Made by a program: the position numbers and the translations under genes | Sequence record: NZ_CP012903.1 | Length of the DNA stretch: 64,000 nt | Reading direction: 5' to 3' (one strand) | Source of the DNA: a plasmid | The notes under the pieces: generated by a model | Database searches by the model: none | The model's input: the letters and a program-made list of their open reading frames with translations, nothing else | Told to the model about the DNA's origin: nothing | Shown here: in pieces, positions 1 to 64,000 of the stretch | Position numbering within the stretch: the stretch's first letter is position 1 | How the letters are laid out: every line of letters starts with the position of its first letter

Positions 1-373
1 AAAGATGGGGTATGGCCGCTTTGGTGATCCAAAACATAGCGTAAACATTGGTTTTGAATGTTGCGTCGAAGTCTTCTGTGGTGAGTTCCTCAATTGACTC
101 ACAAAATTGCTGACGACCCGCATTATTGACGAGGATATCCAACCCTCCCAGTCCTTTTACCGCCTGTGTTACCAGATGACCGCAAAAAGCCTCATCACGG
201 ATATCTCCGGGGATGGCCAAAACATTTCTGCCTGCTTTTTTTATCAGATCGACCACTTCACGCGCATCGTCTTCTTCTTCAGGTAAATAGTTAATCGCAA
301 CATCAGCGCCTTCACGAGCATAGGCAATAGCAACAGCACGACCAATCCCTGAATCCCCACCGGTAATTAAGGC
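1..373 (-). pseudogene. SDR-family oxidoreductase fragment; the Rossmann-fold end is cut by IS26 and the other end runs off the window
   Basis: Minus-strand translation gives ...LITGGDSGIGRAVAIAYAREGADVAINYLPEEEDDAREVVDLIKKAGRNVLAIPGDIRDE..., a typical short-chain dehydrogenase; it abuts the IS26 end at 371. Confidence 0.5.
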
Positions 374-1190
374 ACTGTTGCAAAGTTAGCGATGAGGCAG
401 CCTTTTGTCTTATTCAAAGGCCTTACATTTCAAAAACTCTGCTTACCAGGCGCATTTCGCCCAGGGGATCACCATAATAAAATGCTGAGGCCTGGCCTTT
501 GCGTAGTGCACGCATCACCTCAATACCTTTGATGGTGGCGTAAGCCGTCTTCATGGATTTAAATCCCAGCGTGGCGCCGATTATCCGTTTCAGTTTGCCA
601 TGATCGCATTCAATCACGTTGTTCCGGTACTTAATCTGTCGGTGTTCAACGTCAGACGGGCACCGGCCTTCGCGTTTGAGCAGAGCAAGCGCGCGACCAT
701 AGGCGGGCGCTTTATCCGTGTTGATGAATCGCGGGATCTGCCACTTCTTCACGTTGTTGAGGATTTTACCCAGAAACCGGTATGCAGCTTTGCTGTTACG
801 ACGGGAGGAGAGATAAAAATCGACAGTGCGGCCCCGGCTGTCGACGGCCCGGTACAGATACGCCCAGCGGCCATTGACCTTCACGTAGGTTTCATCCATG
901 TGCCACGGGCAAAGATCGGAAGGGTTACGCCAGTACCAGCGCAGCCGTTTTTCCATTTCAGGCGCATAACGCTGAACCCAGCGGTAAATCGTGGAGTGAT
1001 CGACATTCACTCCGCGTTCAGCCAGCATCTCCTGCAGCTCACGGTAACTGATGCCGTATTTGCAGTACCAGCGTACGGCCCACAGAATGATGTCACGCTG
1101 AAAATGCCGGCCTTTGAATGGGTTCATGTGCAGCTCCATCAGCAAAAGGGGATGATAAGTTTATCACCACCGACTATTTGCAACAGTGCC
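371..1190 (-). mobile_element. IS26: IS26 copy 1 (820 bp, IS6 family)
   Basis: 14-bp terminal IRs GGCACTGTTGCAAA at 371 and TTTGCAACAGTGCC ending at 1190; 240-aa ORF matches Tnp26. Confidence 0.95.
423..1145 (-). CDS. tnp26: IS26 transposase Tnp26 (wild-type G184)
   Basis: MNPFKGRHFQRDIILWAVRWYCKYGISYRELQEM... matches Tnp26; the RIIGATLGF motif is present. Confidence 0.95.
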   Translation of the reverse strand: MLMELHMNPFKGRHFQRDIILWAVRWYCKYGISYRELQEMLAERGVNVDHSTIYRWVQRYAPEMEKRLRWYWRNPSDLCPWHMDETYVKVNGRWAYLYRAVDSRGRTVDFYLSSRRNSKAAYRFLGKILNNVKKWQIPRFINTDKAPAYGRALALLKREGRCPSDVEHRQIKYRNNVIECDHGKLKRIIGATLGFKSMKTAYATIKGIEVMRALRKGQASAFYYGDPLGEMRLVSRVFEM

Positions 1191-1470
1191 GATTTGCTCA
1201 CATCCAGCTTTTGTTAGTTCGTCAACCTGGTGCGCCACATCCTGAAGATGCGTAGATTTACGTGCATAGCCGATTTTCATTCTTTTCTCGCTAATTAGTT
1301 ATGGGGTTATTGTTATGTTGATACAGTAACGAGTTTTGTTACATGAGGGGAGTCATTTTTCGGGAGAAGTCAGGACTTTTCAAGACTGTCACAAAAACCA
1401 TCGTTTTTGATACATTAATTTAACCAATAGGTTGCAGATCAAATCGCCTGTAACAGCCTTTCTGGCTGTT

Positions 1471-1495
1471 TGTCGTTTTCAGAAGACGGCTGCAC
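1471..1495. repeat. IRi, 25-bp inverted repeat marking the intI1 end of the class 1 integron
   Basis: TGTCGTTTTCAGAAGACGGCTGCAC. Confidence 0.8.
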
Positions 1496-1672
1496 TGAAC
1501 GTCAGAAGCCGACTGCACTATAGCAGCGGAGGGGTTGGATCCATCAGGCAACGACGGGCTGCTGCCGGCCATCAGCGGACGCAGGGAGGACTTTCCGCAA
1601 CCGGCCGTTCGATGCGGCACCGATGGCCTTCGCGCAGGGGTAGTGAATCCGCCAGGATTGACTTGCGCTGCC

Positions 1673-2686
1673 CTACCTCTCACTAGTGAGGGGCGGCAGC
1701 GCATCAAGCGGTGAGCGCACTCCGGCACCGCCAACTTTCAGCACATGCGTGTAAATCATCGTCGTAGAGACGTCGGAATGGCCGAGCAGATCCTGCACGG
1801 TTCGAATGTCGTAACCGCTGCGGAGCAAGGCCGTCGCGAACGAGTGGCGGAGGGTGTGCGGTGTGGCGGGCTTCGTGATGCCTGCTTGTTCTACGGCACG
1901 TTTGAAGGCGCGCTGAAAGGTCTGGTCATACATGTGATGGCGACGCACGACACCGCTCCGTGGATCGGTCGAATGCGTGTGCTGCGCAAAAACCCAGAAC
2001 CACGGCCAGGAATGCCCGGCGCGCGGATACTTCCGCTCAAGGGCGTCGGGAAGCGCAACGCCGCTGCGGCCCTCGGCCTGGTCCTTCAGCCACCATGCCC
2101 GTGCACGCGACAGCTGCTCGCGCAGGCTGGGTGCCAAGCTCTCGGGTAACATCAAGGCCCGATCCTTGGAGCCCTTGCCCTCCCGCACGATGATCGTGCC
2201 GTGATCGAAATCCAGATCCTTGACCCGCAGTTGCAAACCCTCACTGATCCGCATGCCCGTTCCATACAGAAGCTGGGCGAACAAACGATGCTCGCCTTCC
2301 AGAAAACCGAGGATGCGAACCACTTCATCCGGGGTCAGCACCACCGGCAAGCGCCGCGACGGCCGAGGTCTTCCGATCTCCTGAAGCCAGGGCAGATCCG
2401 TGCACAGCACCTTGCCGTAGAAGAACAGCAAGGCCGCCAATGCCTGACGATGCGTGGAGACCGAAACCTTGCGCTCGTTCGCCAGCCAGGACAGAAATGC
2501 CTCGACTTCGCTGCTGCCCAAGGTTGCCGGGTGACGCACACCGTGGAAACGGATGAAGGCACGAACCCAGTGGACATAAGCCTGTTCGGTTGGTAAGCTG
2601 TAATGCAAGTAGCGTATGCGCTCACGCAACTGGTCCAGAACCTTGACCGAACGCAGCGGTGGTAACGGCGCAGTGGCGGTTTTCAT
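1673..2686 (-). CDS. intI1: class 1 integron integrase IntI1
   Basis: 337-aa [43 protein letters not shown]... recalled as canonical IntI1. Confidence 0.97.
2571..2599 (+). promoter_or_regulatory. Pc: Pc cassette promoter, PcW variant with TGN-extended -10
   Basis: TGGACA at 2571-2576, 17-bp spacer, TAAGCT at 2594-2599 preceded by TGG (GGTTGGTAAGCT instead of GGTTCGTAAGCT). Confidence 0.6.
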
Positions 2687-2759
2687 GGCTTGTTATGACT
2701 GTTTTTTTGTACAGTCTATGCCTCGGGCATCCAAGCAGCAAGCGCGTTACGCCGTGGGT

Positions 2760-2824
2760 CGATGTTTGATGTTATGGAGCAGCAACGATGTTACGCAGCA
2801 GGGCAGTCGCCCTAAAACAAAGTT
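2760..2824 (+). promoter_or_regulatory. attI1: attI1 recombination site
   Basis: ...GCCCTAAAACAAAGTTAGCC core immediately upstream of the first cassette. Confidence 0.45.
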
Positions 2825-2830
2825 AGCCAT

Positions 2831-3328
2831 ATGAACTCGGAATCAGTACGCATTTATCTCGTTGCTGCGATGGGAGCCAATCGGGTTATTGGCAATGGTC
2901 CTAATATCCCCTGGAAAATTCCGGGTGAGCAGAAGATTTTTCGCAGACTCACTGAGGGAAAAGTCGTTGTCATGGGGCGAAAGACCTTTGAGTCTATCGG
3001 CAAGCCTCTACCGAACCGTCACACATTGGTAATCTCACGCCAAGCTAACTACCGCGCCACTGGCTGCGTAGTTGTTTCAACGCTGTCGCACGCTATCGCT
3101 TTGGCATCCGAACTCGGCAATGAACTCTACGTCGCGGGCGGAGCTGAGATATACACTCTGGCACTACCTCACGCCCACGGCGTGTTTCTATCTGAGGTAC
3201 ATCAAACCTTCGAGGGTGACGCCTTCTTCCCAATGCTCAACGAAACAGAATTCGAGCTTGTCTCAACCGAAACCATTCAAGCTGTAATTCCGTACACCCA
3301 CTCCGTTTATGCGCGTCGAAACGGCTAA
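2831..3328 (+). CDS. dfrA12: trimethoprim-resistant dihydrofolate reductase DfrA12 (gene cassette)
   Basis: 165-aa MNSESVRIYLVAAMGANRVIGNGPNIPWKIPGEQKIF... matches DfrA12. Confidence 0.95.
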   Translation: MNSESVRIYLVAAMGANRVIGNGPNIPWKIPGEQKIFRRLTEGKVVVMGRKTFESIGKPLPNRHTLVISRQANYRATGCVVVSTLSHAIALASELGNELYVAGGAEIYTLALPHAHGVFLSEVHQTFEGDAFFPMLNETEFELVSTETIQAVIPYTHSVYARRNG

Positions 3329-3411
3329 CCATTCCGTCAACGGGACGCCAAAATGCTGCGCATTTTGGTTCCCTCCGCTGCGCTCCGGCTCTCGTTACGT
3401 CCAACGTTAGC
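3329..3411 (+). repeat. attC (59-be) of the dfrA12 cassette
   Basis: Imperfect palindrome ending in a GTTAGCA core before the next cassette. Confidence 0.35.
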
Positions 3412-3439
3412 ACCACTGAAACCCAGCTTTATTTAGCTC

Positions 3440-3730
3440 ATGTTTATTCAAACGGCATTTAGCTTTTCAGGCGTTATTCAGTGCCTGTTTTGCCTTTTTT
3501 CCGGGCTTCGCCTGCATGGGCTGCGCAGGTTTTCAGTCTTTTTGGCCTCTAGCCCTTGCGTAGCAAGCGCAAGCAGCTATCGTTTTTGCAGTGCTGTGCC
3601 GCCTCGGTGGCGCAGCGTTTTTTCACGGTTAGCGCCCGTCGCCAAATTCAAGTTATCCGTTTTGGCTTCTGGTTCTAACATTTCGGTCAAGCCGACCCGC
3701 ATTCTGCGGTCGGCTTACCTCGCCCGTTAG
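3440..3730 (+). CDS. gcuF: gcuF/orfF cassette, hypothetical protein
   Basis: 96-aa ORF between dfrA12 and aadA2, as in the dfrA12-gcuF-aadA2 array. Confidence 0.6.
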   Translation: MFIQTAFSFSGVIQCLFCLFSGLRLHGLRRFSVFLASSPCVASASSYRFCSAVPPRWRSVFSRLAPVAKFKLSVLASGSNISVKPTRILRSAYLAR

Positions 3731-3735
3731 ACATC

Positions 3736-4527
3736 ATGAGGGAAGCGGTGACCATCGAAATTTCGAACCAACTATCAGAGGTGCTAAGCGTCATTGAGCG
3801 CCATCTGGAATCAACGTTGCTGGCCGTGCATTTGTACGGCTCCGCAGTGGATGGCGGCCTGAAGCCATACAGCGATATTGATTTGTTGGTTACTGTGGCC
3901 GTAAAGCTTGATGAAACGACGCGGCGAGCATTGCTCAATGATCTTATGGAGGCTTCGGCTTTCCCTGGCGAGAGCGAGACGCTCCGCGCTATAGAAGTCA
4001 CCCTTGTCGTGCATGACGACATCATCCCGTGGCGTTATCCGGCTAAGCGCGAGCTGCAATTTGGAGAATGGCAGCGCAATGACATTCTTGCGGGTATCTT
4101 CGAGCCAGCCATGATCGACATTGATCTAGCTATCCTGCTTACAAAAGCAAGAGAACATAGCGTTGCCTTGGTAGGTCCGGCAGCGGAGGAATTCTTTGAC
4201 CCGGTTCCTGAACAGGATCTATTCGAGGCGCTGAGGGAAACCTTGAAGCTATGGAACTCGCAGCCCGACTGGGCCGGCGATGAGCGAAATGTAGTGCTTA
4301 CGTTGTCCCGCATTTGGTACAGCGCAATAACCGGCAAAATCGCGCCGAAGGATGTCGCTGCCGACTGGGCAATAAAACGCCTACCTGCCCAGTATCAGCC
4401 CGTCTTACTTGAAGCTAAGCAAGCTTATCTGGGACAAAAAGAAGATCACTTGGCCTCACGCGCAGATCACTTGGAAGAATTTATTCGCTTTGTGAAAGGC
4501 GAGATCATCAAGTCAGTTGGTAAATGA
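3736..4527 (+). CDS. aadA2: aminoglycoside 3''-adenylyltransferase AadA2 (streptomycin/spectinomycin)
   Basis: 263-aa MREAVTIEISNQLSEVLSVIERHLESTLLAVHLYGSAVDGGLKPYSDIDLLVTV... Confidence 0.95.
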   Translation: MREAVTIEISNQLSEVLSVIERHLESTLLAVHLYGSAVDGGLKPYSDIDLLVTVAVKLDETTRRALLNDLMEASAFPGESETLRAIEVTLVVHDDIIPWRYPAKRELQFGEWQRNDILAGIFEPAMIDIDLAILLTKAREHSVALVGPAAEEFFDPVPEQDLFEALRETLKLWNSQPDWAGDERNVVLTLSRIWYSAITGKIAPKDVAADWAIKRLPAQYQPVLLEAKQAYLGQKEDHLASRADHLEEFIRFVKGEIIKSVGK

Positions 4528-4589
4528 TGTCTAACAATTCGTTCAAGCCGACCGCGCTACGCGCGGCGGCTTAACTCCGGCGTTAGATG
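4528..4589 (+). repeat. attC of the aadA2 cassette
   Basis: GTCTAAC...GTTAGAT palindromic element before the 3'-CS. Confidence 0.4.
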
Positions 4590-4690
4590 CACTAAGCACA
4601 TAATTGCTCACAGCCAAACTATCAGGTCAAGTCTGCTTTTATTATTTTTAAGCGTGCATAATAAGCCCTACACAAATTGGGAGATATATC

Positions 4691-5038
4691 ATGAAAGGCT
4701 GGCTTTTTCTTGTTATCGCAATAGTTGGCGAAGTAATCGCAACATCCGCATTAAAATCTAGCGAGGGCTTTACTAAGCTTGCCCCTTCCGCCGTTGTCAT
4801 AATCGGTTATGGCATCGCATTTTATTTTCTTTCTCTGGTTCTGAAATCCATCCCTGTCGGTGTTGCTTATGCAGTCTGGTCGGGACTCGGCGTCGTCATA
4901 ATTACAGCCATTGCCTGGTTGCTTCATGGGCAAAAGCTTGATGCGTGGGGCTTTGTAGGTATGGGGCTCATAATTGCTGCCTTTTTGCTCGCCCGATCCC
5001 CATCGTGGAAGTCGCTGCGGAGGCCGACGCCATGGTGA
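4691..5038 (+). CDS. qacEdelta1: QacEdelta1 truncated SMR efflux protein (3'-CS)
   Basis: 115-aa [33 protein letters not shown]... Confidence 0.9.
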
Positions 5039-5871
5039 CGGTGTTCGGCATTCTGAATCTCACCGAGGACTCCTTCTTCGATGAGAGCCGGCGGCTAGAC
5101 CCCGCCGGCGCTGTCACCGCGGCGATCGAAATGCTGCGAGTCGGATCAGACGTCGTGGATGTCGGACCGGCCGCCAGCCATCCGGACGCGAGGCCTGTAT
5201 CGCCGGCCGATGAGATCAGACGTATTGCGCCGCTCTTAGACGCCCTGTCCGATCAGATGCACCGTGTTTCAATCGACAGCTTCCAACCGGAAACCCAGCG
5301 CTATGCGCTCAAGCGCGGCGTGGGCTACCTGAACGATATCCAAGGATTTCCTGACCCTGCGCTCTATCCCGATATTGCTGAGGCGGACTGCAGGCTGGTG
5401 GTTATGCACTCAGCGCAGCGGGATGGCATCGCCACCCGCACCGGTCACCTTCGACCCGAAGACGCGCTCGACGAGATTGTGCGGTTCTTCGAGGCGCGGG
5501 TTTCCGCCTTGCGACGGAGCGGGGTCGCTGCCGACCGGCTCATCCTCGATCCGGGGATGGGATTTTTCTTGAGCCCCGCACCGGAAACATCGCTGCACGT
5601 GCTGTCGAACCTTCAAAAGCTGAAGTCGGCGTTGGGGCTTCCGCTATTGGTCTCGGTGTCGCGGAAATCCTTCTTGGGCGCCACCGTTGGCCTTCCTGTA
5701 AAGGATCTGGGTCCAGCGAGCCTTGCGGCGGAACTTCACGCGATCGGCAATGGCGCTGACTACGTCCGCACCCACGCGCCTGGAGATCTGCGAAGCGCAA
5801 TCACCTTCTCGGAAACCCTCGCGAAATTTCGCAGTCGCGACGCCAGAGACCGAGGGTTAGATCATGCCTAG
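5032..5871 (+). CDS. sul1: sulfonamide-resistant dihydropteroate synthase Sul1
   Basis: [28 protein letters not shown]... from the ATG at 5032; the listed ORF carries a spurious N-terminal extension overlapping qacEdelta1. Confidence 0.95.
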
Positions 5872-5889
5872 CATTCACCTTCCGGCCGC

Positions 5890-8050
5890 CCGCTAAATAT
5901 CTCCTTTTGGGTTGTTAATAAAACATCCAATAAGTTGACTGTGCGTGAAAAAGAAAGTTTTGTGTGATGGCGTTGAAGATCGCACCGTTAAGCTCTTATG
6001 TGGGATGGTGCAGAGCTCGACGACTACCGATAAAACGCAACCGCCGCAAACAGACAAGAAAAAGCCCCAACTGATAACAGTTGGGGCTTCAGTATTGTGA
6101 TTGGTGGAGCAATAGCACCCTGAACCCAAAACCTTCTCGCTCAACCGGTAGTGGCTGATAACAACTCGTGAGGGCTATTGCGGGTTAAGCATTTAGCGAT
6201 GTCTAGGGCCAGACTGGACGTCTGAACGCAAGCCGCTGATACTGTACATAACCACAGTATCAGCGGAGGATACCCATGTCGCTGGCAAGGAACGCCACGG
6301 CGAGTCAATCGCCCACTCAAACAAACGGTTACGAACGCCACCAACCCGACCAGACGCTGCTCTACCAGCTGGTTGAGCAGCACTACCCAGCCTTCAAAGC
6401 CTCACTCGAAGCCCAAGGTCAACACCTGCCTCGCTACATCCAACAAGAATTCAACGACCTCCTCCAATGTGGCCGTCTGGAGTATGGTTTCATGCGGGTT
6501 CGCTGCGAGGATTGTCATCACGAGCGTCTGGTCGCCTTCAGCTGTAAACGACGCGGCTTTTGCCCTAGCTGCGGTGCCCGCCGGATGGCCGAGAGTGCGG
6601 CGCTGCTGATAGACGAAGTCTTCCCCAAGGAGCCCATTCGCCAGTGGGTGCTCAGCTTTCCTTTCCAGCTACGCTTTTTGCTGGCTCGCCATCCCCAGCT
6701 GATGGGCCAGGTCTTGAGTATCGTCTATCGTACACTCTCAACTCATCTGATCAAAAAAGCCGGTTACACCAAAGCCTCTGCACAAACTGGCTCAGTGACT
6801 CTTATCCAACGCTTTGGCTCCGCGCTAAATCTCAATGTCCACTACCACATGCTGTTTCTCGATGGTGTCTATGCCGAAGATGACTATGGCAAGCAACGCT
6901 TCCATCGTGTCAAGGCACCCACTTACGATGAGCTGAATACGCTCGCTCACACCCTCAGCCATCGCATCGCTCGCTGCATGGAAAAGCGTGGGATTTTGGA
7001 GCGTGATGCCGAGAATACGTGGTTGACACTGGAAGAGGGCGAAGACGATACGCTGACTCAATTACATGGTGCTTCGGTTACGTATCGCATTGCCGTCGGC
7101 CCCCAGCAAGGGCGCAAAGTCTTCACCCTGCAAACCTTGCCAGGGCGTGAGGATAAAGCCGACTCAAGCAGTCGAGTAGCCAACCATGCTGGTTTCTCGC
7201 TACACGCCGGTGTGATGGCCGAAGCGCATCAGCGGGATAAGCTTGAGCGCTTGTGTCGCTACATTAGTCGGCCAGCGGTTTCAGAAAAACGTCTGGCATT
7301 AACCGCCAATGGGCAGGTGCGTTACGAGCTCAAAACTCCGTACCGCAATGGCACCACCCATGTGATCTTCGAGCCGCTGGACTTCATCGCCAAACTCGCT
7401 GCGTTGGTACCTAAGCCGCGAGTCAACCTCACACGCTTCCACGGCGTCTTTGCACCGAACAGCAAACACCGAGTTCAAGTAACACCCGCCAAGCGGGGCA
7501 AGAAGCCCGACAAATCGGAAGGTCTCGATACTAACTGGCGTGACAAGAGTCCTGCAGAGCGCCACCGCGCCATGACCTGGATGCAACGCCTCAAGCGAGT
7601 CTTCAATATTGATATTGAAGTCTGCGAACACTGCGGCGGTCACGTCAAAGTGATTGCCAGCATCGAAGATCCGAAGGTCATTGAGCAGATTCTCAAGCAT
7701 CTGAAACAGAAAACAGCCAAGGCGAATGCCGCCAAGCAGCGTGAGCTGCCACCAGAACGAGCGCCGCCACTGACTCCCAGCCTGTTCGATCCATCACAGA
7801 GTCGTCTCTTTGACTGACGACCCCAAATCCAACACTGCTCAACACTGCCAACTTTTAAACGGGGCGGTGGGGCAGTTTGTATCTCTCGAGCTATCAGGCT
7901 AGAGATTTTACCGCCAAATCGAACCTTATTAGAGCGGTTTAGGCTGGACCGGCAGTTAAAATTGGGGCTTGAGCGGTAAACGAGTGAGGGAATTTCAGGT
8001 AAGATACTTCGGATGAGGAGCAAAAAGGTGGTTTATACTTCCTATACCCC
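5890..8050 (+). mobile_element. ISCR1: ISCR1 (IS91-like rolling-circle element); 5' boundary approximate
   Basis: 513-aa transposase plus the conserved downstream terminus GGTTTATACTTCCTATACC ending near 8050. Confidence 0.75.
6276..7817 (+). CDS. orf513: ISCR1 transposase (orf513)
   Basis: 513-aa MSLARNATASQSPTQTNGYERHQPDQTLLYQLVEQHYPAF... with the HxxH...Y motif family. Confidence 0.9.
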   Translation: MSLARNATASQSPTQTNGYERHQPDQTLLYQLVEQHYPAFKASLEAQGQHLPRYIQQEFNDLLQCGRLEYGFMRVRCEDCHHERLVAFSCKRRGFCPSCGARRMAESAALLIDEVFPKEPIRQWVLSFPFQLRFLLARHPQLMGQVLSIVYRTLSTHLIKKAGYTKASAQTGSVTLIQRFGSALNLNVHYHMLFLDGVYAEDDYGKQRFHRVKAPTYDELNTLAHTLSHRIARCMEKRGILERDAENTWLTLEEGEDDTLTQLHGASVTYRIAVGPQQGRKVFTLQTLPGREDKADSSSRVANHAGFSLHAGVMAEAHQRDKLERLCRYISRPAVSEKRLALTANGQVRYELKTPYRNGTTHVIFEPLDFIAKLAALVPKPRVNLTRFHGVFAPNSKHRVQVTPAKRGKKPDKSEGLDTNWRDKSPAERHRAMTWMQRLKRVFNIDIEVCEHCGGHVKVIASIEDPKVIEQILKHLKQKTAKANAAKQRELPPERAPPLTPSLFDPSQSRLFD

Positions 8051-8053
8051 TGG

Positions 8054-8890
8054 ATGGACGAACAAGCCATTAAGCAGTGGCATTGCCTGGTCCACCATGG
8101 CCGCCGAGGGAGAGGTTTCCACTACAGTGACACCGCCATTGAGACGGCCCTGATGCTAAAAGGCTTGTTCAAGTTGCCGCTGCGGGCGCTAGAAGGCTTC
8201 ATTAACTCGTTGTTCCAACTGATGGCGGTGCCTTTGCAGTCGCCGGACTATAGCTGTATCAGCAAGCGCGCCAAGACCGTCGACATCAAGTACCGCCTCC
8301 CCAGCCAAGGCCCGGTGGCTCACTTGGTCATTGATGCCACCGGCCTCAAGGTCTATGGCGAAGGCGAATGGAAAATTCGCAAACACGGCAAGGAGAAGCG
8401 ACGAGTGTGGCGCAAGCTCCACTTGGCGGTGGATGCCACAACCCATGCGGTCATCGCTGCCGAAGTCAGCCTGGAGACGGTGGCGGATAACGAGGTGTTA
8501 CCGACGTTGCTCAACCCCTTACGACGCAAGATAAAACAGGTCAGCGCCGATGGTGCGTATGACACCAAGGCCTGTCATGCGCTACTGAAGAAAAAGGGGG
8601 CGAAAGCCACCATACCGCCGAGAAAAAATGCGGCACCGTGGGAGGAAGGCCATCCCCGCAACGAGGCGGTGACGGCGCTCAAGGCCGGTGAACTGAAGCA
8701 ATGGAAGAAAGACTCCGGCTATCACCAGCGCTCGATAGCCGAGACCGCCATGTACCGGTTCAAGCAACTCATCGGGCCAACGCTGAGCCTGCGGAACTAC
8801 AACGCCCAGGTGGGCGAAATCCTGGCTGGCGTGAAGGTGATGAACAAGCTGATAGGGCTTGGTATGCCTGTTCGCCAGCCAGTGAATTGA
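8054..8890 (+). CDS. IS5-family transposase (ISEc28-like, tnpU of the armA module)
   Basis: 278-aa DDE transposase located between ISCR1 and armA, as in Tn1548. Confidence 0.8.
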   Translation: MDEQAIKQWHCLVHHGRRGRGFHYSDTAIETALMLKGLFKLPLRALEGFINSLFQLMAVPLQSPDYSCISKRAKTVDIKYRLPSQGPVAHLVIDATGLKVYGEGEWKIRKHGKEKRRVWRKLHLAVDATTHAVIAAEVSLETVADNEVLPTLLNPLRRKIKQVSADGAYDTKACHALLKKKGAKATIPPRKNAAPWEEGHPRNEAVTALKAGELKQWKKDSGYHQRSIAETAMYRFKQLIGPTLSLRNYNAQVGEILAGVKVMNKLIGLGMPVRQPVN

Positions 8891-9215
8891 GTGGTATCAA
8901 CGGGTTGGGGAACGGCCATCCAGCGACGGATTTGGTCAACAACGCCGATAACACCTCGAAATCGGAGTTTATATGGCTTCGTGGGGGAGTTATGTGTTTG
9001 AGCTTTGTCGCATTAACGCGAATCAGGGGTTGACGGCAGAAATGGACTGGAATTACACTTCTTAGAGTCGGCGTTGCCGGAAAATTCTGATTGGATTAGT
9101 TGTTCGGGGTGCGAAAACAGTCGTAGTTCGGGGGAAAAACCGAATTTTGACCCGAAACCGCAAAAAACCCGAAATGACAGTTCCTATCAAATACTTAACT
9201 TGTAGGTTCTTTCAA

Positions 9216-9989
9216 ATGGATAAGAATGATGTTGTTAAGAAGATACTTGAATCAAAAAAGTACGAAAACCTTGATTCAGATATTGTTGAAAAGGTTGTTT
9301 CCATTTCTGAGAAGAAATATAAATTAAAGGAAGTTGAGAATTATTCTAAAAAGAAATTGCATCAAATATGGGGGTCTTACTATTCTGCCTATCCTAATTG
9401 GGATAAATTATTAAAAAAGTACAATCAGGGGCAGTTATCAATAGAAGATTTACTAAAGATTCATTCTTCGACGAATGAAAGAGTCGCAACATTAAATGAC
9501 TTTTACACTTATGTATTTGGAAATATCAAACATGTCTCATCTATTTTAGATTTTGGTTGTGGCTTCAATCCATTAGCTTTATACCAATGGAATGAAAATG
9601 AAAAAATAATATATCATGCATACGATATTGATAGAGCTGAGATAGCTTTTTTGAGTAGCATTATTGGGAAGTTAAAGACGACGATAAAGTATAGGTTTTT
9701 GAATAAAGAGAGTGATGTCTACAAAGGTACTTATGATGTAGTATTCCTTTTAAAGATGCTTCCTGTGCTAAAACAGCAAGATGTAAATATCTTGGATTTC
9801 CTACAGCTTTTTCATACTCAAAACTTTGTAATATCTTTTCCAATAAAGTCTTTATCTGGAAAGGAGAAGGGAATGGAAGAGAATTACCAGCTATGGTTTG
9901 AATCTTTTACAAAAGGTTGGATAAAAATCCTTGATTCGAAGGTTATAGGGAATGAGTTAGTATATATTACTAGTGGATTTCAGAAATAA
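9216..9989 (+). CDS. armA: 16S rRNA (guanine1405-N7)-methyltransferase ArmA (pan-aminoglycoside resistance)
   Basis: 257-aa MDKNDVVKKILESKKYENLDSDIVEKVVSISEKKYKLKEV...; AT-rich gene. Confidence 0.95.
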   Translation: MDKNDVVKKILESKKYENLDSDIVEKVVSISEKKYKLKEVENYSKKKLHQIWGSYYSAYPNWDKLLKKYNQGQLSIEDLLKIHSSTNERVATLNDFYTYVFGNIKHVSSILDFGCGFNPLALYQWNENEKIIYHAYDIDRAEIAFLSSIIGKLKTTIKYRFLNKESDVYKGTYDVVFLLKMLPVLKQQDVNILDFLQLFHTQNFVISFPIKSLSGKEKGMEENYQLWFESFTKGWIKILDSKVIGNELVYITSGFQK

Positions 9990-10704
9990 CTCCGCCTCCA
10001 AGGCACTCATTTTCTTGGAAAAGTACTAAACTCTGTCCAACGGCTGGAGCCCATTGTGGTGCAGAAAATTCAAATATATATCCATTTTCATTCTGGGTTA
10101 CTTTTACTGGTGTATCCTGACTTCTATAACGGATAGATGCTGTATAGTTATTATTAAGTAATGAAGTTTCGTTTATCAAGTGCAATTCTGAAACACTTAC
10201 TATGTTTTTCCAAAGTTTTGGATTATCTTTTCCTTGGACAACATAGAGGATATTTTGAGGAAAAGATAGGTTTCAACTACAGTTTAGAAGGTTAAAAACA
10301 AATGCATGCATGGCTCAAAAGCAATCTAGGGAAGGTGCGAATAAGCGGGGAAATTCTTCTCGGCTGACTCAGTCATTTCATTTTTTCCTGTTTGAGCCGT
10401 TTTTTCTCCCGTAAATGCACTGTATACCGATATGGGCAGGGCGAAGCGCTAAAGTACAACAATCTTATTGTTAGCTATTGTCTTGGCGTTCCAGAAAATC
10501 TTTAAACTCAATAGTATAAAGCCGTAACAGCACCATGGTTAACGCAAAAATAATTGGCCCATAAATCAAACCAATTAAACCAAAGAGTTGCAAACCACCT
10601 GAGGTATCCCCAGAAATTCTGTAGTTAAAATAAAATGTTAGTTGATTGGGGAACATTCATGGCGGTTCCTGATCTGATCATTCGCCAAAACTCCCACACC
10701 GCGG

Positions 10705-11889
10705 ATGCTCACCATGAATGTAAAAGCTATGCTCGCTGATTTCCTCACCTTTGTCACGCCAAAATCAATGCATAAAGCCCGATTTTCGGTTTTGCTAGAT
10801 GCGGTAACCGCCCTGGCAAAGGATGCGTGTTGCACCGTTACTGCGATTGGCCGGGCGATGCCTGGCTCTTCAGATAAGGTCAGTATCAAACGGGCAGATC
10901 GTCTACTCAATAATCCTAACCTGCAACGAGAGCTGCCATTGATTTATGCTGCGCTGACGGCTTCTATTGTTGGCCATAAAACTAAGCCGATGATTTTGGT
11001 TGACTGGAGCAATGCCGATACTGCCAAGCGACACTTTATCCTGCGTGCCAGCATTGCCGCTGACGGTAGAGCGTTGACTCTGCTACAGAAGATTGCCGCC
11101 GCAGAAGATTATACCTGCCCACACCTACACGGGGCGTTTTTAAAGCAGCTTAAAGCCATGCTACCCAAGGACTGTAAGCCCGTAATTGTCACTGACGCGG
11201 GGTTTAAAGTTCCATGGCTGAAACAAGTGCGTAAGCTGGGATGGCATTATGTAGCTAGAGTTCGAGGCAATGTGAAGCTTAAATTGGCAGAGCAGGACAA
11301 GTTTATCAGTGTTAATCAGCTTTATCGGCAAGCGAAGAAGGATCCAAAAAGTGTAGGAAAAATCATGCTTGCCCAAACACAACACTATGAAACGCAGGCC
11401 GTCCTGGTTGGCAAAGGTTATAAGCTATTGAAACGCGATAAAAATAAGACGTATAAGGAACCATGGTTGTTGGTGTCATCCTTAGCTGACTGCCATGGGT
11501 ATGCGGATAAAATTGCTAAGTGCTACAGTAGCCGAATGCAAATTGAAGAAAGCTTCCGTGATCAGAAAAGTCACCGCTATGGCCTGGGTAGCGATTTGCA
11601 TGGTACCAAGAAGAAATCTCGCTTAGAGATACTGCTACTACTGGCCGCATTGGTTAATTGGTTTCATTACCTGCTAGGTAGCGCAGCGGAGAAAGCGGGT
11701 TTGCACCTGCGTTATCAAGCTAACACCGTTAAAAATAGGCGGGTATTGGCCCTGAATTTCCTTGGGATATTACTTTGCAAAGAACCCAAACAGCGAATAC
11801 GCAGGCAATATTATCAGCAGGGACTTAAACAAATACTACAGTGGGTGGTTCAGTGGGACTGGGCAGTAATCAAACAGGCTGATAGCTGA
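10705..11889 (+). CDS. IS4-family transposase (ISEc29-like, tnpD)
   Basis: 394-aa DDE transposase between armA and msr(E). Confidence 0.8.
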   Translation: MLTMNVKAMLADFLTFVTPKSMHKARFSVLLDAVTALAKDACCTVTAIGRAMPGSSDKVSIKRADRLLNNPNLQRELPLIYAALTASIVGHKTKPMILVDWSNADTAKRHFILRASIAADGRALTLLQKIAAAEDYTCPHLHGAFLKQLKAMLPKDCKPVIVTDAGFKVPWLKQVRKLGWHYVARVRGNVKLKLAEQDKFISVNQLYRQAKKDPKSVGKIMLAQTQHYETQAVLVGKGYKLLKRDKNKTYKEPWLLVSSLADCHGYADKIAKCYSSRMQIEESFRDQKSHRYGLGSDLHGTKKKSRLEILLLLAALVNWFHYLLGSAAEKAGLHLRYQANTVKNRRVLALNFLGILLCKEPKQRIRRQYYQQGLKQILQWVVQWDWAVIKQADS

Positions 11890-12287
11890 TTGTATGAATG
11901 GAAATTTTGTGGGGATCCCTCAGGTTGTCTAGACTTCTTTTAACAGTAAAGTTATCATAAAACTGAATTTTATTTTTTAGGTAAGTTTATGCATTCTATC
12001 CGCATTCGTTAAGACACAACTATTTGCATAGTGACACTATTTTATAATGGTGGGCTTTTGTTGTGTCTTTAAGAATATATGCGGATATATAAAGTAAAAG
12101 TATGCTTAATTTATAAGTATGCTTTTAGTGCATAGTTTCCAGTTATAACTTAATTGACTAGCTATTTGTCCACCCTGTGGATGAATAGCTTTTTTTTTGG
12201 GAGGACACTGTGATGCTAGCTTTTGTTTTCACCTAAATCCTGTTTGCTGCATAAAAAATTTCAAGAGCTAAACAGGAGTAAATAAAA

Positions 12288-13763
12288 ATGAGTTTAATTA
12301 TTAAAGCGAGAAACATACGCTTGGATTATGCTGGGCGTGATGTTTTGGATATTGATGAATTGGAAATTCACTCTTATGACCGTATTGGTCTTGTGGGTGA
12401 TAACGGAGCAGGAAAGAGTAGTTTACTCAAAGTACTTAATGGCGAAATTGTTTTAGCCGAAGCGACATTACAGCGTTTTGGTGATTTTGCACATATCAGC
12501 CAACTGGGCGGAATCGAAATAGAAACGGTCGAAGACCGGGCAATGTTATCTCGCCTTGGTGTTTCCAATGTACAAAACGACACAATGAGTGGCGGAGAGG
12601 AAACTCGTGCAAAAATTGCTGCCGCATTTTCCCAACAAGTACATGGCATTCTAGCGGATGAACCAACCAGCCACCTTGATCTCAATGGAATAGATCTACT
12701 TATTGGTCAACTTAAAGCATTTGATGGAGCATTACTTGTTATCAGTCATGACCGATATTTTCTTGATATGGTTGTAGACAAGATATGGGAGTTAAAAGAC
12801 GGTAAAATTACGGAATATTGGGGTGGTTACTCGGATTACTTGCGTCAAAAAGAAGAAGAGCGACAACACCAAGCCGTAGAATATGAGCTGATGATGAAGG
12901 AACGGGAGCGATTAGAATCTGCTGTGCAAGAAAAACGCCAGCAAGCTAATCGATTAGACAATAAGAAAAAAGGAGAAAAATCCAAAAACTCTACCGAAAG
13001 TGCTGGACGACTTGGGCATGCAAAAATGACTGGCACCAAGCAAAGAAAACTGTATCAGGCAGCTAAGAGTATGGAAAAGCGTTTGGCTGCATTAGAAGAT
13101 ATTCAAGCACCAGAGCATTTGCGTTCTATTCGTTTTCGTCAAAGTTCAGCCCTAGAACTGCACAATAAGTTCCCGATTACGGCAGATGGTCTGAGCTTAA
13201 AATTTGGTAGCCGTACTATCTTTGATGACGCTAACTTTATAATACCGCTTGGCGCTAAAGTCGCTATAACTGGATCGAATGGAACAGGGAAAACGTCCTT
13301 GTTAAAAATGATATCAGAACGTGCTGATGGATTAACCATATCTCCAAAAGCTGAAATTGGCTACTTTACACAAACAGGATATAAATTTAACACGCATAAA
13401 TCTGTGCTCTCCTTTATGCAGGAAGAGTGCGAGTACACAGTTGCGGAAATTCGTGCAGTATTGGCTTCAATGGGGATCGGAGCGAATGATATTCAAAAAA
13501 ACTTATCCGACTTATCGGGAGGTGAAATCATCAAACTGCTTTTATCCAAAATGCTTTTAGGAAAATATAATATTTTGCTTATGGATGAACCAGGAAACTA
13601 TCTTGACCTAAAAAGTATTGCCGCATTAGAAACAATGATGAAGTCCTATGCAGGAACTATTATCTTCGTATCTCATGACAAGCAATTGGTCGATAATATT
13701 GCTGACATTATCTACGAGATCAAAGACCACAAAATCATCAAGACTTTTGAGAGAGATTGTTAA
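12288..13763 (+). CDS. msr(E): ABC-F ribosomal protection protein Msr(E) (macrolide resistance)
   Basis: 491-aa protein with two ABC domains, [48 protein letters not shown]... Confidence 0.95.
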
Positions 13764-13818
13764 TGATAGCCAATCTAATCCGAACATTAATTATTGAACT
13801 CTTTAAAGGAAATTAAAA

Positions 13819-14703
13819 ATGACAATTCAAGATATTCAATCACTTGCTGAAGCACACGGCTTGTTGCTTACGGACAAAATGAATTTCAATGAAATGGGCA
13901 TTGATTTTAAGGTCGTTTTTGCTCTTGATACAAAGGGGCAACAATGGTTGCTGCGTATTCCTCGTCGTGATGGCATGAGGGAACAAATCAAGAAAGAAAA
14001 ACGCATTTTAGAATTGGTAAAAAAACATCTTTCTGTAGAGGTTCCTGATTGGAGAATTTCATCTACAGAATTAGTGGCTTATCCCATACTTAAAGATAAT
14101 CCTGTTTTAAATTTGGATGCTGAAACCTATGAAATAATTTGGAATATGGACAAAGATAGCCCGAAATACATAACATCTTTGGCAAAAACCTTATTTGAAA
14201 TCCATAGTATTCCTGAAAAAGAAGTTCGGGAAAATGATTTGAAAATTATGAAACCTTCAGATTTAAGACCTGAAATAGCAAACAATTTGCAGTTAGTAAA
14301 ATCTGAAATTGGTATAAGTGAGCAATTGGAAACCCGCTACAGAAAATGGTTGGATAATGATGTTCTATGGGCAGATTTCACCCAATTTATACATGGCGAT
14401 TTATATGCTGGGCATGTACTAGCTTCAAAGGATGGAGCTGTTTCAGGCGTTATTGATTGGTCAACAGCCCATATAGATGACCCAGCGATTGATTTTGCTG
14501 GGCATGTAACTTTGTTTGGAGAAGAAAGCCTCAAAACTCTAATCATCGAGTATGAAAAACTAGGGGGTAAAGTTTGGAATAAACTATATGAACAGACTTT
14601 AGAAAGAGCAGCGGCCTCTCCTTTGATGTATGGTTTATTTGCCTTAGAAACTCAAAATGAAAGCCTTATCGTTGGAGCAAAAGCTCAGTTGGGAGTTATA
14701 TAA
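13819..14703 (+). CDS. mph(E): macrolide 2'-phosphotransferase Mph(E)
   Basis: 294-aa MTIQDIQSLAEAHGLLLTDKMNFNEMGIDFKVVFALDTKGQQWLLRIP... Confidence 0.95.
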   Translation: MTIQDIQSLAEAHGLLLTDKMNFNEMGIDFKVVFALDTKGQQWLLRIPRRDGMREQIKKEKRILELVKKHLSVEVPDWRISSTELVAYPILKDNPVLNLDAETYEIIWNMDKDSPKYITSLAKTLFEIHSIPEKEVRENDLKIMKPSDLRPEIANNLQLVKSEIGISEQLETRYRKWLDNDVLWADFTQFIHGDLYAGHVLASKDGAVSGVIDWSTAHIDDPAIDFAGHVTLFGEESLKTLIIEYEKLGGKVWNKLYEQTLERAAASPLMYGLFALETQNESLIVGAKAQLGVI

Positions 14704-14944
14704 TTTAAAAATATGATTGCTGAGAACTGCCTTGTTTTGAAACTTGGTTGGCTTTAATTAGTTTTTAGTATTCTTTATAGAAAATGCCTCGATCAAGGGG
14801 CATTTCTAACAATCATTTAACATAAAATTTCTTATACGAAATGCTTGTGTAATGGCTCAATAGTAATGTCCGCCTGTGGCTCAATTCAGATGTCCGCGCT
14901 ATGGTAAGCTTCACTGGTCCGTTTAAACTACCGGGAGGCATATC

Positions 14945-16349
14945 ATGAGCGCAGAAAGCTCAGGAGTGTTTACTTTGAAAGAGATCAACCGGATCAAGAT
15001 TATACAGGACGTCATTGAACGTCGCATCACAACGCGCCGTGCGGCCGAGCACCTCGGTATCAGCGACAGGCAATGCCGCAGACTTCTTGCCCGTTACCGT
15101 GAAGGGGGACCGCTTGGTATGGCCAGCAGACGATGTGGCATGCGTGGTAACCGCCAGTTGCCACCCGGGCTCGCAGATCAGGCTCTGGAACTGATCAAGA
15201 CGCGTTATGCTGATTTCGGTCCGACTCTGGCGCGTGAAAAGCTCGAAGAACTCCACGGACTGTTTCTTGGCAAAGAAACTGTCCGGCGCATCATGGTGCG
15301 GGCTGGCTTATGGGTTCCCCGTAAACAACGTGCCGCAAGGATCCCTCAACCACGGTACCGGCGTCCGTGTACTGGTGAGCTGATACAAATAGATGGCTGT
15401 GATCACGACTGGTTTGAAGGCCGTGGCCCGGCCTGCACCGCGCTGGTCTATGTTGATGATGCAACCAGCAAACTGATGGAACTGTTGTTTGTTAAATCGG
15501 AGTCCACGTTTTCTTACTTCGAAGCCACGCGGCGCTATATCGATAAGCATGGTAAACCGCTGGCACTGTACAGCGATAAAGCCGGTGTTTTTCGTGTTAA
15601 CAATAAACACGCCACAGGCGGAGACGGGCATACTCAGTTTGGGCGAGCCATGCATGAACTGAACATCCAGACTATCTGTGCAGAAACCAGTCCCGCCAAA
15701 GGGCGTGTAGAACGAGCTCACCTCACTTTACAGGATCGTCTGGTCAAAGAGCTGCGGTTACAGGGCATTTGTTCAATGGAGGCTGCAAATGACTTCGCTG
15801 AGGCCTATATGGCTGACTATAACCGCCGTTTTGGCAAAGTACCGCGACATGATTTTGACGTACACCGTGCTGTAGAACATGATGAGGACCTGGGGCTTAT
15901 TTTCACTGTTCGTGAAAAAACGTAAAGTCTCAAAATCGTTGACGATACAATATGATAAAATGTTGTACCTGATTGAAGACAGCGAACTGAGTCGCCGTGC
16001 AATAGGTAAATATATCGATGTGTATCACTATCCTGATGGCAGAAAAGAGCTGCGCCTGAACGGTACGCTACTTCCCTACTCTACCTACGACCGACTGTCA
16101 GAAATCGACCAGGGCGCGATTGTCGATAACAAGCGTCTTGGCCGAACCCTGGAGTTTATCAGTCTGGTGCAGAGCAAGCGGGATAACACGCGCTCTCAGT
16201 CAATTCCCGCTGGAGATGGCCCTTCCCGACGACGGCCAAAGCAGGAAGGGAAGAAATCCCAGCGCTCACTGGATAATGATGACATGCTCGAAGCACTCAA
16301 ACAGCTTCAGTCACGTTCAGAGGACATTTTTGGTAAAAGAGCCCGCTGA
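14945..16349 (+). pseudogene. DDE transposase (ISNCY/IS481-like, HTH plus integrase core) split by a frameshift into 326-aa and 156-aa ORFs
   Basis: The two ORFs overlap at 15879-15925 in different frames and together give an HTH + DDE integrase-like transposase of about 470 aa. Confidence 0.55.
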
Positions 16350-16377
16350 TGGTACTCACTGGCCGGACAGTGGTTGC

Positions 16378-17022
16378 TCACCAGTTGATATTGTCCGGCC
16401 AGACCCATGATGTATTATTCATTTCGTTCAGCATCTTTATGTCCTGCTTTTCACGGGCATACTTACCCCATAATGAATGAAAAGAACGAACAATACTGAT
16501 TAACTGCTTTTTTCTTTGCTCCGGAGATAAGCTGATAAAATAGCAGCACCTGCTGTCAATATTATCCTCTATGAAATTAAAATCAGAGTCTGATGCATAT
16601 TTTACTGTTAGCATAATATCATTCGACGTTGTTCTCTCAGACTCTGTTAATGCTGATTCTATCAGGTATTCAAAGGCATACATGACAGACAACTGGTTTT
16701 TGTCTGTCTGAATATAACCCATTGAGTTTCTGAGTATTGAGGACTGTACCAGGACCAGAGGCCATAAAAGCTCAACACCATAAAGCTTATATGTATCATG
16801 TTGATCATACTGATGTTGCTCAACACGACGATTACCTTCCCGTGCTTTACGAATATCATAGGCAAGGGATAACATAAATCCGTCTTTAACTTTAATCAGT
16901 GGGCTTTCATCCACGATGTAATGAATGAGTTCATGTAATTCATTCAGGGCTTCTGAATCTCCCCACAGTATAAAACCTGCATTGTTCGGCGTTAACTCGT
17001 ATCGAAGCATGGGCTCAATCAT
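16378..17022 (-). CDS. hypothetical protein (214 aa)
   Basis: Long ORF in a lower-GC Acinetobacter-like segment; no recognisable motif. Confidence 0.45.
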   Translation of the reverse strand: MIEPMLRYELTPNNAGFILWGDSEALNELHELIHYIVDESPLIKVKDGFMLSLAYDIRKAREGNRRVEQHQYDQHDTYKLYGVELLWPLVLVQSSILRNSMGYIQTDKNQLSVMYAFEYLIESALTESERTTSNDIMLTVKYASDSDFNFIEDNIDSRCCYFISLSPEQRKKQLISIVRSFHSLWGKYAREKQDIKMLNEMNNTSWVWPDNINW

Positions 17023-17345
17023 CCTGTTGTTTCAGTCGGAGGAAAGTCTATCAGTAAAGAGAATGAGAGATCAAAGTGGACATTTTAATTGAGCCGGATA
17101 ACGGACATTTCAATTGAGCTTTGACAGCTTGATATTTCTCTTTAAATATCATTATATTAACGTAAGCCGTTCTGGAGTATAGGGCACCAGAACGGCTTTT
17201 TATTGATTATTCATGTTCCACGATCACTAATTGAGCGATGTTCCACGGTTTTATTCAGTTTTAATAAACATCATCCGGTTTTTTGAGGAGTCATTATTTC
17301 AAGTGCTTGCACTGAAATTGGCTCTTCAAAAAACTGGAGTCTTGG

Positions 17346-17888
17346 CTAACCATATGGAAGGAAAAAGCGGCTTAGGAAGCCTCTCTTCTTCTGTTCTGGT
17401 TCAACATGCTCCGGGATAGGAATACGCTTATTGTCTTGCTGAGGAGTAGTCAATTCGTCATAGTTCGTTGCTAGTTCCGACCGAGGATCCGTTGCTATAT
17501 CCTGTTTAAAGCTCTGATCGGTAAAGGTAGTCATATTGGCTTTTGGTGCTTCTAGTAAGCGCTGCATAGCTTCAATCTGTTCTTGATAAAACGATTCACG
17601 TTCTAAAGATTGATTTTCTCTCTGTATTGCCTGATTTAATTGTTTTTCCAGTATGTCAACTTGACGTTTTAGTAAGTCAACTTCTGTCAAGTTTTGACTG
17701 TTAATTGATTGACTTTGATTGACTGTATCCTCTTTTTTTTGTGGTTCCCCAAAAACTCTTAGGGCCTCTGAAAAGTCAATTAATCCATCAGATCCTTTAG
17801 ATAAATTTCCTTTGTTTATATGTGCATATATGGCTTGTCTTGAATATCCATAAAGCTTAGCTAACTCTGAAACTGACAGTTTTTTCAT
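17346..17888 (-). CDS. HTH DNA-binding protein (180 aa) downstream of rep
   Basis: N-terminal LSVSELAKLYGYSRQAIYAHINKGNL helix-turn-helix followed by a coiled-coil region. Confidence 0.5.
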   Translation of the reverse strand: MKKLSVSELAKLYGYSRQAIYAHINKGNLSKGSDGLIDFSEALRVFGEPQKKEDTVNQSQSINSQNLTEVDLLKRQVDILEKQLNQAIQRENQSLERESFYQEQIEAMQRLLEAPKANMTTFTDQSFKQDIATDPRSELATNYDELTTPQQDNKRIPIPEHVEPEQKKRGFLSRFFLPYG

Positions 17889-17954
17889 TATGTAAACCAG
17901 TTTTCAACTTGTGTTAATACCTGACTGTTAACTTAACAATTTCAATTAACAATG

Positions 17955-18709
17955 TCATTGAAATCCTAATTTTCTGAGTAAAGGAAGTAATTCCTTAAAT
18001 TTCTCTGCATCTTGCAGCATGGCAGCTATACGTACAGCAAACTGCTGATAGCTTTCTGTGCCTTGTGAATATTTACTCATCTCAGGAAGCTCTGAGAGCT
18101 TGTTGGCGAATAGATGGCGTTGTTTATCTGTTATTTTTGAAAAGAGGTCTAATGTATTCGGATCTCTTTTAGATTCGACTGAATGCGTGGCTGATTTTTT
18201 CTGTTTAAAGCTAAATGAAAAACCAGTAATAGATCTACCTGTTTTATGCTGTTCAACTTTGACAATAATATCGGTATGTTCATTTACTTGTTTTAATGCA
18301 ATGTCTAAAACATATTTTTTAAAATCATACATTCGTTTGTATTCAGTCTCGAGTACACCTATTTTTTGTCTAAAATCATACATAGTTATGAGAGGCGTTT
18401 TTCCAGTACTACGCCATGCAATCAATATTTCATATAAACGAACAGCATAAGCACTTGTTAAATTACTTATTTGTTGTATTTCATACTTTGTAAATTGTTC
18501 TTCTAACCTAGTAATTAAAGGCACAATAGCAGGGGCAAAAATAAGTCTAACGACAGCTTCATTATCAATATAAGCCACCTCGCTCACCCATCTTGATTTG
18601 TGATTAATAGTGTTACCTTTTTCACTAAGACTCTGATAACTGAATTGTCTTGCAAACAAGTCATCGCAAGCATCTTTTAACGCCTGATAAGCCGTATTTC
18701 GATGTACAC
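17955..18709 (-). pseudogene. rep: Rep_3-family replication initiator (RepAciN-like), N-terminally truncated by IS26
   Basis: The 275-aa ORF begins inside the IS26 IR; the remainder resembles Rep_3 initiators of Acinetobacter plasmids. Confidence 0.7.
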
Positions 18710-19529
18710 GGCACTGTTGCAAATAGTCGGTGGTGATAAACTTATCATCCCCTTTTGCTGATGGAGCTGCACATGAACCCATTCAAAGGCCGGCATTTTC
18801 AGCGTGACATCATTCTGTGGGCCGTACGCTGGTACTGCAAATACGGCATCAGTTACCGTGAGCTGCAGGAGATGCTGGCTGAACGCGGAGTGAATGTCGA
18901 TCACTCCACGATTTACCGCTGGGTTCAGCGTTATGCGCCTGAAATGGAAAAACGGCTGCGCTGGTACTGGCGTAACCCTTCCGATCTTTGCCCGTGGCAC
19001 ATGGATGAAACCTACGTGAAGGTCAATGGCCGCTGGGCGTATCTGTACCGGGCCGTCGACAGCCGGGGCCGCACTGTCGATTTTTATCTCTCCTCCCGTC
19101 GTAACAGCAAAGCTGCATACCGGTTTCTGGGTAAAATCCTCAACAACGTGAAGAAGTGGCAGATCCCGCGATTCATCAACACGGATAAAGCGCCCGCCTA
19201 TGGTCGCGCGCTTGCTCTGCTCAAACGCGAAGGCCGGTGCCCGTCTGACGTTGAACACCGACAGATTAAGTACCGGAACAACGTGATTGAATGCGATCAT
19301 GGCAAACTGAAACGGATAATCAACGCCACGCTGGGATTTAAATCCATGAAGACGGCTTACGCCACCATCAAAGGTATTGAGGTGATGCGTGCACTACGCA
19401 AAGGCCAGGCCTCAGCATTTTATTATGGTGATCCCCTGGGCGAAATGCGCCTGGTAAGCAGAGTTTTTGAAATGTAAGGCCTTTGAATAAGACAAAAGGC
19501 TGCCTCATCGCTAACTTTGCAACAGTGCC
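18710..19529 (+). mobile_element. IS26: IS26 copy 2 (820 bp), variant encoding Tnp26 G184N (GGC to AAC)
   Basis: Terminal IRs at 18710 and 19516-19529; the Tnp ORF reads KRIINATLGF where copies 1 and 3 read KRIIGATLGF. Confidence 0.95.
18755..19477 (+). CDS. tnp26: Tnp26 transposase, G184N variant
   Basis: Identical to copy 1 except Gly184Asn (two adjacent nucleotide changes). Confidence 0.9.
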   Translation: MLMELHMNPFKGRHFQRDIILWAVRWYCKYGISYRELQEMLAERGVNVDHSTIYRWVQRYAPEMEKRLRWYWRNPSDLCPWHMDETYVKVNGRWAYLYRAVDSRGRTVDFYLSSRRNSKAAYRFLGKILNNVKKWQIPRFINTDKAPAYGRALALLKREGRCPSDVEHRQIKYRNNVIECDHGKLKRIINATLGFKSMKTAYATIKGIEVMRALRKGQASAFYYGDPLGEMRLVSRVFEM

Positions 19530-21737
19530 TTCAATATTGCCAGGATGTCACCGCAGAAAAGGATGGCGGTTCTGGTTGCCTTTGTCCTTGCATGGGAAAC
19601 GCTGGCGCTGGATGATGCATTGGACGTTCTGGACGCCATGCTGGCCGTTATCATCCGTGACGCCAGAAAGATTGGGCAGAAAAAACGGCTCCGCTCGCTG
19701 AAGGATCTGGATAAATCTGCATTGGCGCTCGCCAGCGCATGTTCGTACCTGCTGAAAGAAGAAACACCGGACGAATCGATTCGTGCTGAGGTGTTCAGCT
19801 ACATCCCAAGGCAAAAGCTGGCTGAAATCATCACGCTTGTCCGTGAAATTGCCCGGCCCTCAGACGATAATTTTCATGAAGAAATGGTGGAGCAGTACGG
19901 GCGCGTTCGTCGTTTCCTGCCCCATCTGCTGAATACCGTTAAATTTTCATCCGCACCTGCCGGGGTTACCACTCTGAATGCCTGTGACTACCTCAGCCGG
20001 GAGTTCAGCTCACGGCGGCAGTTTTTTGACGACGCACCAACGGAAATTATCAGTCGGTCATGGAAACGGCTGGTGATTAACAAGGAAAAACATATCACCC
20101 GCAGGGGATACACGCTCTGCTTTCTCAGTAAACTGCAGGATAGTCTGAGGCGGAGGGATGTCTACGTTACCGGCAGTAACCGGTGGGGAGATCCTCGTGC
20201 AAGATTACTACAGGGTGCTGACTGGCAGGCAAACCGGATTAAGGTTTATCGTTCTTTGGGGCACCCGACAGACCCGCAGGAAGCAATAAAATCTCTGGGT
20301 CATCAGCTTGATAGTCGTTACAGACAGGTTGCTGCACGTCTTTGCGAAAATGAGGCTGTCGAACTCGATGTTTCTGGCCCGAAGCCCCGGTTGACAATTT
20401 CTCCCCTCGCCAGTCTTGATGAGCCGGACAGTCTGAAACGACTGAGCAAAATGATCAGTGATCTACTCCCTCCGGTGGATTTAACGGAGTTGCTGCTCGA
20501 AATTAACGCCCATACCGGATTTGCTGATGAGTTTTTCCATGCTAGTGAAGCCAGTGCCAGAGTTGATGATCTGCCCGTCAGCATCAGCGCCGTGCTGATG
20601 GCTGAAGCCTGCAATATCGGTCTGGAACCACTGATCAGATCAAATGTTCCTGCACTGACCCGACACCGGCTGAACTGGACAAAAGCGAACTATCTGCGGG
20701 CTGAAACTATCACCAGCGCTAATGCCAGACTGGTTGATTTTCAGGCAACGCTGCCACTGGCACAGATATGGGGTGGAGGAGAAGTGGCATCTGCAGATGG
20801 AATGCGCTTTGTTACGCCAGTCAGAACAATCAATGCCGGACCGAACCGCAAATACTTTGGTAATAACAGAGGGATCACCTGGTACAACTTTGTGTCCGAT
20901 CAGTATTCCGGCTTTCATGGCATCGTTATACCGGGGACGCTGAGGGACTCTATCTTTGTGCTGGAAGGTCTTCTGGAACAGGAGACCGGGCTGAATCCAA
21001 CCGAAATTATGACCGATACAGCAGGTGCCAGCGAACTTGTCTTTGGCCTTTTCTGGCTGCTGGGATACCAGTTTTCTCCACGCCTGGCTGATGCCGGTGC
21101 TTCGGTTTTCTGGCGAATGGACCATGATGCCGACTATGGCGTGCTGAATGATATTGCCAGAGGGCAATCAGATCCCCGAAAAATAGTCCTTCAGTGGGAC
21201 GAAATGATCCGGACCGCTGGCTCCCTGAAGCTGGGCAAAGTACAGGTTTCAGTGCTGGTCCGTTCATTGCTGAAAAGTGAACGTCCTTCCGGACTGACTC
21301 AGGCAATCATTGAAGTGGGGCGCATCAACAAAACGCTGTATCTGCTTAATTATATTGATGATGAAGATTACCGCCGGCGCATTCTGACCCAGCTTAATCG
21401 GGGAGAAAGTCGCCATGCCGTTGCCAGAGCCATCTGTCACGGTCAAAAAGGTGAGATAAGAAAACGATATACCGACGGTCAGGAAGATCAACTGGGCACA
21501 CTGGGGCTGGTCACTAACGCCGTCGTGTTATGGAACACTATTTATATGCAGGCAGCCCTGGATCATCTCCGGGCGCAGGGTGAAACACTGAATGATGAAG
21601 ATATCGCACGCCTCTCCCCGCTTTGCCACGGACATATCAATATGCTCGGCCATTATTCCTTCACGCTGGCAGAACTGGTGACCAAAGGACATCTGAGACC
21701 ATTAAAAGAGGCGTCAGAGGCAGAAAACGTTGCTTAA
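19530..21737 (+). pseudogene. tnpA: Tn3/Tn2 tnpA 3' fragment (C-terminal 730 codons), truncated by IS26
   Basis: Translation matches the Tn3 TnpA C-terminus (MSPQKRMAVLVAFVLAWETLALDD ... EASEAENVA) and ends in the Tn3 IR. Confidence 0.9.
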
Positions 21738-21770
21738 CGTGAGTTTTCGTTCCACTGAGCGTCAGACCCC
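21733..21770. repeat. 38-bp terminal IR of Tn3/Tn2
   Basis: CTTAACGTGAGTTTTCGTTCCACTGAGCGTCAGACCCC. Confidence 0.85.
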
Positions 21771-21860
21771 TACTAGCGGCCCCAGGCAGCAGGTCGATGC
21801 AAGAATGGCGGCCAGCCCGCCGGCGAAGAGCGCACCGCGCCCGTTTTGTGGTTCAGACAT
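21771..21860 (-). pseudogene. merT: merT 5' fragment (first 30 codons), truncated by the Tn2 end
   Basis: Minus strand encodes [30 protein letters not shown]... Confidence 0.75.
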
Positions 21861-21903
21861 ACGTTGGCCCTTTTGAATTTGGATTGGATAGCGTAACCTT
21901 ACT

Positions 21904-21921
21904 TCCGTACTCATGTACGGA
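21904..21921. promoter_or_regulatory. merO: mer operator dyad (MerR binding site) within the divergent merR/merT promoter region
   Basis: TCCGTACTCATGTACGGA palindrome between the merT fragment and merR. Confidence 0.7.
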
Positions 21922-21931
21922 GTCAAGCGAT

Positions 21932-22366
21932 ATGGAAAATAATTTGGAAAACCTGACCATTGGCGTTTTTGCCAAGGCGGCCGGGGTCAACGTGGAGACA
22001 ATCCGCTTCTATCAGCGCAAGGGCCTGTTGCGGGAACCGGACAAGCCTTACGGCAGCATCCGCCGCTATGGGGAGGCGGACGTGGTTCGGGTGAAATTCG
22101 TGAAATCGGCACAGCGGCTGGGGTTCAGTCTGGACGAGATTGCCGAGCTGTTGCGGCTCGACGATGGCACCCACTGCGAGGAGGCCAGCAGCCTGGCCGA
22201 ACACAAGCTCAAGGACGTGCGCGAGAAGATGGCCGACTTGGCGCGCATGGAAACCGTGCTGTCTGAACTCGTGTGCGCCTGCCATGCACGAAAGGGGAAT
22301 GTTTCCTGCCCGTTGATCGCGTCACTACAGGGCGAAGCAGGCCTGGCAAGGTCAGCTATGCCTTAG
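21932..22366 (+). CDS. merR: MerR mercury-responsive regulator (Tn21-type, 144 aa)
   Basis: [51 protein letters not shown]... Confidence 0.9.
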
Positions 22367-22378
22367 CGTGCTTTATTT

Positions 22379-23705
22379 AATGAGATGGTCACTCCCTCCT
22401 TCCCGGTACTATGCTGAGGACAGGCTTTCATTCGGAGAACTATCATGGAAAACATTGCGCTCATTGGTATCGATCTGGGTAAAAACTCTTTCCATATTCA
22501 TTGCCAGGATCGTCGCGGGAAGGCTGTTTACCGTAAAAAATTTACCCGGCCAAAGTTGATCGAATTTTTGGCGACATGCCCCGCTACAACCATCGCAATG
22601 GAAGCCTGTGGCGGTTCTCACTTTATGGCACGCAAGTTGGAAGAGTTGGGGCATTCCCCAAAGCTGATATCACCACAATTTGTCCGCCCGTTCGTTAAAA
22701 GCAATAAAAACGACTTTGTCGACGCCGAAGCTATTTGTGAAGCTGCATCGCGTCCGTCTATGCGTTTTGTGCAGCCCAGAACGGAATCTCAGCAGGCAAT
22801 GCGGGCTCTGCATCGTGTCCGTGAATCCCTGGTTCAGGATAAGGTGAAAACAACCAATCAAATGCATGCTTTTCTGCTGGAATTTGGCATTAGCGTTCCC
22901 CGAGGAGCTGCCGTTATTAGCCGACTGAGTACCATTCTTGAGGATAATAGTTTGCCTCTTTACCTCAGCCAGTTATTGCTGAAATTACAACAGCATTATC
23001 ACTATCTTGTTGAGCAGATTAAAGATCTGGAATCCCAGTTGAAACGAAAGTTGGACGAAGATGAGGTTGGACAGCGCTTGCTGAGCATTCCCTGCGTCGG
23101 AACACTGACAGCGAGTACTATTTCAACTGAGATTGGCGACGGGAAGCAGTACGCCAGCAGCCGTGACTTTGCGGCGGCAACAGGGCTTGTACCTCGGCAG
23201 TACAGCACGGGAGGTAGGACGACATTGCTGGGAATTAGTAAGCGAGGTAATAAAAAGATCCGAACTTTGTTGGTTCAGTGTGCCAGGGTATTCATACAAA
23301 AACTGGAACACCAGTCTGGCAAATTGGCCGATTGGGTCAGGGATTTACTGTGCCGGAAAAGCAACTTTGTCGTCACTTGTGCTCTGGCAAACAAGCTGGC
23401 CAGAATAGCCTGGGCCCTAACGGCACGACAGCAAACTTATGTAGCATAACGGCAGAAATACACCGGTTTAAAGAATTACTGATCTGGTTTTGCGAATACT
23501 GATATTGATGATACTAACGGCCCACCGGCCTGTTGAGGAACCTGTAAAACGGAAAGGCTCATTGAAGCCGTATATTTTCTGGAGGTTCATCAGGCGCGGA
23601 ACTCATCAAGGCGCGGGAATAAAATCCCATTCAGACGCCGGATAGATTCAAGCAAGCCAACTTGTCGTCAAAATCGGTGTTGCAAAAACGGGAGTGACCA
23701 TAGAT
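22379..23705 (+). mobile_element. IS5075/IS4321-like IS110-family element (1327 bp) inserted inside Tn21 IRmer
   Basis: IRmer is split: CTTAGCGTGCTTTATTT at 22362-22378 and TCCGTTTTCTGAG... at 23706; the 1327-bp insert encodes an IS110-family transposase. Confidence 0.8.
22445..23449 (+). CDS. IS110-family transposase (IS5075-like)
   Basis: 334-aa MENIALIGIDLGKNSFHIHCQDRRGKAVYRKKF... (DEDD transposase). Confidence 0.85.
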   Translation: MENIALIGIDLGKNSFHIHCQDRRGKAVYRKKFTRPKLIEFLATCPATTIAMEACGGSHFMARKLEELGHSPKLISPQFVRPFVKSNKNDFVDAEAICEAASRPSMRFVQPRTESQQAMRALHRVRESLVQDKVKTTNQMHAFLLEFGISVPRGAAVISRLSTILEDNSLPLYLSQLLLKLQQHYHYLVEQIKDLESQLKRKLDEDEVGQRLLSIPCVGTLTASTISTEIGDGKQYASSRDFAAATGLVPRQYSTGGRTTLLGISKRGNKKIRTLLVQCARVFIQKLEHQSGKLADWVRDLLCRKSNFVVTCALANKLARIAWALTARQQTYVA

Positions 23706-23799
23706 TCCGTTTTCTGAGGTGCCCCCTAATAGTGTTCTTCCATTTCGGTAAAAATCCCTACCATGGATTCCCACTCGTCCGGGGGGTAATGACTCCAAC

Positions 23800-24303
23800 T
23801 TATTGATAGTGTTTTATGTTCAGATAATGCCCGATGACTTTGTCATGCAGCTCCACCGATTTTGAGAACGACAGCGACTTCCGTCCCAGCCGTGCCAGGT
23901 GCTGCCTCAGATTCAGGTTATGCCGCTCAATTCGCTGCGTATATCGCTTGCTGATTACGTGCAGCTTTCCCTTCAGGCGGGATTCATACAGCGGCCAGCC
24001 ATCCGTCATCCATATCACCACGTCAAAGGGTGACAGCAGGCTCATAAGACGCCCCAGCGTCGCCATAGTGCGTTCACCGAATACGTGCGCAACAACCGTC
24101 TTCCGGAGCCTGTCATACGCGTAAAACAGCCAGCGCTGGCGCGATTTAGCCCCGACGTATCCCCACTGTTCGTCCATTTCCGCGCAGACGATGACGTCAC
24201 TGCCCGGCTGTATGCGCGAGGTTACCGACTGCGGCCTGAGTTTTTTAAATGGCGGAAAATCGTGTTGAGGCCAACGCCCATAATGCGGGCGGTTGCCCGG
24301 CAT
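23800..24303 (-). CDS. insB: IS1 InsB (expressed as an InsAB' fusion after frameshifting)
   Basis: 167-aa [51 protein letters not shown]... Confidence 0.9.
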
Positions 24304-24497
24304 CCAACGCCATTCATGGCCATATCAATGATTTTCTGGTGCGTACCGGGTTGAGAAGCGGTGTAAGTGAACTGCAGTTGCCATGTTTTACGGCAGTGAG
24401 AGCAGAGATAGCGCTGATGTCCGGCGGTGCTTTTGCCGTTACGCACCACCCCGTCAGTAGCTGAACAGGAGGGACAGCTGATAGAAACAGAAGCCAC
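24222..24497 (-). CDS. insA: IS1 InsA
   Basis: 91-aa [43 protein letters not shown]... Confidence 0.9.
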
Positions 24498-24775
24498 TGG
24501 AGCACCTCAAAAACACCATCATACACTAAATCAGTAAGTTGGCAGCATCACCCGACGCACTTTGCGCCGAATAAATACCTGTGACGGAAGATCACTTCGC
24601 AGAATAAATAAATCCTGGTGTCCCTGTTGATACCGGGAAGCCCTGGGCCAACTTTTGGCGAAAATGAGACGTTGATCGGCACGTAAGAGGTTCCAACTTT
24701 CACCATAATGAAATAAGATCACTACCGGGCGTATTTTTTGAGTTATCGAGATTTTCAGGAGCTAAGGAAGCTAAA

Positions 24776-25435
24776 ATGGAGAAAAAAATCACTGGATATA
24801 CCACCGTTGATATATCCCAATGGCATCGTAAAGAACATTTTGAGGCATTTCAGTCAGTTGCTCAATGTACCTATAACCAGACCGTTCAGCTGGATATTAC
24901 GGCCTTTTTAAAGACCGTAAAGAAAAATAAGCACAAGTTTTATCCGGCCTTTATTCACATTCTTGCCCGCCTGATGAATGCTCATCCGGAATTCCGTATG
25001 GCAATGAAAGACGGTGAGCTGGTGATATGGGATAGTGTTCACCCTTGTTACACCGTTTTCCATGAGCAAACTGAAACGTTTTCATCGCTCTGGAGTGAAT
25101 ACCACGACGATTTCCGGCAGTTTCTACACATATATTCGCAAGATGTGGCGTGTTACGGTGAAAACCTGGCCTATTTCCCTAAAGGGTTTATTGAGAATAT
25201 GTTTTTCGTCTCAGCCAATCCCTGGGTGAGTTTCACCAGTTTTGATTTAAACGTGGCCAATATGGACAACTTCTTCGCCCCCGTTTTCACCATGGGCAAA
25301 TATTATACGCAAGGCGACAAGGTGCTGATGCCGCTGGCGATTCAGGTTCATCATGCCGTTTGTGATGGCTTCCATGTCGGCAGAATGCTTAATGAATTAC
25401 AACAGTACTGCGATGAGTGGCAGGGCGGGGCGTAA
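24776..25435 (+). CDS. catA1: chloramphenicol acetyltransferase CatA1 (Tn9 type)
   Basis: 219-aa [116 protein letters not shown]... Confidence 0.95.
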
Positions 25436-25635
25436 TTTTTTTAAGGCAGTTATTGGTGCCCTTAAACGCCTGGTTGCTACGCCTGAATAAGTGATAATAA
25501 GCGGATGAATGGCAGAAATTCGAAAGCAAATTCGACCCGGTCGTCGGTTCAGGGCAGGGTCGTTAAATAGCCGCTTATGTCTATTGCTGGTTTACCGGTT
25601 TATTGACTACCGGAAGCAGTGTGACCGTGTGCTTC

Positions 25636-26016
25636 TCAAATGCCTGAGGCCAGTTTGCTCAGGCTCTCCCCGTGGAGGTAATAATTGACGATATGATCAT
25701 TTATTCTGCCTCCCAGAGCCTGATAAAAACGGTTAGCGCCGGGGTTGGATTTTTCAGCGTTCCAGCTAAGGCTAAGGCATTCCTGTTCAAGCGCAAGCCG
25801 GGCTATAAAGCGCATTATCGCTTTACCCGTGCCCTTATTTCGATCGCACTGAGAAACATACAGCTCTTTAATATGCAGCTGACCGCTGTATCGGGGCGAG
25901 GGATAAAGAATATTGCAACATGCCAGGCCAGTAATGTTATTGCCGCAGCGCGCTCTGATCACCAGGGTACCGGAAAGCCGGTTGAATAACTTTTTACAGA
26001 GATAATCCTTCATCAA
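25636..26016 (-). pseudogene. GNAT acetyltransferase fragment (ybjA-like) of the kind that follows catA1 in Tn9
   Basis: 126-aa ORF with GNAT-like motifs that ends at the Tn21-family IR. Confidence 0.45.
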
Positions 26017-26079
26017 CGCTTCCTGAATGATACCTTCGCCATAATAGGGGTCGTCTCAGAAAACGGAAAATAAAGCACG

Positions 26080-29046
26080 CTAAGCCGGTTGCAGAGGCCG
26101 TAGCGGCCTGAACTTCCCCGCGCCGATCTTGGCGCTGCTGCGCCATAGGTAATCACCGGTCAGGTTGATGTGCTCCCAGCCGAGTGGCGACAGGTACTGC
26201 AATAGCGAGTCATCGACGGCATGACCATTGCCGCGCAACGCATGCGCCGCACGCTCCAGGTAGACCGTGTTCCACAGCACGATGGCCGCCGTCACCAGGT
26301 TGAGGCCGCTGGCCCGGTAGCGCTGCTGCTCGAAACTGCGGTCACGGATTTCACCAAGGCGTTTGAAGAACACGGCACGGGCCAGCGCATTGCGCGCCTC
26401 GCCCTTGTTCAGCCCGGCATGCACGCGGCGGCGTAGCTCGACGCTTTGCAGCCAGTCGAGGATGAACAGCGTGCGCTCGATGCGGCCCAACTCGCGCAGC
26501 GCGACGGCCAAGCCGTTCTGGCGCGGGTAGCTGCCGAGTTTCCTGAGCATCAGCGAGGCCGTCACCGTGCCCTGCTTGATCGAGGTGGCCAGCCGCAGGA
26601 TTTCGTCCCAATGGGCGCGGACGTGCTTGATGTTGAGCGTGCCGCCGATCATCGGCTTGAGCGCGTCATAGGCGGCATCGCCCTTCGGGATGTAGAGCTT
26701 GGTGTCGCCCAGGTCGCGGATGCGCGGCGCGAAGCGGAAGCCCAAGAGGTGCATCAGGGCGAAGACGTGATCGGTGAAGCCCGCCGTGTCGGTGTAGTGC
26801 TCCTCGATCCGCAGGTCGGATTCGTGGTACAGCAGGCCGTCGAGCACGTAGGTTGAGTCGCGCAGGCCGACATTGACCACCTTGGTGTGGAATGGCGCGT
26901 ATTGGTCGGAGATGTGGGTGTAGAAAGTCCGTCCTGGGCTGCTGCCATATTTTGGGTTGATGTGCCCCGTGCTCTTTGCCTTGCTAGCGGTTCGGAAATT
27001 CTGTCCGTCCGATGATGATGTGGTGCCATCGCCCCAGTGCCCGGCAAAGGGATGCCGAAACTGAGCGTTGACCAGTTCAGCCAACGCTGTCGAGTACGTT
27101 TCGTCGCGGGTATGCCAGGCTTGCAGCCAAGCGAGCTTCGCGTAGGTCGTGCCGGGGCAGGACTCGGCCATCTTGGTCAGGCCCAGGTTGATCGCGTCGG
27201 CCAGGATCGTGGTCAACAACAGGTTCTTGTCCTTGGCCAGATCGCCCGATTTCAAGTGCGTGAAGTGCCGGGTGAAGCCCGTCCACTCATCGACTTCGAG
27301 CAGCAGTTCGGTGATCTTGACGTGCGGCAGGACCATGGCTGTCTGGTCTATCAGCGCCTGCGCGGTGTCGGGCACCGCCGCATCCAGCGGCGTGATCTTC
27401 AAGCCCGACTCGGTGATGATGGCATCCGGCAGGTCGTTGGCTGCCGCCATGCGGTTGACGGTGGCAAGTTGTGCTTCCAGCAGCGTCAGCCGCTCATGCA
27501 GATATTGTTCGCAGTCGGTGGCCACGGCCAGCGGCAATTCGCTGGACTGCTTGAGGCTGGTGAACTTCTCGGGCGGTACCAGGTAGTCCTCGAAGTCCTT
27601 GAACTGGCGTGAACCCTGCACCCAGATGTCGCCCGAGCGCAGGGAGTTCTTCAACTCGGACAGCGCGCACAGTTCGTAGTAGCGCCGGTCGATGCCGGCG
27701 TCGGTCATCACCAGTTTCTGCCAGCGCGGCTTGATGAAGCCGGTCGGTGCATCGGCTGGCAGCTTGCGGGCGTTGTCGGTGTTCATGCCGCGCAGCACCT
27801 CAATGGCATCAAGCACGTTTTTGGCGGCGGGCGCGGCCCGCAGCTTGAGCACGGCAAGGAATTCCGGTGCATAGCGGCGCAGGGTGGCGTAGCTCTCGCC
27901 GATGCGATGCAGGAAATCGAAGTCATCGGGTTGCGCGAGCTTCTGCGCCTCGGTGACGCTCTCGGCAAAGGAATCCCAGGACATGACGGCCTCGATGGCG
28001 GCAAACGCATCGCGGCCTGATTGCTTGGCGTCGATCAGCGCCTGACCGATGCGCCCGTACAGACGTACCTTGGCGTTGATGGCCTTGCCTGACGCCTGGA
28101 ACTGCTGCTGATGCTTATTCTTGGCAGCGTTAAACAGCTTACCCAGGATGCGGTCGTGCAGGTCGATGATTTCGTCGGTGACGGTGGCCATGCCCTCGGT
28201 GGCCAGCGCCACGAGAGTGGCGTAGCGCCGTTGCGGCTCGAATTTGGCCAGGTCGGCGGGTGTCATCTGGCCGCCCTCGCGGGCAATCTTGAGCAGGCGG
28301 TTCTGGTGAACCAGCCGCTCGATGCCGGTAGGCAGATCGAGTGCCTGCCATGCCTTGAGGCGTTCGATGTGTTCCAGCATATGCCGCGAATTTGGCTTGG
28401 CCGGAGACTGGCGCAACCAAGCCAACCAGGTCGTCTTGCCGTTGTCCCGGCGCTTGAGCAGATCGTCGAGGCGGCGGCGATGCGCGTCCGCCAGTGGTTC
28501 GGCCAAGGCGTCGTAGATGCGCCGGTTAGCACGGGTGATCGCCTCGGCACTCGCCCGCTCGACGGCGTTGAGGGCGGGCAGAATGACCGACTGCCGCCGC
28601 AGGTGCCCGATCAAGGCGCTGGCCAGCACGATGCCTTTGTCGGTTTGCATCGCCAGCTCGGTCAGCATCTGGACGGCCTGCCGGTAATGGCTCATGGTGA
28701 AGGGCCGGAAACCGAACACGGTTTGCAGCTCGCTCAGGTGCTCGCGCCGGGTCTGCTCCCGCTGGCCGTACTCGTTCCAGCTTTCGACGCCGACCTTGAG
28801 CTGGTCGGCGACCAGCTTCAACAAGGGCGGGAACGGTAGTTCATCGACGCCCAGGATGACGCCGGGAAAGCGCAGGTAACAGAGCTGCACCGCGAAGCCC
28901 AGCCGATTGGCTGGCCCGCGCCGCTGTCGGATGATCGAGAGGTCGGTATCGTTGAATGTGTAATGTCGGATCAGGTCGTCCTTGGAGTCCGGCAACGCCA
29001 GCAGGCTTTCCCGCTCGGCGGCGGACAGGATGGAACGACGTGGCAT
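26080..29046 (-). CDS. tnpA: Tn21-family transposase TnpA (988 aa)
   Basis: [60 protein letters not shown]... with the DDE domain. Confidence 0.95.
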
Positions 29047-29048
29047 AT

Positions 29049-29609
29049 TTACTGATCCGTTCTCAAGTATTGATACAGGGTTTCGCGACTGATTCCGAAT
29101 TCACGAGCAAGCTTGGTCTTTTGCTCGCCAGCCTCGACACGTTGGCGCAGTTCGGCAATACGCTCAGACGACAGGGATTTCTTCCTGCCACGGTAAGCCC
29201 CGCGTTGCTTGGCGAGCGCAATACCCTCGCGCTGACGCTCGCGGATCAGGGCGCGCTCGAACTCGGCGAACGCGCCCATCACCGAGAGCATCAGGTTCGC
29301 CATCGGAGAGTCTTCGCCAGTAAAACTGAGGTGTTCCTTGACGAATTCGATATGCACGCCGCGTTGTGTCAGCGTTTGCACGATCCGGCGCAAATCATCG
29401 AGATTGCGCGCCAGGCGATCCATGCTATGCACCACCACGGTGTCGCCGGTGCGGGCGAAGCTTATCAGCGCTTCCAGTTGCGGACGCTTGACATCCTTGC
29501 CGGATGCCTTGTCGCTAAAAGCGCGATCAACCTTGACGCCTTCCAGTTGCCGTTCCGGGTTCTGGTCGAAGGTGCTGACCCTGATATACCCAATGCGCTG
29601 TCCAGTCAT
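29049..29609 (-). CDS. tnpR: Tn21-family resolvase TnpR (186 aa)
   Basis: [78 protein letters not shown]... Confidence 0.95.
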
Positions 29610-29734
29610 GGAATTCCCTGCAAAATGTCAGGGAAGACTCTATGACCTTCAACGAGATATGTCAATAAATTCAAAATTCAATCCTATCCTGACGCAATTT
29701 ACACATGGCATCTGACATCAGGTTAGGGTATGCC
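29610..29734. promoter_or_regulatory. res: res site region upstream of tnpR
   Basis: Position relative to tnpR; AT-rich with repeated TGTC motifs. Confidence 0.5.
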
Positions 29735-29947
29735 TCAATCTGACGGCTGCGAACCGCCAGGGACAGGCGCAATGTCAGATTCTGTCGCGGCCTTGGCGCG
29801 TGCCTGGAAGCGTTCATAGCAATCCAGCCCGCAGAAATGTTCGACGTATTCCGCGCCTTCCGGGGTGAAGGCGGCATCGAGCGGAATTTCTTTGCAGCAT
29901 ACGCAGCAGGTGGTGCAACTGGCAGTGTTCGGGGCGTTTGCGTTCAT
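29735..29947 (-). CDS. Cys-rich small ORF in the urf2 position (possible truncated urf2)
   Basis: 70-aa ORF with CxxC motifs lying between merE and res. Confidence 0.35.
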
Positions 29948-30012
29948 GGTGGTACTCCTCCAGATTGGTAGCGAAGCTCAAAGCTGCCCACTCTCGGCTG
30001 GCTGGGAAGCGG

Positions 30013-30249
30013 TCATGATCTTCCCTTGAAGGCCCGCAGCAGCCGCGTCACAGACAGGACAAACAAGCCGGTCAGCGTGAGGGCTGCAATACCCCAGTGC
30101 TCCCCGATGAACGCGCCGGCCGTCGTGCCGGCTAGCACAATGGCGAGAATCGGCAAATGGCAGGGACAGGTGAGCACGGCCAGCGCGCCCCACAAGTAGC
30201 CGGTGATCGGTTTGTGCGTCTCAGACGGCAAGTGCTCTGGGCTGTTCAT
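30013..30249 (-). CDS. merE: MerE mercury transporter (78 aa)
   Basis: [47 protein letters not shown]... Confidence 0.85.
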
Positions 30250-30611
30250 GGCAGACTCTCCGCGTGCTGTGCCGGTTCGGTTGGCATGGCGGCCAGTTGC
30301 ATTTCGAGGCTGGCCAGGGCCTCGCGCCGACGCTCGACGAGTTGCCGCAACACGGCAAGCTGCGCAGACGCACCGTCACCGTCCGCAGCATCCAGCGCCC
30401 GGCACAGCCGCGCCAGTGCGTCCAGGCCGATACCCGCTTCGAAGGCAGCCCGTACAAAGCGCAGCCGTTGCAACGCGGTGTCATCGAACAAGCCGTAGCC
30501 GCCCGTGGTGTACGCGACCGGCCGTAGCAATCCGCGCAGCAGGTAGTCGCGCACGATATGCACGCTCACCCCGGCATCAAGGGCCAGCCGGGACACTGTG
30601 TAGGCGCTCAT
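30246..30611 (-). CDS. merD: MerD co-regulator (121 aa)
   Basis: [44 protein letters not shown]...; the listed ORF has an 11-codon upstream extension. Confidence 0.85.
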
Positions 30612-30628
30612 TGAACACCTCCTTTTCC

Positions 30629-32374
<1,746 letters not shown>

Positions 32375-32581
32375 TCACAGCTGTCCGGCCCGCAGCGGCG
32401 ATGTGCTGGCGAGATGAAATCCCAGACCGACACCCCCAACCATCAAGGCCAGGCCGACATAGAGCAGTCCACCGCTCTGCCAGCCGTAAGCCCGCATTAA
32501 AAACACCGCTGCCAGCACCAAGATCGGGCCTATCGTGCCGAGCGCGCCGGTTTTGCCAGCGATGCGCGTGATGAGTCCCAT
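32375..32581 (-). CDS. 68-aa cysteine-free hydrophobic ORF between merP and merA; its N-terminus resembles MerC (possible merC remnant)
   Basis: MGLITRIAGKTGALG... resembles MerC MGLMTRIADKTGALG but the rest lacks the metal-binding cysteines. Confidence 0.25.
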   Translation of the reverse strand: MGLITRIAGKTGALGTIGPILVLAAVFLMRAYGWQSGGLLYVGLALMVGGVGLGFHLASTSPLRAGQL

Positions 32582-32600
32582 GTGTCGCTCCCGAGTTCGG

Positions 32601-32885
32601 TTAACGGATCAGCGTTTGAGGCTGGACGGATAGCCCGCGTCCTCGGTCGCCTTGGTCAACTTCTGGACGTTGGTCTTGGCATCGTCGAAGGTGACGACGG
32701 CCTGGCGCTTGTCGAAACTTACGTCGGTCTTGCTCACCGCCCTCAACCTTGGAAAGCGCGTGCTTGACAGTGATCGGGCAAGAGGCGCAGGTCATGCCAG
32801 GCACGGACAGCGTGACGGTCTGGGTGGCGGCCCACACGGGGGCAACAACGGCAGCGAGGGCGAGGGCGGCAAACAGTTTTTTCAT
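32601..32885 (-). pseudogene. merP: merP with a +1 frameshift: the HMA domain is intact through KVEG, then out of frame
   Basis: The ORF reads MKKLFAALALAAVVAPVWAATQTVTLSVPGMTCASCPITVKHALSKVEGGEQDRR...; the alternate frame gives the canonical VSKTDVSFDKRQAVVTFDDAKTNVQKLTKATEDAGYPSSLKR; the extra G lies in GAGGGCGGTGAGC near 32732-32747. Confidence 0.7.
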
Positions 32886-32899
32886 GATGAACTCCTGTG

Positions 32900-33267
32900 A
32901 TTAATAGAAAAAATGGCATGACGTAGGGAAATCCGAGCGAGACCAGGACCAGCGCGGCCACGATCCAGAAAATGAGCTTGTAAGTAGCTCGCACTTGGGG
33001 AATCGCGCAGACCTCACCCGGTTTGCAGGCTTGCGCCGGGCGGTAGATGCGCCGCCAGGCGAAAAACAGCGCGACCAGCGCTGCGCCGATGAAGATCGGG
33101 CGATAGGGTTCCAGCACCGTCAGGTTGCCGATCCATGCCCCGCTGAACCCCAAGGCGATCAAAACCAGCGGCCCCAGGCAGCAGGCCGACGCAAGAATGG
33201 CGGCCAGCCCACCGGCGAAGAGCGCGCCGCGCCCGTTTTGTGGTTCAGACTTTTGTGGTTCAGACAT
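32900..33267 (-). pseudogene. merT: merT with a 15-bp tandem duplication at codons 2-6 (MSEPQKSEPQNG) and a 1-nt insertion in a T6 run before the stop, causing read-through into merP
   Basis: The 174-aa ORF reads [20 protein letters not shown]...FPYVMPFFLLITGVHHEK...; duplicated unit TTTTGTGGTTCAGAC at 33236-33265; homopolymer at 32908-32913. Confidence 0.7.
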
Positions 33268-33310
33268 ACGCTTGTCCTTTCAAATTTGGTTTGGATAGCT
33301 TAAGCTTACT

Positions 33311-33328
33311 TCCGTAGTTATGTACGGA
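33311..33328. promoter_or_regulatory. merO: mer operator dyad of the second mer operon
   Basis: TCCGTAGTTATGTACGGA between merT and merR. Confidence 0.6.
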
Positions 33329-33338
33329 GTCAAGCGAT

Positions 33339-33794
33339 ATGCAAATTAATTTTGAGAATCTGACCATTGGCGTTTTTGCCAAGGCGGCCGGGGTCAATGT
33401 GGAGACCATCCGGTTCTACCAGCGCAAGGGCCTGCTGCCGGAGCCAGACAAGCCCTATGGCAGCATTCGCCGCTATGGCGAGGCGGATGTAACACGAGTG
33501 CGGTTCGTGAAATCGGCCCAGCGGCTGGGCTTTAGCCTGGACGAAATCGCCGAGCTACTGCGGCTGGAGGATGGCACCCATTGCGAGGAAGCCAGCGGCC
33601 TGGCCGAGCACAAGCTCAAGGATGTGCGCGAGAAGATGGCCGACTTGGCACGCATGGAGGCCGTGCTGTCTGAACTGGTGTGCGCCTGCCATGCGCGGAA
33701 AGGGAACGTTTCCTGCCCGCTGATTGCGTCACTGCAAGACGGAACGAAGCTCGCTGCATCGGCGCGGGGGAGTCACGGGGTGACTACGCCTTAG
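33339..33794 (+). CDS. merR: MerR-family regulator (151 aa) with divergent N-terminus (MQINFENL) and C-terminus compared with the copy at 21932
   Basis: ...[77 protein letters not shown]... Confidence 0.8.
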
Positions 33795-33970
33795 CGTGCT
33801 TTATTTTCCGAATTCTGAGACGACCCCAAATAAAAATGAACAATGAAAAGGGTAGGGGGAGAATGGCCGTTGCCGATAAAATTGTTCCCCGGTTAGTTAT
33901 TTCTCTGCCCGCTGTTAAAAGTTGAAAGTTGAAAGTTGATAACTTTGCAGTAAAATGCCGTTATCATATA

Positions 33971-33988
33971 TACTGTATAAATGTACAG
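33971..33988. promoter_or_regulatory. LexA box (SOS operator) upstream of umuD-like
   Basis: TACTGTATAAATGTACAG fits CTGT-N8-ACAG. Confidence 0.7.
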
Positions 33989-34004
33989 CGTAAGAGAGGC
34001 ATTA

Positions 34005-34442
34005 ATGTCACTAAAACCTATGAAATCAGCCCCAGACACCAAAGAAACTATCCCTTTCTTTGGCGAGCTCGTACCCGCAGGTTTCCCTAGCCCTGCTGCT
34101 GGGTGGGAAGAGGCTGAACTTAATCTTCATACGCTGGTGGTCACTCATCCAGCCAGCACGTACTTCTTGCGCGTGACAGGTGACTCCATGCAGGATGCTC
34201 GGATACATTCTGGTGACGTGCTGGTGGTTGATCGCTCAGAAACTCCAGAGCAGGGTAGTATTGTTGTTGCCAGCATCGACAACGAATTCACAGTCAAGAA
34301 ACTCATCTTGCGGCCACGTCCATGCCTTATGCCGATGAACCCGGCATACCCACCTATCTATTTTGACCCTGAAAGTAACGACGTTGAAATTTGGGGTGTG
34401 GTGACTTACTCATTAATGAAGCACAAAAAATGTATGGCCTGA
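34005..34442 (+). CDS. mucA: UmuD/MucA-like translesion-synthesis accessory protein (S24 LexA-type peptidase)
   Basis: ...AGFPSPAAGWEEAELNLHTLVVTHPASTYFLRVTGDSMQDARIHSGDVLVVDRS... matches the MucA/UmuD family; start moved to 34005 because the 33981 ATG lies inside the LexA box. Confidence 0.85.
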   Translation: MSLKPMKSAPDTKETIPFFGELVPAGFPSPAAGWEEAELNLHTLVVTHPASTYFLRVTGDSMQDARIHSGDVLVVDRSETPEQGSIVVASIDNEFTVKKLILRPRPCLMPMNPAYPPIYFDPESNDVEIWGVVTYSLMKHKKCMA

Positions 34443-35695
34443 TCGACATTAATTCCTGCTACTGTGCCTGCGAGCAAGCATTCAGGCCCGATCTTGCTGG
34501 TAAACCCGTAGTAGTTTTGTCAAACAATGATGCCAGCTGCATAGCCCGTAACAAGCAGGCGAAAGCCCTTGGTATAAAAATGGGCGAGCCATTCTTTAAA
34601 ATCAAAGATCTCATAGAACGGAACAATGTCGCTGTTTTCAGTTCAAACTATGCCCTTTATTCCGCATTTAGTTCCCGGTTTGCATCTGTTATAGAGTCAC
34701 TGACTCCGCGTAGCTCAGTGTATTCAATCGATGAACTTTGGTTTGATGCCACGAATATCACTGGTTTAATGACTCTTGATGCCTATGGCCGCATGTTGCG
34801 AGAAGAGGTACAGCGTCAGACAACGCTTACTTGTGGTGTTGGGATAGCACCGACAAAAACACTCGCTAAATTGTGTTCTCATGCTTCAAAAACCTATCCG
34901 GCAACTGGCGGAGTTGTCGCGCTTGATGATGTTACCCGTTTAGAAAAGCTGATGCGGCTTGTGCCCGTTGAAGACGTGTGGGGTGTTGGCCCACGGCTGG
35001 GTAAAAGGCTTCGGTTTATGGGAGTGGAAACCGCGTTTCAACTATCCTGCCTTGATCCTGTTCGGGTACGAAAGCAGTATAATGTTGTCCTTGAGCGTAC
35101 CGTCAGGGAACTCCGAGGGGAGCCTTGCATGGCGCTTGAAGAAAATGATGTGATGAAACAGCAAATAGTCGTTTCCCGCTCCTTCGGTGAGCGAGTCACC
35201 AACCTTCATGAAATGCAGCAAGCCATAACCGATTATGCGGCTCGCGCTGCCGAAAAACTCCGGCAAGAAAAAGGGTATGTCTCTGTAATTGGTGTTTTTA
35301 TACGCACCAGCCCCTACGCAGTAAATGATGTACCTTATTCCAATCAGGCTACTGAAATGCTGGTGACTCCCTCCAACGACAGCAGGGATATTATTAATGC
35401 TGCACAACGCGCATTAAAACGGATCTGGAGGCCAGAAGTCCGTTATGCTAAAGCAGGTGTGATGCTTTGTGATATTCGCGAGCGTGAGCCTCAACTTGAT
35501 TTGTTCACTGAATCGGCCCAGTACCGCAACAGCGAAAATCTCATGCAATTACTGGATACTCTCAACAAGCAGGGTAGACACAATTTGTTTTTTGCCGGAC
35601 AAGGTATAAACCCCGTTTTCGCAATGAAGAGAAATATGCTATCCCCTGCATATTTGACTAGCTGGGATGATTTACCAAAGGTTAGGTTAGGATAA
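34430..35695 (+). CDS. mucB: UmuC/MucB-like Y-family DNA polymerase V catalytic subunit
   Basis: MYGLIDINSCYCACEQAFRPDLAGKPVVVLSNNDASCIARNKQAKALGIKMGEPFFKIK... closely parallels MucB; overlaps mucA by 13 nt. Confidence 0.9.
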   Translation: MYGLIDINSCYCACEQAFRPDLAGKPVVVLSNNDASCIARNKQAKALGIKMGEPFFKIKDLIERNNVAVFSSNYALYSAFSSRFASVIESLTPRSSVYSIDELWFDATNITGLMTLDAYGRMLREEVQRQTTLTCGVGIAPTKTLAKLCSHASKTYPATGGVVALDDVTRLEKLMRLVPVEDVWGVGPRLGKRLRFMGVETAFQLSCLDPVRVRKQYNVVLERTVRELRGEPCMALEENDVMKQQIVVSRSFGERVTNLHEMQQAITDYAARAAEKLRQEKGYVSVIGVFIRTSPYAVNDVPYSNQATEMLVTPSNDSRDIINAAQRALKRIWRPEVRYAKAGVMLCDIREREPQLDLFTESAQYRNSENLMQLLDTLNKQGRHNLFFAGQGINPVFAMKRNMLSPAYLTSWDDLPKVRLG

Positions 35696-35934
35696 GCCCA
35701 CTAACCATCAAAAAGACATAATTTTTCCTTGGTGTTTCACTTCGCCCCCCTCACTCGTCCGGCAGCGCAATTTGGTTCTCAAGGTTACGTGTTCAAAAAC
35801 AGCTATAAGATTATGGTCACGCGCTGTAAGCCATGCCAGAACAAAATAAATTGGATTTTTTCGTAATGAAAATATAGCGACGAACGTTGCAAAACAGTTT
35901 TATTGCTACAATTCCCCTTGTTGGCTAAAATACA

Positions 35935-35952
35935 TACTGTATAAACTGACAG
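35935..35952. promoter_or_regulatory. LexA box upstream of the tus-like gene
   Basis: TACTGTATAAACTGACAG (CTGT-N8-ACAG) 12 bp before the ATG. Confidence 0.6.
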
Positions 35953-35963
35953 GGGTATCCGCT

Positions 35964-36848
35964 ATGGATTTAAAAAAAACATTTGAACAGCTTACGGACG
36001 ATTTACTCGCCCTGAAAATGCTGATCAGCGGTAGCTCGCCTCTGTTTTCCCAAGTCTCCGACATTCCGCCCGTCCTGCGGGGGGATGAGCATTTACCCAT
36101 TTCGTATGTTGCCCCTGATCACCTGTACGGCCATGAGGCCATTCAGAAGGCGGTTGATATCTGGAGTGACCTGCACATCAAGCATGATTTTTCCCAGAAG
36201 TCTGCACGTCGTGCATCCGGTGTTCTGTGGTTTCCATCAGAAGATAATGCGTTTACGGTCGAGCTCGTTCGCCTGCTGAGCCAAATCAATGCCCTGAAAA
36301 AGAGTATTGAGACTCACATCATTACGACCTACCAGACACGTAGCGCACGATTTGAAGCCCTGCATAATCAATGTGCCGGGGTGCTGACTTTACATCTTTA
36401 CCGTCAGATCCGCTGGTGGAAGGATGAGCATATATCAGCCGTGAGATTTAGCTGGCAAGAAAAGGAGTCTTTGCTCATTCCTGACAAAGCTGAGTTACTC
36501 GTGCGTATGAGCAAGGAAGGTAGGGAGGATGGGAAAAAAGAGGTGCCGCTTGCGTTGCTGATGAAGCAGATCGTTTCCGTACCGGAAGAACGACTGCGTA
36601 TAAGGCGTCGTCTCAAGGTTCAGCCATCGGCAAACATCTCGTTCCGTAGCGAGCAACACCCGACTGGGAAGCTGACAATGGTCACGGCTCCGATGCCCTT
36701 CATTATTATTCAGAATGAACGGCCAGAGGTGAAAATGCTCAAAATCTATGATGCGAATGAGCGAATCAGCCGTAAGCGACGTAACGACAAAGTGCATACG
36801 GAAATCCTCGGTACGTTTCATGGCGAAAGTATCGAAGTGATTGCCTGA
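35964..36848 (+). CDS. Tus-family (replication terminus-binding protein) homolog, 294 aa
   Basis: Collinear similarity to E. coli Tus: RRASGVLWF/RLPGVLCY, VRLLSQINALKKSIETHIIT/VSHIQHINKLKTTFEHIVT, ARFEALH..LTLHLYR/ARFEWVH..ITLNAYR, RLKVQPSANI/PVKVQPIARV. Confidence 0.7.
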   Translation: MDLKKTFEQLTDDLLALKMLISGSSPLFSQVSDIPPVLRGDEHLPISYVAPDHLYGHEAIQKAVDIWSDLHIKHDFSQKSARRASGVLWFPSEDNAFTVELVRLLSQINALKKSIETHIITTYQTRSARFEALHNQCAGVLTLHLYRQIRWWKDEHISAVRFSWQEKESLLIPDKAELLVRMSKEGREDGKKEVPLALLMKQIVSVPEERLRIRRRLKVQPSANISFRSEQHPTGKLTMVTAPMPFIIIQNERPEVKMLKIYDANERISRKRRNDKVHTEILGTFHGESIEVIA

Positions 36849-36882
36849 TAAGGTTTTTCTGGACATTATCCTTTGGTAGTAT

Positions 36883-36902
36883 TACTGTATATGTATACAG
36901 TA
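36883..36902. promoter_or_regulatory. LexA box (perfect palindrome) upstream of the dinI-like gene
   Basis: TACTGTATATGTATACAGTA. Confidence 0.75.
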
Positions 36903-36918
36903 AATTACCGGGGGGTAT

Positions 36919-37152
36919 ATGTTACGTATAAATGTGTGTTTCGATGCCAGCAAGAAAGTGCCTGCTAAAATCCAGCAGGCATTACGAGCTGAGATAGAGA
37001 AAGAGATCTTGTCTAATTACGAACGTGGTGTGGTAAGCGTGGGGAAGGGAAGCAGTGCAGAAGTGTCGATCAGTGGCGTTGATGATGATGAAAAAAAAGT
37101 AATAATGCAGAAGCTTGAAGACATCTGGCAAAGTGACAGCTGGTTGCCTTGA
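36919..37152 (+). CDS. dinI: DinI-family SOS protein (77 aa)
   Basis: C-terminal ...KLEDIWQSDSWLP resembles DinI ...ETWESADDWF; gene is LexA-box preceded. Confidence 0.65.
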   Translation: MLRINVCFDASKKVPAKIQQALRAEIEKEILSNYERGVVSVGKGSSAEVSISGVDDDEKKVIMQKLEDIWQSDSWLP

Positions 37153-37166
37153 TCGTTTTATTTTTT

Positions 37167-37192
37167 GCATGTGAACTGGGCTTCTGGCCCAG
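37167..37192 (+). terminator. rho-independent terminator after dinI-like
   Basis: CTGGGCTTCTGGCCCAG hairpin followed by T9. Confidence 0.7.
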
Positions 37193-37338
37193 TTTTTTTT
37201 TGCCCTAAATCTGCACGATAGCTATTCGACCCTCATCCTGAGTGTGTGACCATATTGGACTTACAGATAGGGCTGGCGGTCACGCCCACCAGCGGAACCT
37301 CATCATTTATCACCATTTCATTAAGTAAAGGAGGTTAT

Positions 37339-37689
37339 ATGAAAAACGATTTCTCTCTCAACATGGGTAGTAAAATGGATGCCATTTTCAACCAGATGTT
37401 TTCAGCGCCAAACTCTTCTTTTCAAAACGCGCCTGCCGCTGGTGGCACGAATGCACGACGCAAAAAAAAGGACATTATCCGCCTGACTGTTCGCTCCAAA
37501 ACCGGAGGAACCAACCTTGTTACCATAGCCAAAGATACGCCAGTATTCACGCCCAAACAGGTTAGTGATCTGGCTATTGGCGAACATGGCCATCTCGACA
37601 TTTTCATCATCGACTATGGTACTCATCGCACCTTAAATACGAAAAACATCCAGCATGAATCCCCGCTTGAACGGGAAATAATTCAATAA
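37339..37689 (+). CDS. hypothetical protein (116 aa) with a GGAGG RBS
   Basis: AAGGAGGTTATATG start; the listed 147-aa ORF has an unsupported upstream extension. Confidence 0.5.
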   Translation: MKNDFSLNMGSKMDAIFNQMFSAPNSSFQNAPAAGGTNARRKKKDIIRLTVRSKTGGTNLVTIAKDTPVFTPKQVSDLAIGEHGHLDIFIIDYGTHRTLNTKNIQHESPLEREIIQ

Positions 37690-37719
37690 AACTGCTTGAT
37701 GTAATTGATATTTTCTAAG

Positions 37720-37742
37720 CTGCCTTTGGGCAGTTTTTTTTT
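37720..37742 (+). terminator. rho-independent terminator
   Basis: CTGCCTTTGGGCAG hairpin followed by T9. Confidence 0.7.
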
Positions 37743-37795
37743 CAATTTTTTCTCTGCTTTGCTATTCGACCCCCTGATCAGGTGTGCCAATCTAA

Positions 37796-38158
37796 TTGAA
37801 AGACAATCAACACATGAGACAGAAAATGACAGGGACTAATGATTCTAACTATCAGCCAGATGAGCTAAAGGCTATTGCATCGTTTGACGCACTTGGCATC
37901 TTTGCGACGCTAAACAAACTGACTGCATTAAGTAACGTCGCACAAGCTCGCCTCGCGGAGTGTTTCGCACAAAACGACTCTATTCCTAGTGGATTCACTG
38001 CCCTCGATTTTCTTACTCCAGAAGAGCGGGAAGAACATCACATCCTGCGCCTGTCTCTTGCGATCTGCGTCGATGAACAGAGTGAAGCAAAAAAGCGCGT
38101 GAATGCGCGTCTGAAAGCCCGACATGAGGAATATAAGGCGAAACGGGGTGCCGTATAG
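37796..38158 (+). CDS. hypothetical protein (about 115-120 aa)
   Basis: ORF follows the second paralogous intergenic module; start may instead be the ATG at 37814. Confidence 0.45.
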   Translation: MKDNQHMRQKMTGTNDSNYQPDELKAIASFDALGIFATLNKLTALSNVAQARLAECFAQNDSIPSGFTALDFLTPEEREEHHILRLSLAICVDEQSEAKKRVNARLKARHEEYKAKRGAV

Positions 38159-38234
38159 AGAAAGCATCTTCTATCAGCAAGGAACGTCAGAAAAGGACTG
38201 AAACAGTGAAGTATCAGAAGAGGGGGGTATCCCT

Positions 38235-38498
38235 GTGAAAATAGGACAGCGACAACAATCAATTCTTTCCGCTATCTATAAGAATGGTGGGAAATTCTGG
38301 CCCAGTTGTGGAATTGTCTGGCTAAATTTCAGCACGACGAGAACTATTTTAGATTCTCTCGTAAAAAAACGACTCCTGACCGATAAAGGGAATTGTCGAT
38401 ACACCATAACGGAGAAAGGCAAAGAGCTCGGTGATCCTGACCGTTATTTCAAAGAACTTTTAAACAAACAGTTAAAGTCACGCAAGAGAAGCTCTTGA
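38235..38498 (+). CDS. small winged-helix-like DNA-binding protein (87 aa)
   Basis: MKIGQRQQSILSAIYKNGGKF...RLLTDKGNCRYTITEKGKELG pattern suggests a wHTH. Confidence 0.4.
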   Translation: MKIGQRQQSILSAIYKNGGKFWPSCGIVWLNFSTTRTILDSLVKKRLLTDKGNCRYTITEKGKELGDPDRYFKELLNKQLKSRKRSS

Positions 38499-38530
38499 GC
38501 AGACTTTGAAACCGTAATGATGGAGACAGA

Positions 38531-38719
38531 TTGATGATGAAAAGCATTATGCCCTCTCGCTCGGTAACGTCATTGTTGGCTCGTGAAGTATCTCTTCTCG
38601 GGGAAAAAATGGGTGAGGCGATGGCGCAATGTCGGAACAGCAAAGAAGAGGCTGCTCTTGAAGATGCGCTGCAAAATTTGGCCCGTGTTAAATCCACACT
38701 GGACAAAGCCGTTAATTAA
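38531..38719 (+). CDS. hypothetical small protein (62 aa)
   Basis: ORF only. Confidence 0.3.
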   Translation: MMMKSIMPSRSVTSLLAREVSLLGEKMGEAMAQCRNSKEEAALEDALQNLARVKSTLDKAVN

Positions 38720-38755
38720 CGGCTTTACCTCATATTATTTTAAAGGATAGGTATC

Positions 38756-39223
38756 GTGGAAAAGTTTCTGGAGTACGTAGGCGTCATGGAGCACCACTAC
38801 GGAAGTGCTGTAGCTGCGCAGTTTATCAGTGCCAATGCTGCCATTATTGCTGCTGATGATTCTGATGATGATTCCGAGTCATATTCGACCCGTGTTGAAG
38901 AGATCACATCCCTATTGGATGCGGTCAATAAAGCTGGTGGTGTACCTGATCACAGGCTTGTTGTTGAGCGTGTTAGCCCGAACTCTACCCGCGTTATTTT
39001 GAATGGCCCTCATGGTATGGTCTGGCGTTGCTATGTATTTCAGGACGATTTTATGTTCTGCTTTACTCGGGGTTTGAGGGCCAATGATGCAAAAAACCAC
39101 GCTAACAGCGTTAGTTCATTGTTTATATTGAAATTGATAGGTACTGCGTTTACAGCCACTTCAGTCGTCATGGTGGGGCTGAGGGACGGGTCCGCTTGGA
39201 AAAAGGAAATTATCCTACGTTAA
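38756..39223 (+). CDS. hypothetical protein (155 aa) with an acidic N-terminal region
   Basis: ORF with an RBS-like AGGATAGG upstream. Confidence 0.45.
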   Translation: MEKFLEYVGVMEHHYGSAVAAQFISANAAIIAADDSDDDSESYSTRVEEITSLLDAVNKAGGVPDHRLVVERVSPNSTRVILNGPHGMVWRCYVFQDDFMFCFTRGLRANDAKNHANSVSSLFILKLIGTAFTATSVVMVGLRDGSAWKKEIILR

Positions 39224-39231
39224 GCGTTTTA

Positions 39232-39269
39232 AGCTAACGGGTGATTTCGTTCCATTGAGCGCGAACCCC
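39232..39269. repeat. orphan Tn3-subfamily 38-bp terminal IR (element body would lie to the left)
   Basis: ...GATTTCGTTCCATTGAGCGCGAACCCC resembles the Tn3 IR ...GTTTTCGTTCCACTGAGCGTCAGACCCC. Confidence 0.5.
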
Positions 39270-39334
39270 TGACCGTAAGGGATGTACGAAATGATCCGGC
39301 TGTCCGTTAATGGTTTTGCTTACTTTCGGACATG

Positions 39335-39816
<482 letters not shown>

Positions 39817-40191
39817 CTAAGCGTATGGGGATTAACTTATTTAAAATTAAGCGCACATTTTTGGGGGAGTCGAGAAAGCTATTTTGGTCTCGTGATCGCC
39901 GGGATTTTCTTTCTAATTATGCACTGTCGCTATTGCGCAAAAAATGTCGTTATCAAAAATGATGGGCTTGCACCCATGAGAGAATTGATTAATATCGGGG
40001 TCAGTTTGGATATGGGGTTTCTCGCCCATTTCATCCAAAAGTCTAAAGTTTGCTCGAACCTCTGTGATATCAGGATTTTAAGGGAGAAGTGGTTTATTAT
40101 AAGTAATTTATTTTGCTGCTTTCATGGATTTTGATACTTTCGAGATCGTATGCCTTGAACAACCTATCAGGTTTTCTATCTGACTATAACT

Positions 40192-40740
40192 TTACCCCTC
40201 CATCAACAAGCATTCAATTTTTTGGTGTAATATTTTATTGATCGGGCGACCTTTGTATTTTCCTTCTTGTTTGGCTTTTTGCACTCCTTGGGCTTGGCGG
40301 CGACGTCTATCTTCGTAATCCTTTCTCGCAACCGCTGCCAGCATGTCTAACATCATACTGTTAAAGGCGGCAAGCATTCGTTCCGTAAACTCATCGGTGC
40401 GATTCATAAATTGATAGCTGGTTGGGAGATCTAAAGAAACAACCTTCAACCCTTTATGTCCAATGAGATATTTTAATTTTTCCCAGTCATCCGTATTCAA
40501 GCGGCTAATTCTATCCACCTGTTCAACTTAAATAATATCACCTGGCATGGCCACATTGAGTAAGCGAAAGAGTTCAGGTCTGTGAAGTTGGGCGCCCGAT
40601 TCATTCTCTTCAAACCAGCAGGCAATCTGTAGTCCCATTCCCTCGACAAATTTCAATAGTTCATTTTTTGCTCTTGATGCATCCTGTTCATGGGTTGATG
40701 CGCGAAGATATCCTTTAATGGCGTAATGCCGTCTTTATTG
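40192..40740 (-). pseudogene. serine recombinase paralog inactivated by a TTA-to-TAA nonsense codon and lacking an ATG start
   Basis: Translation ...YLRASTHEQDASRAKNELLKFVEGMGLQIACWFEENESGAQLHRPELFRLLNVAMPGDII*VEQVDRISRLNTDDW... is collinear with the intact resolvase at 41598-42230 (PGDILLVEQIDRLTR). Confidence 0.6.
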
Positions 40741-40994
40741 AGGATGAGGTTGTTCTGTGTTTCTAATAGCTGGCGTTGATTGAGTTCAGACTCTAACCGT
40801 TGGCGTTGTTCGAATTGAATAGCATCACGATTTGAGAGCGTCAGAATATTGGCTGCCTTGCTCGCATGAGCAGCAAATAAAGTTGCAAGTATGAACACGA
40901 AACAGATAGATTTGATTGACATAAAATTACGAATAGTTTTCATTTTCAACGTTATAATTGACCGTAATTTACAGTTTGGGTTGAGATATCTCAA
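40653..40994 (-). CDS. small secreted protein with a signal peptide
   Basis: MSIKSICFVFILATLFAAHASKA signal-like N-terminus; its 3' end overlaps the recombinase pseudogene. Confidence 0.35.
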   Translation of the reverse strand: MRYLNPNCKLRSIITLKMKTIRNFMSIKSICFVFILATLFAAHASKAANILTLSNRDAIQFEQRQRLESELNQRQLLETQNNLILNKDGITPLKDIFAHQPMNRMHQEQKMNY

Positions 40995-41295
40995 TCATTC
41001 GTTTATTAATGAAACTATTTAGATCAATTTATGCCAGTGAATCAGCAGTTTTTAGTGATTAAATGTTTGGATAAGTAATTTGGTTATTTTTATTTCTGTT
41101 TTTTGTGGGTAAAATGAAATAAAAAAATAACTTATCTTGTATTAGTGATTTATTTGTCTTTATATTTCATTGCATGTGATTTTATTCAAAATAGTGACAT
41201 TAACGTTAAGTCTGATGGGGGATAAAAGTAGATGTAATATTATATTTTGTGACAGGTAATCGTGATATACCTCATTTCTCAATAACACATTAATT

Positions 41296-41568
41296 CTATT
41301 TGGTTTTTAAAGACCAGCTGCTTCCACCATAAAGTGTAGAACCAATGACTTCTTCCCATATATTGTGTTCGATGAGTAAGTATTTAATCGACTGGAATTC
41401 GATATGCGTTAAAACGCCTTCTTCTTCCCCATTTTGTGATAGTAAAAGATAACCTTCAGGTATGCGAACCGAGGATTGAAAGGCGGCCTTTGCAAATAAA
41501 CGATAAAATGTGGTGATTGTATATCCTCGACGTAATAGTCCGAGGAGTTGTTCTGTTGGTATCGCCAT
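41296..41568 (-). CDS. hypothetical protein (90 aa) directly downstream of the resolvase
   Basis: ORF only. Confidence 0.35.
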   Translation of the reverse strand: MAIPTEQLLGLLRRGYTITTFYRLFAKAAFQSSVRIPEGYLLLSQNGEEEGVLTHIEFQSIKYLLIEHNIWEEVIGSTLYGGSSWSLKTK

Positions 41569-41597
41569 ACGTTTTTCCTCTCTAAATAGAATGCTGA

Positions 41598-42230
41598 TTA
41601 TTTTTGTTGATAACGTAGTTGAATTCGACAGACTTGTGAACGACTATAGCCAGTAGCCTCAGCGGTTTCTCGAATACTGAGTCCTTTGGTTTTTCGGTAA
41701 TAAATCACTTTCTCATGACGCTCTTTATCCGCCTGCTTTCCTTTGTATTTACCTAAAGTCTGAGCGCGCTCGATACCTTGTTTTTGTCGTTCGCGGCGAC
41801 TGATCCAATCTTTGTGTGACATTGCTGCCATCAAATCAATCAACATGGTATTAATAGCAGAAAGTACAGCTTGAGTGATAGGGTCATTCTGTGTGGGATC
41901 TTGGTTATTTAAGGCTTGCCAAGATGTTGGTATATCGAGACTGACAATCCGTAACTCATGTTGCTCTATTTGTTTTTTTAATTTTAGCCAATCGGTATTG
42001 TTTAATCGAGTGAGCCTATCAATTTGTTCAACTAATAAAATATCACCTTGTTGACTATCACTGAGTAAACGCGAAAGTTCAGGGCGTTCTAATTTTGTGC
42101 CACTAATATGCTCGCGATAATAATTCGCAATTCGTCCTCCTCGTTCTTCAACAAAATCATTTAGCATATTTTTTGCTCTATCTGCATATTGATCTTCAGA
42201 AGAGGCTCTGAGGTAAGCTCGTATGAACAT
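41598..42230 (-). CDS. tnpR: serine recombinase/resolvase (210 aa) of the Tn3-family element
   Basis: MFIRAYLRASSEDQ... with the catalytic Ser region and a C-terminal HTH (GLSIRETAEATGYSRSQVCRIQ). Confidence 0.85.
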   Translation of the reverse strand: MFIRAYLRASSEDQYADRAKNMLNDFVEERGGRIANYYREHISGTKLERPELSRLLSDSQQGDILLVEQIDRLTRLNNTDWLKLKKQIEQHELRIVSLDIPTSWQALNNQDPTQNDPITQAVLSAINTMLIDLMAAMSHKDWISRRERQKQGIERAQTLGKYKGKQADKERHEKVIYYRKTKGLSIRETAEATGYSRSQVCRIQLRYQQK

Positions 42231-42424
42231 TTTTTCACCAATCTATCGCATTTAAATTATCTCATTAAAAGTATCGCATATAGATTATTGCATTGATAGT
42301 GATTTGATGCATTTTAGGTTCTCGCTTTGGGGTATACCCTAATGCTATAAGTCTAATTGACTTGATTTTATCAAATAGGCTAACTAAAATTATTGTGTTA
42401 ATAATTAACACAAAAGGTGGTGCT
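42231..42424. promoter_or_regulatory. putative res/promoter region between divergent tnpR and parD
   Basis: AT-rich segment with repeated ATCGCAT / TTGCATTGATAG motifs. Confidence 0.35.
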
Positions 42425-42667
42425 ATGGCTCGTACAACAAGTGTAACAATCGGGGCTCAATTGGATGAGTTTGTCAATCAACTCATTTCGTCAGGAAGAT
42501 ATGGCTCAACAAGTGAAGTCGTTCGCTCTGCTCTACGTTTACTTGAGGTCCAAGAAAAGCAAACAGCAGCATTGAAGATGTTAATTGATGCAGGTGAGCA
42601 AAGTGGTGAGTCGTCGTTAACACTCCAAGATATCGCTAAGAAAGTGAAGAACGCTCATAATGTATAA
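42425..42667 (+). CDS. parD: ParD-family antitoxin (ribbon-helix-helix, 80 aa)
   Basis: MARTTSVTIGAQLDEFVNQLISSGRYGSTSEVVRSALRLLE... Confidence 0.8.
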   Translation: MARTTSVTIGAQLDEFVNQLISSGRYGSTSEVVRSALRLLEVQEKQTAALKMLIDAGEQSGESSLTLQDIAKKVKNAHNV

Positions 42668-42953
42668 ACTTTCTAATTTAGCGGCTAAAGACTTTGAAGG
42701 GATATTCGAGTATACCCTCGTGAATTTTGGTATTAGGAAAGCAGATGAATACACTAAAAACTTACACGATGTATTAGAAGTGATTAGCCCTAATCCATTG
42801 ATAGGAATCGAGTGTACAGAAATTGCAGTTGGGGTTAGGCGTCATAACCACTCTAAGCATGCAATTTTTTACCGATATAGAACCGATGATATTTTTGTTA
42901 TCCGAATTCTTCATCAACAAATGGAGCCACTAAAACACTTTTATTTTGAGTAG
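42660..42953 (+). CDS. parE: ParE/RelE-family toxin (97 aa)
   Basis: 8-nt overlap with parD; ...EIAVGVRRHNHSKHAIFYRYRTDDIFVIRILHQQMEPLKHF. Confidence 0.8.
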   Translation: MYKLSNLAAKDFEGIFEYTLVNFGIRKADEYTKNLHDVLEVISPNPLIGIECTEIAVGVRRHNHSKHAIFYRYRTDDIFVIRILHQQMEPLKHFYFE

Positions 42954-43091
42954 TTTGAAAAGTAAGTAGACAAATATTTTAATAGCATTATTTTCATGCT
43001 GAAGATTAAAGTACCCTCTTTAGTTTTATCAGAAAGATAACCTAAAAAAGGTACTTATATGAATATTTAGCTATTATTTATTAATACAGCA

Positions 43092-43397
43092 TTACATTTT
43101 ATCATCTTTAGCCATGCTATCTTTAGCCATGCTATCTTTAGCCATGCTATCTTTAGCCATGCTATCTTTAGCCATGCTATCTTTAGCCATGCTATCTTTA
43201 GCCATGCTATCTTTAGCCATGCTATCTTTAGCCATGCTATCTTTAGCCATGCTATCTTTAGCCATGCTGTCTTTAGCCATGCTGTCTTTAGCCATGCTAT
43301 CTTTAGCCATGCTGTCTTTAGCCATGCTGTCTGCATAAGAAGCTGCAGCTGTCATACATAACGCACTAGTTAAGATTACCAATATTAATTTTTTCAT
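43092..43397 (-). CDS. secreted repeat protein: signal peptide plus (DSMAK)x14
   Basis: [22 protein letters not shown] then [10 protein letters not shown]...DDKM; the other two frames of the repeat give AWLKI/AMLSL runs and are rejected. Confidence 0.55.
43111..43335. repeat. tandem array of about 15 copies of a 15-bp unit GCCATGCT(A/G)TCTTTA
   Basis: Direct reading; units are contiguous and in phase with the minus-strand coding frame. Confidence 0.9.
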
Positions 43398-43539
43398 AAC
43401 AAATTTACTCTCTATCAGTTTATTTATATTAATACTACCATTATAACTATGGGTTATTGATTAAAAAATGATTACAAATTTGTCATAAAGCGAGGAGTAA
43501 GAAATATGGGCTTGTTGCAAATAATAAATTTGCGCATTT

Positions 43540-43778
43540 TTCACTCAGCGCTAAGAAAGTGAAGAACGCTCATAATGTATAAACTTTCCAATTTAGCGGC
43601 TAAAGACTTTGAAGGGATATTCGAGTATACAGAAATTGCAGTTGGGGTTAGGCGTCATAACCACTCTAAGCATGCAATTTTTTACCGATATAGAACCGAT
43701 GATATTTTTGTTATCCGAATTCTTCATCAACAAATGGAGCCACTAAAACACTTTTATTTTGATGAGATTGACCTGTAA
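43540..43778 (+). pseudogene. partial direct duplicate of the parD 3' end plus parE with a 90-bp internal deletion
   Basis: GCTAAGAAAGTGAAGAACGCTCATAATGTATAAACTTTC... repeats 42630-42700; the 67-aa ORF is ParE missing LVNFGIRKADEYTKNLHDVLEVISPNPLIGIEC. Confidence 0.6.
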
Positions 43779-44006
43779 ACTCGAAAACTTCAGTTAACTC
43801 ATTTTTTATAAATCCCTTCTCATTAACTAGCTTAGTTTCTTTAAACTTATCGTGCGGAACTGGTTCTCTATAAGTCGATTTTTATAAGAAATGCGTACCA
43901 TATTGCTTGGTGCAGATAAGGTAGACTTAAATTGCACTTTTATATCGATTACGCGCGCGTCCATTATATGATGTTGTTTATTTTTAGAGGATAGAACATA
44001 ACCACA

Positions 44007-47000
44007 ATGAAAGAGATTAAATCAGGCCGTATTCAAATTTTGACAGAACAGGAGATTCATGAGCTCTATTCTCGTCCAATATTTAATCAAATTGAGCGTG
44101 AAGAATATTTTTCATTAGATCCGAGTATAAAAAAAATCCTCACTAAAATGGGAAAAATTGAAACGAAAATATATTTAATTCTTCTGATTGGTTATTTTCG
44201 CGCGAAGCCTGTTGTCGCTCAATTTAAACTACGAGAGGTTAAACAAGATGTCGACTATATTTATGCGACACATTTTCCAAATAGAAAGCCGAAATACCCC
44301 TTTATTGCTAAAAGTACTCGAGCAACATTGATCGCTAAAATGCATGAAATACTGGGTTTTTCGCGGTTATTAAGACAAGATAAACAAGCCTTGATAGAGC
44401 GTTTGGGTGATGTCGCAACAATCTGTACATACCCCAAATATATTTTTGATGAATGCCTCGCTTTTTTAGGTCAAAACAGAATTGGATTAGTGGGTTATTC
44501 CACTTTGCAAAATATGATCACCACGGTTTTAGCTAATGAGAGGCATCGTACCGAGTTGATCCTTTCAAATAGCGTGCCACCAATAATACATAAAAAATTA
44601 AAGAAGATACTGCATACAAAAGGGGTTTTAAATAGTCTATCTGGCCAACAAGGCGCAGCTAAAGATTTTACACCGACAGAGCTCGCAAGTGAAATTGAAA
44701 CGCATAATGCCATAAAAAGTGTTTATCCCGACGTAAAACGTCTTGTTGGTGAATTGGGATTATCATTAGGTAATTTAAGCTATTATGCATCGATTATTCA
44801 ACATCAATCGATTTATAAAATTCGTCGATTTCCCGAATGGCAAGGCATGTTATATCTGGTTTGTTATCTATTTTTTCGCTACCAAGAAACTAATGATAAA
44901 TTGGTAACAGCTTTTTTATATGTGACGAGAAAGCAAAGGGAAGCTGCGAGTGCTTTAGCTAAGTTACGCATTGCAGAAGAACTGGAAATTATTCGTGAAA
45001 AGTTAATGCATGCGGGTAATATTTTACACCTCTTTGTTGATGAAAACGTCAGTGACAATACGCAATTTGGTGATATTCGCCAAAATGCATTTGCAATGAT
45101 GTCTAAAGATGAAATTCAGTTAATAAGTCAACATCTTAATAAGAATAGTTTTGATAAAACCCATTATGAGTGGCTATACATTGATACACAATACAGAAAA
45201 ATTGCGAATACAATGAGGTCACTCTTTCTCGCGATTGATATCGAGTGCGAACCAGGATTACAACTACTATCTTCCCAATTATTAACAGCAAAATCAGAAC
45301 TTCAAAAAGATAAGCACATTTCTACCGTCGATCAGCGGTTACTGTTAAAAAACGATAAACCTTTTATCCTGATAGATGAACAGGTTAATACTCAACGATT
45401 TGAATACTATTTATACCAAAAAGTGGCTCGGATGATTGAGAGTAACAATATTTACATCAATGAAAGCGCCAGCAACAAGCGTTTAGACGATGATCTGATT
45501 TCAGCCACCGAGTGGAAAAAAAGCCATGTCATCATTCAAAAAACAGGATTAACTCGGCTCAATACACCGATACAACAAACGCTTTCGGAATTAACGCAAA
45601 AACTGAGAGACCAAATGGAGCGAATTGGTCGCAATATCCATGATGGAGCCAATGATTTCGTGACACTTCAACCGCGTTCAAATCAGTTAACATGGAAACT
45701 GGCGAATAAACGCTGGAAAGATGACATTGATAATCCCATATATAACCAGCTCCAACATATGGGGATCATTGAAATTATGGACTATGTTCATCAAAAAACG
45801 GGTTACTTAGATGCATTTAAAAATATCGCCATCAAAAAAGAAAAACACTAAGGCCAAAGAGGGCGATTTACTCGCTTGCATATTTGGAAATGGCTCAAAC
45901 TATGGTGTTCATCATATGTCATCAATATCAGATAGAGCCATCGGTGTGCTTAGAGCCGTCAATGATGGTTATATTAGGCCTGAAACAACGAGTGAAGCTA
46001 ATGATATGATAGCTGATGCTTTAGCAAAACTCCCCATTTTCAAATATTATACGATTAACGAAAGTGCCCCATTTGGTAGTATTGATGGCCAAAAACATGG
46101 TTGCCGAATCAATACATTTAAAGCCCGTTTTTCTGCTAAATATTTCCGAAAAGGGAAAGGCGTATCAGCACTCACATTAGTTTCAAATCATGTACCAATA
46201 AATACGAAAGTGATTTCAGCCAATGAATATGAGGCTCACCACGCATTCGATTTACTCTATAATAATACCAGCCATATTCAGCCCAAAACATTAGCAACAG
46301 ACACGCATGGCGTTAACAATGTAAACTTTGCTATCCTTGATCTCTTTGGGTATCAGTTTGCCCCGCGATATGCAAAATTTAAACACGTTTTTAATGAATT
46401 GTTTGAGATCGAGTATGATGAAATCCTTTCCCTGAAACTTAAAAAATCGCTCAACTTATCACTCATTCAAGAAGAGTGGGAAAATATTCAATGGATAATT
46501 TGTTCATTAAGCCGTAAAACGACGACACAAAGCACGGTGATTACTAAGCTTTCTAACAGTAAGAAAAACAATCGCACCTTAGCGGCTCTTCGTGAATATG
46601 ACCGAATAATTAAGTGTTTATACGTTCTCGATTATGTTGATGACAAAATGCTCAGGCAGTTTGTCCAACAAGCACTTAATCGGGGTGAGGCTTACCATCA
46701 ATTACGGCGTGCAATTGCGTCAATTAATGGTAATCAATTCAGAGGTGGCGATGATTACCAGATAGAACAATGGAATGATTGTGCTCGTATCATTGCTAAC
46801 TGCATTATTTATTATAATTCTGCATTATTATCCAGTTTGATTGAAAAATTTGCGCGTGAAAATAATCAAGAAGCGGTGAATATGATAGCTGAGTTATCAC
46901 CTGTCGCATGGCAGCATATACAGCTGGCCGGTAATTACACCTTTGGCCTTAAAAAAGATAATATTGTACTGGAAAGATTACTGGAGAATTTAGATCCTCT

Positions 47001-47034
47001 TATTTCAGAAGAGTCGTTAAGCTTAGCGGCATAG
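44007..47034 (+). pseudogene. tnpA: Tn3-family transposase TnpA split by a frameshift into 614-aa and 407-aa ORFs
   Basis: N-terminal DUF4158-like part and C-terminal DDE part (...KKKNTKAKEGDLLACIFGNGSNYGVHHM...); the frames overlap at 45811-45851 within an A-rich run. Confidence 0.8.
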
Positions 47035-47132
47035 TCTATTAATATTATTAAACTATATATCGGCTGTAGTCCTTGATATCAAAGGGCTACAAGCAAACTT
47101 TGGACTTTTCGATGAAATGGGCACACAACCCC

Positions 47133-47211
47133 AAAATCGGTGGAGCTGCATGACAAAGTCATCGGGCATTATCTGAACATAAAACACTATCAATAAGTTG
47201 GAGTCATTACC
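47133..47211 (+). mobile_element. IS1: IS1 3' fragment (about positions 690-768, IRR end)
   Basis: CAAAATCGGTGGAGCTGCATGACAAAGTCATCGGGCATTATCTGAACATAAAACACTATCAATAAGTTGGAGTCATTACC. Confidence 0.85.
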
Positions 47212-47408
47212 GCGAATGTGTTAGACGGTGTCCACCATAGAAAAGCCAGAAAACGAAATCAGATATTTTAGTCGCCACATATCGTGTCCTGTGATATTTG
47301 ATTACTATCACCCGATAAGCGTATTAATAAATGCTGGCTCAACATTGGTGGATATTTAAATGGTCATATTCCTGATGACCTAACGTGGGAGTTGTGTCGG
47401 GCTTAAAG

Positions 47409-47777
47409 CTAATTCACCGTAAGAACAATTTTCCCAACATGCTTGCCGGACTCCATCAATGCATGCGCGCGTGCTGCTTCGCGTAACGGGAATGTGCTGT
47501 GAATCATGGGATGGCAACGACCTGCATTGAGAATCGGCCAGATATTTTTAAGCAAGTCATTGGCAATTTCGGCTTTTTCGACCGAAGTTCGTGCTCGCAT
47601 CGTTGAACCCGTGACAACCGCTCGCTTCAACGCGAGTTCTTGCAGATCCACTTGATCTGCGAAAGCTCCGCCAAGGAAGCCAATGATTACCAGCCGGCCA
47701 TCCATTCCTAAACTCCTCATATTTCGGGAGAAATAGGATGCACCCATTATATCGAGAATGATATCGGCGTTTTTCAA
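47409..47777 (-). pseudogene. qor: quinone oxidoreductase (MDR/zinc-ADH family) 3' fragment
   Basis: ...IIGFLGGAFADQVDLQELALKRAVVTGSTMRAR...GKHVGKIVLTV C-terminal domain; continues from the 5' fragment at 49395-50030. Confidence 0.7.
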
Positions 47778-47797
47778 GGTAGTTGTCGCCTGAGCTG

Positions 47798-48745
47798 TTA
47801 AGCAGCTTCTTTTTTGTTCTCTGGGTTTAATTTCACATCACCGATTTCCTCCCAGTTTCTAATACCCTTTGACCAGCGGTTAGGGTTCTTTTTTTGCGCT
47901 TTGGTATATAGCTCATGGCGTCTTGCCAATATCGCTTTATCTTCACCATTATGGCGTTGCGCTGGTGTCACGAATTTGATGCGACTATGCCTGTGCTCAG
48001 TGTTGTACCATTGAGCGAAGCCTTTCATCCAAGCTCTTGCATCTTCAAGGCTTTTAAAGCCTTCGCTTGGCCAGCGGTGACTGTATTTGACCGTGCGGAA
48101 CAATGATTCTGAGTACGGATTATCATTGCTGACACCGGGGCGGCTACGAGAGCCAATGACACCCATATCAAGCATTTTGGCTTGCATCGTCAAACATTTC
48201 ATCGGGCTACCGTTATCTGAATGCAATACCACGTCTTTTTTAACGCATTTCTCAGACCAGAGCGTGCGCTCAAGCAATTGGGCAGCATGTTCACCTGATT
48301 CACTGTCATGAACTTCCCACCCGACAACCTTACGGCTGAAGATGTCGATTATCATGTAGAGGTAGAAGAACCGACCAATGACCGTTGACGGGCAGTAACT
48401 AATATCCCAAGTCCACACTTGGTTTGGCGCTGTCGCTGTGTACCCCTTAGGTTTAGCTCGGCTACCTTTAGGTTTTGCTTTACCTCGATGGGCTAGCTGG
48501 TCATTGGCTTTCAACACACGATAAAAGCTCGATTCAGACGCGAGATATTGCCCGTTATCTGCCAGCATTGGCACTATCTGACTTGGCCCTAAATTGGCGT
48601 ATTCTTCTTGGTTACAGGTAGCTAATATCGCTTGCTGCTCTTCCTCAGTGAGCTTGTTACTCGGTTCTGGCCTATCAGCTGTAGGTCTTTTGTCACCACT
48701 GATTTCACCGCTTTCCTGCCAGCGTTGTAATGTGCGTACAGACAT
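47798..48745 (-). CDS. IS3-family OrfB (DDE transposase)
   Basis: 315-aa protein with an rve integrase core. Confidence 0.75.
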   Translation of the reverse strand: MSVRTLQRWQESGEISGDKRPTADRPEPSNKLTEEEQQAILATCNQEEYANLGPSQIVPMLADNGQYLASESSFYRVLKANDQLAHRGKAKPKGSRAKPKGYTATAPNQVWTWDISYCPSTVIGRFFYLYMIIDIFSRKVVGWEVHDSESGEHAAQLLERTLWSEKCVKKDVVLHSDNGSPMKCLTMQAKMLDMGVIGSRSRPGVSNDNPYSESLFRTVKYSHRWPSEGFKSLEDARAWMKGFAQWYNTEHRHSRIKFVTPAQRHNGEDKAILARRHELYTKAQKKNPNRWSKGIRNWEEIGDVKLNPENKKEAA

Positions 48746-48837
48746 ACCAACTTCTTCACAGGCTTTCTCTTTTCTAGCACCTGAGCCGACTGCTTCATCA
48801 ATCAGAGATGCGTAATGCTGCCTATCTGTGAGTGAGG

Positions 48838-49329
48838 TTAATTGTCCTCGTCTTCCCCCCAGTAGGCATTTAACTTTTTTCTGAGCACCAACAACGCTGC
48901 CGTTTCAGCAAGCGCAGCATCTTTGCGCTTTAACTCTCTTTCTAACTCTTTAATCCGCTTACGATCATCCTTTCGCTCTTGGGTTAATTGCTTACGTTGC
49001 TGGGCTTTAGTTTGATTGCCTGCAATGCAGCTTCGCTTCCATTCTTTAACTTGCTCAGGGTAAAGCCCTTTTTCACGGCAATACTCACTTAACTCAATTT
49101 CGCTCAATGCTGCTGTTTCTAAAACAATTGAGAACTTTTGCTCTGGTGACCAACCATCTGAACTATTGCTATCAGCCAAACTAGAACCTGCTTTTAAATA
49201 CTTATCTCGCCATGAATACAAAGTAGATAAGTTGATACTTTCTAGCTTTGCGAATTGGCGTAATGATAAGCCACTTTCAACCAGCTTTCTAATGATGGCT
49301 TTCTTATGATCTTCAGGATAATGCTTCAC
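48838..49329 (-). CDS. IS3-family OrfA
   Basis: 163-aa HTH protein. Confidence 0.7.
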   Translation of the reverse strand: MKHYPEDHKKAIIRKLVESGLSLRQFAKLESINLSTLYSWRDKYLKAGSSLADSNSSDGWSPEQKFSIVLETAALSEIELSEYCREKGLYPEQVKEWKRSCIAGNQTKAQQRKQLTQERKDDRKRIKELERELKRKDAALAETAALLVLRKKLNAYWGEDEDN

Positions 49330-49394
49330 TAATATCTAACTTACCGCTCCCTGTTATATTTTTATGAAAAACTGAGGCGACAACTATCCTGACA

Positions 49395-50030
49395 CAGGGG
49401 GATATCAACGCCACGGCCATCCGTTTGCTTCAAAATGAAATCAGAAAAATCAGTTGTCCGGTAGTTGACTGGCGTAGCGCCAAGCTCTGCGATCACATCG
49501 CATTTATCATCTGATCCAGCCGTCGCATATGCCTCGATACCGATTTCGCGGCATAGCATCAACGCGGTTGTGCCGATACCACTTGTTCCCCCATGAATCA
49601 GAACACTCTGACCCTGTGTTGCGCCACCAATCTTGAACAAGTTTGCCCAGACGGTGAACAGAGTCTCAGGAAGTGCCGCCGCTGCTATCATTGACATGCT
49701 GTCTGGCACCGGCAGTGTCTGGCTTTCCGGCACGATGCAATACTCACCATAACCACCGCCATTCGTCAGAGCACAGACTCGGTCACCAATCTTTACGCCC
49801 GTGACGCCTTCTCCAATTGATGAAACCGTTCCAGCGACCTCAAGACCAGGAATAGGGGTTACGTCGTCAGGCATAGGGTAATGACCCTGGCGTTGAATGA
49901 CGTCAGGACGATTAACACCTGCGGCCTTGACGCGAACCAAAATTTCCCCAGCCTTTGGCACCGGAATCGTTGTCTGAACGGGCGTTAAAACCTCTGGCCC
50001 GCCAGGCTCAGAGATTTCAATGACAGTCAT
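49395..50030 (-). pseudogene. qor: quinone oxidoreductase 5' fragment
   Basis: MTVIEISEPGGPEVLTPVQTTIPVPKAGEILVRVKAAGVNRPDVIQRQGHYP... GroES-like N-terminal domain. Confidence 0.7.
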
Positions 50031-50369
50031 TTTATTCGCAGTATGTAACATGAACGTAAGTCCTTATGATTTTGTTTTTCGTTGAATTTCCCAACTACAC
50101 TGTGTCTCATCACTAGCCACTTTTCTGTACGTTGCAGCACGTACCCTCTGCGGATTCCGATTTACTTGAACATCCATTCCGGTTTTATTTGAACACCTTG
50201 GATCAACGCATCGTTGGCTAAGGAAGTTGCGATTAAGTGGTCCGCAGCTCCCGATATGACGCCCCAAACCGTCCTTTATCGACGTCCTGTGGCTCAATTT
50301 TCCAATTTTCAGCCCAAAATCGTCTCTTCGTGGCTGATTTTGGCCCTGTTTCAGGCCAATTTCCTCATT

Positions 50370-51018
50370 TCAGGTAGATCTCGCCTGTGCCCGTATCAAT
50401 TGGTCAACTCGAACCAGGTTCGCCAGGGTGAATAACATCGCCAGTTGACTGTCATTTTTAGCCAGCCCCTTGTACCTGGCTTTGACGAAACCAAACTGAC
50501 ATTTTACTATCCGAAATGGATGCTCAACCTTCGCTCGGATACTCGCTTTCAGGTATTCGTAACGGATGGCCAGCTTGTTCTTGCGCGGGTGTTGCTTCAA
50601 TGCATTCACTTTGCCGGGACGCTTGGCGATAAGCCAGTCTGCGCTGACATCGCTGAGCTCATCGCGCTTTTCGGCCCCCTGATAACCAGCATCGGCTGAG
50701 ATAAATTCTTCATCGCCATGCAGTAACTTGCCAACCTGATTGAGGTCGTGCTCGTTAGCCGCCGTGGTCACCAGACTGTGGGTCAGGCCACTTTTGGCGT
50801 CCACGCCAATGTGCGCTTTCATGCCGAAGTACCACTGGTTACCTTTCTTGGTCTGGTGCATGTCTTCATCACGGCTGTTGTGTTTGTTTTTGGTAGAGCT
50901 GGGGGCTTGAATGATGGTGGCATCCACCAAGGTGCCCTGGGTCATTAGAACGCCACACTCTGCTAGCCAGTGATTAACGGTACTGAAGATTTTGCGGGCC
51001 AGTTCATGCTGCTCCAGC
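50370..51018 (-). pseudogene. IS5-family transposase C-terminal fragment (diverged InsH-like), truncated by IS26
   Basis: ...[65 protein letters not shown]... parallels IS5 InsH but is not identical. Confidence 0.7.
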
Positions 51019-51838
51019 GGCACTGTTGCAAATAGTCGGTGGTGATAAACTTATCATCCCCTTTTGCTGATGGAGCTGCACATGAACCCATTCAAAGGCC
51101 GGCATTTTCAGCGTGACATCATTCTGTGGGCCGTACGCTGGTACTGCAAATACGGCATCAGTTACCGTGAGCTGCAGGAGATGCTGGCTGAACGCGGAGT
51201 GAATGTCGATCACTCCACGATTTACCGCTGGGTTCAGCGTTATGCGCCTGAAATGGAAAAACGGCTGCGCTGGTACTGGCGTAACCCTTCCGATCTTTGC
51301 CCGTGGCACATGGATGAAACCTACGTGAAGGTCAATGGCCGCTGGGCGTATCTGTACCGGGCCGTCGACAGCCGGGGCCGCACTGTCGATTTTTATCTCT
51401 CCTCCCGTCGTAACAGCAAAGCTGCATACCGGTTTCTGGGTAAAATCCTCAACAACGTGAAGAAGTGGCAGATCCCGCGATTCATCAACACGGATAAAGC
51501 GCCCGCCTATGGTCGCGCGCTTGCTCTGCTCAAACGCGAAGGCCGGTGCCCGTCTGACGTTGAACACCGACAGATTAAGTACCGGAACAACGTGATTGAA
51601 TGCGATCATGGCAAACTGAAACGGATAATCGGCGCCACGCTGGGATTTAAATCCATGAAGACGGCTTACGCCACCATCAAAGGTATTGAGGTGATGCGTG
51701 CACTACGCAAAGGCCAGGCCTCAGCATTTTATTATGGTGATCCCCTGGGCGAAATGCGCCTGGTAAGCAGAGTTTTTGAAATGTAAGGCCTTTGAATAAG
51801 ACAAAACGCTGCCTCATCGCTAACTTTGCAACAGTGCC
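51019..51838 (+). mobile_element. IS26: IS26 copy 3 (820 bp; wild-type Tnp, one SNP in the noncoding end)
   Basis: IRs at 51019 and 51825-51838; GACAAAACGCTGCC here versus GACAAAAGGCTGCC in copies 1 and 2. Confidence 0.95.
51064..51786 (+). CDS. tnp26: Tnp26 transposase
   Basis: Identical to the copy 1 protein. Confidence 0.95.
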   Translation: MLMELHMNPFKGRHFQRDIILWAVRWYCKYGISYRELQEMLAERGVNVDHSTIYRWVQRYAPEMEKRLRWYWRNPSDLCPWHMDETYVKVNGRWAYLYRAVDSRGRTVDFYLSSRRNSKAAYRFLGKILNNVKKWQIPRFINTDKAPAYGRALALLKREGRCPSDVEHRQIKYRNNVIECDHGKLKRIIGATLGFKSMKTAYATIKGIEVMRALRKGQASAFYYGDPLGEMRLVSRVFEM

Positions 51839-52112
51839 CCTAATCGTGTTCAGCAGAATAGCCGGAGGAAGTTTCCTACTGTCGATAAGAAAGGATTGGC
51901 ACAGGGAGTGTGAATATCGAAACACCATCACAGAATAATGCCAGATAGAAATGCGATAGTAGGGTTGGATATTTAAATAAGGAGCATCCCGACTTAAAAT
52001 GAATATGACTGCGTAACCAGGCGCAATAAAAAAAGCGAAAGAATCGCTTTTATTCTGGTTGTTTTTTCGAAGAGTGACCGTTTTCTGAGATGACAAGAAA
52101 TAAGGAAGTCCT

Positions 52113-52613
52113 ATGATCGCTAGCGGAATAGTTCAAAAAATGAATGCGCAAATGAATCAGGAGTTTTATACCTCAAATTTGTATCTTCAGCTCAGCCAGA
52201 GGTGCAGCGAGAATAGCCTTAATGGCACCGCACTATTTTTGCGTCATCAGGCGCAAAATACGGTGACGCAAATGATGCGCATGTACGAATACATCAAACA
52301 GAGCGGCGCCACGCCGGTGTTACAGGAGCAACACGCCCGGTGCGGTGAATTTTCCACGCTGGAAGATCTGTTTGAGCAGACGGTAAGCGATTACCAGAAG
52401 CGCATTAATGCGCTGACCTCTTTGACGGAAGACGCCCAGGCAGCAAACGATAAGTCAGCGATTAACTTCCTGAAGCGATACAGAAAAGAGGAAATCGTGG
52501 ACGGGACGCTGTTGCAAATCATTCTGGATGAAGTCCGCAGCGCTAAAAAAGCGGGCATCAACATGCAGCAAACCGACCACTATCTGGTTGGCGTGATCGA
52601 TCGCTATCACTAA
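52113..52613 (+). CDS. ftnB: ferritin-like protein (FtnB-like, 166 aa)
   Basis: Strong similarity to E. coli FtnB (NQEFYTSNLYLQLSQRCSENSLNGTALFLRHQAQNTVTQMMRM...LLQIILDEVRSAKKAG). Confidence 0.75.
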   Translation: MIASGIVQKMNAQMNQEFYTSNLYLQLSQRCSENSLNGTALFLRHQAQNTVTQMMRMYEYIKQSGATPVLQEQHARCGEFSTLEDLFEQTVSDYQKRINALTSLTEDAQAANDKSAINFLKRYRKEEIVDGTLLQIILDEVRSAKKAGINMQQTDHYLVGVIDRYH

Positions 52614-52635
52614 ATCAATTTCGCAGTACGAGGAG

Positions 52636-52665
52636 GTTTTACGCCTCCTCAGAAAATCTGTTTTA
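52636..52665 (+). terminator. rho-independent terminator after ftnB-like
   Basis: GAGGAGGTTTTACGCCTCCTC hairpin. Confidence 0.6.
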
Positions 52666-52782
52666 CATCAGAAACAGAGGTTTATGCCAGTGAACATTTG
52701 ATACCCAACACGTCATAGTGATTTTTTAACTTAGCGTTTTTATATCGTGCCAAAAATGTCTCTGCTTGTGTCTTTATATTAA

Positions 52783-53978
<1,196 letters not shown>

Positions 53979-54096
53979 ATAGCTAAACATGATTTCCCCA
54001 TCAAACAGTAAGTCGTGTCAATTCCTAGAGTTAACACATTTCTGATCATGACTCACACGTTACGTTCAGTCGGTAGCCATCTGTGCAAAAAATGCG

Positions 54097-54134
54097 CTTA
54101 GCGTAGGATAATTTCCTTTTTCCAAGCGGACCCC
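54097..54134. repeat. orphan 38-bp Tn3-family (Tn5393-like) terminal IR in right-end orientation
   Basis: CTTAGCGTAGGATAATTTCCTTTTTCCAAGCGGACCCC. Confidence 0.5.
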
Positions 54135-54224
54135 AGGGACAACGGAACGCAACACCAAGTAGATTGATGACATAAAGTTCCTTCAATTCCGATCTGCCCT
54201 CCCGCTTTCATTTTCTGCCGCAGA

Positions 54225-55993
54225 TCACTTTTGTTGCCATTCCTTTACAACAGCTCCCCAATCGACAGTTCTCTCGACCAATTTCCCATCAGCATACTTT
54301 CTTGTCCAAACATCCCAGAAGTCAGGGTCATCAGAATGGGGTTGCTGATCTTTCGTCAAATTTTTCATTTTAACCAGGACAGGAAGCTCAGATGCCCAGC
54401 CCATCAGTATTGCATGTTGGGATGGCAGTGAAGGCAACTCACGGAGTAATCCTCGCAAATTATCAGGTACCATTTTATGAACTTGCTCCTGATCTTTGTC
54501 ATTACTAATTCGATGCAGAAGAAAAGTATTACATTGAGATAAAACTGTAGGTGATAATTCTGATGGTCGTTGCGAGGAAACCACCATCCCAAGACCAAAT
54601 TTTCTGCCTTCTCGTGCAATTTTCTCAAACACTTGGCAGCAAACAGCTGCGACATCCTGATTTTCAGAGTCATCACGATACCGTTTAATAAATGTATGTG
54701 CTTCTTCAGCTACAAGTACCGTAGGTAAAGATTTATTATATAGTCTTCTATAGCGTTGCAATGATTCAAAAATAATCCTTGAAATCACAGCAGTAACAAT
54801 GTGAGTAATTTCGCTTGGAACTAGAGATAGATCTATTATAGAAATACAACTGTTATCATCTCTTGAACAATCGGTACCAAGATATTTCTCTAACCATTTA
54901 GCTAAGTCAATCCGATTATCAGCATCATTAGTAACAGATCTCATCCTTGTATCTGAGAGCATGGTGCGTATTCTGGCAACCAAATATTCAACATATTGTT
55001 CACTGCCATTTTCTTGAGCAAGAGCTTCTAAATAGGCAACCAGGTTATTACCATCAAATGGTAACGGTATATCTTCATTCTTTGGTAGTAACTCTTTCTC
55101 AAACCCTCCGAACTCTCTAAATGCAGAGGTAACACTCTCGATAATGCTATCTATTTCAGGCACGGTCGCTTGCATGGTTGCGTACTGTACATTCCTATCT
55201 TGTCTATATTTAGACATTATTGTGATTACATTCGTTAAGTTGTTATTTCCAAGTTTATCTCTGTATCCTTCAAAGCTTTCAATCCATTTACCCATTATCT
55301 CGTTAAAGCCTTTTGCAGGCCCCCAAGCTCCAAAGGGTTTCCCTGAACTTTTATCATGTTTTAAGGTTATGAGAACATTCCCTAGAAAACGTTTTATTTC
55401 TATATTTGAGGTTGTTTCAAGTTCAAAATCTTCGTTTCTCATTGCCCTTAGAGAACGCTTTAGTAAAGGAAGTTGGGCTTTAGGACTCGCTTGCGTAAAT
55501 GATGCCCATTCCGAGCTATTCCAAAACCAAGATGGCACTTGGAGTTGATGCTCATTTTCCCCAGCTTCGACTTTAAAAATTCTGCCTTTAAATTTTGTAG
55601 TTGGTCCCAAAGCACGTACATACTCGCCATTGGGGTCTAATATAATAAATCTGGCGTTTGGTTTTACTTCTGACTCCATTGCAGCTTCGAGTGACCATTG
55701 GATTAATCCTGCGACAGAACAAGACTTACCACTACCAGTATTACCAAGTACTGCTATATGACGACCAAATAATCTATCAGGGTCTACGGCTACATTAGCA
55801 TTGTTAGCAAGTGGACTTTGCCCAATAACTATTCGTCTATTATCACCAGACTCGACAATTGATCTAAGCTGTAAATCTGTTGGTAGTAAAATAGCTGAAC
55901 CAATAGAAGGAAATGATTCAGAGCCGCGTTGAAATTTAAAATAATCAGTACCATCTTTGGAAAAGCGTTTAAGAGTTCCGACTGGATTTAAAC
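54225..55993 (-). pseudogene. herA: herA (HerA/FtsK-like ATPase of a SIR2-HerA defense system), 3' portion after the IS insertion
   Basis: Walker A GNTGSGKS plus helicase-like ATPase core; the native frame resumes at SLNPVGTLKRFSKDG... after removing the IS and one copy of the AAC TSD. Confidence 0.65.
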
Positions 55994-56001
55994 TGAAGTG
56001 G

Positions 56002-57176
<1,175 letters not shown>

Positions 57177-57249
57177 GTGCTCACCTGTGATGTTATTGAG
57201 GTAAGAATATCACCTCTAGTCAGGTGGCCAAATTAACTATGCCACTTCA

Positions 57250-57547
57250 AACTTATTTTTTTTCGAGGAAATGGTAGGTTTACTAGACCAAAATCTTGAA
57301 TATCTCTTTGTTTAGGATAAGGTGAATGCTCAACTGCAAGCCACTCTATTTGCCCAACTAAGTAACCATTATCACATGAGACTAATACATAGCTGTTTAC
57401 TCTAGGAAAATTTCTAGGTGTGCCTGCATTCAAAGCGACAGCATCAGGTGAATCGATATCTAATAGTGCTCTAATTTCATTGGGTGAAACAAAATCTACA
57501 GTACCTACCCTGAGTTGCTCACCTTGTTCAATGGGAAATGAGTTCAT
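57250..57547 (-). pseudogene. herA: herA 5' portion (first 99 codons, HAS-barrel-like N-terminus)
   Basis: MNSFPIEQGEQLRVGTVDFVSPNEIRALLD...; 4-nt ATGA overlap with the SIR2 stop. Confidence 0.65.
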
Positions 57548-58935
57548 TCGGAATCCCCACTATTATTTGAGGTAGTTGCACGATACAAACCTCTTGACTT
57601 CAATAGCTCCGCCATACGAATTGATGATCTGTCTATCGCGGCTTTAGGAAGATAAAAATCTACTAATTTCTTTATATCTCCAAAGTGATCACCAAGCAAT
57701 AAAGATATTTGAGCTTTTCTTCCACTATCGTTTATAAAACGCATGATTCTACCAAGTGGATCACCGTATGCAATTATTACTATATGCGTTGAGGGTATTG
57801 TCAACATGTCAATAATAACCCGATTTATATGCTCATCGCCAAAACTATAACCATATGTTACCAAGGTGCTATTAGGACGACATGTTGCAGATGCTAAATC
57901 CCTAAATAGCTCAACATAAGGATATTCAGATGTTTCACGGTCTTTAACTGAATTTGGATAAATCATTAATTGTTGATAATTTGCAGTTCCGGTAGTTTCC
58001 ACCTGTAAAAAGGGTTCAACCGAACTGGCTCCAAATGGCAATCCAAAACGCCTTATAGCCCCTTCAGTAGCATACCAGTCCAATGAACCATGTAATTTAG
58101 TAAATCGCGCCACACCTTCCAAATATCTTGGCTCACCCCGAATCCCTGGTGGGTTGTAATGATAATCCACTTCTAACCGAGAAGATCTAAAAATTGGTGC
58201 TATAGTACCGACAAATCTGTCAATTAAACGAAGACCTGCTATTTCAGCGCCCGTTTCAATTATCCTGTCGTAATTTGTCGTAAAAATATGTAATCGATCC
58301 CTAGTTGCTGTTCGACTTGAAAAACTCATCAAAAAACTTACTAAATAATTAAATGTTTCTGTTTTTAAATCGTTGTTTGCATCACGAATTAATTTTTCAC
58401 CATAACTAACTGAGTCTGAAAATAATTTCAGACACCTTGTTAGCTCATTATTTAACTCTACTAACTCACTTTTTAAATTTCGATATGAGGGAGCACCTGG
58501 TGGAGATGGTGGAACCGGTAGGTTTTGTACCGTTAAAATCTCTAGTCCTTTAATCAACTCATTAATTGAACGAATCTGATCTTCAATATTACCCTTTCCC
58601 CTTCCTGAGGCGTCTGCTGTTTTAGCTACATAACTGTCTATTTCAGCCTTACAAACTTTGAGATCTTCAATCCATCCCATACCTTGAGGTTTGGTGCCGG
58701 TCGCTGACTCTTGGATAGCCGAACTAAGGCCGGCGCCAATAAGTATATTTAAGTGTTCAGACTGAAAAAGTGCAGTTAACCAAGGTTCTACTCTTGAACG
58801 CAAAAAGTCAGGAGTGATTTTATCTTCTGGTTTTGCCCATGCGCAGTGTCCAACGACTTTAAATGCACCAACTTCGCTGTGTGGGTCCAACTGAACCGGA
58901 GACTGGTCATCGCCAAGCTTTAAATATTGACTCAA
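57544..58935 (-). CDS. SIR2-like (SIR2_2/DUF4020-type) NADase-domain protein, partner of HerA
   Basis: 463-aa protein; ...SEHLNILIGAGLSSAIQ... resembles the SIR2 Rossmann motif; gene is translationally coupled to herA. Confidence 0.6.
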   Translation of the reverse strand: MSQYLKLGDDQSPVQLDPHSEVGAFKVVGHCAWAKPEDKITPDFLRSRVEPWLTALFQSEHLNILIGAGLSSAIQESATGTKPQGMGWIEDLKVCKAEIDSYVAKTADASGRGKGNIEDQIRSINELIKGLEILTVQNLPVPPSPPGAPSYRNLKSELVELNNELTRCLKLFSDSVSYGEKLIRDANNDLKTETFNYLVSFLMSFSSRTATRDRLHIFTTNYDRIIETGAEIAGLRLIDRFVGTIAPIFRSSRLEVDYHYNPPGIRGEPRYLEGVARFTKLHGSLDWYATEGAIRRFGLPFGASSVEPFLQVETTGTANYQQLMIYPNSVKDRETSEYPYVELFRDLASATCRPNSTLVTYGYSFGDEHINRVIIDMLTIPSTHIVIIAYGDPLGRIMRFINDSGRKAQISLLLGDHFGDIKKLVDFYLPKAAIDRSSIRMAELLKSRGLYRATTSNNSGDSE

Positions 58936-59011
58936 TTTGAATACATCCTTTTTTCGAGTTTAAATATTGCTAAATAGAAGCCGTTCAGGTTTTTAAGAAT
59001 GCTCATCTTTC

Positions 59012-59593
59012 TTATTTATTATTGGAAAGATTAATATTGTTAGTAACCGTTTTTCTTTTCAGCCTAAAATACGTCGCCCGTGATATACCCGTTTTTTCCA
59101 TTACCTCTTTTACTTCTACGTCCTTATTGATCAATTCATTAGCTAATTCAGCCTTTCTATGAGGTTTTCTTCCGAATTTGACGCCCTTAATCATAGCTGC
59201 CTGCCGTCCATCGTTAGTTCGTTCCAAGATCCTTTCACGTTCCGCTTCGGCAACAGCAGCTAGTATCTGGATGACCATTTTTCCCATAGTGCCTTCAGTA
59301 CTAAGGCCGTTCTCAAGAAAGCGAATAGCGATGCCTTTTTTATAGCAAGTATCCACGATGCGAATCATATCTGCGGTATTACGTCCAAGACGATCCATTT
59401 TTGTACAGAGAATAATGTCATCTTTCTCCGCTCTGGCAAGGAGTCGCTGTAGCCCTTCGCGCTCATCAGTTGCTCCCGACATCATGTCAGTAAACACTCG
59501 ATCATCCCTCACTCCCGCTGTGTTGAGCTCAGTAACCTGGCTCGTCAGTTTCTGATGGCTGGTTGATACTCTTGCATACCCTAATAATGCCAT
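59012..59593 (-). CDS. tnpR: serine recombinase/resolvase TnpR (193 aa) of a Tn3-family transposon
   Basis: MALLGYARVSTSHQKLTSQVTELNTAGVRDDRVFTD... with a C-terminal HTH. Confidence 0.85.
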   Translation of the reverse strand: MALLGYARVSTSHQKLTSQVTELNTAGVRDDRVFTDMMSGATDEREGLQRLLARAEKDDIILCTKMDRLGRNTADMIRIVDTCYKKGIAIRFLENGLSTEGTMGKMVIQILAAVAEAERERILERTNDGRQAAMIKGVKFGRKPHRKAELANELINKDVEVKEVMEKTGISRATYFRLKRKTVTNNINLSNNK

Positions 59594-59752
59594 TTTGGTC
59601 TCATAAATCGATATTGATACTGCGTAGTATCATAAGGCATAAATCACGATTTTTGATACTCATGTTTAGGGCAGTTTTCATTGGTCTCAAAATTTATAAT
59701 ATTTGAGACGGTTAAAAAATGAACAGAACTCCCGTTTACGAAAGGATGCGCA
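59594..59752. promoter_or_regulatory. res: res site / divergent promoters between tnpR and tnpA
   Basis: Position between divergent tnpR and tnpA; AT-rich. Confidence 0.45.
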
Positions 59753-62700
59753 ATGAGTGATGACTTTCTTACCAGCGAACAGACAGAAAACTACGGTCGC
59801 TATGTGGCAGAACCAAATGAGGTTCAGCTGGCTCGGTATTTTCATCTGGATGAGCGTGACCTTGCTTTTATTAATCAGCGACGGGGAAAACATAACCGGC
59901 TGGGGATTGCACTTCAGCTGACTACGGCGCGCTTTCTGGGAACGTTTCTTCCTGATCTCCTTCAAATTCCCTCATTCATCCGTTTTTACATTGCGGCACA
60001 GTTGAACATCAGCCGACCAGAGATCCTTTCCCGGTATGCTGAAAGAGACAATACCCGCTGGGAGCATCAGGGGCTTATCAAGCTCTATTATGATTATCAT
60101 GATTTTGGTGATTTCCCCTGGTCATTCAGACTGAAGCGTTTGCTCTATACTCGCGCCTGGCTCAGCAATGAGCGTCCAGGTCTGCTGTTTGATTTTGCTA
60201 CCGCATGGTTGCTGCAAAATAAGATCCTGCTACCCGCAGCCTCGACTCTGACAAGGCTGATTGGCGAAGTACGCGAACGGGCAAGTCGACGATTATGGCG
60301 AAGGCTGGCTTTGTTGCCTGACAGCTGGCAGAAAACACAACTGGACGGTTTACTTGAAATACCTGAAGGGCAGCGTATGTCGGTGCTGGAGGAGATGCGA
60401 AAAGGTCCTGTCACTATCAGTGGGCCGTCATTTACAGACGCCCTGGAGCGATATACCCGACTGCGTAGCATGGAGTTTTCCCGGCTGAATTTCTCCGGTC
60501 TGCCTGCCATCCAGCTGCGGAATTTGGCCCGTTATGCCGGAATGGCTTCGGTGAAATACATTTCAAGAATGCCTGACGAACGGCGACTGGCCGTGCTTAC
60601 TGCGTTTGTGAAAGCACAGGAAATTTCGGCGCTTGACGAGGCCGTGGATGTGCTGGATATGCTTATTCTGGATATCACGCGTTCTGCAAAAAATATCGGG
60701 CAGAAAAAGCGGCTCAGGACCCTTAAAGATCTTGATCGTGCCGCGCTATTACTGGCACGGGCATGCACGTTATTACTTGATGAGAACACCGATGAAGCAG
60801 CTCTGCGGCAGGCTATTTTTCGCCGCATACCAAAGGACAAACTGGCTGAATCCGTCGGCAAGGTAAATGAGCTGGCGCGCCCGCAAGATACTCATTTTCA
60901 GGATGAAATGGTGGAACAATATGGACGGGTGAAGCGCTTCCTGTCCGCGATGTTGCGTGACTTACACTTTCAGGCCGCCCCGGCCGGGGAGCACACGTTG
61001 TCAGCAATCCATTATCTGGCCGAACTGAGTGGCTCAAAAAAGCGAATTCTCGACGATGCACCAGAGCAAATCATTTCCGGCCCCTGGAAACGTCTGGTCT
61101 ACGACAGAGATGGTAGGATTCTACGAGCGGGTTACTCGCTGTGTCTTCTCGAGCGCCTTCAAGATTCTTTGCGCCGTCGTGATCTCTGGCTGGAGAACAG
61201 TGACCGGTGGGGGGACCCGCGTCAAAAATTGCTTCAGGGAGCTGAATGGCAGGCACAACGCATCCCGGTATGTCGGGCGCTGGGTCATCCATCAGACGGA
61301 ACTAAAGCAGCAGAACAACTGGCTACGCGGCTTGATGACACATGGAAATCAGTGGCTTCACGTTTTGCCTGCAACGCAGCGGTCAGCATAAGCAATGAAG
61401 GTAAGCATCCCTCACTGACGATTAGCAGTCTGGATAAACTGGATGAGCCACCGGCACTGATACAATTGAATCGTCGGGTAAGAGAACTGATCCCTCCGGT
61501 TGATCTGACTGAGCTGTTGCTTGAAATAGATGCCCGAACCGGTTTTACCCGCGAATTCAGCCACGTCAGTGAATCAGGTGCTCGGGCGCAGGATCTCCAG
61601 GTCAGTCTGTGCGCAACACTGCTGGCAGAAGCCTGCAATATAGGGCATGAACCCCTGATAAAGCATAATATTCCCGCGCTTACTCGCCATCGTCTGAGCT
61701 GGGTTAAACAAAATTATCTCAGGGCAGAAACGCTGGTCAGCGCTAATGCACGGCTGGTTGATTTTCAGTCCACGCTGCCGCTCGCGGGGTACTGGGGAGG
61801 TGGTGAGGTTGCCTCCGCAGATGGTATGCGTTTTGTCACACCGGTTAAAACGGTTAATTCCGGACCAAATCGTAAATACTTTGGTTCAGGACGCGGTATC
61901 ACCTGGTACAACTTCGTCTCCGATCAGTACTCCGGTTTCCATGGCATTGTCGTTCCCGGTACGCTTCGTGATTCCATCTTTGTACTGGAAGGGCTTCTGG
62001 AGCAGCAGACCGGGCTGAATCCGGTAGAAATTATGACGGACACGGCAGGATCCAGCGATATCATTTTTGGCCTGTTCTGGTTACTGGGCTACCAGTTTTC
62101 CCCTCGTCTGGCCGATGCAGGCGGGGCGATATTCTGGCGGGCAGATAAAACGGCACATTATGGTGCCCTGAATGAGCTGGCCCGGGGATGTGTTGAACTG
62201 TCAAAAATAGAATCCCAATGGGATGAAATGATGCGAATGGCGGGCTCACTGAAGCTTGGGACCATCCATGCATCAGAGCTTATTCGTTCACTGTTGAGAA
62301 GTAGCCGACCATCTGGTCTGGCTCAGGCGATTATGGAAGTGGGCCGGGTCAACAAGACGTTGTATCTTCTCAACTATATCGATGATGAGGATTACCGGCG
62401 TCGGATCCTCACTCAGCTCAACCGGGGAGAAGGACGCCATGCAGTGGCTCGAGCCATTTGCTACGGACAACGTGGTGAAATTAGAAAACGCTACCGTGAA
62501 GGGCAGGAAGATCAACTCGGTGCTCTGGGTCTGGTGACCAATGCGGTTGTGCTGTGGAACACACTTTACATGCAGGAGGCGTTGTCACATCTTCGCAAAT
62601 CGGGGGAAACACCTGAAGAGGAGCATCTGGCAAGATTATCGCCGCTGATACATGGCCATATAAATATGCTGGGGCATTATACGTTTTCGTTACCGGAAGA

Positions 62701-62761
62701 TATTCTGAAGGGCGAGTTAAGACCATTAAATTTCAATACAAACAATGAATTAACCTCTTAG
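59753..62761 (+). CDS. tnpA: Tn3-family transposase TnpA (1002 aa, intact)
   Basis: MSDDFLTSEQTENYGRYVAEPNEVQLARYFHLDERDLAFINQRRGKHNRLGIALQ...; about 60-70 percent identical by eye to the Tn2 tnpA fragment at 19530. Confidence 0.9.
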   Translation: MSDDFLTSEQTENYGRYVAEPNEVQLARYFHLDERDLAFINQRRGKHNRLGIALQLTTARFLGTFLPDLLQIPSFIRFYIAAQLNISRPEILSRYAERDNTRWEHQGLIKLYYDYHDFGDFPWSFRLKRLLYTRAWLSNERPGLLFDFATAWLLQNKILLPAASTLTRLIGEVRERASRRLWRRLALLPDSWQKTQLDGLLEIPEGQRMSVLEEMRKGPVTISGPSFTDALERYTRLRSMEFSRLNFSGLPAIQLRNLARYAGMASVKYISRMPDERRLAVLTAFVKAQEISALDEAVDVLDMLILDITRSAKNIGQKKRLRTLKDLDRAALLLARACTLLLDENTDEAALRQAIFRRIPKDKLAESVGKVNELARPQDTHFQDEMVEQYGRVKRFLSAMLRDLHFQAAPAGEHTLSAIHYLAELSGSKKRILDDAPEQIISGPWKRLVYDRDGRILRAGYSLCLLERLQDSLRRRDLWLENSDRWGDPRQKLLQGAEWQAQRIPVCRALGHPSDGTKAAEQLATRLDDTWKSVASRFACNAAVSISNEGKHPSLTISSLDKLDEPPALIQLNRRVRELIPPVDLTELLLEIDARTGFTREFSHVSESGARAQDLQVSLCATLLAEACNIGHEPLIKHNIPALTRHRLSWVKQNYLRAETLVSANARLVDFQSTLPLAGYWGGGEVASADGMRFVTPVKTVNSGPNRKYFGSGRGITWYNFVSDQYSGFHGIVVPGTLRDSIFVLEGLLEQQTGLNPVEIMTDTAGSSDIIFGLFWLLGYQFSPRLADAGGAIFWRADKTAHYGALNELARGCVELSKIESQWDEMMRMAGSLKLGTIHASELIRSLLRSSRPSGLAQAIMEVGRVNKTLYLLNYIDDEDYRRRILTQLNRGEGRHAVARAICYGQRGEIRKRYREGQEDQLGALGLVTNAVVLWNTLYMQEALSHLRKSGETPEEEHLARLSPLIHGHINMLGHYTFSLPEDILKGELRPLNFNTNNELTS

Positions 62762-62794
62762 CGTGGTTTTTTACATCATTGGACCTTGAACCCC
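62757..62794. repeat. 38-bp terminal IR of the Tn3-family transposon (tnpA end)
   Basis: CTTAGCGTGGTTTTTTACATCATTGGACCTTGAACCCC, overlapping the tnpA stop as in Tn3. Confidence 0.75.
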
Positions 62795-62876
62795 AATTAT
62801 GACTGCGGGCAGTAATGTCGAGCATCTTGGACTGAGATTTAAGGTGGAAAGTGCCGCTGAGTAAGATCACCATAGA

Positions 62877-62899
62877 GCCCGGCTAAGCCGGGTTTTTCT
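62877..62899 (+). terminator. rho-independent terminator
   Basis: GCCCGGCTAAGCCGGGTTTTTCTTTT. Confidence 0.5.
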
Positions 62900-62964
62900 T
62901 TTGAAGGCTACGAACTACCCTGCCCCCTCAAGTTTCTTATCAACTCCCCCTACTATCCATATAC

Positions 62965-63023
62965 CTCTGTATTGCACATCGTGTAATATCGCGGTATAGT
63001 ATTACACAACATGTAATACAGAG
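62965..63023. promoter_or_regulatory. long inverted-repeat operator upstream of higBA
   Basis: CTCTGTATTGCACATCGTGTAATAT ... GTATTACACAACATGTAATACAGAG: near-perfect 25-bp arms around an 11-bp spacer. Confidence 0.55.
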
Positions 63024-63030
63024 ATGGCCG

Positions 63031-63309
63031 ATGATAAAATCTTTCAAGCACAAAGGATTGAAACTGCTTTTTGAAAAGGGTGTTACTTCTGGTGTGCCTG
63101 CGCAAGATGTAGACAGAATCAATGACCGTTTGCAGGCCATCGATACAGCGACAGAGATTGGTGAACTAAACCGCCAGATTTACAAATTACATCCATTAAA
63201 GGGGGATCGGGAAGGTTACTGGTCTATCACTGTCCGGGGGAATTGGCGCATTACTTTTCAGTTCATTAACGGTGATGCTTACATTTTAAATTATGAGGAT
63301 TATCACTAA
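63031..63309 (+). CDS. higB: HigB-type toxin (RelE/ParE superfamily, 92 aa)
   Basis: [40 protein letters not shown]... with the toxin gene upstream of the antitoxin. Confidence 0.8.
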
Positions 63310-63623
63310 TGAGACAATTCAAGGTTTCACATCCGGGTGAGATGATAGCCCGCGATTTAGAGGATATGGGAGTGAGTGGTCGTCGTTTTGCTCACAATAT
63401 TGGTGTTACACCAGCAACCGTATCCCGTCTACTTGCGGGGAAAACTGCGTTGACCCCTTCTCTTTCGATTCGTATTGCTGCGGCACTGGGGAGTACGCCT
63501 GAGTTTTGGTTACGGCTACAGAGCAATTATGATCTGCGCCAGTTAGAAAACCAAATCGATACATCCGGGATCGTCTTGTACGGTGAGTCGAACGAACAGC
63601 AGCAGAACGCGCAAGAGCATTAA
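63309..63623 (+). CDS. higA: HigA-type antitoxin (XRE-family HTH, 104 aa)
   Basis: ...[51 protein letters not shown]; start overlaps the higB stop (ATGA). Confidence 0.8.
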
Positions 63624-63699
63624 TCAATTTCTGATGCGAGGCCACCAGCCTTGCATCAGATACCCTGAGCCCTAATAGCTTTATCCTGCCAACTTTCTC

Positions 63700-63790
63700 T
63701 TACCCTCCGGGTGATTTCTTACAAGCTTACCCTTACCCTCATAGTCGTTTACTACCAAACTACCCTTACCCTATGGGTATGCCGTACTAA
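63700..63790. repeat. iteron-like TTACCCT / TACCCTTACCCT repeats
   Basis: CTCTTACCCTCCGGG, GCTTACCCTTACCCTCATAG, CTACCCTTACCCTATGGG within 90 bp. Confidence 0.4.
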
Positions 63791-63883
63791 CTTTGGCCCG
63801 TATAGCCTTTGCCCACTCTTCGAGGTATTGCGGGCTCATGCTATCTTAATCATACACTATATGATTAAGGAGCCATCACCGAT

Positions 63884-64000
63884 GAACCAGCCACTGACCA
63901 CTGAAATTCTAGAGTCTGCATCCATCTTACCCTTTACCTGCGAGCATTGTGGTCGTGTCTATGATGATGAGGCTGCTTGTCGATCTGATGATTGCCCCGG
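63884..64000 (+). CDS. 5' end of an ORF running off the window (Cys-rich, zinc-ribbon-like)
   Basis: GGAG RBS then MNQPLTTEILESASILPFTCEHCGRVYDDEAACRSDDCP... Confidence 0.3.

Follow-up and report, generated by a model that had tools for sequence, protein, structure and literature searches.

The segment at 33.9-37.2 kb of plasmid NZ_CP012903.1 is most plausibly an IncT backbone module of three adjacent units predicted to be repressed by LexA, i.e. umuDC, a homologue of the replication-terminus gene tus and a dinI-like gene. In the explanation that we favour, and that we hold as a whole with moderate confidence, the SOS response would raise the level of Tus and thereby reinforce a replication-fork trap close to the origin, alongside umuDC and the dinI-like gene in their own LexA-controlled units. 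The window, i.e. the whole stretch of DNA analysed, comprises 64 kb of this resistance-bearing plasmid of type IncT.

Gene content and LexA boxes of the SOS island

Sequence reading and a homology search placed the IncT backbone from position 33828 onward, directly past the terminal repeat of the transposon (Table 1). Many unrelated plasmids matched only the first 34 query bases, where the transposon end lies, and homology with Rts1 and other IncT plasmids began at query base 29. Plasmid pT-OXA-181 matched the SOS island at 100%; however, its colinearity with the window is limited to 29.7-47.8 kb and a few blocks at 49-64 kb, and the left 30 kb of the window is a different multiresistance region. 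Therefore, we rejected that the window is pT-OXA-181. The hairpin that closes the island is its sole intergenic terminator-like site, and no such site was found in the umuC-tus and tus-dinI spacers. An Rfam search of 33.0-38.5 kb gave one sub-threshold chance match only.

Table 1. Features of the SOS island and its borders in the window (LexA box scores are approximate)
Feature	Coordinates	Strand	Description
Terminal inverted repeat of Tn21-family mercury transposon	33790..33827	.	Right edge of resistance island
Predicted umuDC sigma-70 promoter	33929..33956	+	TTGAAA-16-TAAAAT; 10/12 matches, consensus scan only
LexA box 1, TACTGTATAAATGTACAGCG	33971..33990	.	15 nt before umuD ATG; approximately 21.5 bits, HI-like 5.0
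umuD-like gene, 145 aa	34005..34442	+	Peptidase_S24 E 1.9e-27; NF007621 148 bits vs cutoff 110
umuC-like Y-family polymerase gene, 421 aa	34430..35695	+	IMS, IMS_C, DUF4113; NF002955 570.6 bits vs cutoff 431
Predicted tus sigma-70 promoter	35903..35931	+	TTGCTA-17-TAAAAT; consensus scan
LexA box 2, TACTGTATAAACTGACAGGG	35935..35954	.	Ends 10 nt before tus ATG; approximately 16.1 bits, HI-like 8.9
tus homologue, 294 aa	35964..36848	+	PF05472, NF002810, 1ECR match, AlphaFold/Foldseek
Inferred dinI-like promoter	36860..36888	+	TGGACA-17-TACTGT; -10 inside box 3; read from sequence
LexA box 3, TACTGTATATGTATACAGTA	36883..36902	.	Approximately 25.8 bits, HI-like 1.9
dinI-like gene, 77 aa	36919..37152	+	PF06183 E 7.1e-13, 49.1 bits vs 24.2
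Intrinsic-terminator-like hairpin and T run	37173..37203	+	10-bp stem, 5 GC pairs, TTTTTTT tail

The first unit has the features of the UmuDC/polymerase V family, i.e. an S24 self-cleaving subunit followed by a Y-family polymerase subunit, encoded by genes that overlap by 13 nt. The translated UmuD-like protein contains an Ala-Gly self-cleavage site (VPA/GFPSPAAG) as well as the GDSM serine and TVKK lysine motifs. The match is at the level of the UmuDC family (NF007621, NF002955), and the label mucAB-like given in the initial annotation is acceptable as a description. Similarly, the gene labelled dinI-like indeed matched the Pfam DinI profile; its product scored 32 bits against the NCBIfam DinI equivalog, which is under the cutoff of 111, and matched the E. 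coli DinI structure 1GHH weakly (E 0.008). Because the Pfam domain is present while the equivalog cutoff is missed, we refer to the product as DinI-like and not as a DinI orthologue.

The initial annotation had placed a LexA box ahead of each of the three units, at 33971, 35935 and 36883, and all three 20-mers begin at these positions. The motif CTGT-N8-ACAG occurs five times in the 64-kb window while 0.66 occurrences are expected, and five matches were attained in 0/100 shuffles; three of these are clustered in 3 kb, at 15, 10 and 17 nt upstream of same-strand start codons, the last being that of the dinI-like gene. A position matrix based on 29 E. coli LexA sites served to score the boxes, and both the bits and the HI-like values are approximate. 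As the scores of 16.1-25.8 bits fall within the 12.5-26.0 bits spanned by the 29 training sites, all three boxes are inside the functional range. Box 3 has a single mismatch to the full palindromic LexA consensus, box 1 is also present in Rts1 with one base different in the right flank, and the tus box, already described as the weaker one, has the lowest score of the three (approximately 16.1 vs 21.5 and 25.8 bits).

Each box lies on or just after a predicted sigma-70-like promoter. Box 1 begins 15 nt after the predicted umuDC -10, and box 2 begins 4 nt after the predicted tus -10, covering the predicted transcription start. The dinI-like promoter was not reported by the consensus promoter scan. 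The motif and placement of the three boxes and, for the tus and dinI boxes, their conservation are as expected for LexA operators; LexA binding and the order of induction are inferred.

The Tus homologue and conservation of its operator

The middle gene encodes a protein of 294 aa, as the initial annotation had stated, and the proposed homology to Tus was borne out by Pfam, NCBIfam, 1ECR and fold matches, all of which were significant. PF05472 aligned residues 3-283 with profile positions 2-291 of 296 (E 1.6e-45), NF002810 gave 430.9 bits against a cutoff of 323, and HMMER matched residues 3-265 to PDB entry 1ECR (E 1.8e-17); the score with the chromosomal-type equivalog TIGR02648 was 99.5 bits, under its cutoff of 178.3. 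The AlphaFold2 model (pLDDT 86.9, pTM 0.79) contains the predicted two-domain Tus fold with interdomain beta-strands. When this model was compared with the PDB using Foldseek, only four E. coli Tus chains were significant (E 1.8e-22 to 8.5e-21, TM 0.70-0.73), and the next-best match had an E of 0.49. On the basis of sequence profile and predicted fold, we conclude that the 294-aa protein is a true member of the Tus family. It is identical to WP_011039692.1 (Rts1, pT-OXA-181), and tblastn identified Tus homologues in 1332 plasmid records.

In E. coli Tus, I79, F140, H144 and G149 form the cytosine-6 'lock' pocket, and E49 is a fork-arrest residue. The Tus encoded in the window shares 28% identity with its E. 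coli homologue and has counterparts of all of E49, I79, K89, F140, H144, G149, R232 and Q237. Among 22 proteins encoded by mobile tus genes, a term used here as by Galli et al. 2019, E49, F140, R232 and Q237 are conserved in 22/22, I79 and G149 in 19/22, and H144 in 14/22; the loop that carries R198 in E. coli is missing in all 22 proteins aligned.

The tus box is intact in 9/12 mobile tus lineages, at the same position and with the same arms and a variable spacer, down to approximately 51% protein identity. Thus, in lineages with 94, 70, 64, 56, 55, 54 and 51% identity, it is located 29-30 nt ahead of the ATG, with intact CTGT/ACAG arms and five different spacers; it is degenerate in L017 (X. 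bovienii), L018 and L022. The -10 region GGTTAAAAT and the TTGnnn -35 of tus are kept in most related lineages. Moreover, in comparisons with seven lineages, identity is 55-96% for the tus promoter (-75 to -1) and 57-93% for the coding sequence, and promoter identity exceeds coding identity in six of the seven comparisons, while the DNA further upstream is 17-41% identical and, thus, unalignable. A boxed tus is nearly always accompanied by a downstream dinI-like gene with its own strong box, and this synteny was found in 10 lineages. CTGGACA and TACTGT separated by a variable spacer of 17 nt are kept in 10 lineages, and each of the 10 lineages that retain dinI has an intact dinI box. Most of the related lineages lack umuDC, and the pair that they conserve is tus-dinI.

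The tus box could be LexA-like by chance, with tus being constitutive or read through from umuDC, and such an incidental origin would fit with the box being the weakest of the three, the umuC-tus spacer containing no terminator and the decay of the box in three lineages. However, lineages without umuDC retain the box at an equal distance from the tus ATG, the arms are conserved while the spacer varies, and 6/7 comparisons show stronger conservation in the promoter, which is flanked by unalignable DNA, than in the coding sequence. We therefore regard an incidental box as very improbable, and these comparisons argue that the weak tus box is a phylogenetically conserved operator and not an accident.

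No LexA box was found in the promoters of the more distant mobile tus genes, i.e. those of IncC, pAQU1 and Aeromonas. In these promoters, a Ter-like site overlaps the -35 hexamer of TTGCAT-17-TAnnnT and has the same orientation as E. coli TerB, which is located 11 nt before the tus ATG as checked in the sequence. In L003, L004 and L006, tus is preceded by weak ATGK-N8-ACAG sequences (approximate HI-like value ~13), which were not counted as LexA boxes. A DinI-like partner was sought beside the distant tus genes of L003, L006 and L024, and none was found.

Candidate Ter-like sites and the proposed fork trap

A scan with the core GTTGTAACTA, which the initial annotation had proposed for Ter-like sites, gave no match. 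Using a 23-bp E. coli-type matrix based on ten Ter sites, among which the TerB sequence was verified, the best scores in the window and pT-OXA-181 were 13-15 of a possible 31.1, and none of 22 related loci had a site at 14 or above. By these scans, canonical E. coli Ter sites are absent from the window, pT-OXA-181 and the 22 related loci. The sequence TTGCTACAAT at the tus -35 was considered as a degenerate Ter site and dropped, as there were no related copies elsewhere.

Rts1, pT-OXA-181 and other relatives contain one inverted Ter-like pair, TTGYATGTTGGTYTAAT, between the origin and the SOS island. In Rts1, a 27-nt inverted repeat that is 96% complementary is located at 3828-3854 and 4248-4274, flanked by repA (311-1177) and umuD (4464), and pT-OXA-181 has exactly one Ter-like pair in 83.7 kb. 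A Ter-like inverted pair is also present in at least 11 other lineages; the motif, which was refined on the same loci as used for this count, has 23 matches in 11 loci vs 0.3 in shuffles. Upstream of tus, the arrangement of the pair is always (-)...(+), and ~2-3 kb separate the pair from the IncT iterons. Between the Ter-like sites lie a long polypurine tract and a hairpin that is conserved.

The Ter-like motif agrees with E. coli Ter only at positions 6-13, the candidate sites retaining G/C(6) and ATGTTG, and differs at positions 14-20. Because the right half of the candidate site differs, no E. coli-type Ter site was found; because, in addition, the R198 loop is lacking, binding may occur in another mode than in E. 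coli. The pair is absent from the 64-kb window, in which the resistance island (repeat end 33827) is inserted at the junction of the pair. Altogether, these sequence comparisons suggest that the cognate site of the window Tus likely differs in its right half and sits outside the window.

In the ancestral IncT arrangement, the target of Tus would most likely be the inverted pair TTGCATGTTGGTTTAAT, the two sites of which are ~400 bp apart between the origin (repA and iterons) and the umuD promoter. With a polarity as for E. coli TerB, forks would enter the interval between the sites and would be unable to leave it; with such a trap, replication would in effect run in one direction, and its terminus would be fixed beside the origin. 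Because the tus box is the weakest and covers the predicted transcription start, only partial repression is expected, which would provide a basal supply of Tus, and tus would be the first gene derepressed upon cleavage of LexA by RecA*; the dinI-like gene, because its operator is near-consensus, would be derepressed last. SOS induction would place more Tus on the trap when abnormal forks, i.e. recombination-dependent, rolling-circle or re-initiated forks, are likeliest, and the Tus-loaded trap would keep over-replication and the formation of multimers in check; meanwhile, lesions and RecA filaments would be handled by UmuD'2C and the DinI-like protein. The rationale of containing aberrant forks follows by analogy with work on E. 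coli and plasmid R1. Tus binding to the pair, the polarity of the barrier and its physiological purpose are inferred.

Alternatively, Tus could be low normally and, once induced, halt plasmid replication near the origin until LexA is restored, making the system a damage checkpoint and a replication 'brake', and not just a reinforced housekeeping terminus. This possibility is suggested by the LexA control of tus itself, by the linkage of tus to umuDC and by a Ter-like pair just ~2-3 kb from the IncT iterons; a checkpoint role has been reported for the uncleaved umuDC products of E. coli (PMC4045847). However, a single inverted pair with E. coli-like polarity blocks only the first-arriving fork; the other fork can circle the plasmid and complete replication and, therefore, copying would be redirected and not halted. 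Moreover, the weak operator (approximate HI-like value 8.9) predicts an appreciable basal level of Tus and not an off state. For these reasons, a checkpoint appears rather unlikely.

The initial annotation had left two readings of the protein, a Tus that arrests forks or a Tus fold recruited to a different function. In the second case, the boxes would work and the homologue would be a sequence-specific DNA binder without fork action, e.g. one that controls transcription or that shields a plasmid site during SOS or when the plasmid enters by conjugation. The 28% identity to E. coli Tus, the absent R198 loop, the lack of E. coli-type Ter sites in the window, pT-OXA-181 and the 22 loci, and the conserved hairpin and long polypurine tract between the Ter-like sites would be compatible with this function. 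By contrast, the protein still has E49 and the C6 pocket (I79/F140/H144/G149), although pure DNA binding would need none of these residues, the candidate sites retain G/C(6) and ATGTTG, and the inverted-pair geometry and origin-proximal position are those of known plasmid termini, i.e. those of R6K and R1. Because the lock-pocket and DNA-strand residues are kept and Ter-like inverted pairs accompany mobile tus genes, recruitment to another function is the less likely reading and, in our view, distinctly improbable, while that of a fork-arresting Tus is favoured.

Comparison with known systems and implications

The IncT system resembles E. coli Tus-Ter in the family and fold of the protein, the lock-pocket residues, positions 6-13 of the candidate Ter-like sites including G/C(6), and in that TerB has the orientation of the Ter-like site upstream of tus. 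It differs in that the window Tus is only 28% identical and lacks the R198 loop, and in the diverged right half of the candidate site. The E. coli tus promoter has TerB, through which tus is autoregulated, whereas the window tus promoter has a LexA box and no Ter-like site; to our knowledge, E. coli tus is not in the LexA regulon. Also, E. coli has two Ter clusters across the terminus, whereas the candidate IncT trap is one tight pair.

The inverted Ter pair of R6K and the Ter sites near oriR of R1/R100 use the host Tus. The candidate IncT pair is similar to these in consisting of inverted, presumably polar plasmid sites near an origin, for which unidirectional replication and the prevention of rolling-circle replication and multimers would be expected. 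However, R6K, R1 and R100 borrow the host Tus and carry E. coli-type Ter sites, whereas the IncT family encodes a diverged Tus itself and has a candidate site type of its own, and in the IncT clade Tus would also be linked to SOS. The plasmid SOS mutagenesis operons mucAB of pKM101 and impCAB, with the DinI-like ImpC, likewise combine, on a conjugative plasmid, an operon of the umuDC type that has a LexA box with a small gene of the DinI family; here, by contrast, the dinI-like gene is downstream with its own operator, and tus with a third operator lies in between.

More tentatively, mobile tus genes may be part of self-contained fork-trap cassettes in two regulatory designs, with the IncT design being damage-responsive. 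Each cassette would consist of tus and an inverted Ter-like pair flanking the conserved hairpin/polypurine region. The first design, comprising the IncC type and, in domesticated form, TerB-tus of E. coli, would be autoregulated via a promoter Ter site, and the second, i.e. the IncT type, would be LexA-rewired with dinI as a partner. The occurrence of tus on plasmids has been published, as has the proposal of its chromosomal domestication (PMC6549158, PMC4036041), and the comparison with IncC-type promoters supports a mobile module as the origin of the domesticated chromosomal tus-TerB. The reports of tus on Rts1, IncA/C and pAQU1 are at the level of annotation or phylogeny. The abstract of the Rts1 genome paper by Murata et al. 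2002 reportedly mentions tus-like genes. We found no description of LexA control of a plasmid tus in the searchable literature, the coverage of which excludes Murata et al. 2002, and no mention there of cognate Ter-like pairs of plasmid tus genes. Thus, as judged from that literature, plasmid tus is known already and the predicted LexA wiring, conserved in one clade of mobile tus genes, is the apparently undescribed part.

Tus-Ter, the textbook bacterial fork barrier, is viewed as a housekeeping device that is constitutive and autoregulated, and its physiological purpose is debated. A LexA-controlled tus beside a RecA modulator, and often a translesion polymerase, would tie fork trapping to damage tolerance. 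Being small, plasmid-borne and non-essential, with a single candidate site pair and an inducible barrier protein, the module would be a natural test system for the purpose of fork traps. If the damage-responsive design proves true, the direction and termination of IncT plasmid replication would be a damage-responsive decision. The module is carried by resistance plasmids of clinical importance in Providencia, Proteus, Klebsiella and Citrobacter, and SOS-inducing antibiotics could jointly shift plasmid replication mode, stability and mutagenesis in such hosts.

The umuDC-tus-dinI island and its LexA boxes

The initial annotation had placed CTGT-N8-ACAG LexA boxes before three successive units, umuDC, tus and a dinI-like gene, and had called the second box the weaker. 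All three boxes are present and, with an approximate matrix made from 29 E. coli LexA sites, boxes 1 (umuD), 2 (tus) and 3 (dinI-like) scored 21.5, 16.1 and 25.8 bits, i.e. inside the range of the training sites (12.5-26.0 bits). By these approximate scores, the tus box is indeed the weakest of the three and falls in the score class of dinG, uvrD and polB-type operators. The window contains five CTGT-N8-ACAG boxes versus 0.66 expected, and 0 of 100 shuffles reached five; three of the five lie within one 3-kb stretch, each immediately upstream of a start codon. Terminator-like sites were not found in the umuC-tus or tus-dinI spacers; thus, each gene has its own boxed promoter and upstream read-through is also possible.

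The short tandem repeats AAAGTTG AAAGTTG AAAGTTG ATAAC (window 33913-33940) lie directly upstream of the umuD promoter, with one copy fewer in the IncT plasmid Rts1. The palindrome AAAAC-A-GTTTT (window 35891-35901) adjoins the -35 element of the tus promoter and is kept in closer lineages; two related tus loci (L020, L021) have another palindrome, GGCAATATTGCC or GGCAAGATTGCC, at this spot. The palindrome beside the tus -35 may be a candidate site for a second, dimeric regulator.

Elsewhere in the window, GACTGTTTTTTTGTACAGTC (2697-2716) is the LexA box at the promoter of the class 1 integron integrase gene (intI1), and it also adjoins the annotated intI1 in the IncT plasmid pT-OXA-181 (L001 position 3101); integron integrases are already known to be under SOS control. 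A good LexA-type box, TACTGTACATAACCACAGTA (window 6240-6259; 18.8 bits, heterology-index-like (HI-like) score 7.0), lies within the short palindrome gctgaTACTGT...ACAGTAtcagc and stops 16 nt before a 513-aa ORF (6276-7817), which comes after sul1 and which we take, by position and size, to be a candidate ISCR1 transposase.

Features of the island and of related tus loci (L-numbers)
Feature	Locus	Position	Strand or remark
Tn21-family mercury transposon end	window	inverted repeat stops at 33827	
umuD promoter-like site and LexA box 1	window	box 33971	+ strand reading
umuD	window	34005-34442	+
umuC	window	34430-35695	+
umuC-tus spacer	window		268 nt
tus promoter-like site TTGCTA-17-TAAAAT	window	35903-35931	+
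LexA box 2	window	35935	
tus ORF, 294 aa	window	35964-36848	+
tus-dinI spacer	window		70 nt; contains TGGACA-17-TACTGT and LexA box 3 (36883)
dinI-like ORF, 77 aa	window	36919-37152	+
Hairpin and T run	window	37173-37203	
Ter-like pair	Rts1 (L026)	3833-3849, 4253-4269	(-), (+)
Ter-like pair	pT-OXA-181 (L012)	8976, 9380	(-), (+)
Ter-like pair	L013	1797/2107	
Ter-like pair	L025	826/1123	
Ter-like pair	L005 (IncC)	3720/3913	
Ter-like pair	L008 (pAQU1)	657/850	
Ter-like site and conserved promoter	L005	3913-3986	
Ter-like site and conserved promoter	L008	850-918	
Ter-like site and conserved promoter	L009 (Aeromonas plasmid)	3914-3986	
LexA box of tus	L016	29-30 nt before tus ATG	Tus 94% identical to window
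LexA box of tus	L013-L015	29-30 nt before tus ATG	Tus 70%
LexA box of tus	L025	29-30 nt before tus ATG	Tus 64%
LexA box of tus	L019	29-30 nt before tus ATG	Tus 56%
LexA box of tus	L021	29-30 nt before tus ATG	Tus 55%
LexA box of tus	L020	29-30 nt before tus ATG	Tus 54%
LexA box of tus	L023	29-30 nt before tus ATG	Tus 51%

The Tus homologue and its promoter in related lineages

The 294-aa protein, initially annotated as a Tus homologue, matched the Pfam family Ter (PF05472) over its full length (E 1.6e-45) and scored 430.9 bits with NCBIfam NF002810 (cutoff 323); it stayed under the cutoff of TIGR02648, the chromosomal-type model. E. coli Tus was the only match among PDB sequences by HMMER (E 1.8e-17). 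When an AlphaFold2 model made from 25 homologues (pLDDT 86.9, pTM 0.79) was compared with the PDB, E. coli Tus chains alone matched (E 1.8e-22 to 8.5e-21, TM 0.70-0.73), the next match having an E of 0.49. PF05472, NF002810, the sequence match to E. coli Tus and the predicted fold agree with the assignment. Among the neighbours, the UmuD-like protein matched Peptidase_S24 (E 1.9e-27) and exceeded the cutoff of NF007621, the UmuC-like protein scored 570.6 bits with NF002955 (cutoff 431), and the 77-aa product has a Pfam DinI domain (E 7e-13) but reached 32 bits with the NCBIfam DinI equivalog versus a cutoff of 111. Judged by sequence, the 77-aa product is DinI-like and not a DinI orthologue.

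Overall identity between the 294-aa protein and E. coli Tus is 28%, and in alignments E. coli Tus E49, I79, K89, F140, H144, G149, R232 and Q237 have identical counterparts. In the locked complex of E. coli Tus, cytosine 6 of Ter is captured by a pocket of I79, F140, H144 and G149; E49 is required for fork arrest but not for binding. The loop that bears R198 in E. coli Tus is missing in 22 of 22 aligned mobile Tus proteins. A less likely rival reading, to be set beside both the shared residues and the missing loop, is that the Tus homologue has a non-replicative role.

Homologues of tus were taken from plasmids, where the search gave 1332 tus loci, and from a large protein collection, and loci were fetched for comparison. 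In the lineages listed in the table, the spacer of the tus box varies by lineage (ATAAACTG, ATAAACCA, ATAAAGCA, ATAAATAA, ATAAAAAC) while CTGT-N8-ACAG is kept, which is the pattern expected of a selected operator. Over the last 75 nt ahead of the tus ATG, identity to the box-keeping lineages is 55-96% versus 57-93% for the coding sequence, promoter identity being the higher in six of seven comparisons, and the DNA beyond these 75 nt is unalignable (17-41% identical). This pattern speaks against the improbable rival reading that the tus LexA box is incidental, and the lineages with a degenerate box speak for it. The box is degenerate in three lineages: one arm is now TCAG in L018, L022 has a 1-bp deletion, and in L017 (a Xenorhabdus bovienii contig, 2970-4100) the box has decayed to CTGC...TCAG. 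The downstream dinI-like gene of L017 is an apparent pseudogene and its box has decayed too (one arm ATAG); the tus box and dinI appear to have been lost together there. No LexA box was found at the distant mobile tus genes of IncC (44% identity), pAQU1, an Aeromonas plasmid, L007, L010 and L024.

An ATGK-N8-ACAG sequence before tus in L003, L004 and L006 is poor (HI-like score ~13) and was not counted as a LexA box. These three loci (tus 41-47% identity) share a distinct tus leader (L003 3929-4000, L004 3930-4000, L006 3936-4000), made up of a GC hairpin, CCCC...GGGG, and then CCCTTTTTCGGGGAT directly before the ATG; the LexA-like sequence precedes this leader.

The dinI-like gene follows tus in ten of the compared lineages, and its promoter is invariably CTGGACA, a variable 17-nt spacer and a near-consensus box, the left arm of which doubles as -10. 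By contrast, umuDC was found only in IncT and, separately, in L006 (Tus 41% identical), with UmuC 47% identical between them. Thus, umuDC is an addition to a conserved core that consists of tus, dinI and two LexA boxes.

Ter-like sites and two regulatory designs

The E. coli-type Ter core GTTGTAACTA, for which the initial annotation had proposed a scan, had no match in the window, the whole of pT-OXA-181 or any fetched locus. Searching for repeats around the Rts1 origin gave a 27-nt inverted repeat, 96% complementary (3828-3854 and 4248-4274), with the core TTGCATGTTGGTTTAAT. This Ter-like motif matches E. coli Ter at positions 6-13 (G-Y-ATGTTG), the G/C(6) pair included, and is divergent at 14-20. 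With the consensus TTGYATG(T/A)TGGTYTAAT, it forms an inverted pair of sites 145-565 bp apart, always (-)...(+) and upstream of tus, in at least 13 lineages (Rts1, pT-OXA-181, L003, L004, L005 (IncC), L008 (pAQU1), L013, L020, L021, L023, L024 and L025, with a variant pair in L007). There were 23 matches in 11 loci versus 0.3 in shuffles, a count that is partly circular because the same loci served to refine the motif. In the 83.7 kb of pT-OXA-181 there is exactly one pair; the pair is not present in the window. Between the paired sites lie a conserved hairpin and a long GA-rich polypurine tract.

The tus-proximal site is oriented to tus as is E. coli TerB, verified here as a sense-strand site 11 nt upstream of the E. 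coli tus ATG. The non-permissive face of E. coli Ter is the position-1 side. If E. coli polarity holds, the non-permissive faces of both sites would point toward the interval; forks would therefore enter the interval but could not leave it, making it a miniature fork trap.

An arrangement like that of TerB at E. coli tus is seen in IncC, pAQU1 and the Aeromonas plasmid: a conserved TTGCAT-17-TAnnnT promoter lies 55-60 nt before tus, and its -35 is overlapped by the tus-proximal site. TerB autoregulates E. coli tus, and the analogy suggests that tus in these plasmids is autoregulated by Tus. In the LexA-box clade, the tus-proximal site is at least 180 nt from the tus promoter. Thus, with either a LexA box or a Ter-like site in the promoter, mobile tus appears to have two regulatory designs, the window carrying the LexA design.

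Plasmid context and proposed working of the island

pT-OXA-181 (Citrobacter freundii) carries the 3.5-kb island with 100% identity, and nine Providencia and Escherichia sp. plasmids that hold 90% or more of it are 99.1-99.5% identical; Rts1, the IncT prototype, encodes the identical Tus protein. Equating the whole window with pT-OXA-181 was rejected, since colinearity is confined to 29.7-47.8 kb plus a few blocks further on, and the left 30 kb is a multiresistance region that differs from pT-OXA-181. In Rts1, repA (311-1177) with flanking iterons is followed by two small genes, umuD (4464), a truncated umuC and a large insertion, with tus-dinI at 69.6 kb; in other IncT plasmids, repA ... umuDC-tus-dinI is uninterrupted, and the island is thus an origin-proximal backbone module.

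Window 1-33827 is a composite multiresistance region (class 1 integron, sul1, IS26 copies, msr(E)-type genes, mer operon) closing in a Tn21-family inverted repeat (33790-33827) and inserted directly upstream of the umuD promoter. The insertion point corresponds to about Rts1 position 4294, ~20 bp past the tus-proximal Ter-like site; therefore, the resistance island parts the candidate terminus from the SOS island.

Relative to pT-OXA-181, the mer region lacks 189 bp where merC and merP meet, as placed by the blast breakpoint; merP and merT appear as altered or fused ORFs, for which this deletion alone may not account. The 15-nt tandem repeats at 43104-43332, which have toxin-antitoxin genes of the IncT backbone around them, match a gene whose pT-OXA-181 annotation is pentapeptide MXKDX repeat protein. 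Rts1 (NC_003905.1) has a second tus-like match, and in the Providencia plasmid NZ_AP022376.1 a 47%-type tus accompanies the umuD region of IncT; thus, one plasmid may hold two types of Tus whose site variants differ.

Operons of umuDC type with LexA boxes are classic, as are DinI-like genes on plasmids, and Rts1 tus was reportedly published by Murata et al. in 2002. The IncA/C and pAQU1 tus genes have been described (PMC4036041), as has mobile tus with its proposed domestication into chromosomes (PMC6549158). A search of literature mostly outside subscription journals found no paper tying Tus to LexA or SOS and none containing the Ter-like sequences. The components are known; the regulatory wiring and cassette architecture appear undescribed, absence from the searched literature being no proof of novelty.

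From these sequence-level facts we infer binding, induction, polarity and purpose as follows. LexA would repress the three adjacent promoters of umuDC, tus and the dinI-like gene. The weak tus operator would leave basal Tus, with tus induced earliest, and the near-consensus dinI operator would be derepressed last, by the general relation of induction timing to operator strength in the E. coli SOS response. Tus would bind the single Ter-like pair beside the origin, halt the fork arriving there after a few kilobases and fix where the other fork terminates. With more Tus during SOS, the trap would be reliably occupied at a time when forks of recombination-dependent or rolling-circle type are likely. 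As a less likely rival to this use of the pair, Tus would serve as a true replication brake or checkpoint. With the fork trap as the preferred reading, polymerase V would meanwhile bypass lesions, and the DinI-like protein would modulate RecA filaments, possibly also those at the arrested fork.

Follow-up and report, generated by a model that had tools for sequence, protein, structure and literature searches.

We find that the 7.1-kb segment at positions 40014-47132 of the 64-kb plasmid window analysed here is, with a probability of roughly 0.75, a mosaic of three pieces and no unit transposon that arrived with its cargo; its second junction (J2) was most likely made by a resolvase, and the segment would be immobile in this plasmid. 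On the left would stand the dead end of an old Tn6369-family transposon, with IRL and a tnpR pseudogene; in the middle, 3.2 kb of plasmid backbone from Providencia, with a truncated shlB, a small ORF, a resolvase gene and its res, ParDE and an MXKDX gene; and on the right, the right-hand half of another Tn6369-family copy of recent date, with tnpA, IRR and one half of res site I.

Inverted repeats and origin of the segment

The window represents a variant form of pT-OXA-181 (NC_020123.1), an IncT plasmid that carries the element with 100% identity. The 7,119 bp of the segment are enclosed by imperfect inverted repeats with outer ends at 40014 and 47132, and a repeat search returned arms of 60 nt each (40013-40072 and 47074-47133) that are 82% complementary, with the core 30-mer occurring twice in the window against 0 occurrences expected from shuffles. 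The left repeat, IRL (40014-40072, plus strand), starts with GGGGTT, has a conserved core at 40014-40054 and shows 100% identity to its counterparts in L002, L006 and L007, while IRR (47074-47132, minus strand) agrees in every base with that of the intact L003 and L004 elements. Both have the GGGG start and the length of about 38 bp expected of Tn3-family repeats, and together with the Pfam domains of the transposase they bear out what a sequence-only reading of this DNA had proposed, an IR-bounded segment of Tn3-family structure.

That reading had also put the GC content at 34%, far below the flanks; the computed value is 36.4%, which is indeed below the flanking 45-51%. Its low-GC donor can be placed in the Morganellaceae, as related DNA was found in 85 plasmids, among them 67 of Providencia, 9 of Moellerella and 6 of Proteus, and in none of the complete E. 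coli genomes searched. The full 7.1-kb architecture is common to three plasmids.

The transposition module is a variant of Tn6369

The segment had been taken for a previously undescribed transposon, a description that its transposition module does not support. Tn6369 is a Tn3-family transposon of the P. rettgeri plasmid pRB151-NDM (CP017672), registered in 2017 (Marquez-Ortiz et al. 2017, PMC5554438). The repeats and tnpA of the segment belong to its family, that of Providencia, with 91% nucleotide identity over the 3.2 kb of the module, 94.4% amino acid identity in TnpA and a single differing position in the first 38 bp of the tnpA-end repeat. The two elements also share a homologous tnpR and the same divergent tnpR-res-tnpA layout, and both lie on Providencia plasmids. 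However, Tn6369, at 9.2 kb, has an intact tnpR with passengers beyond it (betT and the genes of a universal stress protein and a SulP transporter) and no parDE, whereas in the window tnpR is dead and plasmid backbone is enclosed between tnpR and tnpA. A search of the segment for the Tn6369 gene content (tnpA-res-tnpR-betT-usp-sulP within 9.2 kb) found the passenger genes absent. Because these passengers are missing and the interior differs, the segment is a relative or derivative of the Tn6369 family, a variant short of an identical copy and not Tn6369 itself. It is a relic of an already known kind, with ends from a registered Providencia transposon type.

The transposase gene is split by a single base

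The tnpA gene (44007-47034, plus strand) is divided by a +1 frameshift into two ORFs, 44007-45851 and 45811-47034, whose products carry the N-terminal DUF4158 (2.5e-23) and the catalytic DDE_Tnp_Tn3 domain (2.9e-116) of a Tn3-family transposase. The frameshift had been recognised from the letters alone, and it is real in this sequence, but it had been placed within an A-rich run and the reconstructed protein had been given as 1021 aa. We traced it to one additional C at 45829 (ATCGCCATC in the window, ATCGCATC in five relatives), which falls between A-runs and in none of them. Without this C, TnpA has 1008 aa and is 100% identical to the intact copies in L003 and L004, and the entire right arm (43918-47132) differs from those copies by 0 mismatches and 1 gap.

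Such close agreement raises the question of whether the C is a sequencing error, in which case the pT-OXA-181 element would be an intact, potentially active transposon. Only one base, part of a CC doublet, is at issue; the plasmid was sequenced around 2012, and the arm is otherwise the same as intact copies over 3,215 bp. Against this, there is no long homopolymer at the site, and the RefSeq record has the same additional C, with tnpA annotated there as two CDSs; the window, which is structurally unlike the RefSeq record elsewhere, has it too, although the independence of the two sequences is unproven. We therefore regard an error as possible but doubtful, and the missing target duplication and mosaic origin described below hold even if tnpA is intact. 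With its transposase gene broken, the segment in the IncT plasmid is an ordinary decaying mobile-element relic, in line with the decay proposed earlier, and is predicted to be immobile unless a related transposase acts in trans. In two Providencia plasmids, where the mosaic has an intact tnpA, it could in principle be mobile.

The transposon's own resolvase gene is dead and fused to backbone DNA

At the other end, a tnpR pseudogene (40108-40713, minus strand) represents the transposon's own serine resolvase, as judged from a Pfam Resolvase match on the fragment and from alignment to the intact 209-aa TnpR genes of L003, L004, L005 and Tn6369, to which it is 86-89% identical in nucleotides. It bears three lesions: the first seven or so codons are missing at junction J1, a TTA>TAA change lies at 40528-40530, and an AAA>TAA change at 40192-40194 removes the HTH. 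The TTA-to-TAA stop and the missing 5' end had been seen before; the limits of the pseudogene needed redrawing, and the second nonsense codon is new.

Junction J1 (40713/40714) fuses tnpR at about codon 7 to codon 77 of shlB, and a three-way comparison of the window, the backbone plasmid L008 and the transposon copies L003 and L005 revealed no homology at the join. J1 would be an illegitimate deletion. Four plasmids (L006, L009, L010 and L029) have J1 but lack J2, which argues that J1 is the older of the two. The window, L002, L006 and L007 share a left arm of 100% identity that matches the copies in L003, L004, L005 and Tn6369 at only 86-89%, consistent with an old left end.

The interior is colinear with a transposon-free plasmid

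The transposon-free soil plasmid pVCSW10.2 (L008) is colinear with the window over positions 40714-42958 and 43621-43937. The leftmost part of this block (40714-40943, minus strand) is a 5' fragment of a ShlB/FhaC-family two-partner-secretion transporter gene, comprising 77 codons with a signal peptide; the gene is intact in pVCSW10.2 (564 aa), whose first 77 residues match those of the window except one. A 90-aa ORF follows (41296-41568, minus strand), which gave no match in a Pfam search and is annotated beside the resolvase gene in L008, L006 and L009. Beyond the resolvase and parDE genes lies an MXKDX pentapeptide-repeat protein gene (43092-43397, minus strand) with a putative signal peptide, read from its translation; it is absent from pVCSW10.2, holds a 15-bp tandem array at about 43104-43332, and its annotated product ranges from 86 to 141 aa across plasmids. 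The one signal-peptide protein reported earlier is therefore present but corresponds to two ORFs, the truncated ShlB/FhaC gene and, by prediction, the MXKDX gene. A partial second copy of the parD 3' end and parE (43549-43778, plus strand; direct repeats D2 and D3) has a 102-bp internal deletion, with the ancestral 3' end of parE preserved. Where it occurs in L011 and L006, the backbone module runs on into a hypothetical gene and then plasmid parA-parB.

These observations bear directly on the proposal that the segment is a distinct, uncatalogued unit transposon that inserted whole into an enterobacterial resistance region, with a cargo made up of parDE, the duplicated resolvase and a gene for a signal-peptide protein, and is now decaying there. 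The IR pair and the Tn3-type tnpA are real, the same architecture recurs in three plasmids, and PGAP ties TnpA to no specific element by name; among the matches listed, the closest transposase with a PGAP name is that of IS3000 (34% amino acid identity). However, the supposed cargo is colinear with transposon-free backbone and includes a truncated backbone gene, the module belongs to a family registered in 2017, and the two arms come from different lineages, the left differing from intact copies by 11-14% and the right by 0%. Nor are the resolvases duplicates: they are 44% identical, one being the dead TnpR of the transposon and the other a live protein of the plasmid backbone.

The target site is equally hard to reconcile with arrival of an intact unit. 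We looked for 5-bp target duplications and found none at any of the three complete copies (gatat/aaaat in the window, gatat/taata in L002 and ttata/taata in L007), while a related minimal tnpR-res-tnpA element of 4.0 kb in L005 is flanked by a perfect one (ATAAA/ATAAA). Moreover, the two flanks of the window stand 2,432 bp apart in the empty-site relatives L014 and L015, where the intervening stretch consists of gabD and most of IS1B, and in the IncT plasmid the segment accompanies this 2.4-kb deletion of the surrounding island. The missing duplications and the separated flanks argue against a simple insertion and, along with backbone colinearity, arm lineages and Tn6369 membership, largely refute a unit transposon with its own cargo, which we consider very improbable.

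Junction J2 falls at the centre of a hybrid res site

In the mosaic reading, the backbone and the right-hand transposon half would have been joined at J2 (43910-43937), a hybrid Tn6369-type res site I dyad with the sequence GTGCAGATAAGG-TAGA-CTTAAATTGCAC. Its left half is backbone and its right half transposon, and the crossover lies within AAGGTA at 43918-43923 (parental dyads: backbone GTGCAGATAAGGTA|TACTTTAATTGAAC, transposon GTGTAGTTAAGGTA|GACTTAAATTGCAC). The similarity of the backbone dyad region to the transposon res is significant, with a local score of 21 compared to 10.5 +/- 1.6 in 500 shuffles (maximum 18). This hybrid site I is all that is left of the transposon res in the segment, and the neighbouring sequence has diverged. 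L002 and L007 have an identical left part and the same J2, with a right arm that is 4% different (130 mismatches) and another right flank, and the switch between the two tnpA right arms is located at the J2 dyad. To the right of the backbone dyad, the DNA also differs among L008, L011/L006 and L009/L010.

With its breakpoint exactly in the middle of a res site I dyad, J2 points to a resolvase-type exchange. Since the backbone has a homologous dyad downstream of parE, it was most likely a resolvase that recombined the transposon res with this backbone site to give J2. Loss of the DNA between two such sites in direct repeat would yield a junction of this kind. The parental dyads do not agree in their central dinucleotide (AG versus AT), which should hinder exchange by a serine recombinase, and the parental sequences share just 7 bp at the crossover, so that another mechanism may have been at work. 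We accordingly weighed a mosaic of the same three pieces in which J2 formed by RecA-dependent or microhomology-mediated recombination and the right-arm alleles reflect later homologous exchange within tnpA. The mismatched dinucleotides would fit such an event, as would about 60 bp of imperfect, diverged similarity between the backbone and transposon res regions. However, the perfect identity is confined to 7 bp placed exactly at the dyad centre, and three other backbones part at the same dyad. The allele switch between the window and L002 extends from the first polymorphic site right of the dyad through IRR into different flanks, and would therefore require a gene-conversion tract without homology at its right end. 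We thus hold a route other than a resolvase to be improbable.

The backbone module pairs a resolvase with ParDE

The live resolvase gene, resolvase2 (41598-42230, minus strand), encodes an intact serine resolvase of the plasmid backbone (Pfam Resolvase 1.6e-21 and an HTH domain) with Ser10 within YLRASSEDQ; over 1,200 enterobacterial plasmids have a homologue of about 70% nucleotide identity as a solitary plasmid resolvase. Upstream, a putative res (42240-42351), recognised by repeated TATCGCAT-type half-sites and by conservation, ends in a site-I-like dyad centred on GTATAC (42332-42337). Conserved counterparts of this non-coding stretch lie at E. coli IncF and Photobacterium resolvase loci and in the tnpR-tnpA spacer of another Tn3-family element. 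Solitary resolvases of IncF, Photobacterium and Providencia plasmids and the tnpR-res of L005 (7888-8700) are about 70-72% identical to resolvase2, and the likeness extends some 120 bp into the upstream non-coding DNA, with the same motifs and terminal dyad. All of the aligned sequences part just past this dyad, where those loci continue into unrelated DNA or tnpA and the window into parDE.

The parD (42425-42667, plus strand; ParD_antitoxin 2.7e-20) and parE (42660-42953, plus strand; ParE_toxin 2.1e-16) genes, both supported by RefSeq annotation, have the layout of a type II ParDE module, with the antitoxin gene first and an 8-bp overlap (42660-42667). They are divergent from resolvase2, as had been read from the sequence, and Pfam supports all three genes. 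The par stabilisation locus of RK2/RP4 has a comparable layout, in which parCBA, encoding the ParA resolvase and accompanied by res, is divergent from parDE; in both, a serine resolvase gene and parDE flank a shared intergenic region that contains the resolution site. A module of this type is expected to combine plasmid multimer resolution with post-segregational killing, and resolvase2 with its res and ParDE probably still serve plasmid maintenance in these two ways. The window, likened to RK2/RP4 par by layout alone, has no parB or parC equivalents, and its module lies inside transposon ends.

The arrangement would also come to resemble the '<tnpR A> T> tnpA>' type of TA-bearing Tn3-family transposon, with the plasmid resolvase and res replacing the dead tnpR. 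Examples of this type are TnSpu1, TnAbapMCR4.3 and Tn1412 (Lima-Mendez et al. 2020, PMC7157771); as in these, the window has its antitoxin-toxin pair beside res site I, with tnpA on one side and a divergent resolvase gene on the other. Tn3-family elements are documented to exchange TA modules at res site I, with TnTsp1 and Tn5501.12 as hybrids whose recombination breakpoint, like that of the window, lies at res site I, and ParDE is present in Tn5501 (PMC7157771). The survey found ParE-ParD pairs in no layout but '<T <A tnpR> tnpA>' (PMC7157771), whereas the ParD-ParE pair of the window is in the other. The window further differs from TA-bearing elements in that its TA pair adjoins a plasmid-type resolvase and not the element's original TnpR, and in having a second, hybrid site I, the MXKDX gene and the parE duplication between parE and tnpA. 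The segment illustrates a route by which Tn6369-type transposons can acquire toxin-antitoxin genes.

The resolvase-parDE-dyad block of the backbone may itself be an older transposon relic, since a close homologue of resolvase2 and its res works as the tnpR-res of another Tn3-family element (L005) and a Tn6369-like IR lies downstream of this block in L013.

Boundaries and gene content of the 7.1-kb element

A repeat search places imperfect terminal inverted repeats (IRs) around window positions 40014-47132, with 60-nt arms at 40013-40072 and 47074-47133 that are 82% complementary. The 30-nt core of these repeats occurs twice in the 64-kb window, both times at the element ends, and not at all in shuffled sequence; GC content is 36.4% within the element vs. 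45-51% in the flanks. ORF and Pfam analysis agreed with the gene calls made in the sequence-only reading. A resolvase fragment near the left end and an intact serine resolvase of 210 aa (41598-42230; hereafter resolvase2) both lie on the minus strand, the latter divergent from parD (42425-42667) and parE (42660-42953), which are in the opposite orientation. ORF calling further placed a pentapeptide-repeat gene with a signal peptide (MXKDX) on the minus strand at 43092-43397, followed by a second, partial parE copy with a 102-bp internal deletion (43549-43778), and Pfam matches identified tnpA in two pieces, one carrying DUF4158 (44007-45851) and one DDE_Tnp_Tn3 (45811-47034). The element is preceded by gatat and followed by aaaat, and thus no 5-bp duplication surrounds it.

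This segment had been proposed to be a previously undescribed transposon with cargo and a duplicated resolvase, decaying after its origin in a low-GC donor. The underlying observations were borne out with small corrections, as were the Tn3-family structure, the low-GC donor and the decay; the claim of a new transposon was not, given that the transposition module is of the Tn6369 type and the interior is colinear with plasmid backbone. The element belongs to the Tn6369 family as an unnamed mosaic, with a plasmid stability module enclosed between its ends.

A Tn6369-type transposition module with a frameshifted tnpA

A simpler element in which tnpR and tnpA diverge from a central res is present in many Providencia plasmids, and a minimal 4.0-kb copy in p15628B_125 is flanked by a perfect target-site duplication (TSD; ATAAA/ATAAA). 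When window positions 43918-47132 were compared with two intact family copies (L003 and L004), the sole difference was an inserted C at 45829 (ATCGCCATC vs. ATCGCATC), and removal of this C yields a TnpA of 1008 aa identical to theirs. We considered programmed frameshifting and rejected it because the ORF is uninterrupted at this position in five relatives.

Tn6369 itself was registered as a Tn3-like transposon in pRB151-NDM (Marquez-Ortiz et al. 2017, PMC5554438), in which we identified it by plasmid position as a 9.2-kb tnpA-res-tnpR-betT-usp-sulP element. It is 91% identical to the right arm of the window at the nucleotide level and 94.4% identical across TnpA, with nearly alike IRs, and the tnpR-tnpA unit of PROV114-type plasmids has been called a "truncated Tn6369" in a 2025 paper (PMC12184191). 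Outside the family, the nearest PGAP-named transposases among the matches listed are those of IS3000 (34% aa identity) and Tn4401 (30%). Tn6901, a Tn3-family transposon of Rts1 and pPrY2001-like plasmids, was also considered and rejected as a different element that carries frmRAB/glo genes.

The interior is plasmid backbone with a resolvase of its own

The resolvase fragment at the left end (40108-40713) is homologous to Tn6369-type tnpR (86-89% nt) and bears three lesions: loss of the first ~7 codons, a TTA>TAA change at 40528-40530 and an AAA>TAA change at 40192-40194, the last of which takes the HTH off the product. Resolvase2 is just 44% identical to Tn6369-type TnpR and is therefore not a recent paralogue; the proposed duplication is not supported. 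The sequences closest to resolvase2 (~70% nt) comprise solitary plasmid resolvases, from IncF, Photobacterium and other plasmids, and one tnpR, from a different Tn3-family element of Providencia. Approximately 120 bp upstream of resolvase2 is conserved across all of those relatives. TATCGCAT-type motifs recur in this stretch, which ends in a dyad with GTATAC (42332-42337) at its centre; all sequences part ways directly past the dyad. From this conservation we infer that the stretch is the putative res site of resolvase2. A simple half-site consensus scan found no Tn6369-type half-sites in the resolvase2-parD spacer, and comparative alignment indicates that the spacer carries a different res type. 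In a second Providencia Tn3-family element, on p15628B_125 (L005 7888-9027, NZ_CP123374.1), both tnpR and res are homologues of resolvase2 and its res (72% nt), and tnpA occupies the place held by parDE in the backbone module.

The soil P. rettgeri plasmid pVCSW10.2, in whose fetched stretch we found no Tn6369 sequence, has the gene order shlA-shlB, orf, resolvase, parD, parE, and two stretches of the window, 40714-42958 and 43621-43937, match it colinearly at 91-97%. The ORF at 40653-40994, described from sequence alone as a signal-peptide protein, corresponds to the first 77 codons of a 564-aa ShlB/FhaC gene, which is cut at 40713|40714 on meeting tnpR in a join without homology (the left junction, J1). 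In p15628B_125 and pRB151-NDM the parDE block continues into a hypothetical gene and plasmid parA-parB. pVCSW10.2 lacks both the MXKDX gene and the partial copy of parE, which marks these two as a later addition.

Within the MXKDX gene, a 15-bp tandem array at 43104-43332 encodes (S/D)MAKD repeats and differs in copy number among plasmids; as MXKDX proteins are annotated at 86 to 141 aa, the array behaves like a VNTR. Downstream of a resolvase-parDE-MXKDX block in another plasmid lies a Tn6369-like terminal IR (L013 7055-7113, NZ_CP123366.1) with 84% identity to the right-end IR (IRR) of the window, and an unrelated tnpA of the Tn3 family starts just 80 bp from this IR.

The right junction lies within a res site I dyad

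At the right junction (J2), backbone homology stops at 43929-43941 and transposon homology starts at 43903-43910, and the overlap is a 28-bp dyad. The backbone dyad is GTGCAGATAAGG TATA CTTTAATTGAAC (left half of the dyad, GGTGCAGATAAGGTA) and the transposon dyad is GTGTAGTTAAGG TAGA CTTAAATTGCAC; the window dyad consists of the backbone left half and the transposon right half, with the switch inside the AAGGTA common to both, at the middle of the dyad. The spacer between tnpR and tnpA of the intact transposon contains three dyads, of which this one is nearest to tnpA and the other two lie toward tnpR, an arrangement that in our reading fits res site I. Similarity between the transposon res and the backbone dyad with its upstream neighbour is significant, with a local alignment score of 21 vs. 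10.5 +/- 1.6 for 500 shuffles (maximum 18). The DNA that follows the backbone dyad on its right side is not alike among pVCSW10.2 (L008), L011/L006 and L009/L010.

Four plasmids (L006, L009, L010 and L029) carry J1 without J2, which makes J1 the earlier junction. The left 3.9 kb common to the window, P. rettgeri p.BML2526 and pNR1418-2 is identical save for tandem-repeat copy number and one difference, and J2 is the same in all three. The right arm of the latter two differs from that of the window at 130 of 3,215 positions, the IRR and right flank differ too, and the switch between alleles sets in with the first polymorphism to the right of the dyad. Together, these findings argue for site-specific exchange at res site I that occurred either twice or once with a subsequent arm swap.

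In a simple route, a Tn6369-family copy would lie downstream of the backbone site in the same orientation, and TnpR would delete the DNA from that site to the res of the copy. The central dinucleotides of the parental dyads differ (AG vs. AT), a mismatch that would be expected to impede a serine recombinase. Lima-Mendez et al. 2020 have described breakpoints of this kind in TnTsp1 and Tn5501.12, likewise at res site I; they reported that the TA pairs of Tn3-family elements consistently adjoin this site and called the acquisition route unclear (PMC7157771). Our tentative reading, to which we assign a probability of roughly 0.3, is that the backbone dyad past parE may act as a docking site, at which a nearby Tn6369-family copy fuses its tnpA-IRR arm to the resolvase-ParDE module via a single TnpR deletion, in at least two events or with an arm swap. 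If this docking reading is true, the locus would be a natural intermediate in the stepwise recruitment of TA modules beside res site I in the Tn3 family. The plasmids form a rare natural series, from transposon-free backbone to J1 only to J1 and J2 with two tnpA arms, which would show a TA and resolvase module becoming enclosed by Tn3-family ends via res site I exchange. Exchange of modules at res is a familiar process, and the advance is therefore illustrative and not conceptual, its wider value lying in natural intermediates of TA-module capture at res site I.

Tn6369-type res site I dyads occur ~150 bp downstream of parE in pVCSW10.2 (L008 6378-6405) and at two further backbone loci (L011 5782-5810 and L006 8911-8940); the latter two have no adjoining tnpA arm, and the neighbouring resolvase has a different res.

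Mobility and present role

Given the dead tnpR, the frameshifted tnpA and the lack of a TSD, the element in the window is in our view unable to move by itself and would need a related TnpA in trans. Resolvase2, its putative res and ParDE look intact, in an arrangement that resembles the parCBA/parDE stability locus of RK2; their present role for the IncT plasmid is likely multimer resolution and post-segregational killing. The resolvase/ParDE maintenance block that a Citrobacter IncT carbapenemase plasmid bears in this region derives from Providencia and may aid persistence. In p.BML2526 and pNR1418-2, tnpA is intact (1008 aa), and the mosaic shares the layout '<tnpR A> T> tnpA>' with TA-bearing Tn3-family transposons (PMC7157771) and might transpose as a unit. 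For annotation, the label given to this region of pT-OXA-181, and to that of several NDM/IMP-era Providencia plasmids, should be that of a Tn6369-family mosaic around a plasmid stability module and not that of a new transposon with a duplicated resolvase.

Plasmid setting and distribution

The IncT (Rts1-like) backbone continues to 39068 and is followed by 945 bp (39069-40013) of a gabD/quinone-oxidoreductase island, which is found in IncHI2 and Providencia plasmids; this 945-bp fragment is identical in p.BML2526. Also in this left flank are an IS1 end of 122 bp (39333-39454) and, cutting it, an IS5 fragment (39437-39821). On the other side, IRR is joined directly to the terminal ~79 bp of IS1B (47133-47211), after which comes the quinone oxidoreductase gene of the island; an ISCR-type end was rejected for this flank by mapping on pLarge of P. 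stuartii and pSSE-ATCC-43845 of S. Senftenberg (L014 and L015), which revealed the IS1B remnant. In these two plasmids the flanks are 2,432 bp apart, with gabD and most of IS1B between them, so that the structure goes with a 2.4-kb deletion and not with a simple insertion. The left-end IR of the dead left arm meets four different left flanks in different plasmids, exactly at the terminal GGGG, which suggests transposase-mediated adjacent rearrangements in trans.

Related DNA is carried by 85 plasmids, among them 67 from Providencia, 9 from Moellerella and 6 from Proteus, and a match to the element was found in 0 of 5,426 complete E. coli genomes. The whole 7.1-kb architecture is unbroken in three records only (pT-OXA-181, p.BML2526 and pNR1418-2), and the IR motif occurs chiefly in Providencia genomes, as well as in Vibrio and a few MAGs. 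An exact match to the 28-bp hybrid J2 site was absent from species-representative genomes and JGI metagenome contigs; this search and that of E. coli thus gave no further complete copies for TSD comparison, and no TSD-flanked copy of the mosaic was found among the plasmids, species-representative genomes and metagenome contigs searched.

The element is 100% identical to that of the Citrobacter freundii IncT plasmid pT-OXA-181 (NC_020123.1). Elsewhere, the window has an extra 1,635-bp insertion at 47766-49400, in the NAD(P)H-quinone oxidoreductase gene, that is missing from NC_020123.1, pLarge and pSSE-ATCC-43845, and the window is therefore not identical to reference pT-OXA-181. This insertion carries an IS3-family-like transposase ORF (47798-48745, minus strand) with GATATC on either side. 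Approximately 189 bp of NC_020123.1 is absent from the window near 32540 (32536-32545), and ~1.25 kb at 55995-57245 is non-colinear with the reference.

Follow-up and report, generated by a model that had tools for sequence, protein, structure and literature searches.

The 64,000-nucleotide stretch of plasmid DNA analysed here (sequence record NZ_CP012903.1; hereafter the window) was found to carry a gene for an exported, methionine-rich peptide of the MXKDX repeat family. The gene stands without the reductase partner that accompanies almost all of its relatives, differs in its number of repeat units between related plasmids, and lies beside a remnant of an IS6-family element. By likeness to the studied family member MrpX, we consider it slightly better than an even bet that the peptide would serve as an exported methionine sink for hypochlorite-type oxidants, with recycling by the MsrPQ system of the host and co-induction through a regulator of the CusR/HprR type. 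The sequence of the window matches the Citrobacter freundii IncT plasmid pT-OXA-181 (NC_020123.1) at 100% identity, and the coordinates of the features discussed below are collected in Table 1.

An exported methionine-rich peptide of the MXKDX family

Translation of the repeat ORF gave a 101-amino-acid precursor that consists of a 22-residue leader, fifteen DSMAK pentapeptides and a terminal DDKM. The leader is hydrophobic, ends in SYA and is without a lipobox as read from the sequence; cleavage after SYA is probable. The mature peptide of 79 residues is 20% methionine and 42% aspartate plus lysine, with 16 exposed methionines. When compared to NCBIfam models, the protein matched TIGR02953 at 97.5 bits (E = 3.2e-28) over model positions 2-78 of 78, with a curated cut-off of 41 bits for this model, and the corresponding protein of pT-OXA-181 (WP_168550186.1) is named "pentapeptide MXKDX repeat protein" in RefSeq. 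Pfam gave weak low-complexity matches only. In register, DSMAK reads MAKDS, and the M, K and D columns were invariant in an alignment with 12 family members; the N-terminal architecture was likewise the same as in the 80 relatives described below. Judged by its sequence, the ORF is clearly a real gene and a member of the exported methionine-rich peptide family TIGR02953. An AlphaFold single-sequence model of the protein was a single long helix (pLDDT 62, pTM 0.22) and was uninformative for a fold search.

The preliminary description of this DNA had recognised a signal-peptide protein built of DSMAK pentapeptides, which the translation and the family match bear out, and had called for a database search for DSMAK-repeat proteins, by which the family was found (TIGR02953 and the RefSeq name). 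Its count of 14 units is corrected here to 15 full DSMAK units, and the start that it gave for the repeat ORF, 43067, is a coordinate of an overlapping ORF that is read differently. Its view that the gene has no obvious functional assignment is not supported: the gene is a clear member of TIGR02953, and proteins of this family have been studied as hypochlorite-scavenging peptides (PMC4436054, PMC8315932, PMC8550376).

Table 1. Coordinates of the MXKDX cassette, its expression signals and the surrounding Tn3-family element in the window.
Feature	Position	Strand	Basis
Left terminal inverted repeat, Tn3-family element	40014..40051		32/38 match with right inverted repeat
Serine resolvase tnpR	41598..42230	-	PF00239, 1.6e-21
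parD antitoxin	42425..42667	+	PF03693 (ParD_antitoxin), 2.7e-20; TIGR02606, 1.6e-26
parE toxin, copy A, 97 aa	42660..42953	+	PF05016 (ParE_toxin), 2.1e-16
Hairpin just 3' of the MXKDX stop	43009..43056	-	Folding versus shuffles
MXKDX/MrpX-type gene	43092..43397	-	ORF and translation; TIGR02953; RefSeq WP_168550186.1
Tandem array, 15 x 15 nt, unit GAYAGCATGGCTAAA (DSMAK)	43107..43331	-	TRF, translation, unit counts
Signal-peptide coding part (predicted)	43332..43397	-	Read from sequence
Shine-Dalgarno-like GAGAG, weak, 10 nt before ATG	43408..43412	-	Read from sequence
-10 hexamer TATAAT, perfect	43440..43445	-	Read from sequence
Candidate palindromic CusR/HprR-type operator, ATTACAAATTTGTCAT (coding strand ATGACAAATTTGTAAT)	43471..43486		Published-motif scans
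IS6-family end remnant, 41 nt, GGGCTTGTTGCAAA...	43508..43548	+	IS26 inverted repeat likeness; pVCSW10.1
Second partial copy: last 26 nt of parD and parE' (ORF 43575-43778, 67 aa)	43549..43778	+	Repeat comparison, Pfam
Tn3-family transposase tnpA	44007..47034	+	NF033527, PF13700, PF01526
Right terminal inverted repeat, Tn3-family element	47095..47132		32/38 match with left inverted repeat

MrpX, BcrX and C3568, the family members that have been studied, are encoded in msrPQ-type operons and act in the periplasm as sacrificial methionine sinks for hypochlorite. MrpX of Azospira suillum PS is a periplasmic protein with 20% methionine and 44% charged residues; hypochlorite induces it strongly and oxidises it rapidly, its regeneration has been proposed to occur by the periplasmic reductase YedY/MsrP, and it is encoded in a yedY1Z1-mrpX operon on a chromosomal island under control of the ECF sigma system SigF/NrsF (PMC4436054). 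MrpX and the window protein are alike in that both are small, have a signal peptide, and contain about 20% methionine and more than 40% charged residues. By contrast to mrpX, with its reductase operon, SigF/NrsF and chromosomal island, the window gene has no reductase partner, a candidate operator of the CusR/HprR type and perfectly identical repeats, and it resides on a plasmid or transposon. BcrX of Brucella melitensis, an MXKDX-repeat protein described as a homolog of MrpX, is co-transcribed with MsrPQ-like genes and is controlled by the ECF sigma factor BcrS (PMC8315932). A third homolog, C3568 of UPEC CFT073, is encoded in an msrPQ-like operon and controlled by the OrhKR two-component system, with the site TCACA-N15-TGTGA (PMC8550376). 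Both are methionine-rich MXKDX-type peptides like the window protein and have been linked to resistance to host oxidants (PMC8315932, PMC8550376); they share MsrPQ-like co-transcription and neither is mobile as a solo gene, whereas the window gene is solo. A family member of Asaia was found in the secretome.

The DSMAK array is homogeneous and differs in length between plasmids

Tandem repeats finder (TRF) reported 15.3 copies of a 15-nt unit at 43104-43332, with 98% matches and a score of 430. The units are arranged as aabaab followed by nine b units. The sole difference between them is a synonymous GAC/GAT change in four or five of the 15, which reads A/G on the plus strand and corresponds to the few A/G variants reported previously. 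About 10 of the 15 units are identical at the DNA level and the rest are one synonymous base apart; the array is recently homogenised.

Fifteen near-identical direct repeats of 15 bp, placed beside plasmid maintenance genes and open in three frames by the ORF list, might instead act as DNA, as iterons or as a centromere-like array bound by a plasmid protein, with the ORF incidental. We regard this as very improbable, as a start codon, a signal peptide and a family match are found in the DSMAK frame only, the synonymous variants occupy its third codon positions, and the degenerate relatives keep the peptide pattern and not the DNA repeat.

The cassette was detected in about 30 Providencia plasmids in addition to pT-OXA-181. 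Units were counted directly in 11 records, which gave 12, 15, 16, 17, 17, 18, 22, 23, 23, 24 and 25; every one of these 11 alleles was in frame, with the ORF intact and the N- and C-termini unchanged. Two groups were distinguished. In group a, parDE is 100% identical to that of the window and the array reads aabaab and then b units in variable number. In group b, parDE is about 94.5% identical and the array has c units in variable number, followed by 'a g' and by a units, again in variable number; DGMAK is encoded by g. Across alleles, the unit variants amount to two synonymous changes and one Ser-to-Gly at an 'X' position. Length changes were confined to runs of identical units and the internal pattern was conserved, as expected if slippage or unequal exchange changes the length of the array. 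Plasmids that differ in unit count have identical or near-identical flanks; in the two that were compared base by base with the window, the sequence on either side of the array was identical from 40014 to 43939. Clonal plasmids had the same unit count by coordinates, and the exact 15-unit allele was found in three more assemblies.

Short-read assembly errors could lie behind some of the copy-number differences. That the array itself is an assembly artefact, a concern raised in the preliminary description, is unlikely, as the same gene recurs in about 30 plasmids that were assembled independently and in three further NCBI assemblies. The variation in copy number that had been predicted between related plasmids was observed, at 12-25 units in the 11 records. 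The accompanying proposal of a contingency locus holds in that copy number differs between close relatives but not in the sense of on/off switching: because the unit is 15 nt and the frame is always kept, only the number of methionine units changes and all alleles remain in frame.

Most chromosomal relatives have the reductase gene that the plasmid gene lacks

A word-indexed protein search with the MXKDX query gave no matches, presumably because the query is of low complexity. By the exhaustive HMMER search used in its place, 1566 matches were obtained at E <= 0.001. The top long matches were low-complexity false positives (e.g., DSVVL repeats), and the true relatives in the list were proteins of about 100-170 amino acids with a signal peptide and degenerate D-x-M-x-K units. 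For a census, species-representative genomes were scanned with the family alignment, and 80 chromosomal loci were found in Burkholderiales, Pseudomonas, Methylobacterium, Serratia, Rahnella, Dechloromonas and other hosts. These relatives have 8-15 degenerate units, with at most 1-5 identical 15-mers in register.

Molybdopterin oxidoreductases (PF00174) accounted for 43 of the 147 nearest-neighbour ORFs at the chromosomal loci, and other neighbours included MsrA, MsrB, cytochrome b561, ECF sigma factors and thioredoxin-type proteins. By tblastn, which is independent of ORF calling, an MsrP-type gene was present in 76 of the 80 loci and was located immediately upstream on the same strand in 70. 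Neither the 64 kb of the window nor any of five related plasmid loci gave an MsrP-like match by the same method. According to the annotation, msr, cus, pco, sil and hpr genes are absent from the whole plasmid, and no ECF sigma gene was found near the MXKDX gene. The plasmid gene is an orphan.

MXKDX genes are rare on plasmids and were found in only 48 of 72,556 plasmid records, most of which belonged to this Providencia lineage or were Rahnella megaplasmids. In the Yersinia ruckeri plasmid p17Y0159.1, a unit of cytochrome b, molybdopterin oxidoreductase and MXKDX genes lies between IS6-family transposases. This unit resembles the window in being plasmid-borne and IS6-family-associated in Enterobacterales. 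It differs in that it is a whole three-gene system with degenerate repeats and no CusR/HprR-like box, whereas the window has the peptide gene only.

Candidate expression signals of the cassette

A candidate palindromic operator was first spotted by eye, and scans with published motifs were performed afterwards. The site, compared as TGACAAATTTGTAAT, differs by one mismatch from TGACAAnnTTGTCAT, the promoter palindrome of the plasmid gene pcoE, which is controlled by chromosomal CusR (PMC11195947). With up to one mismatch allowed, the pcoE palindrome occurred in the 64 kb only at this site (0.12 occurrences expected by chance), as did the hiuH box core ATTACAAnnTTGTAAT (0.02 expected). In E. 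coli, hiuH-msrPQ is controlled through the box CATTACAAAATTGTAATG, which CusR and HprR share, and copper induces msrP through CusR (PMC9302797); the cusC/cusR box is AAAATGACAAnnTTGTCATTTT (PMC11195947). No CusR/HprR-type box was detected near the gene at the 80 other family loci or at the Yersinia plasmid operon, and a single comparable box, far from the gene, was found in 843 kb of other family loci. These comparisons suggest that the window site may bind CusR/HprR.

The perfect -10 hexamer is 25 nt downstream of the operator candidate and 42 nt upstream of the MXKDX ATG. No recognisable -35 precedes it on the coding strand, and consensus scans of this strand gave neither a full sigma-70 promoter nor a terminator match. 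Because there is no full sigma-70 promoter on the coding strand, the predicted expression hangs on an unproven activator. Downstream of the stop codon, the minus-strand hairpin folded at -25.5 kcal/mol (z = -4.8), and none of 200 shuffles folded as well; the same stretch folded more weakly as plus strand (-13.7, z = -2.3). The hairpin is a probable terminator of the MXKDX transcript. With its candidate operator, -10, ribosome-binding site, ORF and hairpin, the cassette thus looks like a complete activator-dependent transcription unit.

Oxidant sink or metal binding

According to the MrpX-like model, hypochlorite and related oxidants would convert the 16 methionines of the peptide to methionine sulfoxide in the periplasm, and this sacrificial oxidation would spare essential envelope proteins. 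The oxidised peptide would be re-reduced by the chromosomal periplasmic MsrPQ of the host; recycling would rely on a host enzyme because no reductase gene is linked to the plasmid gene. The CusR/HprR-type operator could tie the cassette to the host regulators that switch on msrPQ in response to hypochlorite and copper. Slippage or unequal recombination in the runs of identical units would alter how many methionines each molecule carries, over a range of 12 to 25 units, with the frame kept. The lack of a full sigma-70 promoter, the weak Shine-Dalgarno sequence at 10 nt from the ATG and the missing linkage to a reductase count against the model. Family membership, the anatomy of the locus, the orphan status, the variation in copy number and the IS remnant were demonstrated; we infer the sink activity, the recycling by host MsrP and the control by CusR/HprR.

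The CusR/HprR-type box is shared with copper and silver regulons, and a metal-related role would fit the operator equally well. The peptide might be a periplasmic copper or silver 'sponge' that binds Cu(I)/Ag(I) through methionine thioethers and is induced by the CusRS system of the host. PcoE and SilE are likewise plasmid-borne, periplasmic, disordered and methionine-rich, each with its own promoter (PMC5008109); the pcoE promoter has a CusR palindrome and needs chromosomal CusRS (PMC11195947), and the candidate box in the window is one base off this palindrome. Moreover, the induction of msrP by copper through CusR implies that the two stresses overlap. PepSY-TM and DUF2946 genes, which are often copper-associated, were found at the position equivalent to the cassette in L006, a soil Providencia plasmid.

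The composition of the protein speaks against metal binding. By contrast to SilE and PcoE, in which ten conserved histidines and HxxM/MxxH motifs bind metal and the conserved motifs are MxxHxxxxxHxxM and HxxMxxxHxxM (PMC5008109), the MXKDX protein has no histidine at all, and its methionines are spaced at i, i+5 and not at i+3/i+4. It has no sequence homology to PcoE or SilE, which need their His/Met motifs, and the PcoE/SilE families were absent from its Pfam and NCBIfam matches at E values up to 0.1. Genomic context argues in the same direction. The partner of the family is a methionine sulfoxide reductase-type gene in the 76 of 80 loci noted above, no copper-resistance family is among the 25 commonest neighbour families of the chromosomal loci, and pco, sil and cus genes are absent from the plasmid. 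We regard the metal sponge as unlikely.

IS6-family remnant and partial second copy of parDE

The cassette is located between parD-parE and a partial direct copy of this pair. Two blocks make up the direct repeat: 42634-42715 recurs as 43549-43630 with one mismatch, and 42808-~42949 recurs as 43621-~43762. The second copy has an in-frame gap of 90 nt between CGAGTATAC and CGAGTGTAC, a deletion common to all group a plasmids examined, with the same protein accession. Its 67-residue product, ParE', is without residues 20-49 and aligns with the Pfam model only from position 56 to position 88 of 89. Neither a promoter nor an antitoxin belongs to this copy, which most likely represents a dead remnant. 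The layout and the 90-nt gap were as previously described, but the second copy starts at 43549 and not at 43540. Nor is the first parE intact, as had been stated: a premature stop makes copy A four codons shorter than the 101-residue relatives, and parE beside the cassette, which ends DEFEK* in group b, is cut to E* in the window.

ParE' ends DEIDL*, as does the 101-residue ParE of L006. The latter plasmid has tnpR-parD-parE without an MXKDX gene, and from the 3' end of its parE onward it matches the second copy of the window and what lies beyond, up to 43937. The second copy thus keeps the ancestral parE end.

The 41-nt sequence between the operator candidate and the second copy is a remnant of an IS6-family end. 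Its tip, GGGCTTGTTGCAAA, is identical at 11 of 14 positions to the IS26 inverted repeat GGCACTGTTGCAAA, which itself occurs six times in the window. In pVCSW10.1, the same 40-nt terminus adjoins an ORF with PF13610 (DDE_Tnp_IS240, 7e-51), and the terminus recurs in other Providencia plasmids. The remnant is broken at 43548/43549, the junction of the cassette with the second copy. In group b, the second copy extends for only 77 nt and then directly abuts another such IS tip, at a point 3-5 nt from where the 90-nt deletion of the window begins. A Xer/dif-type site at 43508-43530 was also considered and rejected: the XerD arm consensus was unmatched, and the IS6-family end explains the sequence.

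The preliminary description had suggested that the repeat gene arrived by, or provoked, a duplication. Because the junction falls inside the IS remnant and a relative abuts a similar tip, IS6-family activity is the likelier cause, and the duplication appears to have been built by IS6-family recombination and later deletions rather than by the repeat gene. Candidates for its first step are an IS-mediated fusion of two parDE-bearing molecules plus deletion, and a Campbell-type integration. The parD'/parE' sequence, in the toxin-antitoxin region of a Tn3-family element, would be the debris of these events.

The same surroundings raise the question of whether the gene is more than a neutral or decaying hitch-hiker, left over from an msrQP-mrpX unit moved by IS6-family elements, kept between plasmid-stabilising genes and subject to neutral slippage. 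Its separation from any reductase, the IS debris and dead parE' copy at its flank, the frameshifted tnpA nearby and the complete unit between IS6-family transposases on the Yersinia ruckeri plasmid all fit such a history. We nevertheless consider it quite unlikely: the ORF is intact in 11 of 11 counted alleles from two lineages that are about 5% diverged in parDE, the unit variants are synonymous or family-compatible, and the operator candidate, -10 and hairpin are all retained. In addition, an msrP remnant was sought upstream of the MXKDX gene and none was found.

Association with resistance plasmids

The gene family has been described and annotated before, and its likely chemistry is known. 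In the literature searched, no description was found of an orphan plasmid-borne MXKDX lineage, of the homogenised variable DSMAK array, or of a candidate connection between an MXKDX gene and the CusR/HprR circuit of the host; studies of MrpX-type peptides have so far dealt with them only as parts of chromosomal msrPQ operons. The plasmids with the cassette also carry NDM-1, OXA-181 or CTX-M-3 and are from hospital isolates. A self-contained copy on resistance plasmids suggests a cheap, transferable envelope defence against hypochlorite or copper, stresses that bacteria encounter inside neutrophils, on wards cleaned with bleach and on copper surfaces.

As a more far-reaching form of the oxidant-sink model, the gene may be a solo mobile buffer that has been freed from its reductase and has gained a CusR/HprR-type operator, through which it would be co-fired with the chromosomal msrPQ by a host circuit in response to bleach, neutrophil HOCl or copper. 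It would spread on carbapenemase plasmids of Providencia and related genera, and its capacity in methionines would be tuned rapidly by in-frame expansion of the repeats over 12-25 units. We offer this proposal tentatively, as possible though doubtful. If it were true, exposure to disinfectants or copper could favour these resistance plasmids by co-selection. The alleles of 12-25 units provide a natural allelic series for asking whether protection scales with methionine number. Practical value is moderate; the family and its likely chemistry are not new.

The Tn3-family element

The element has terminal inverted repeats, divergent tnpR and tnpA, and parDE directed toward tnpA. Toxin-antitoxin (TA) pairs in Tn3-family transposons normally sit between divergently oriented tnpR and tnpA genes and are transcribed toward the latter, and exchange of arms between related elements has been reported as well (Lima-Mendez et al. 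2020, PMC7157771). The window element shares this tnpR-parDE-tnpA layout and fits the TA-bearing group. Unlike the published elements, it has the cassette, the IS6-family remnant and the partial TA copy between the TA pair and tnpA, so that its order is tnpR (-), 14-nt repeats, parD-parE (+), MXKDX cassette (-), parD'/parE' (+) and tnpA (+). No 5-bp target duplication was found around the element. A breakpoint near 43903-43941 was considered as res site I; in the description by Lima-Mendez et al., however, res is located between tnpR and the TA genes (PMC7157771). The 14-nt repeats are at 42244-42294, in the tnpR-parD intergenic region. The frameshift in tnpA of this plasmid is near 45811-45851, and the gene is intact, at 3027 nt, in two other loci (L002 and L003).

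Organization of the Tn3-family element

The transposase gene tnpA of the Tn3-family element was found to be divided in pT-OXA-181 into two overlapping open reading frames (44007-45851 and 45811-47034; split region 45811-45851). The Tn3-family transposase of plasmids p.BML2526 and pNR1418-2 is encoded by one gene of 3027 nt. Based on the split transposase, the copy of the element in the window is probably not autonomously mobile. The left arm of the element includes two small ORFs (coordinates tabulated below), neither of which had a Pfam match, and both are conserved in all related plasmids.

Within the interval between tnpR and parD, a 14-nt motif, TATCGCATTTAAAT, is present in approximately 3.6 copies (42244-42294), and these repeats are probably the resolvase binding subsites of a res site. 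A related TATCG motif was found again at 43935-43951.

A switch of homology partner was observed for several lineages at 43903-43941, a region 65-100 nt upstream of tnpA. For many plasmids of Providencia and Proteus, homology with the window is confined to the tnpA side, starting at about 43903-43911, and the matches of two related plasmid loci (L006, of the MXKDX-less Providencia relative pVCSW10.2, and L007) end at 43937-43941. Likewise, the first substitutions between the window and the related loci L002 and L003 start at 43940. This region may represent a res-like crossover site or a recombination hot spot; the expected position of res, however, is between tnpR and the TA pair.

Mobile elements elsewhere on the plasmid

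In addition to three copies of IS26, the plasmid carries IS6100, ISEcp1-blaOXA-181, a mer operon and a class 1 integron. The window is a mosaic of mobile elements, and this organization fits the rearranged state of the MXKDX/parDE region.

Additional features of the window
Feature	Position	Strand	Length or basis
IS26, copy 1	371-1190		14-bp ends
IS26, copy 2	18710-19529		14-bp ends
IS26, copy 3	51019-51838		14-bp ends
Left-arm ORF	40653-40943	minus	96 aa
Left-arm ORF	41296-41568	minus	90 aa

The MXKDX gene and its slot in related plasmids

Annotation of the MXKDX start site differs inconsistently between records. For several alleles of group b (L005 5861-6196, L009 and L013), the RefSeq start is an internal ATG (Met15), by which most of the signal peptide is lost; in one example the annotated CDS is 294 nt compared to 336 nt for the full ORF.

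Downstream of parE, pVCSW10.2 (L006 6021-7849) has no MXKDX gene and instead encodes a PepSY-associated TM protein and a DUF2946 protein, a gene pair often associated with the handling of copper or iron. Envelope-stress passenger genes seem to accumulate in the slot that follows parE.

A complete unit of cytochrome b, molybdopterin oxidoreductase and MXKDX protein was detected on the IncFII plasmid p17Y0159.1 of Yersinia ruckeri (L100 3534-5264). With IS6-family transposases on both sides, this unit is apparently a composite transposon carrying a whole methionine-sulfoxide repair system.
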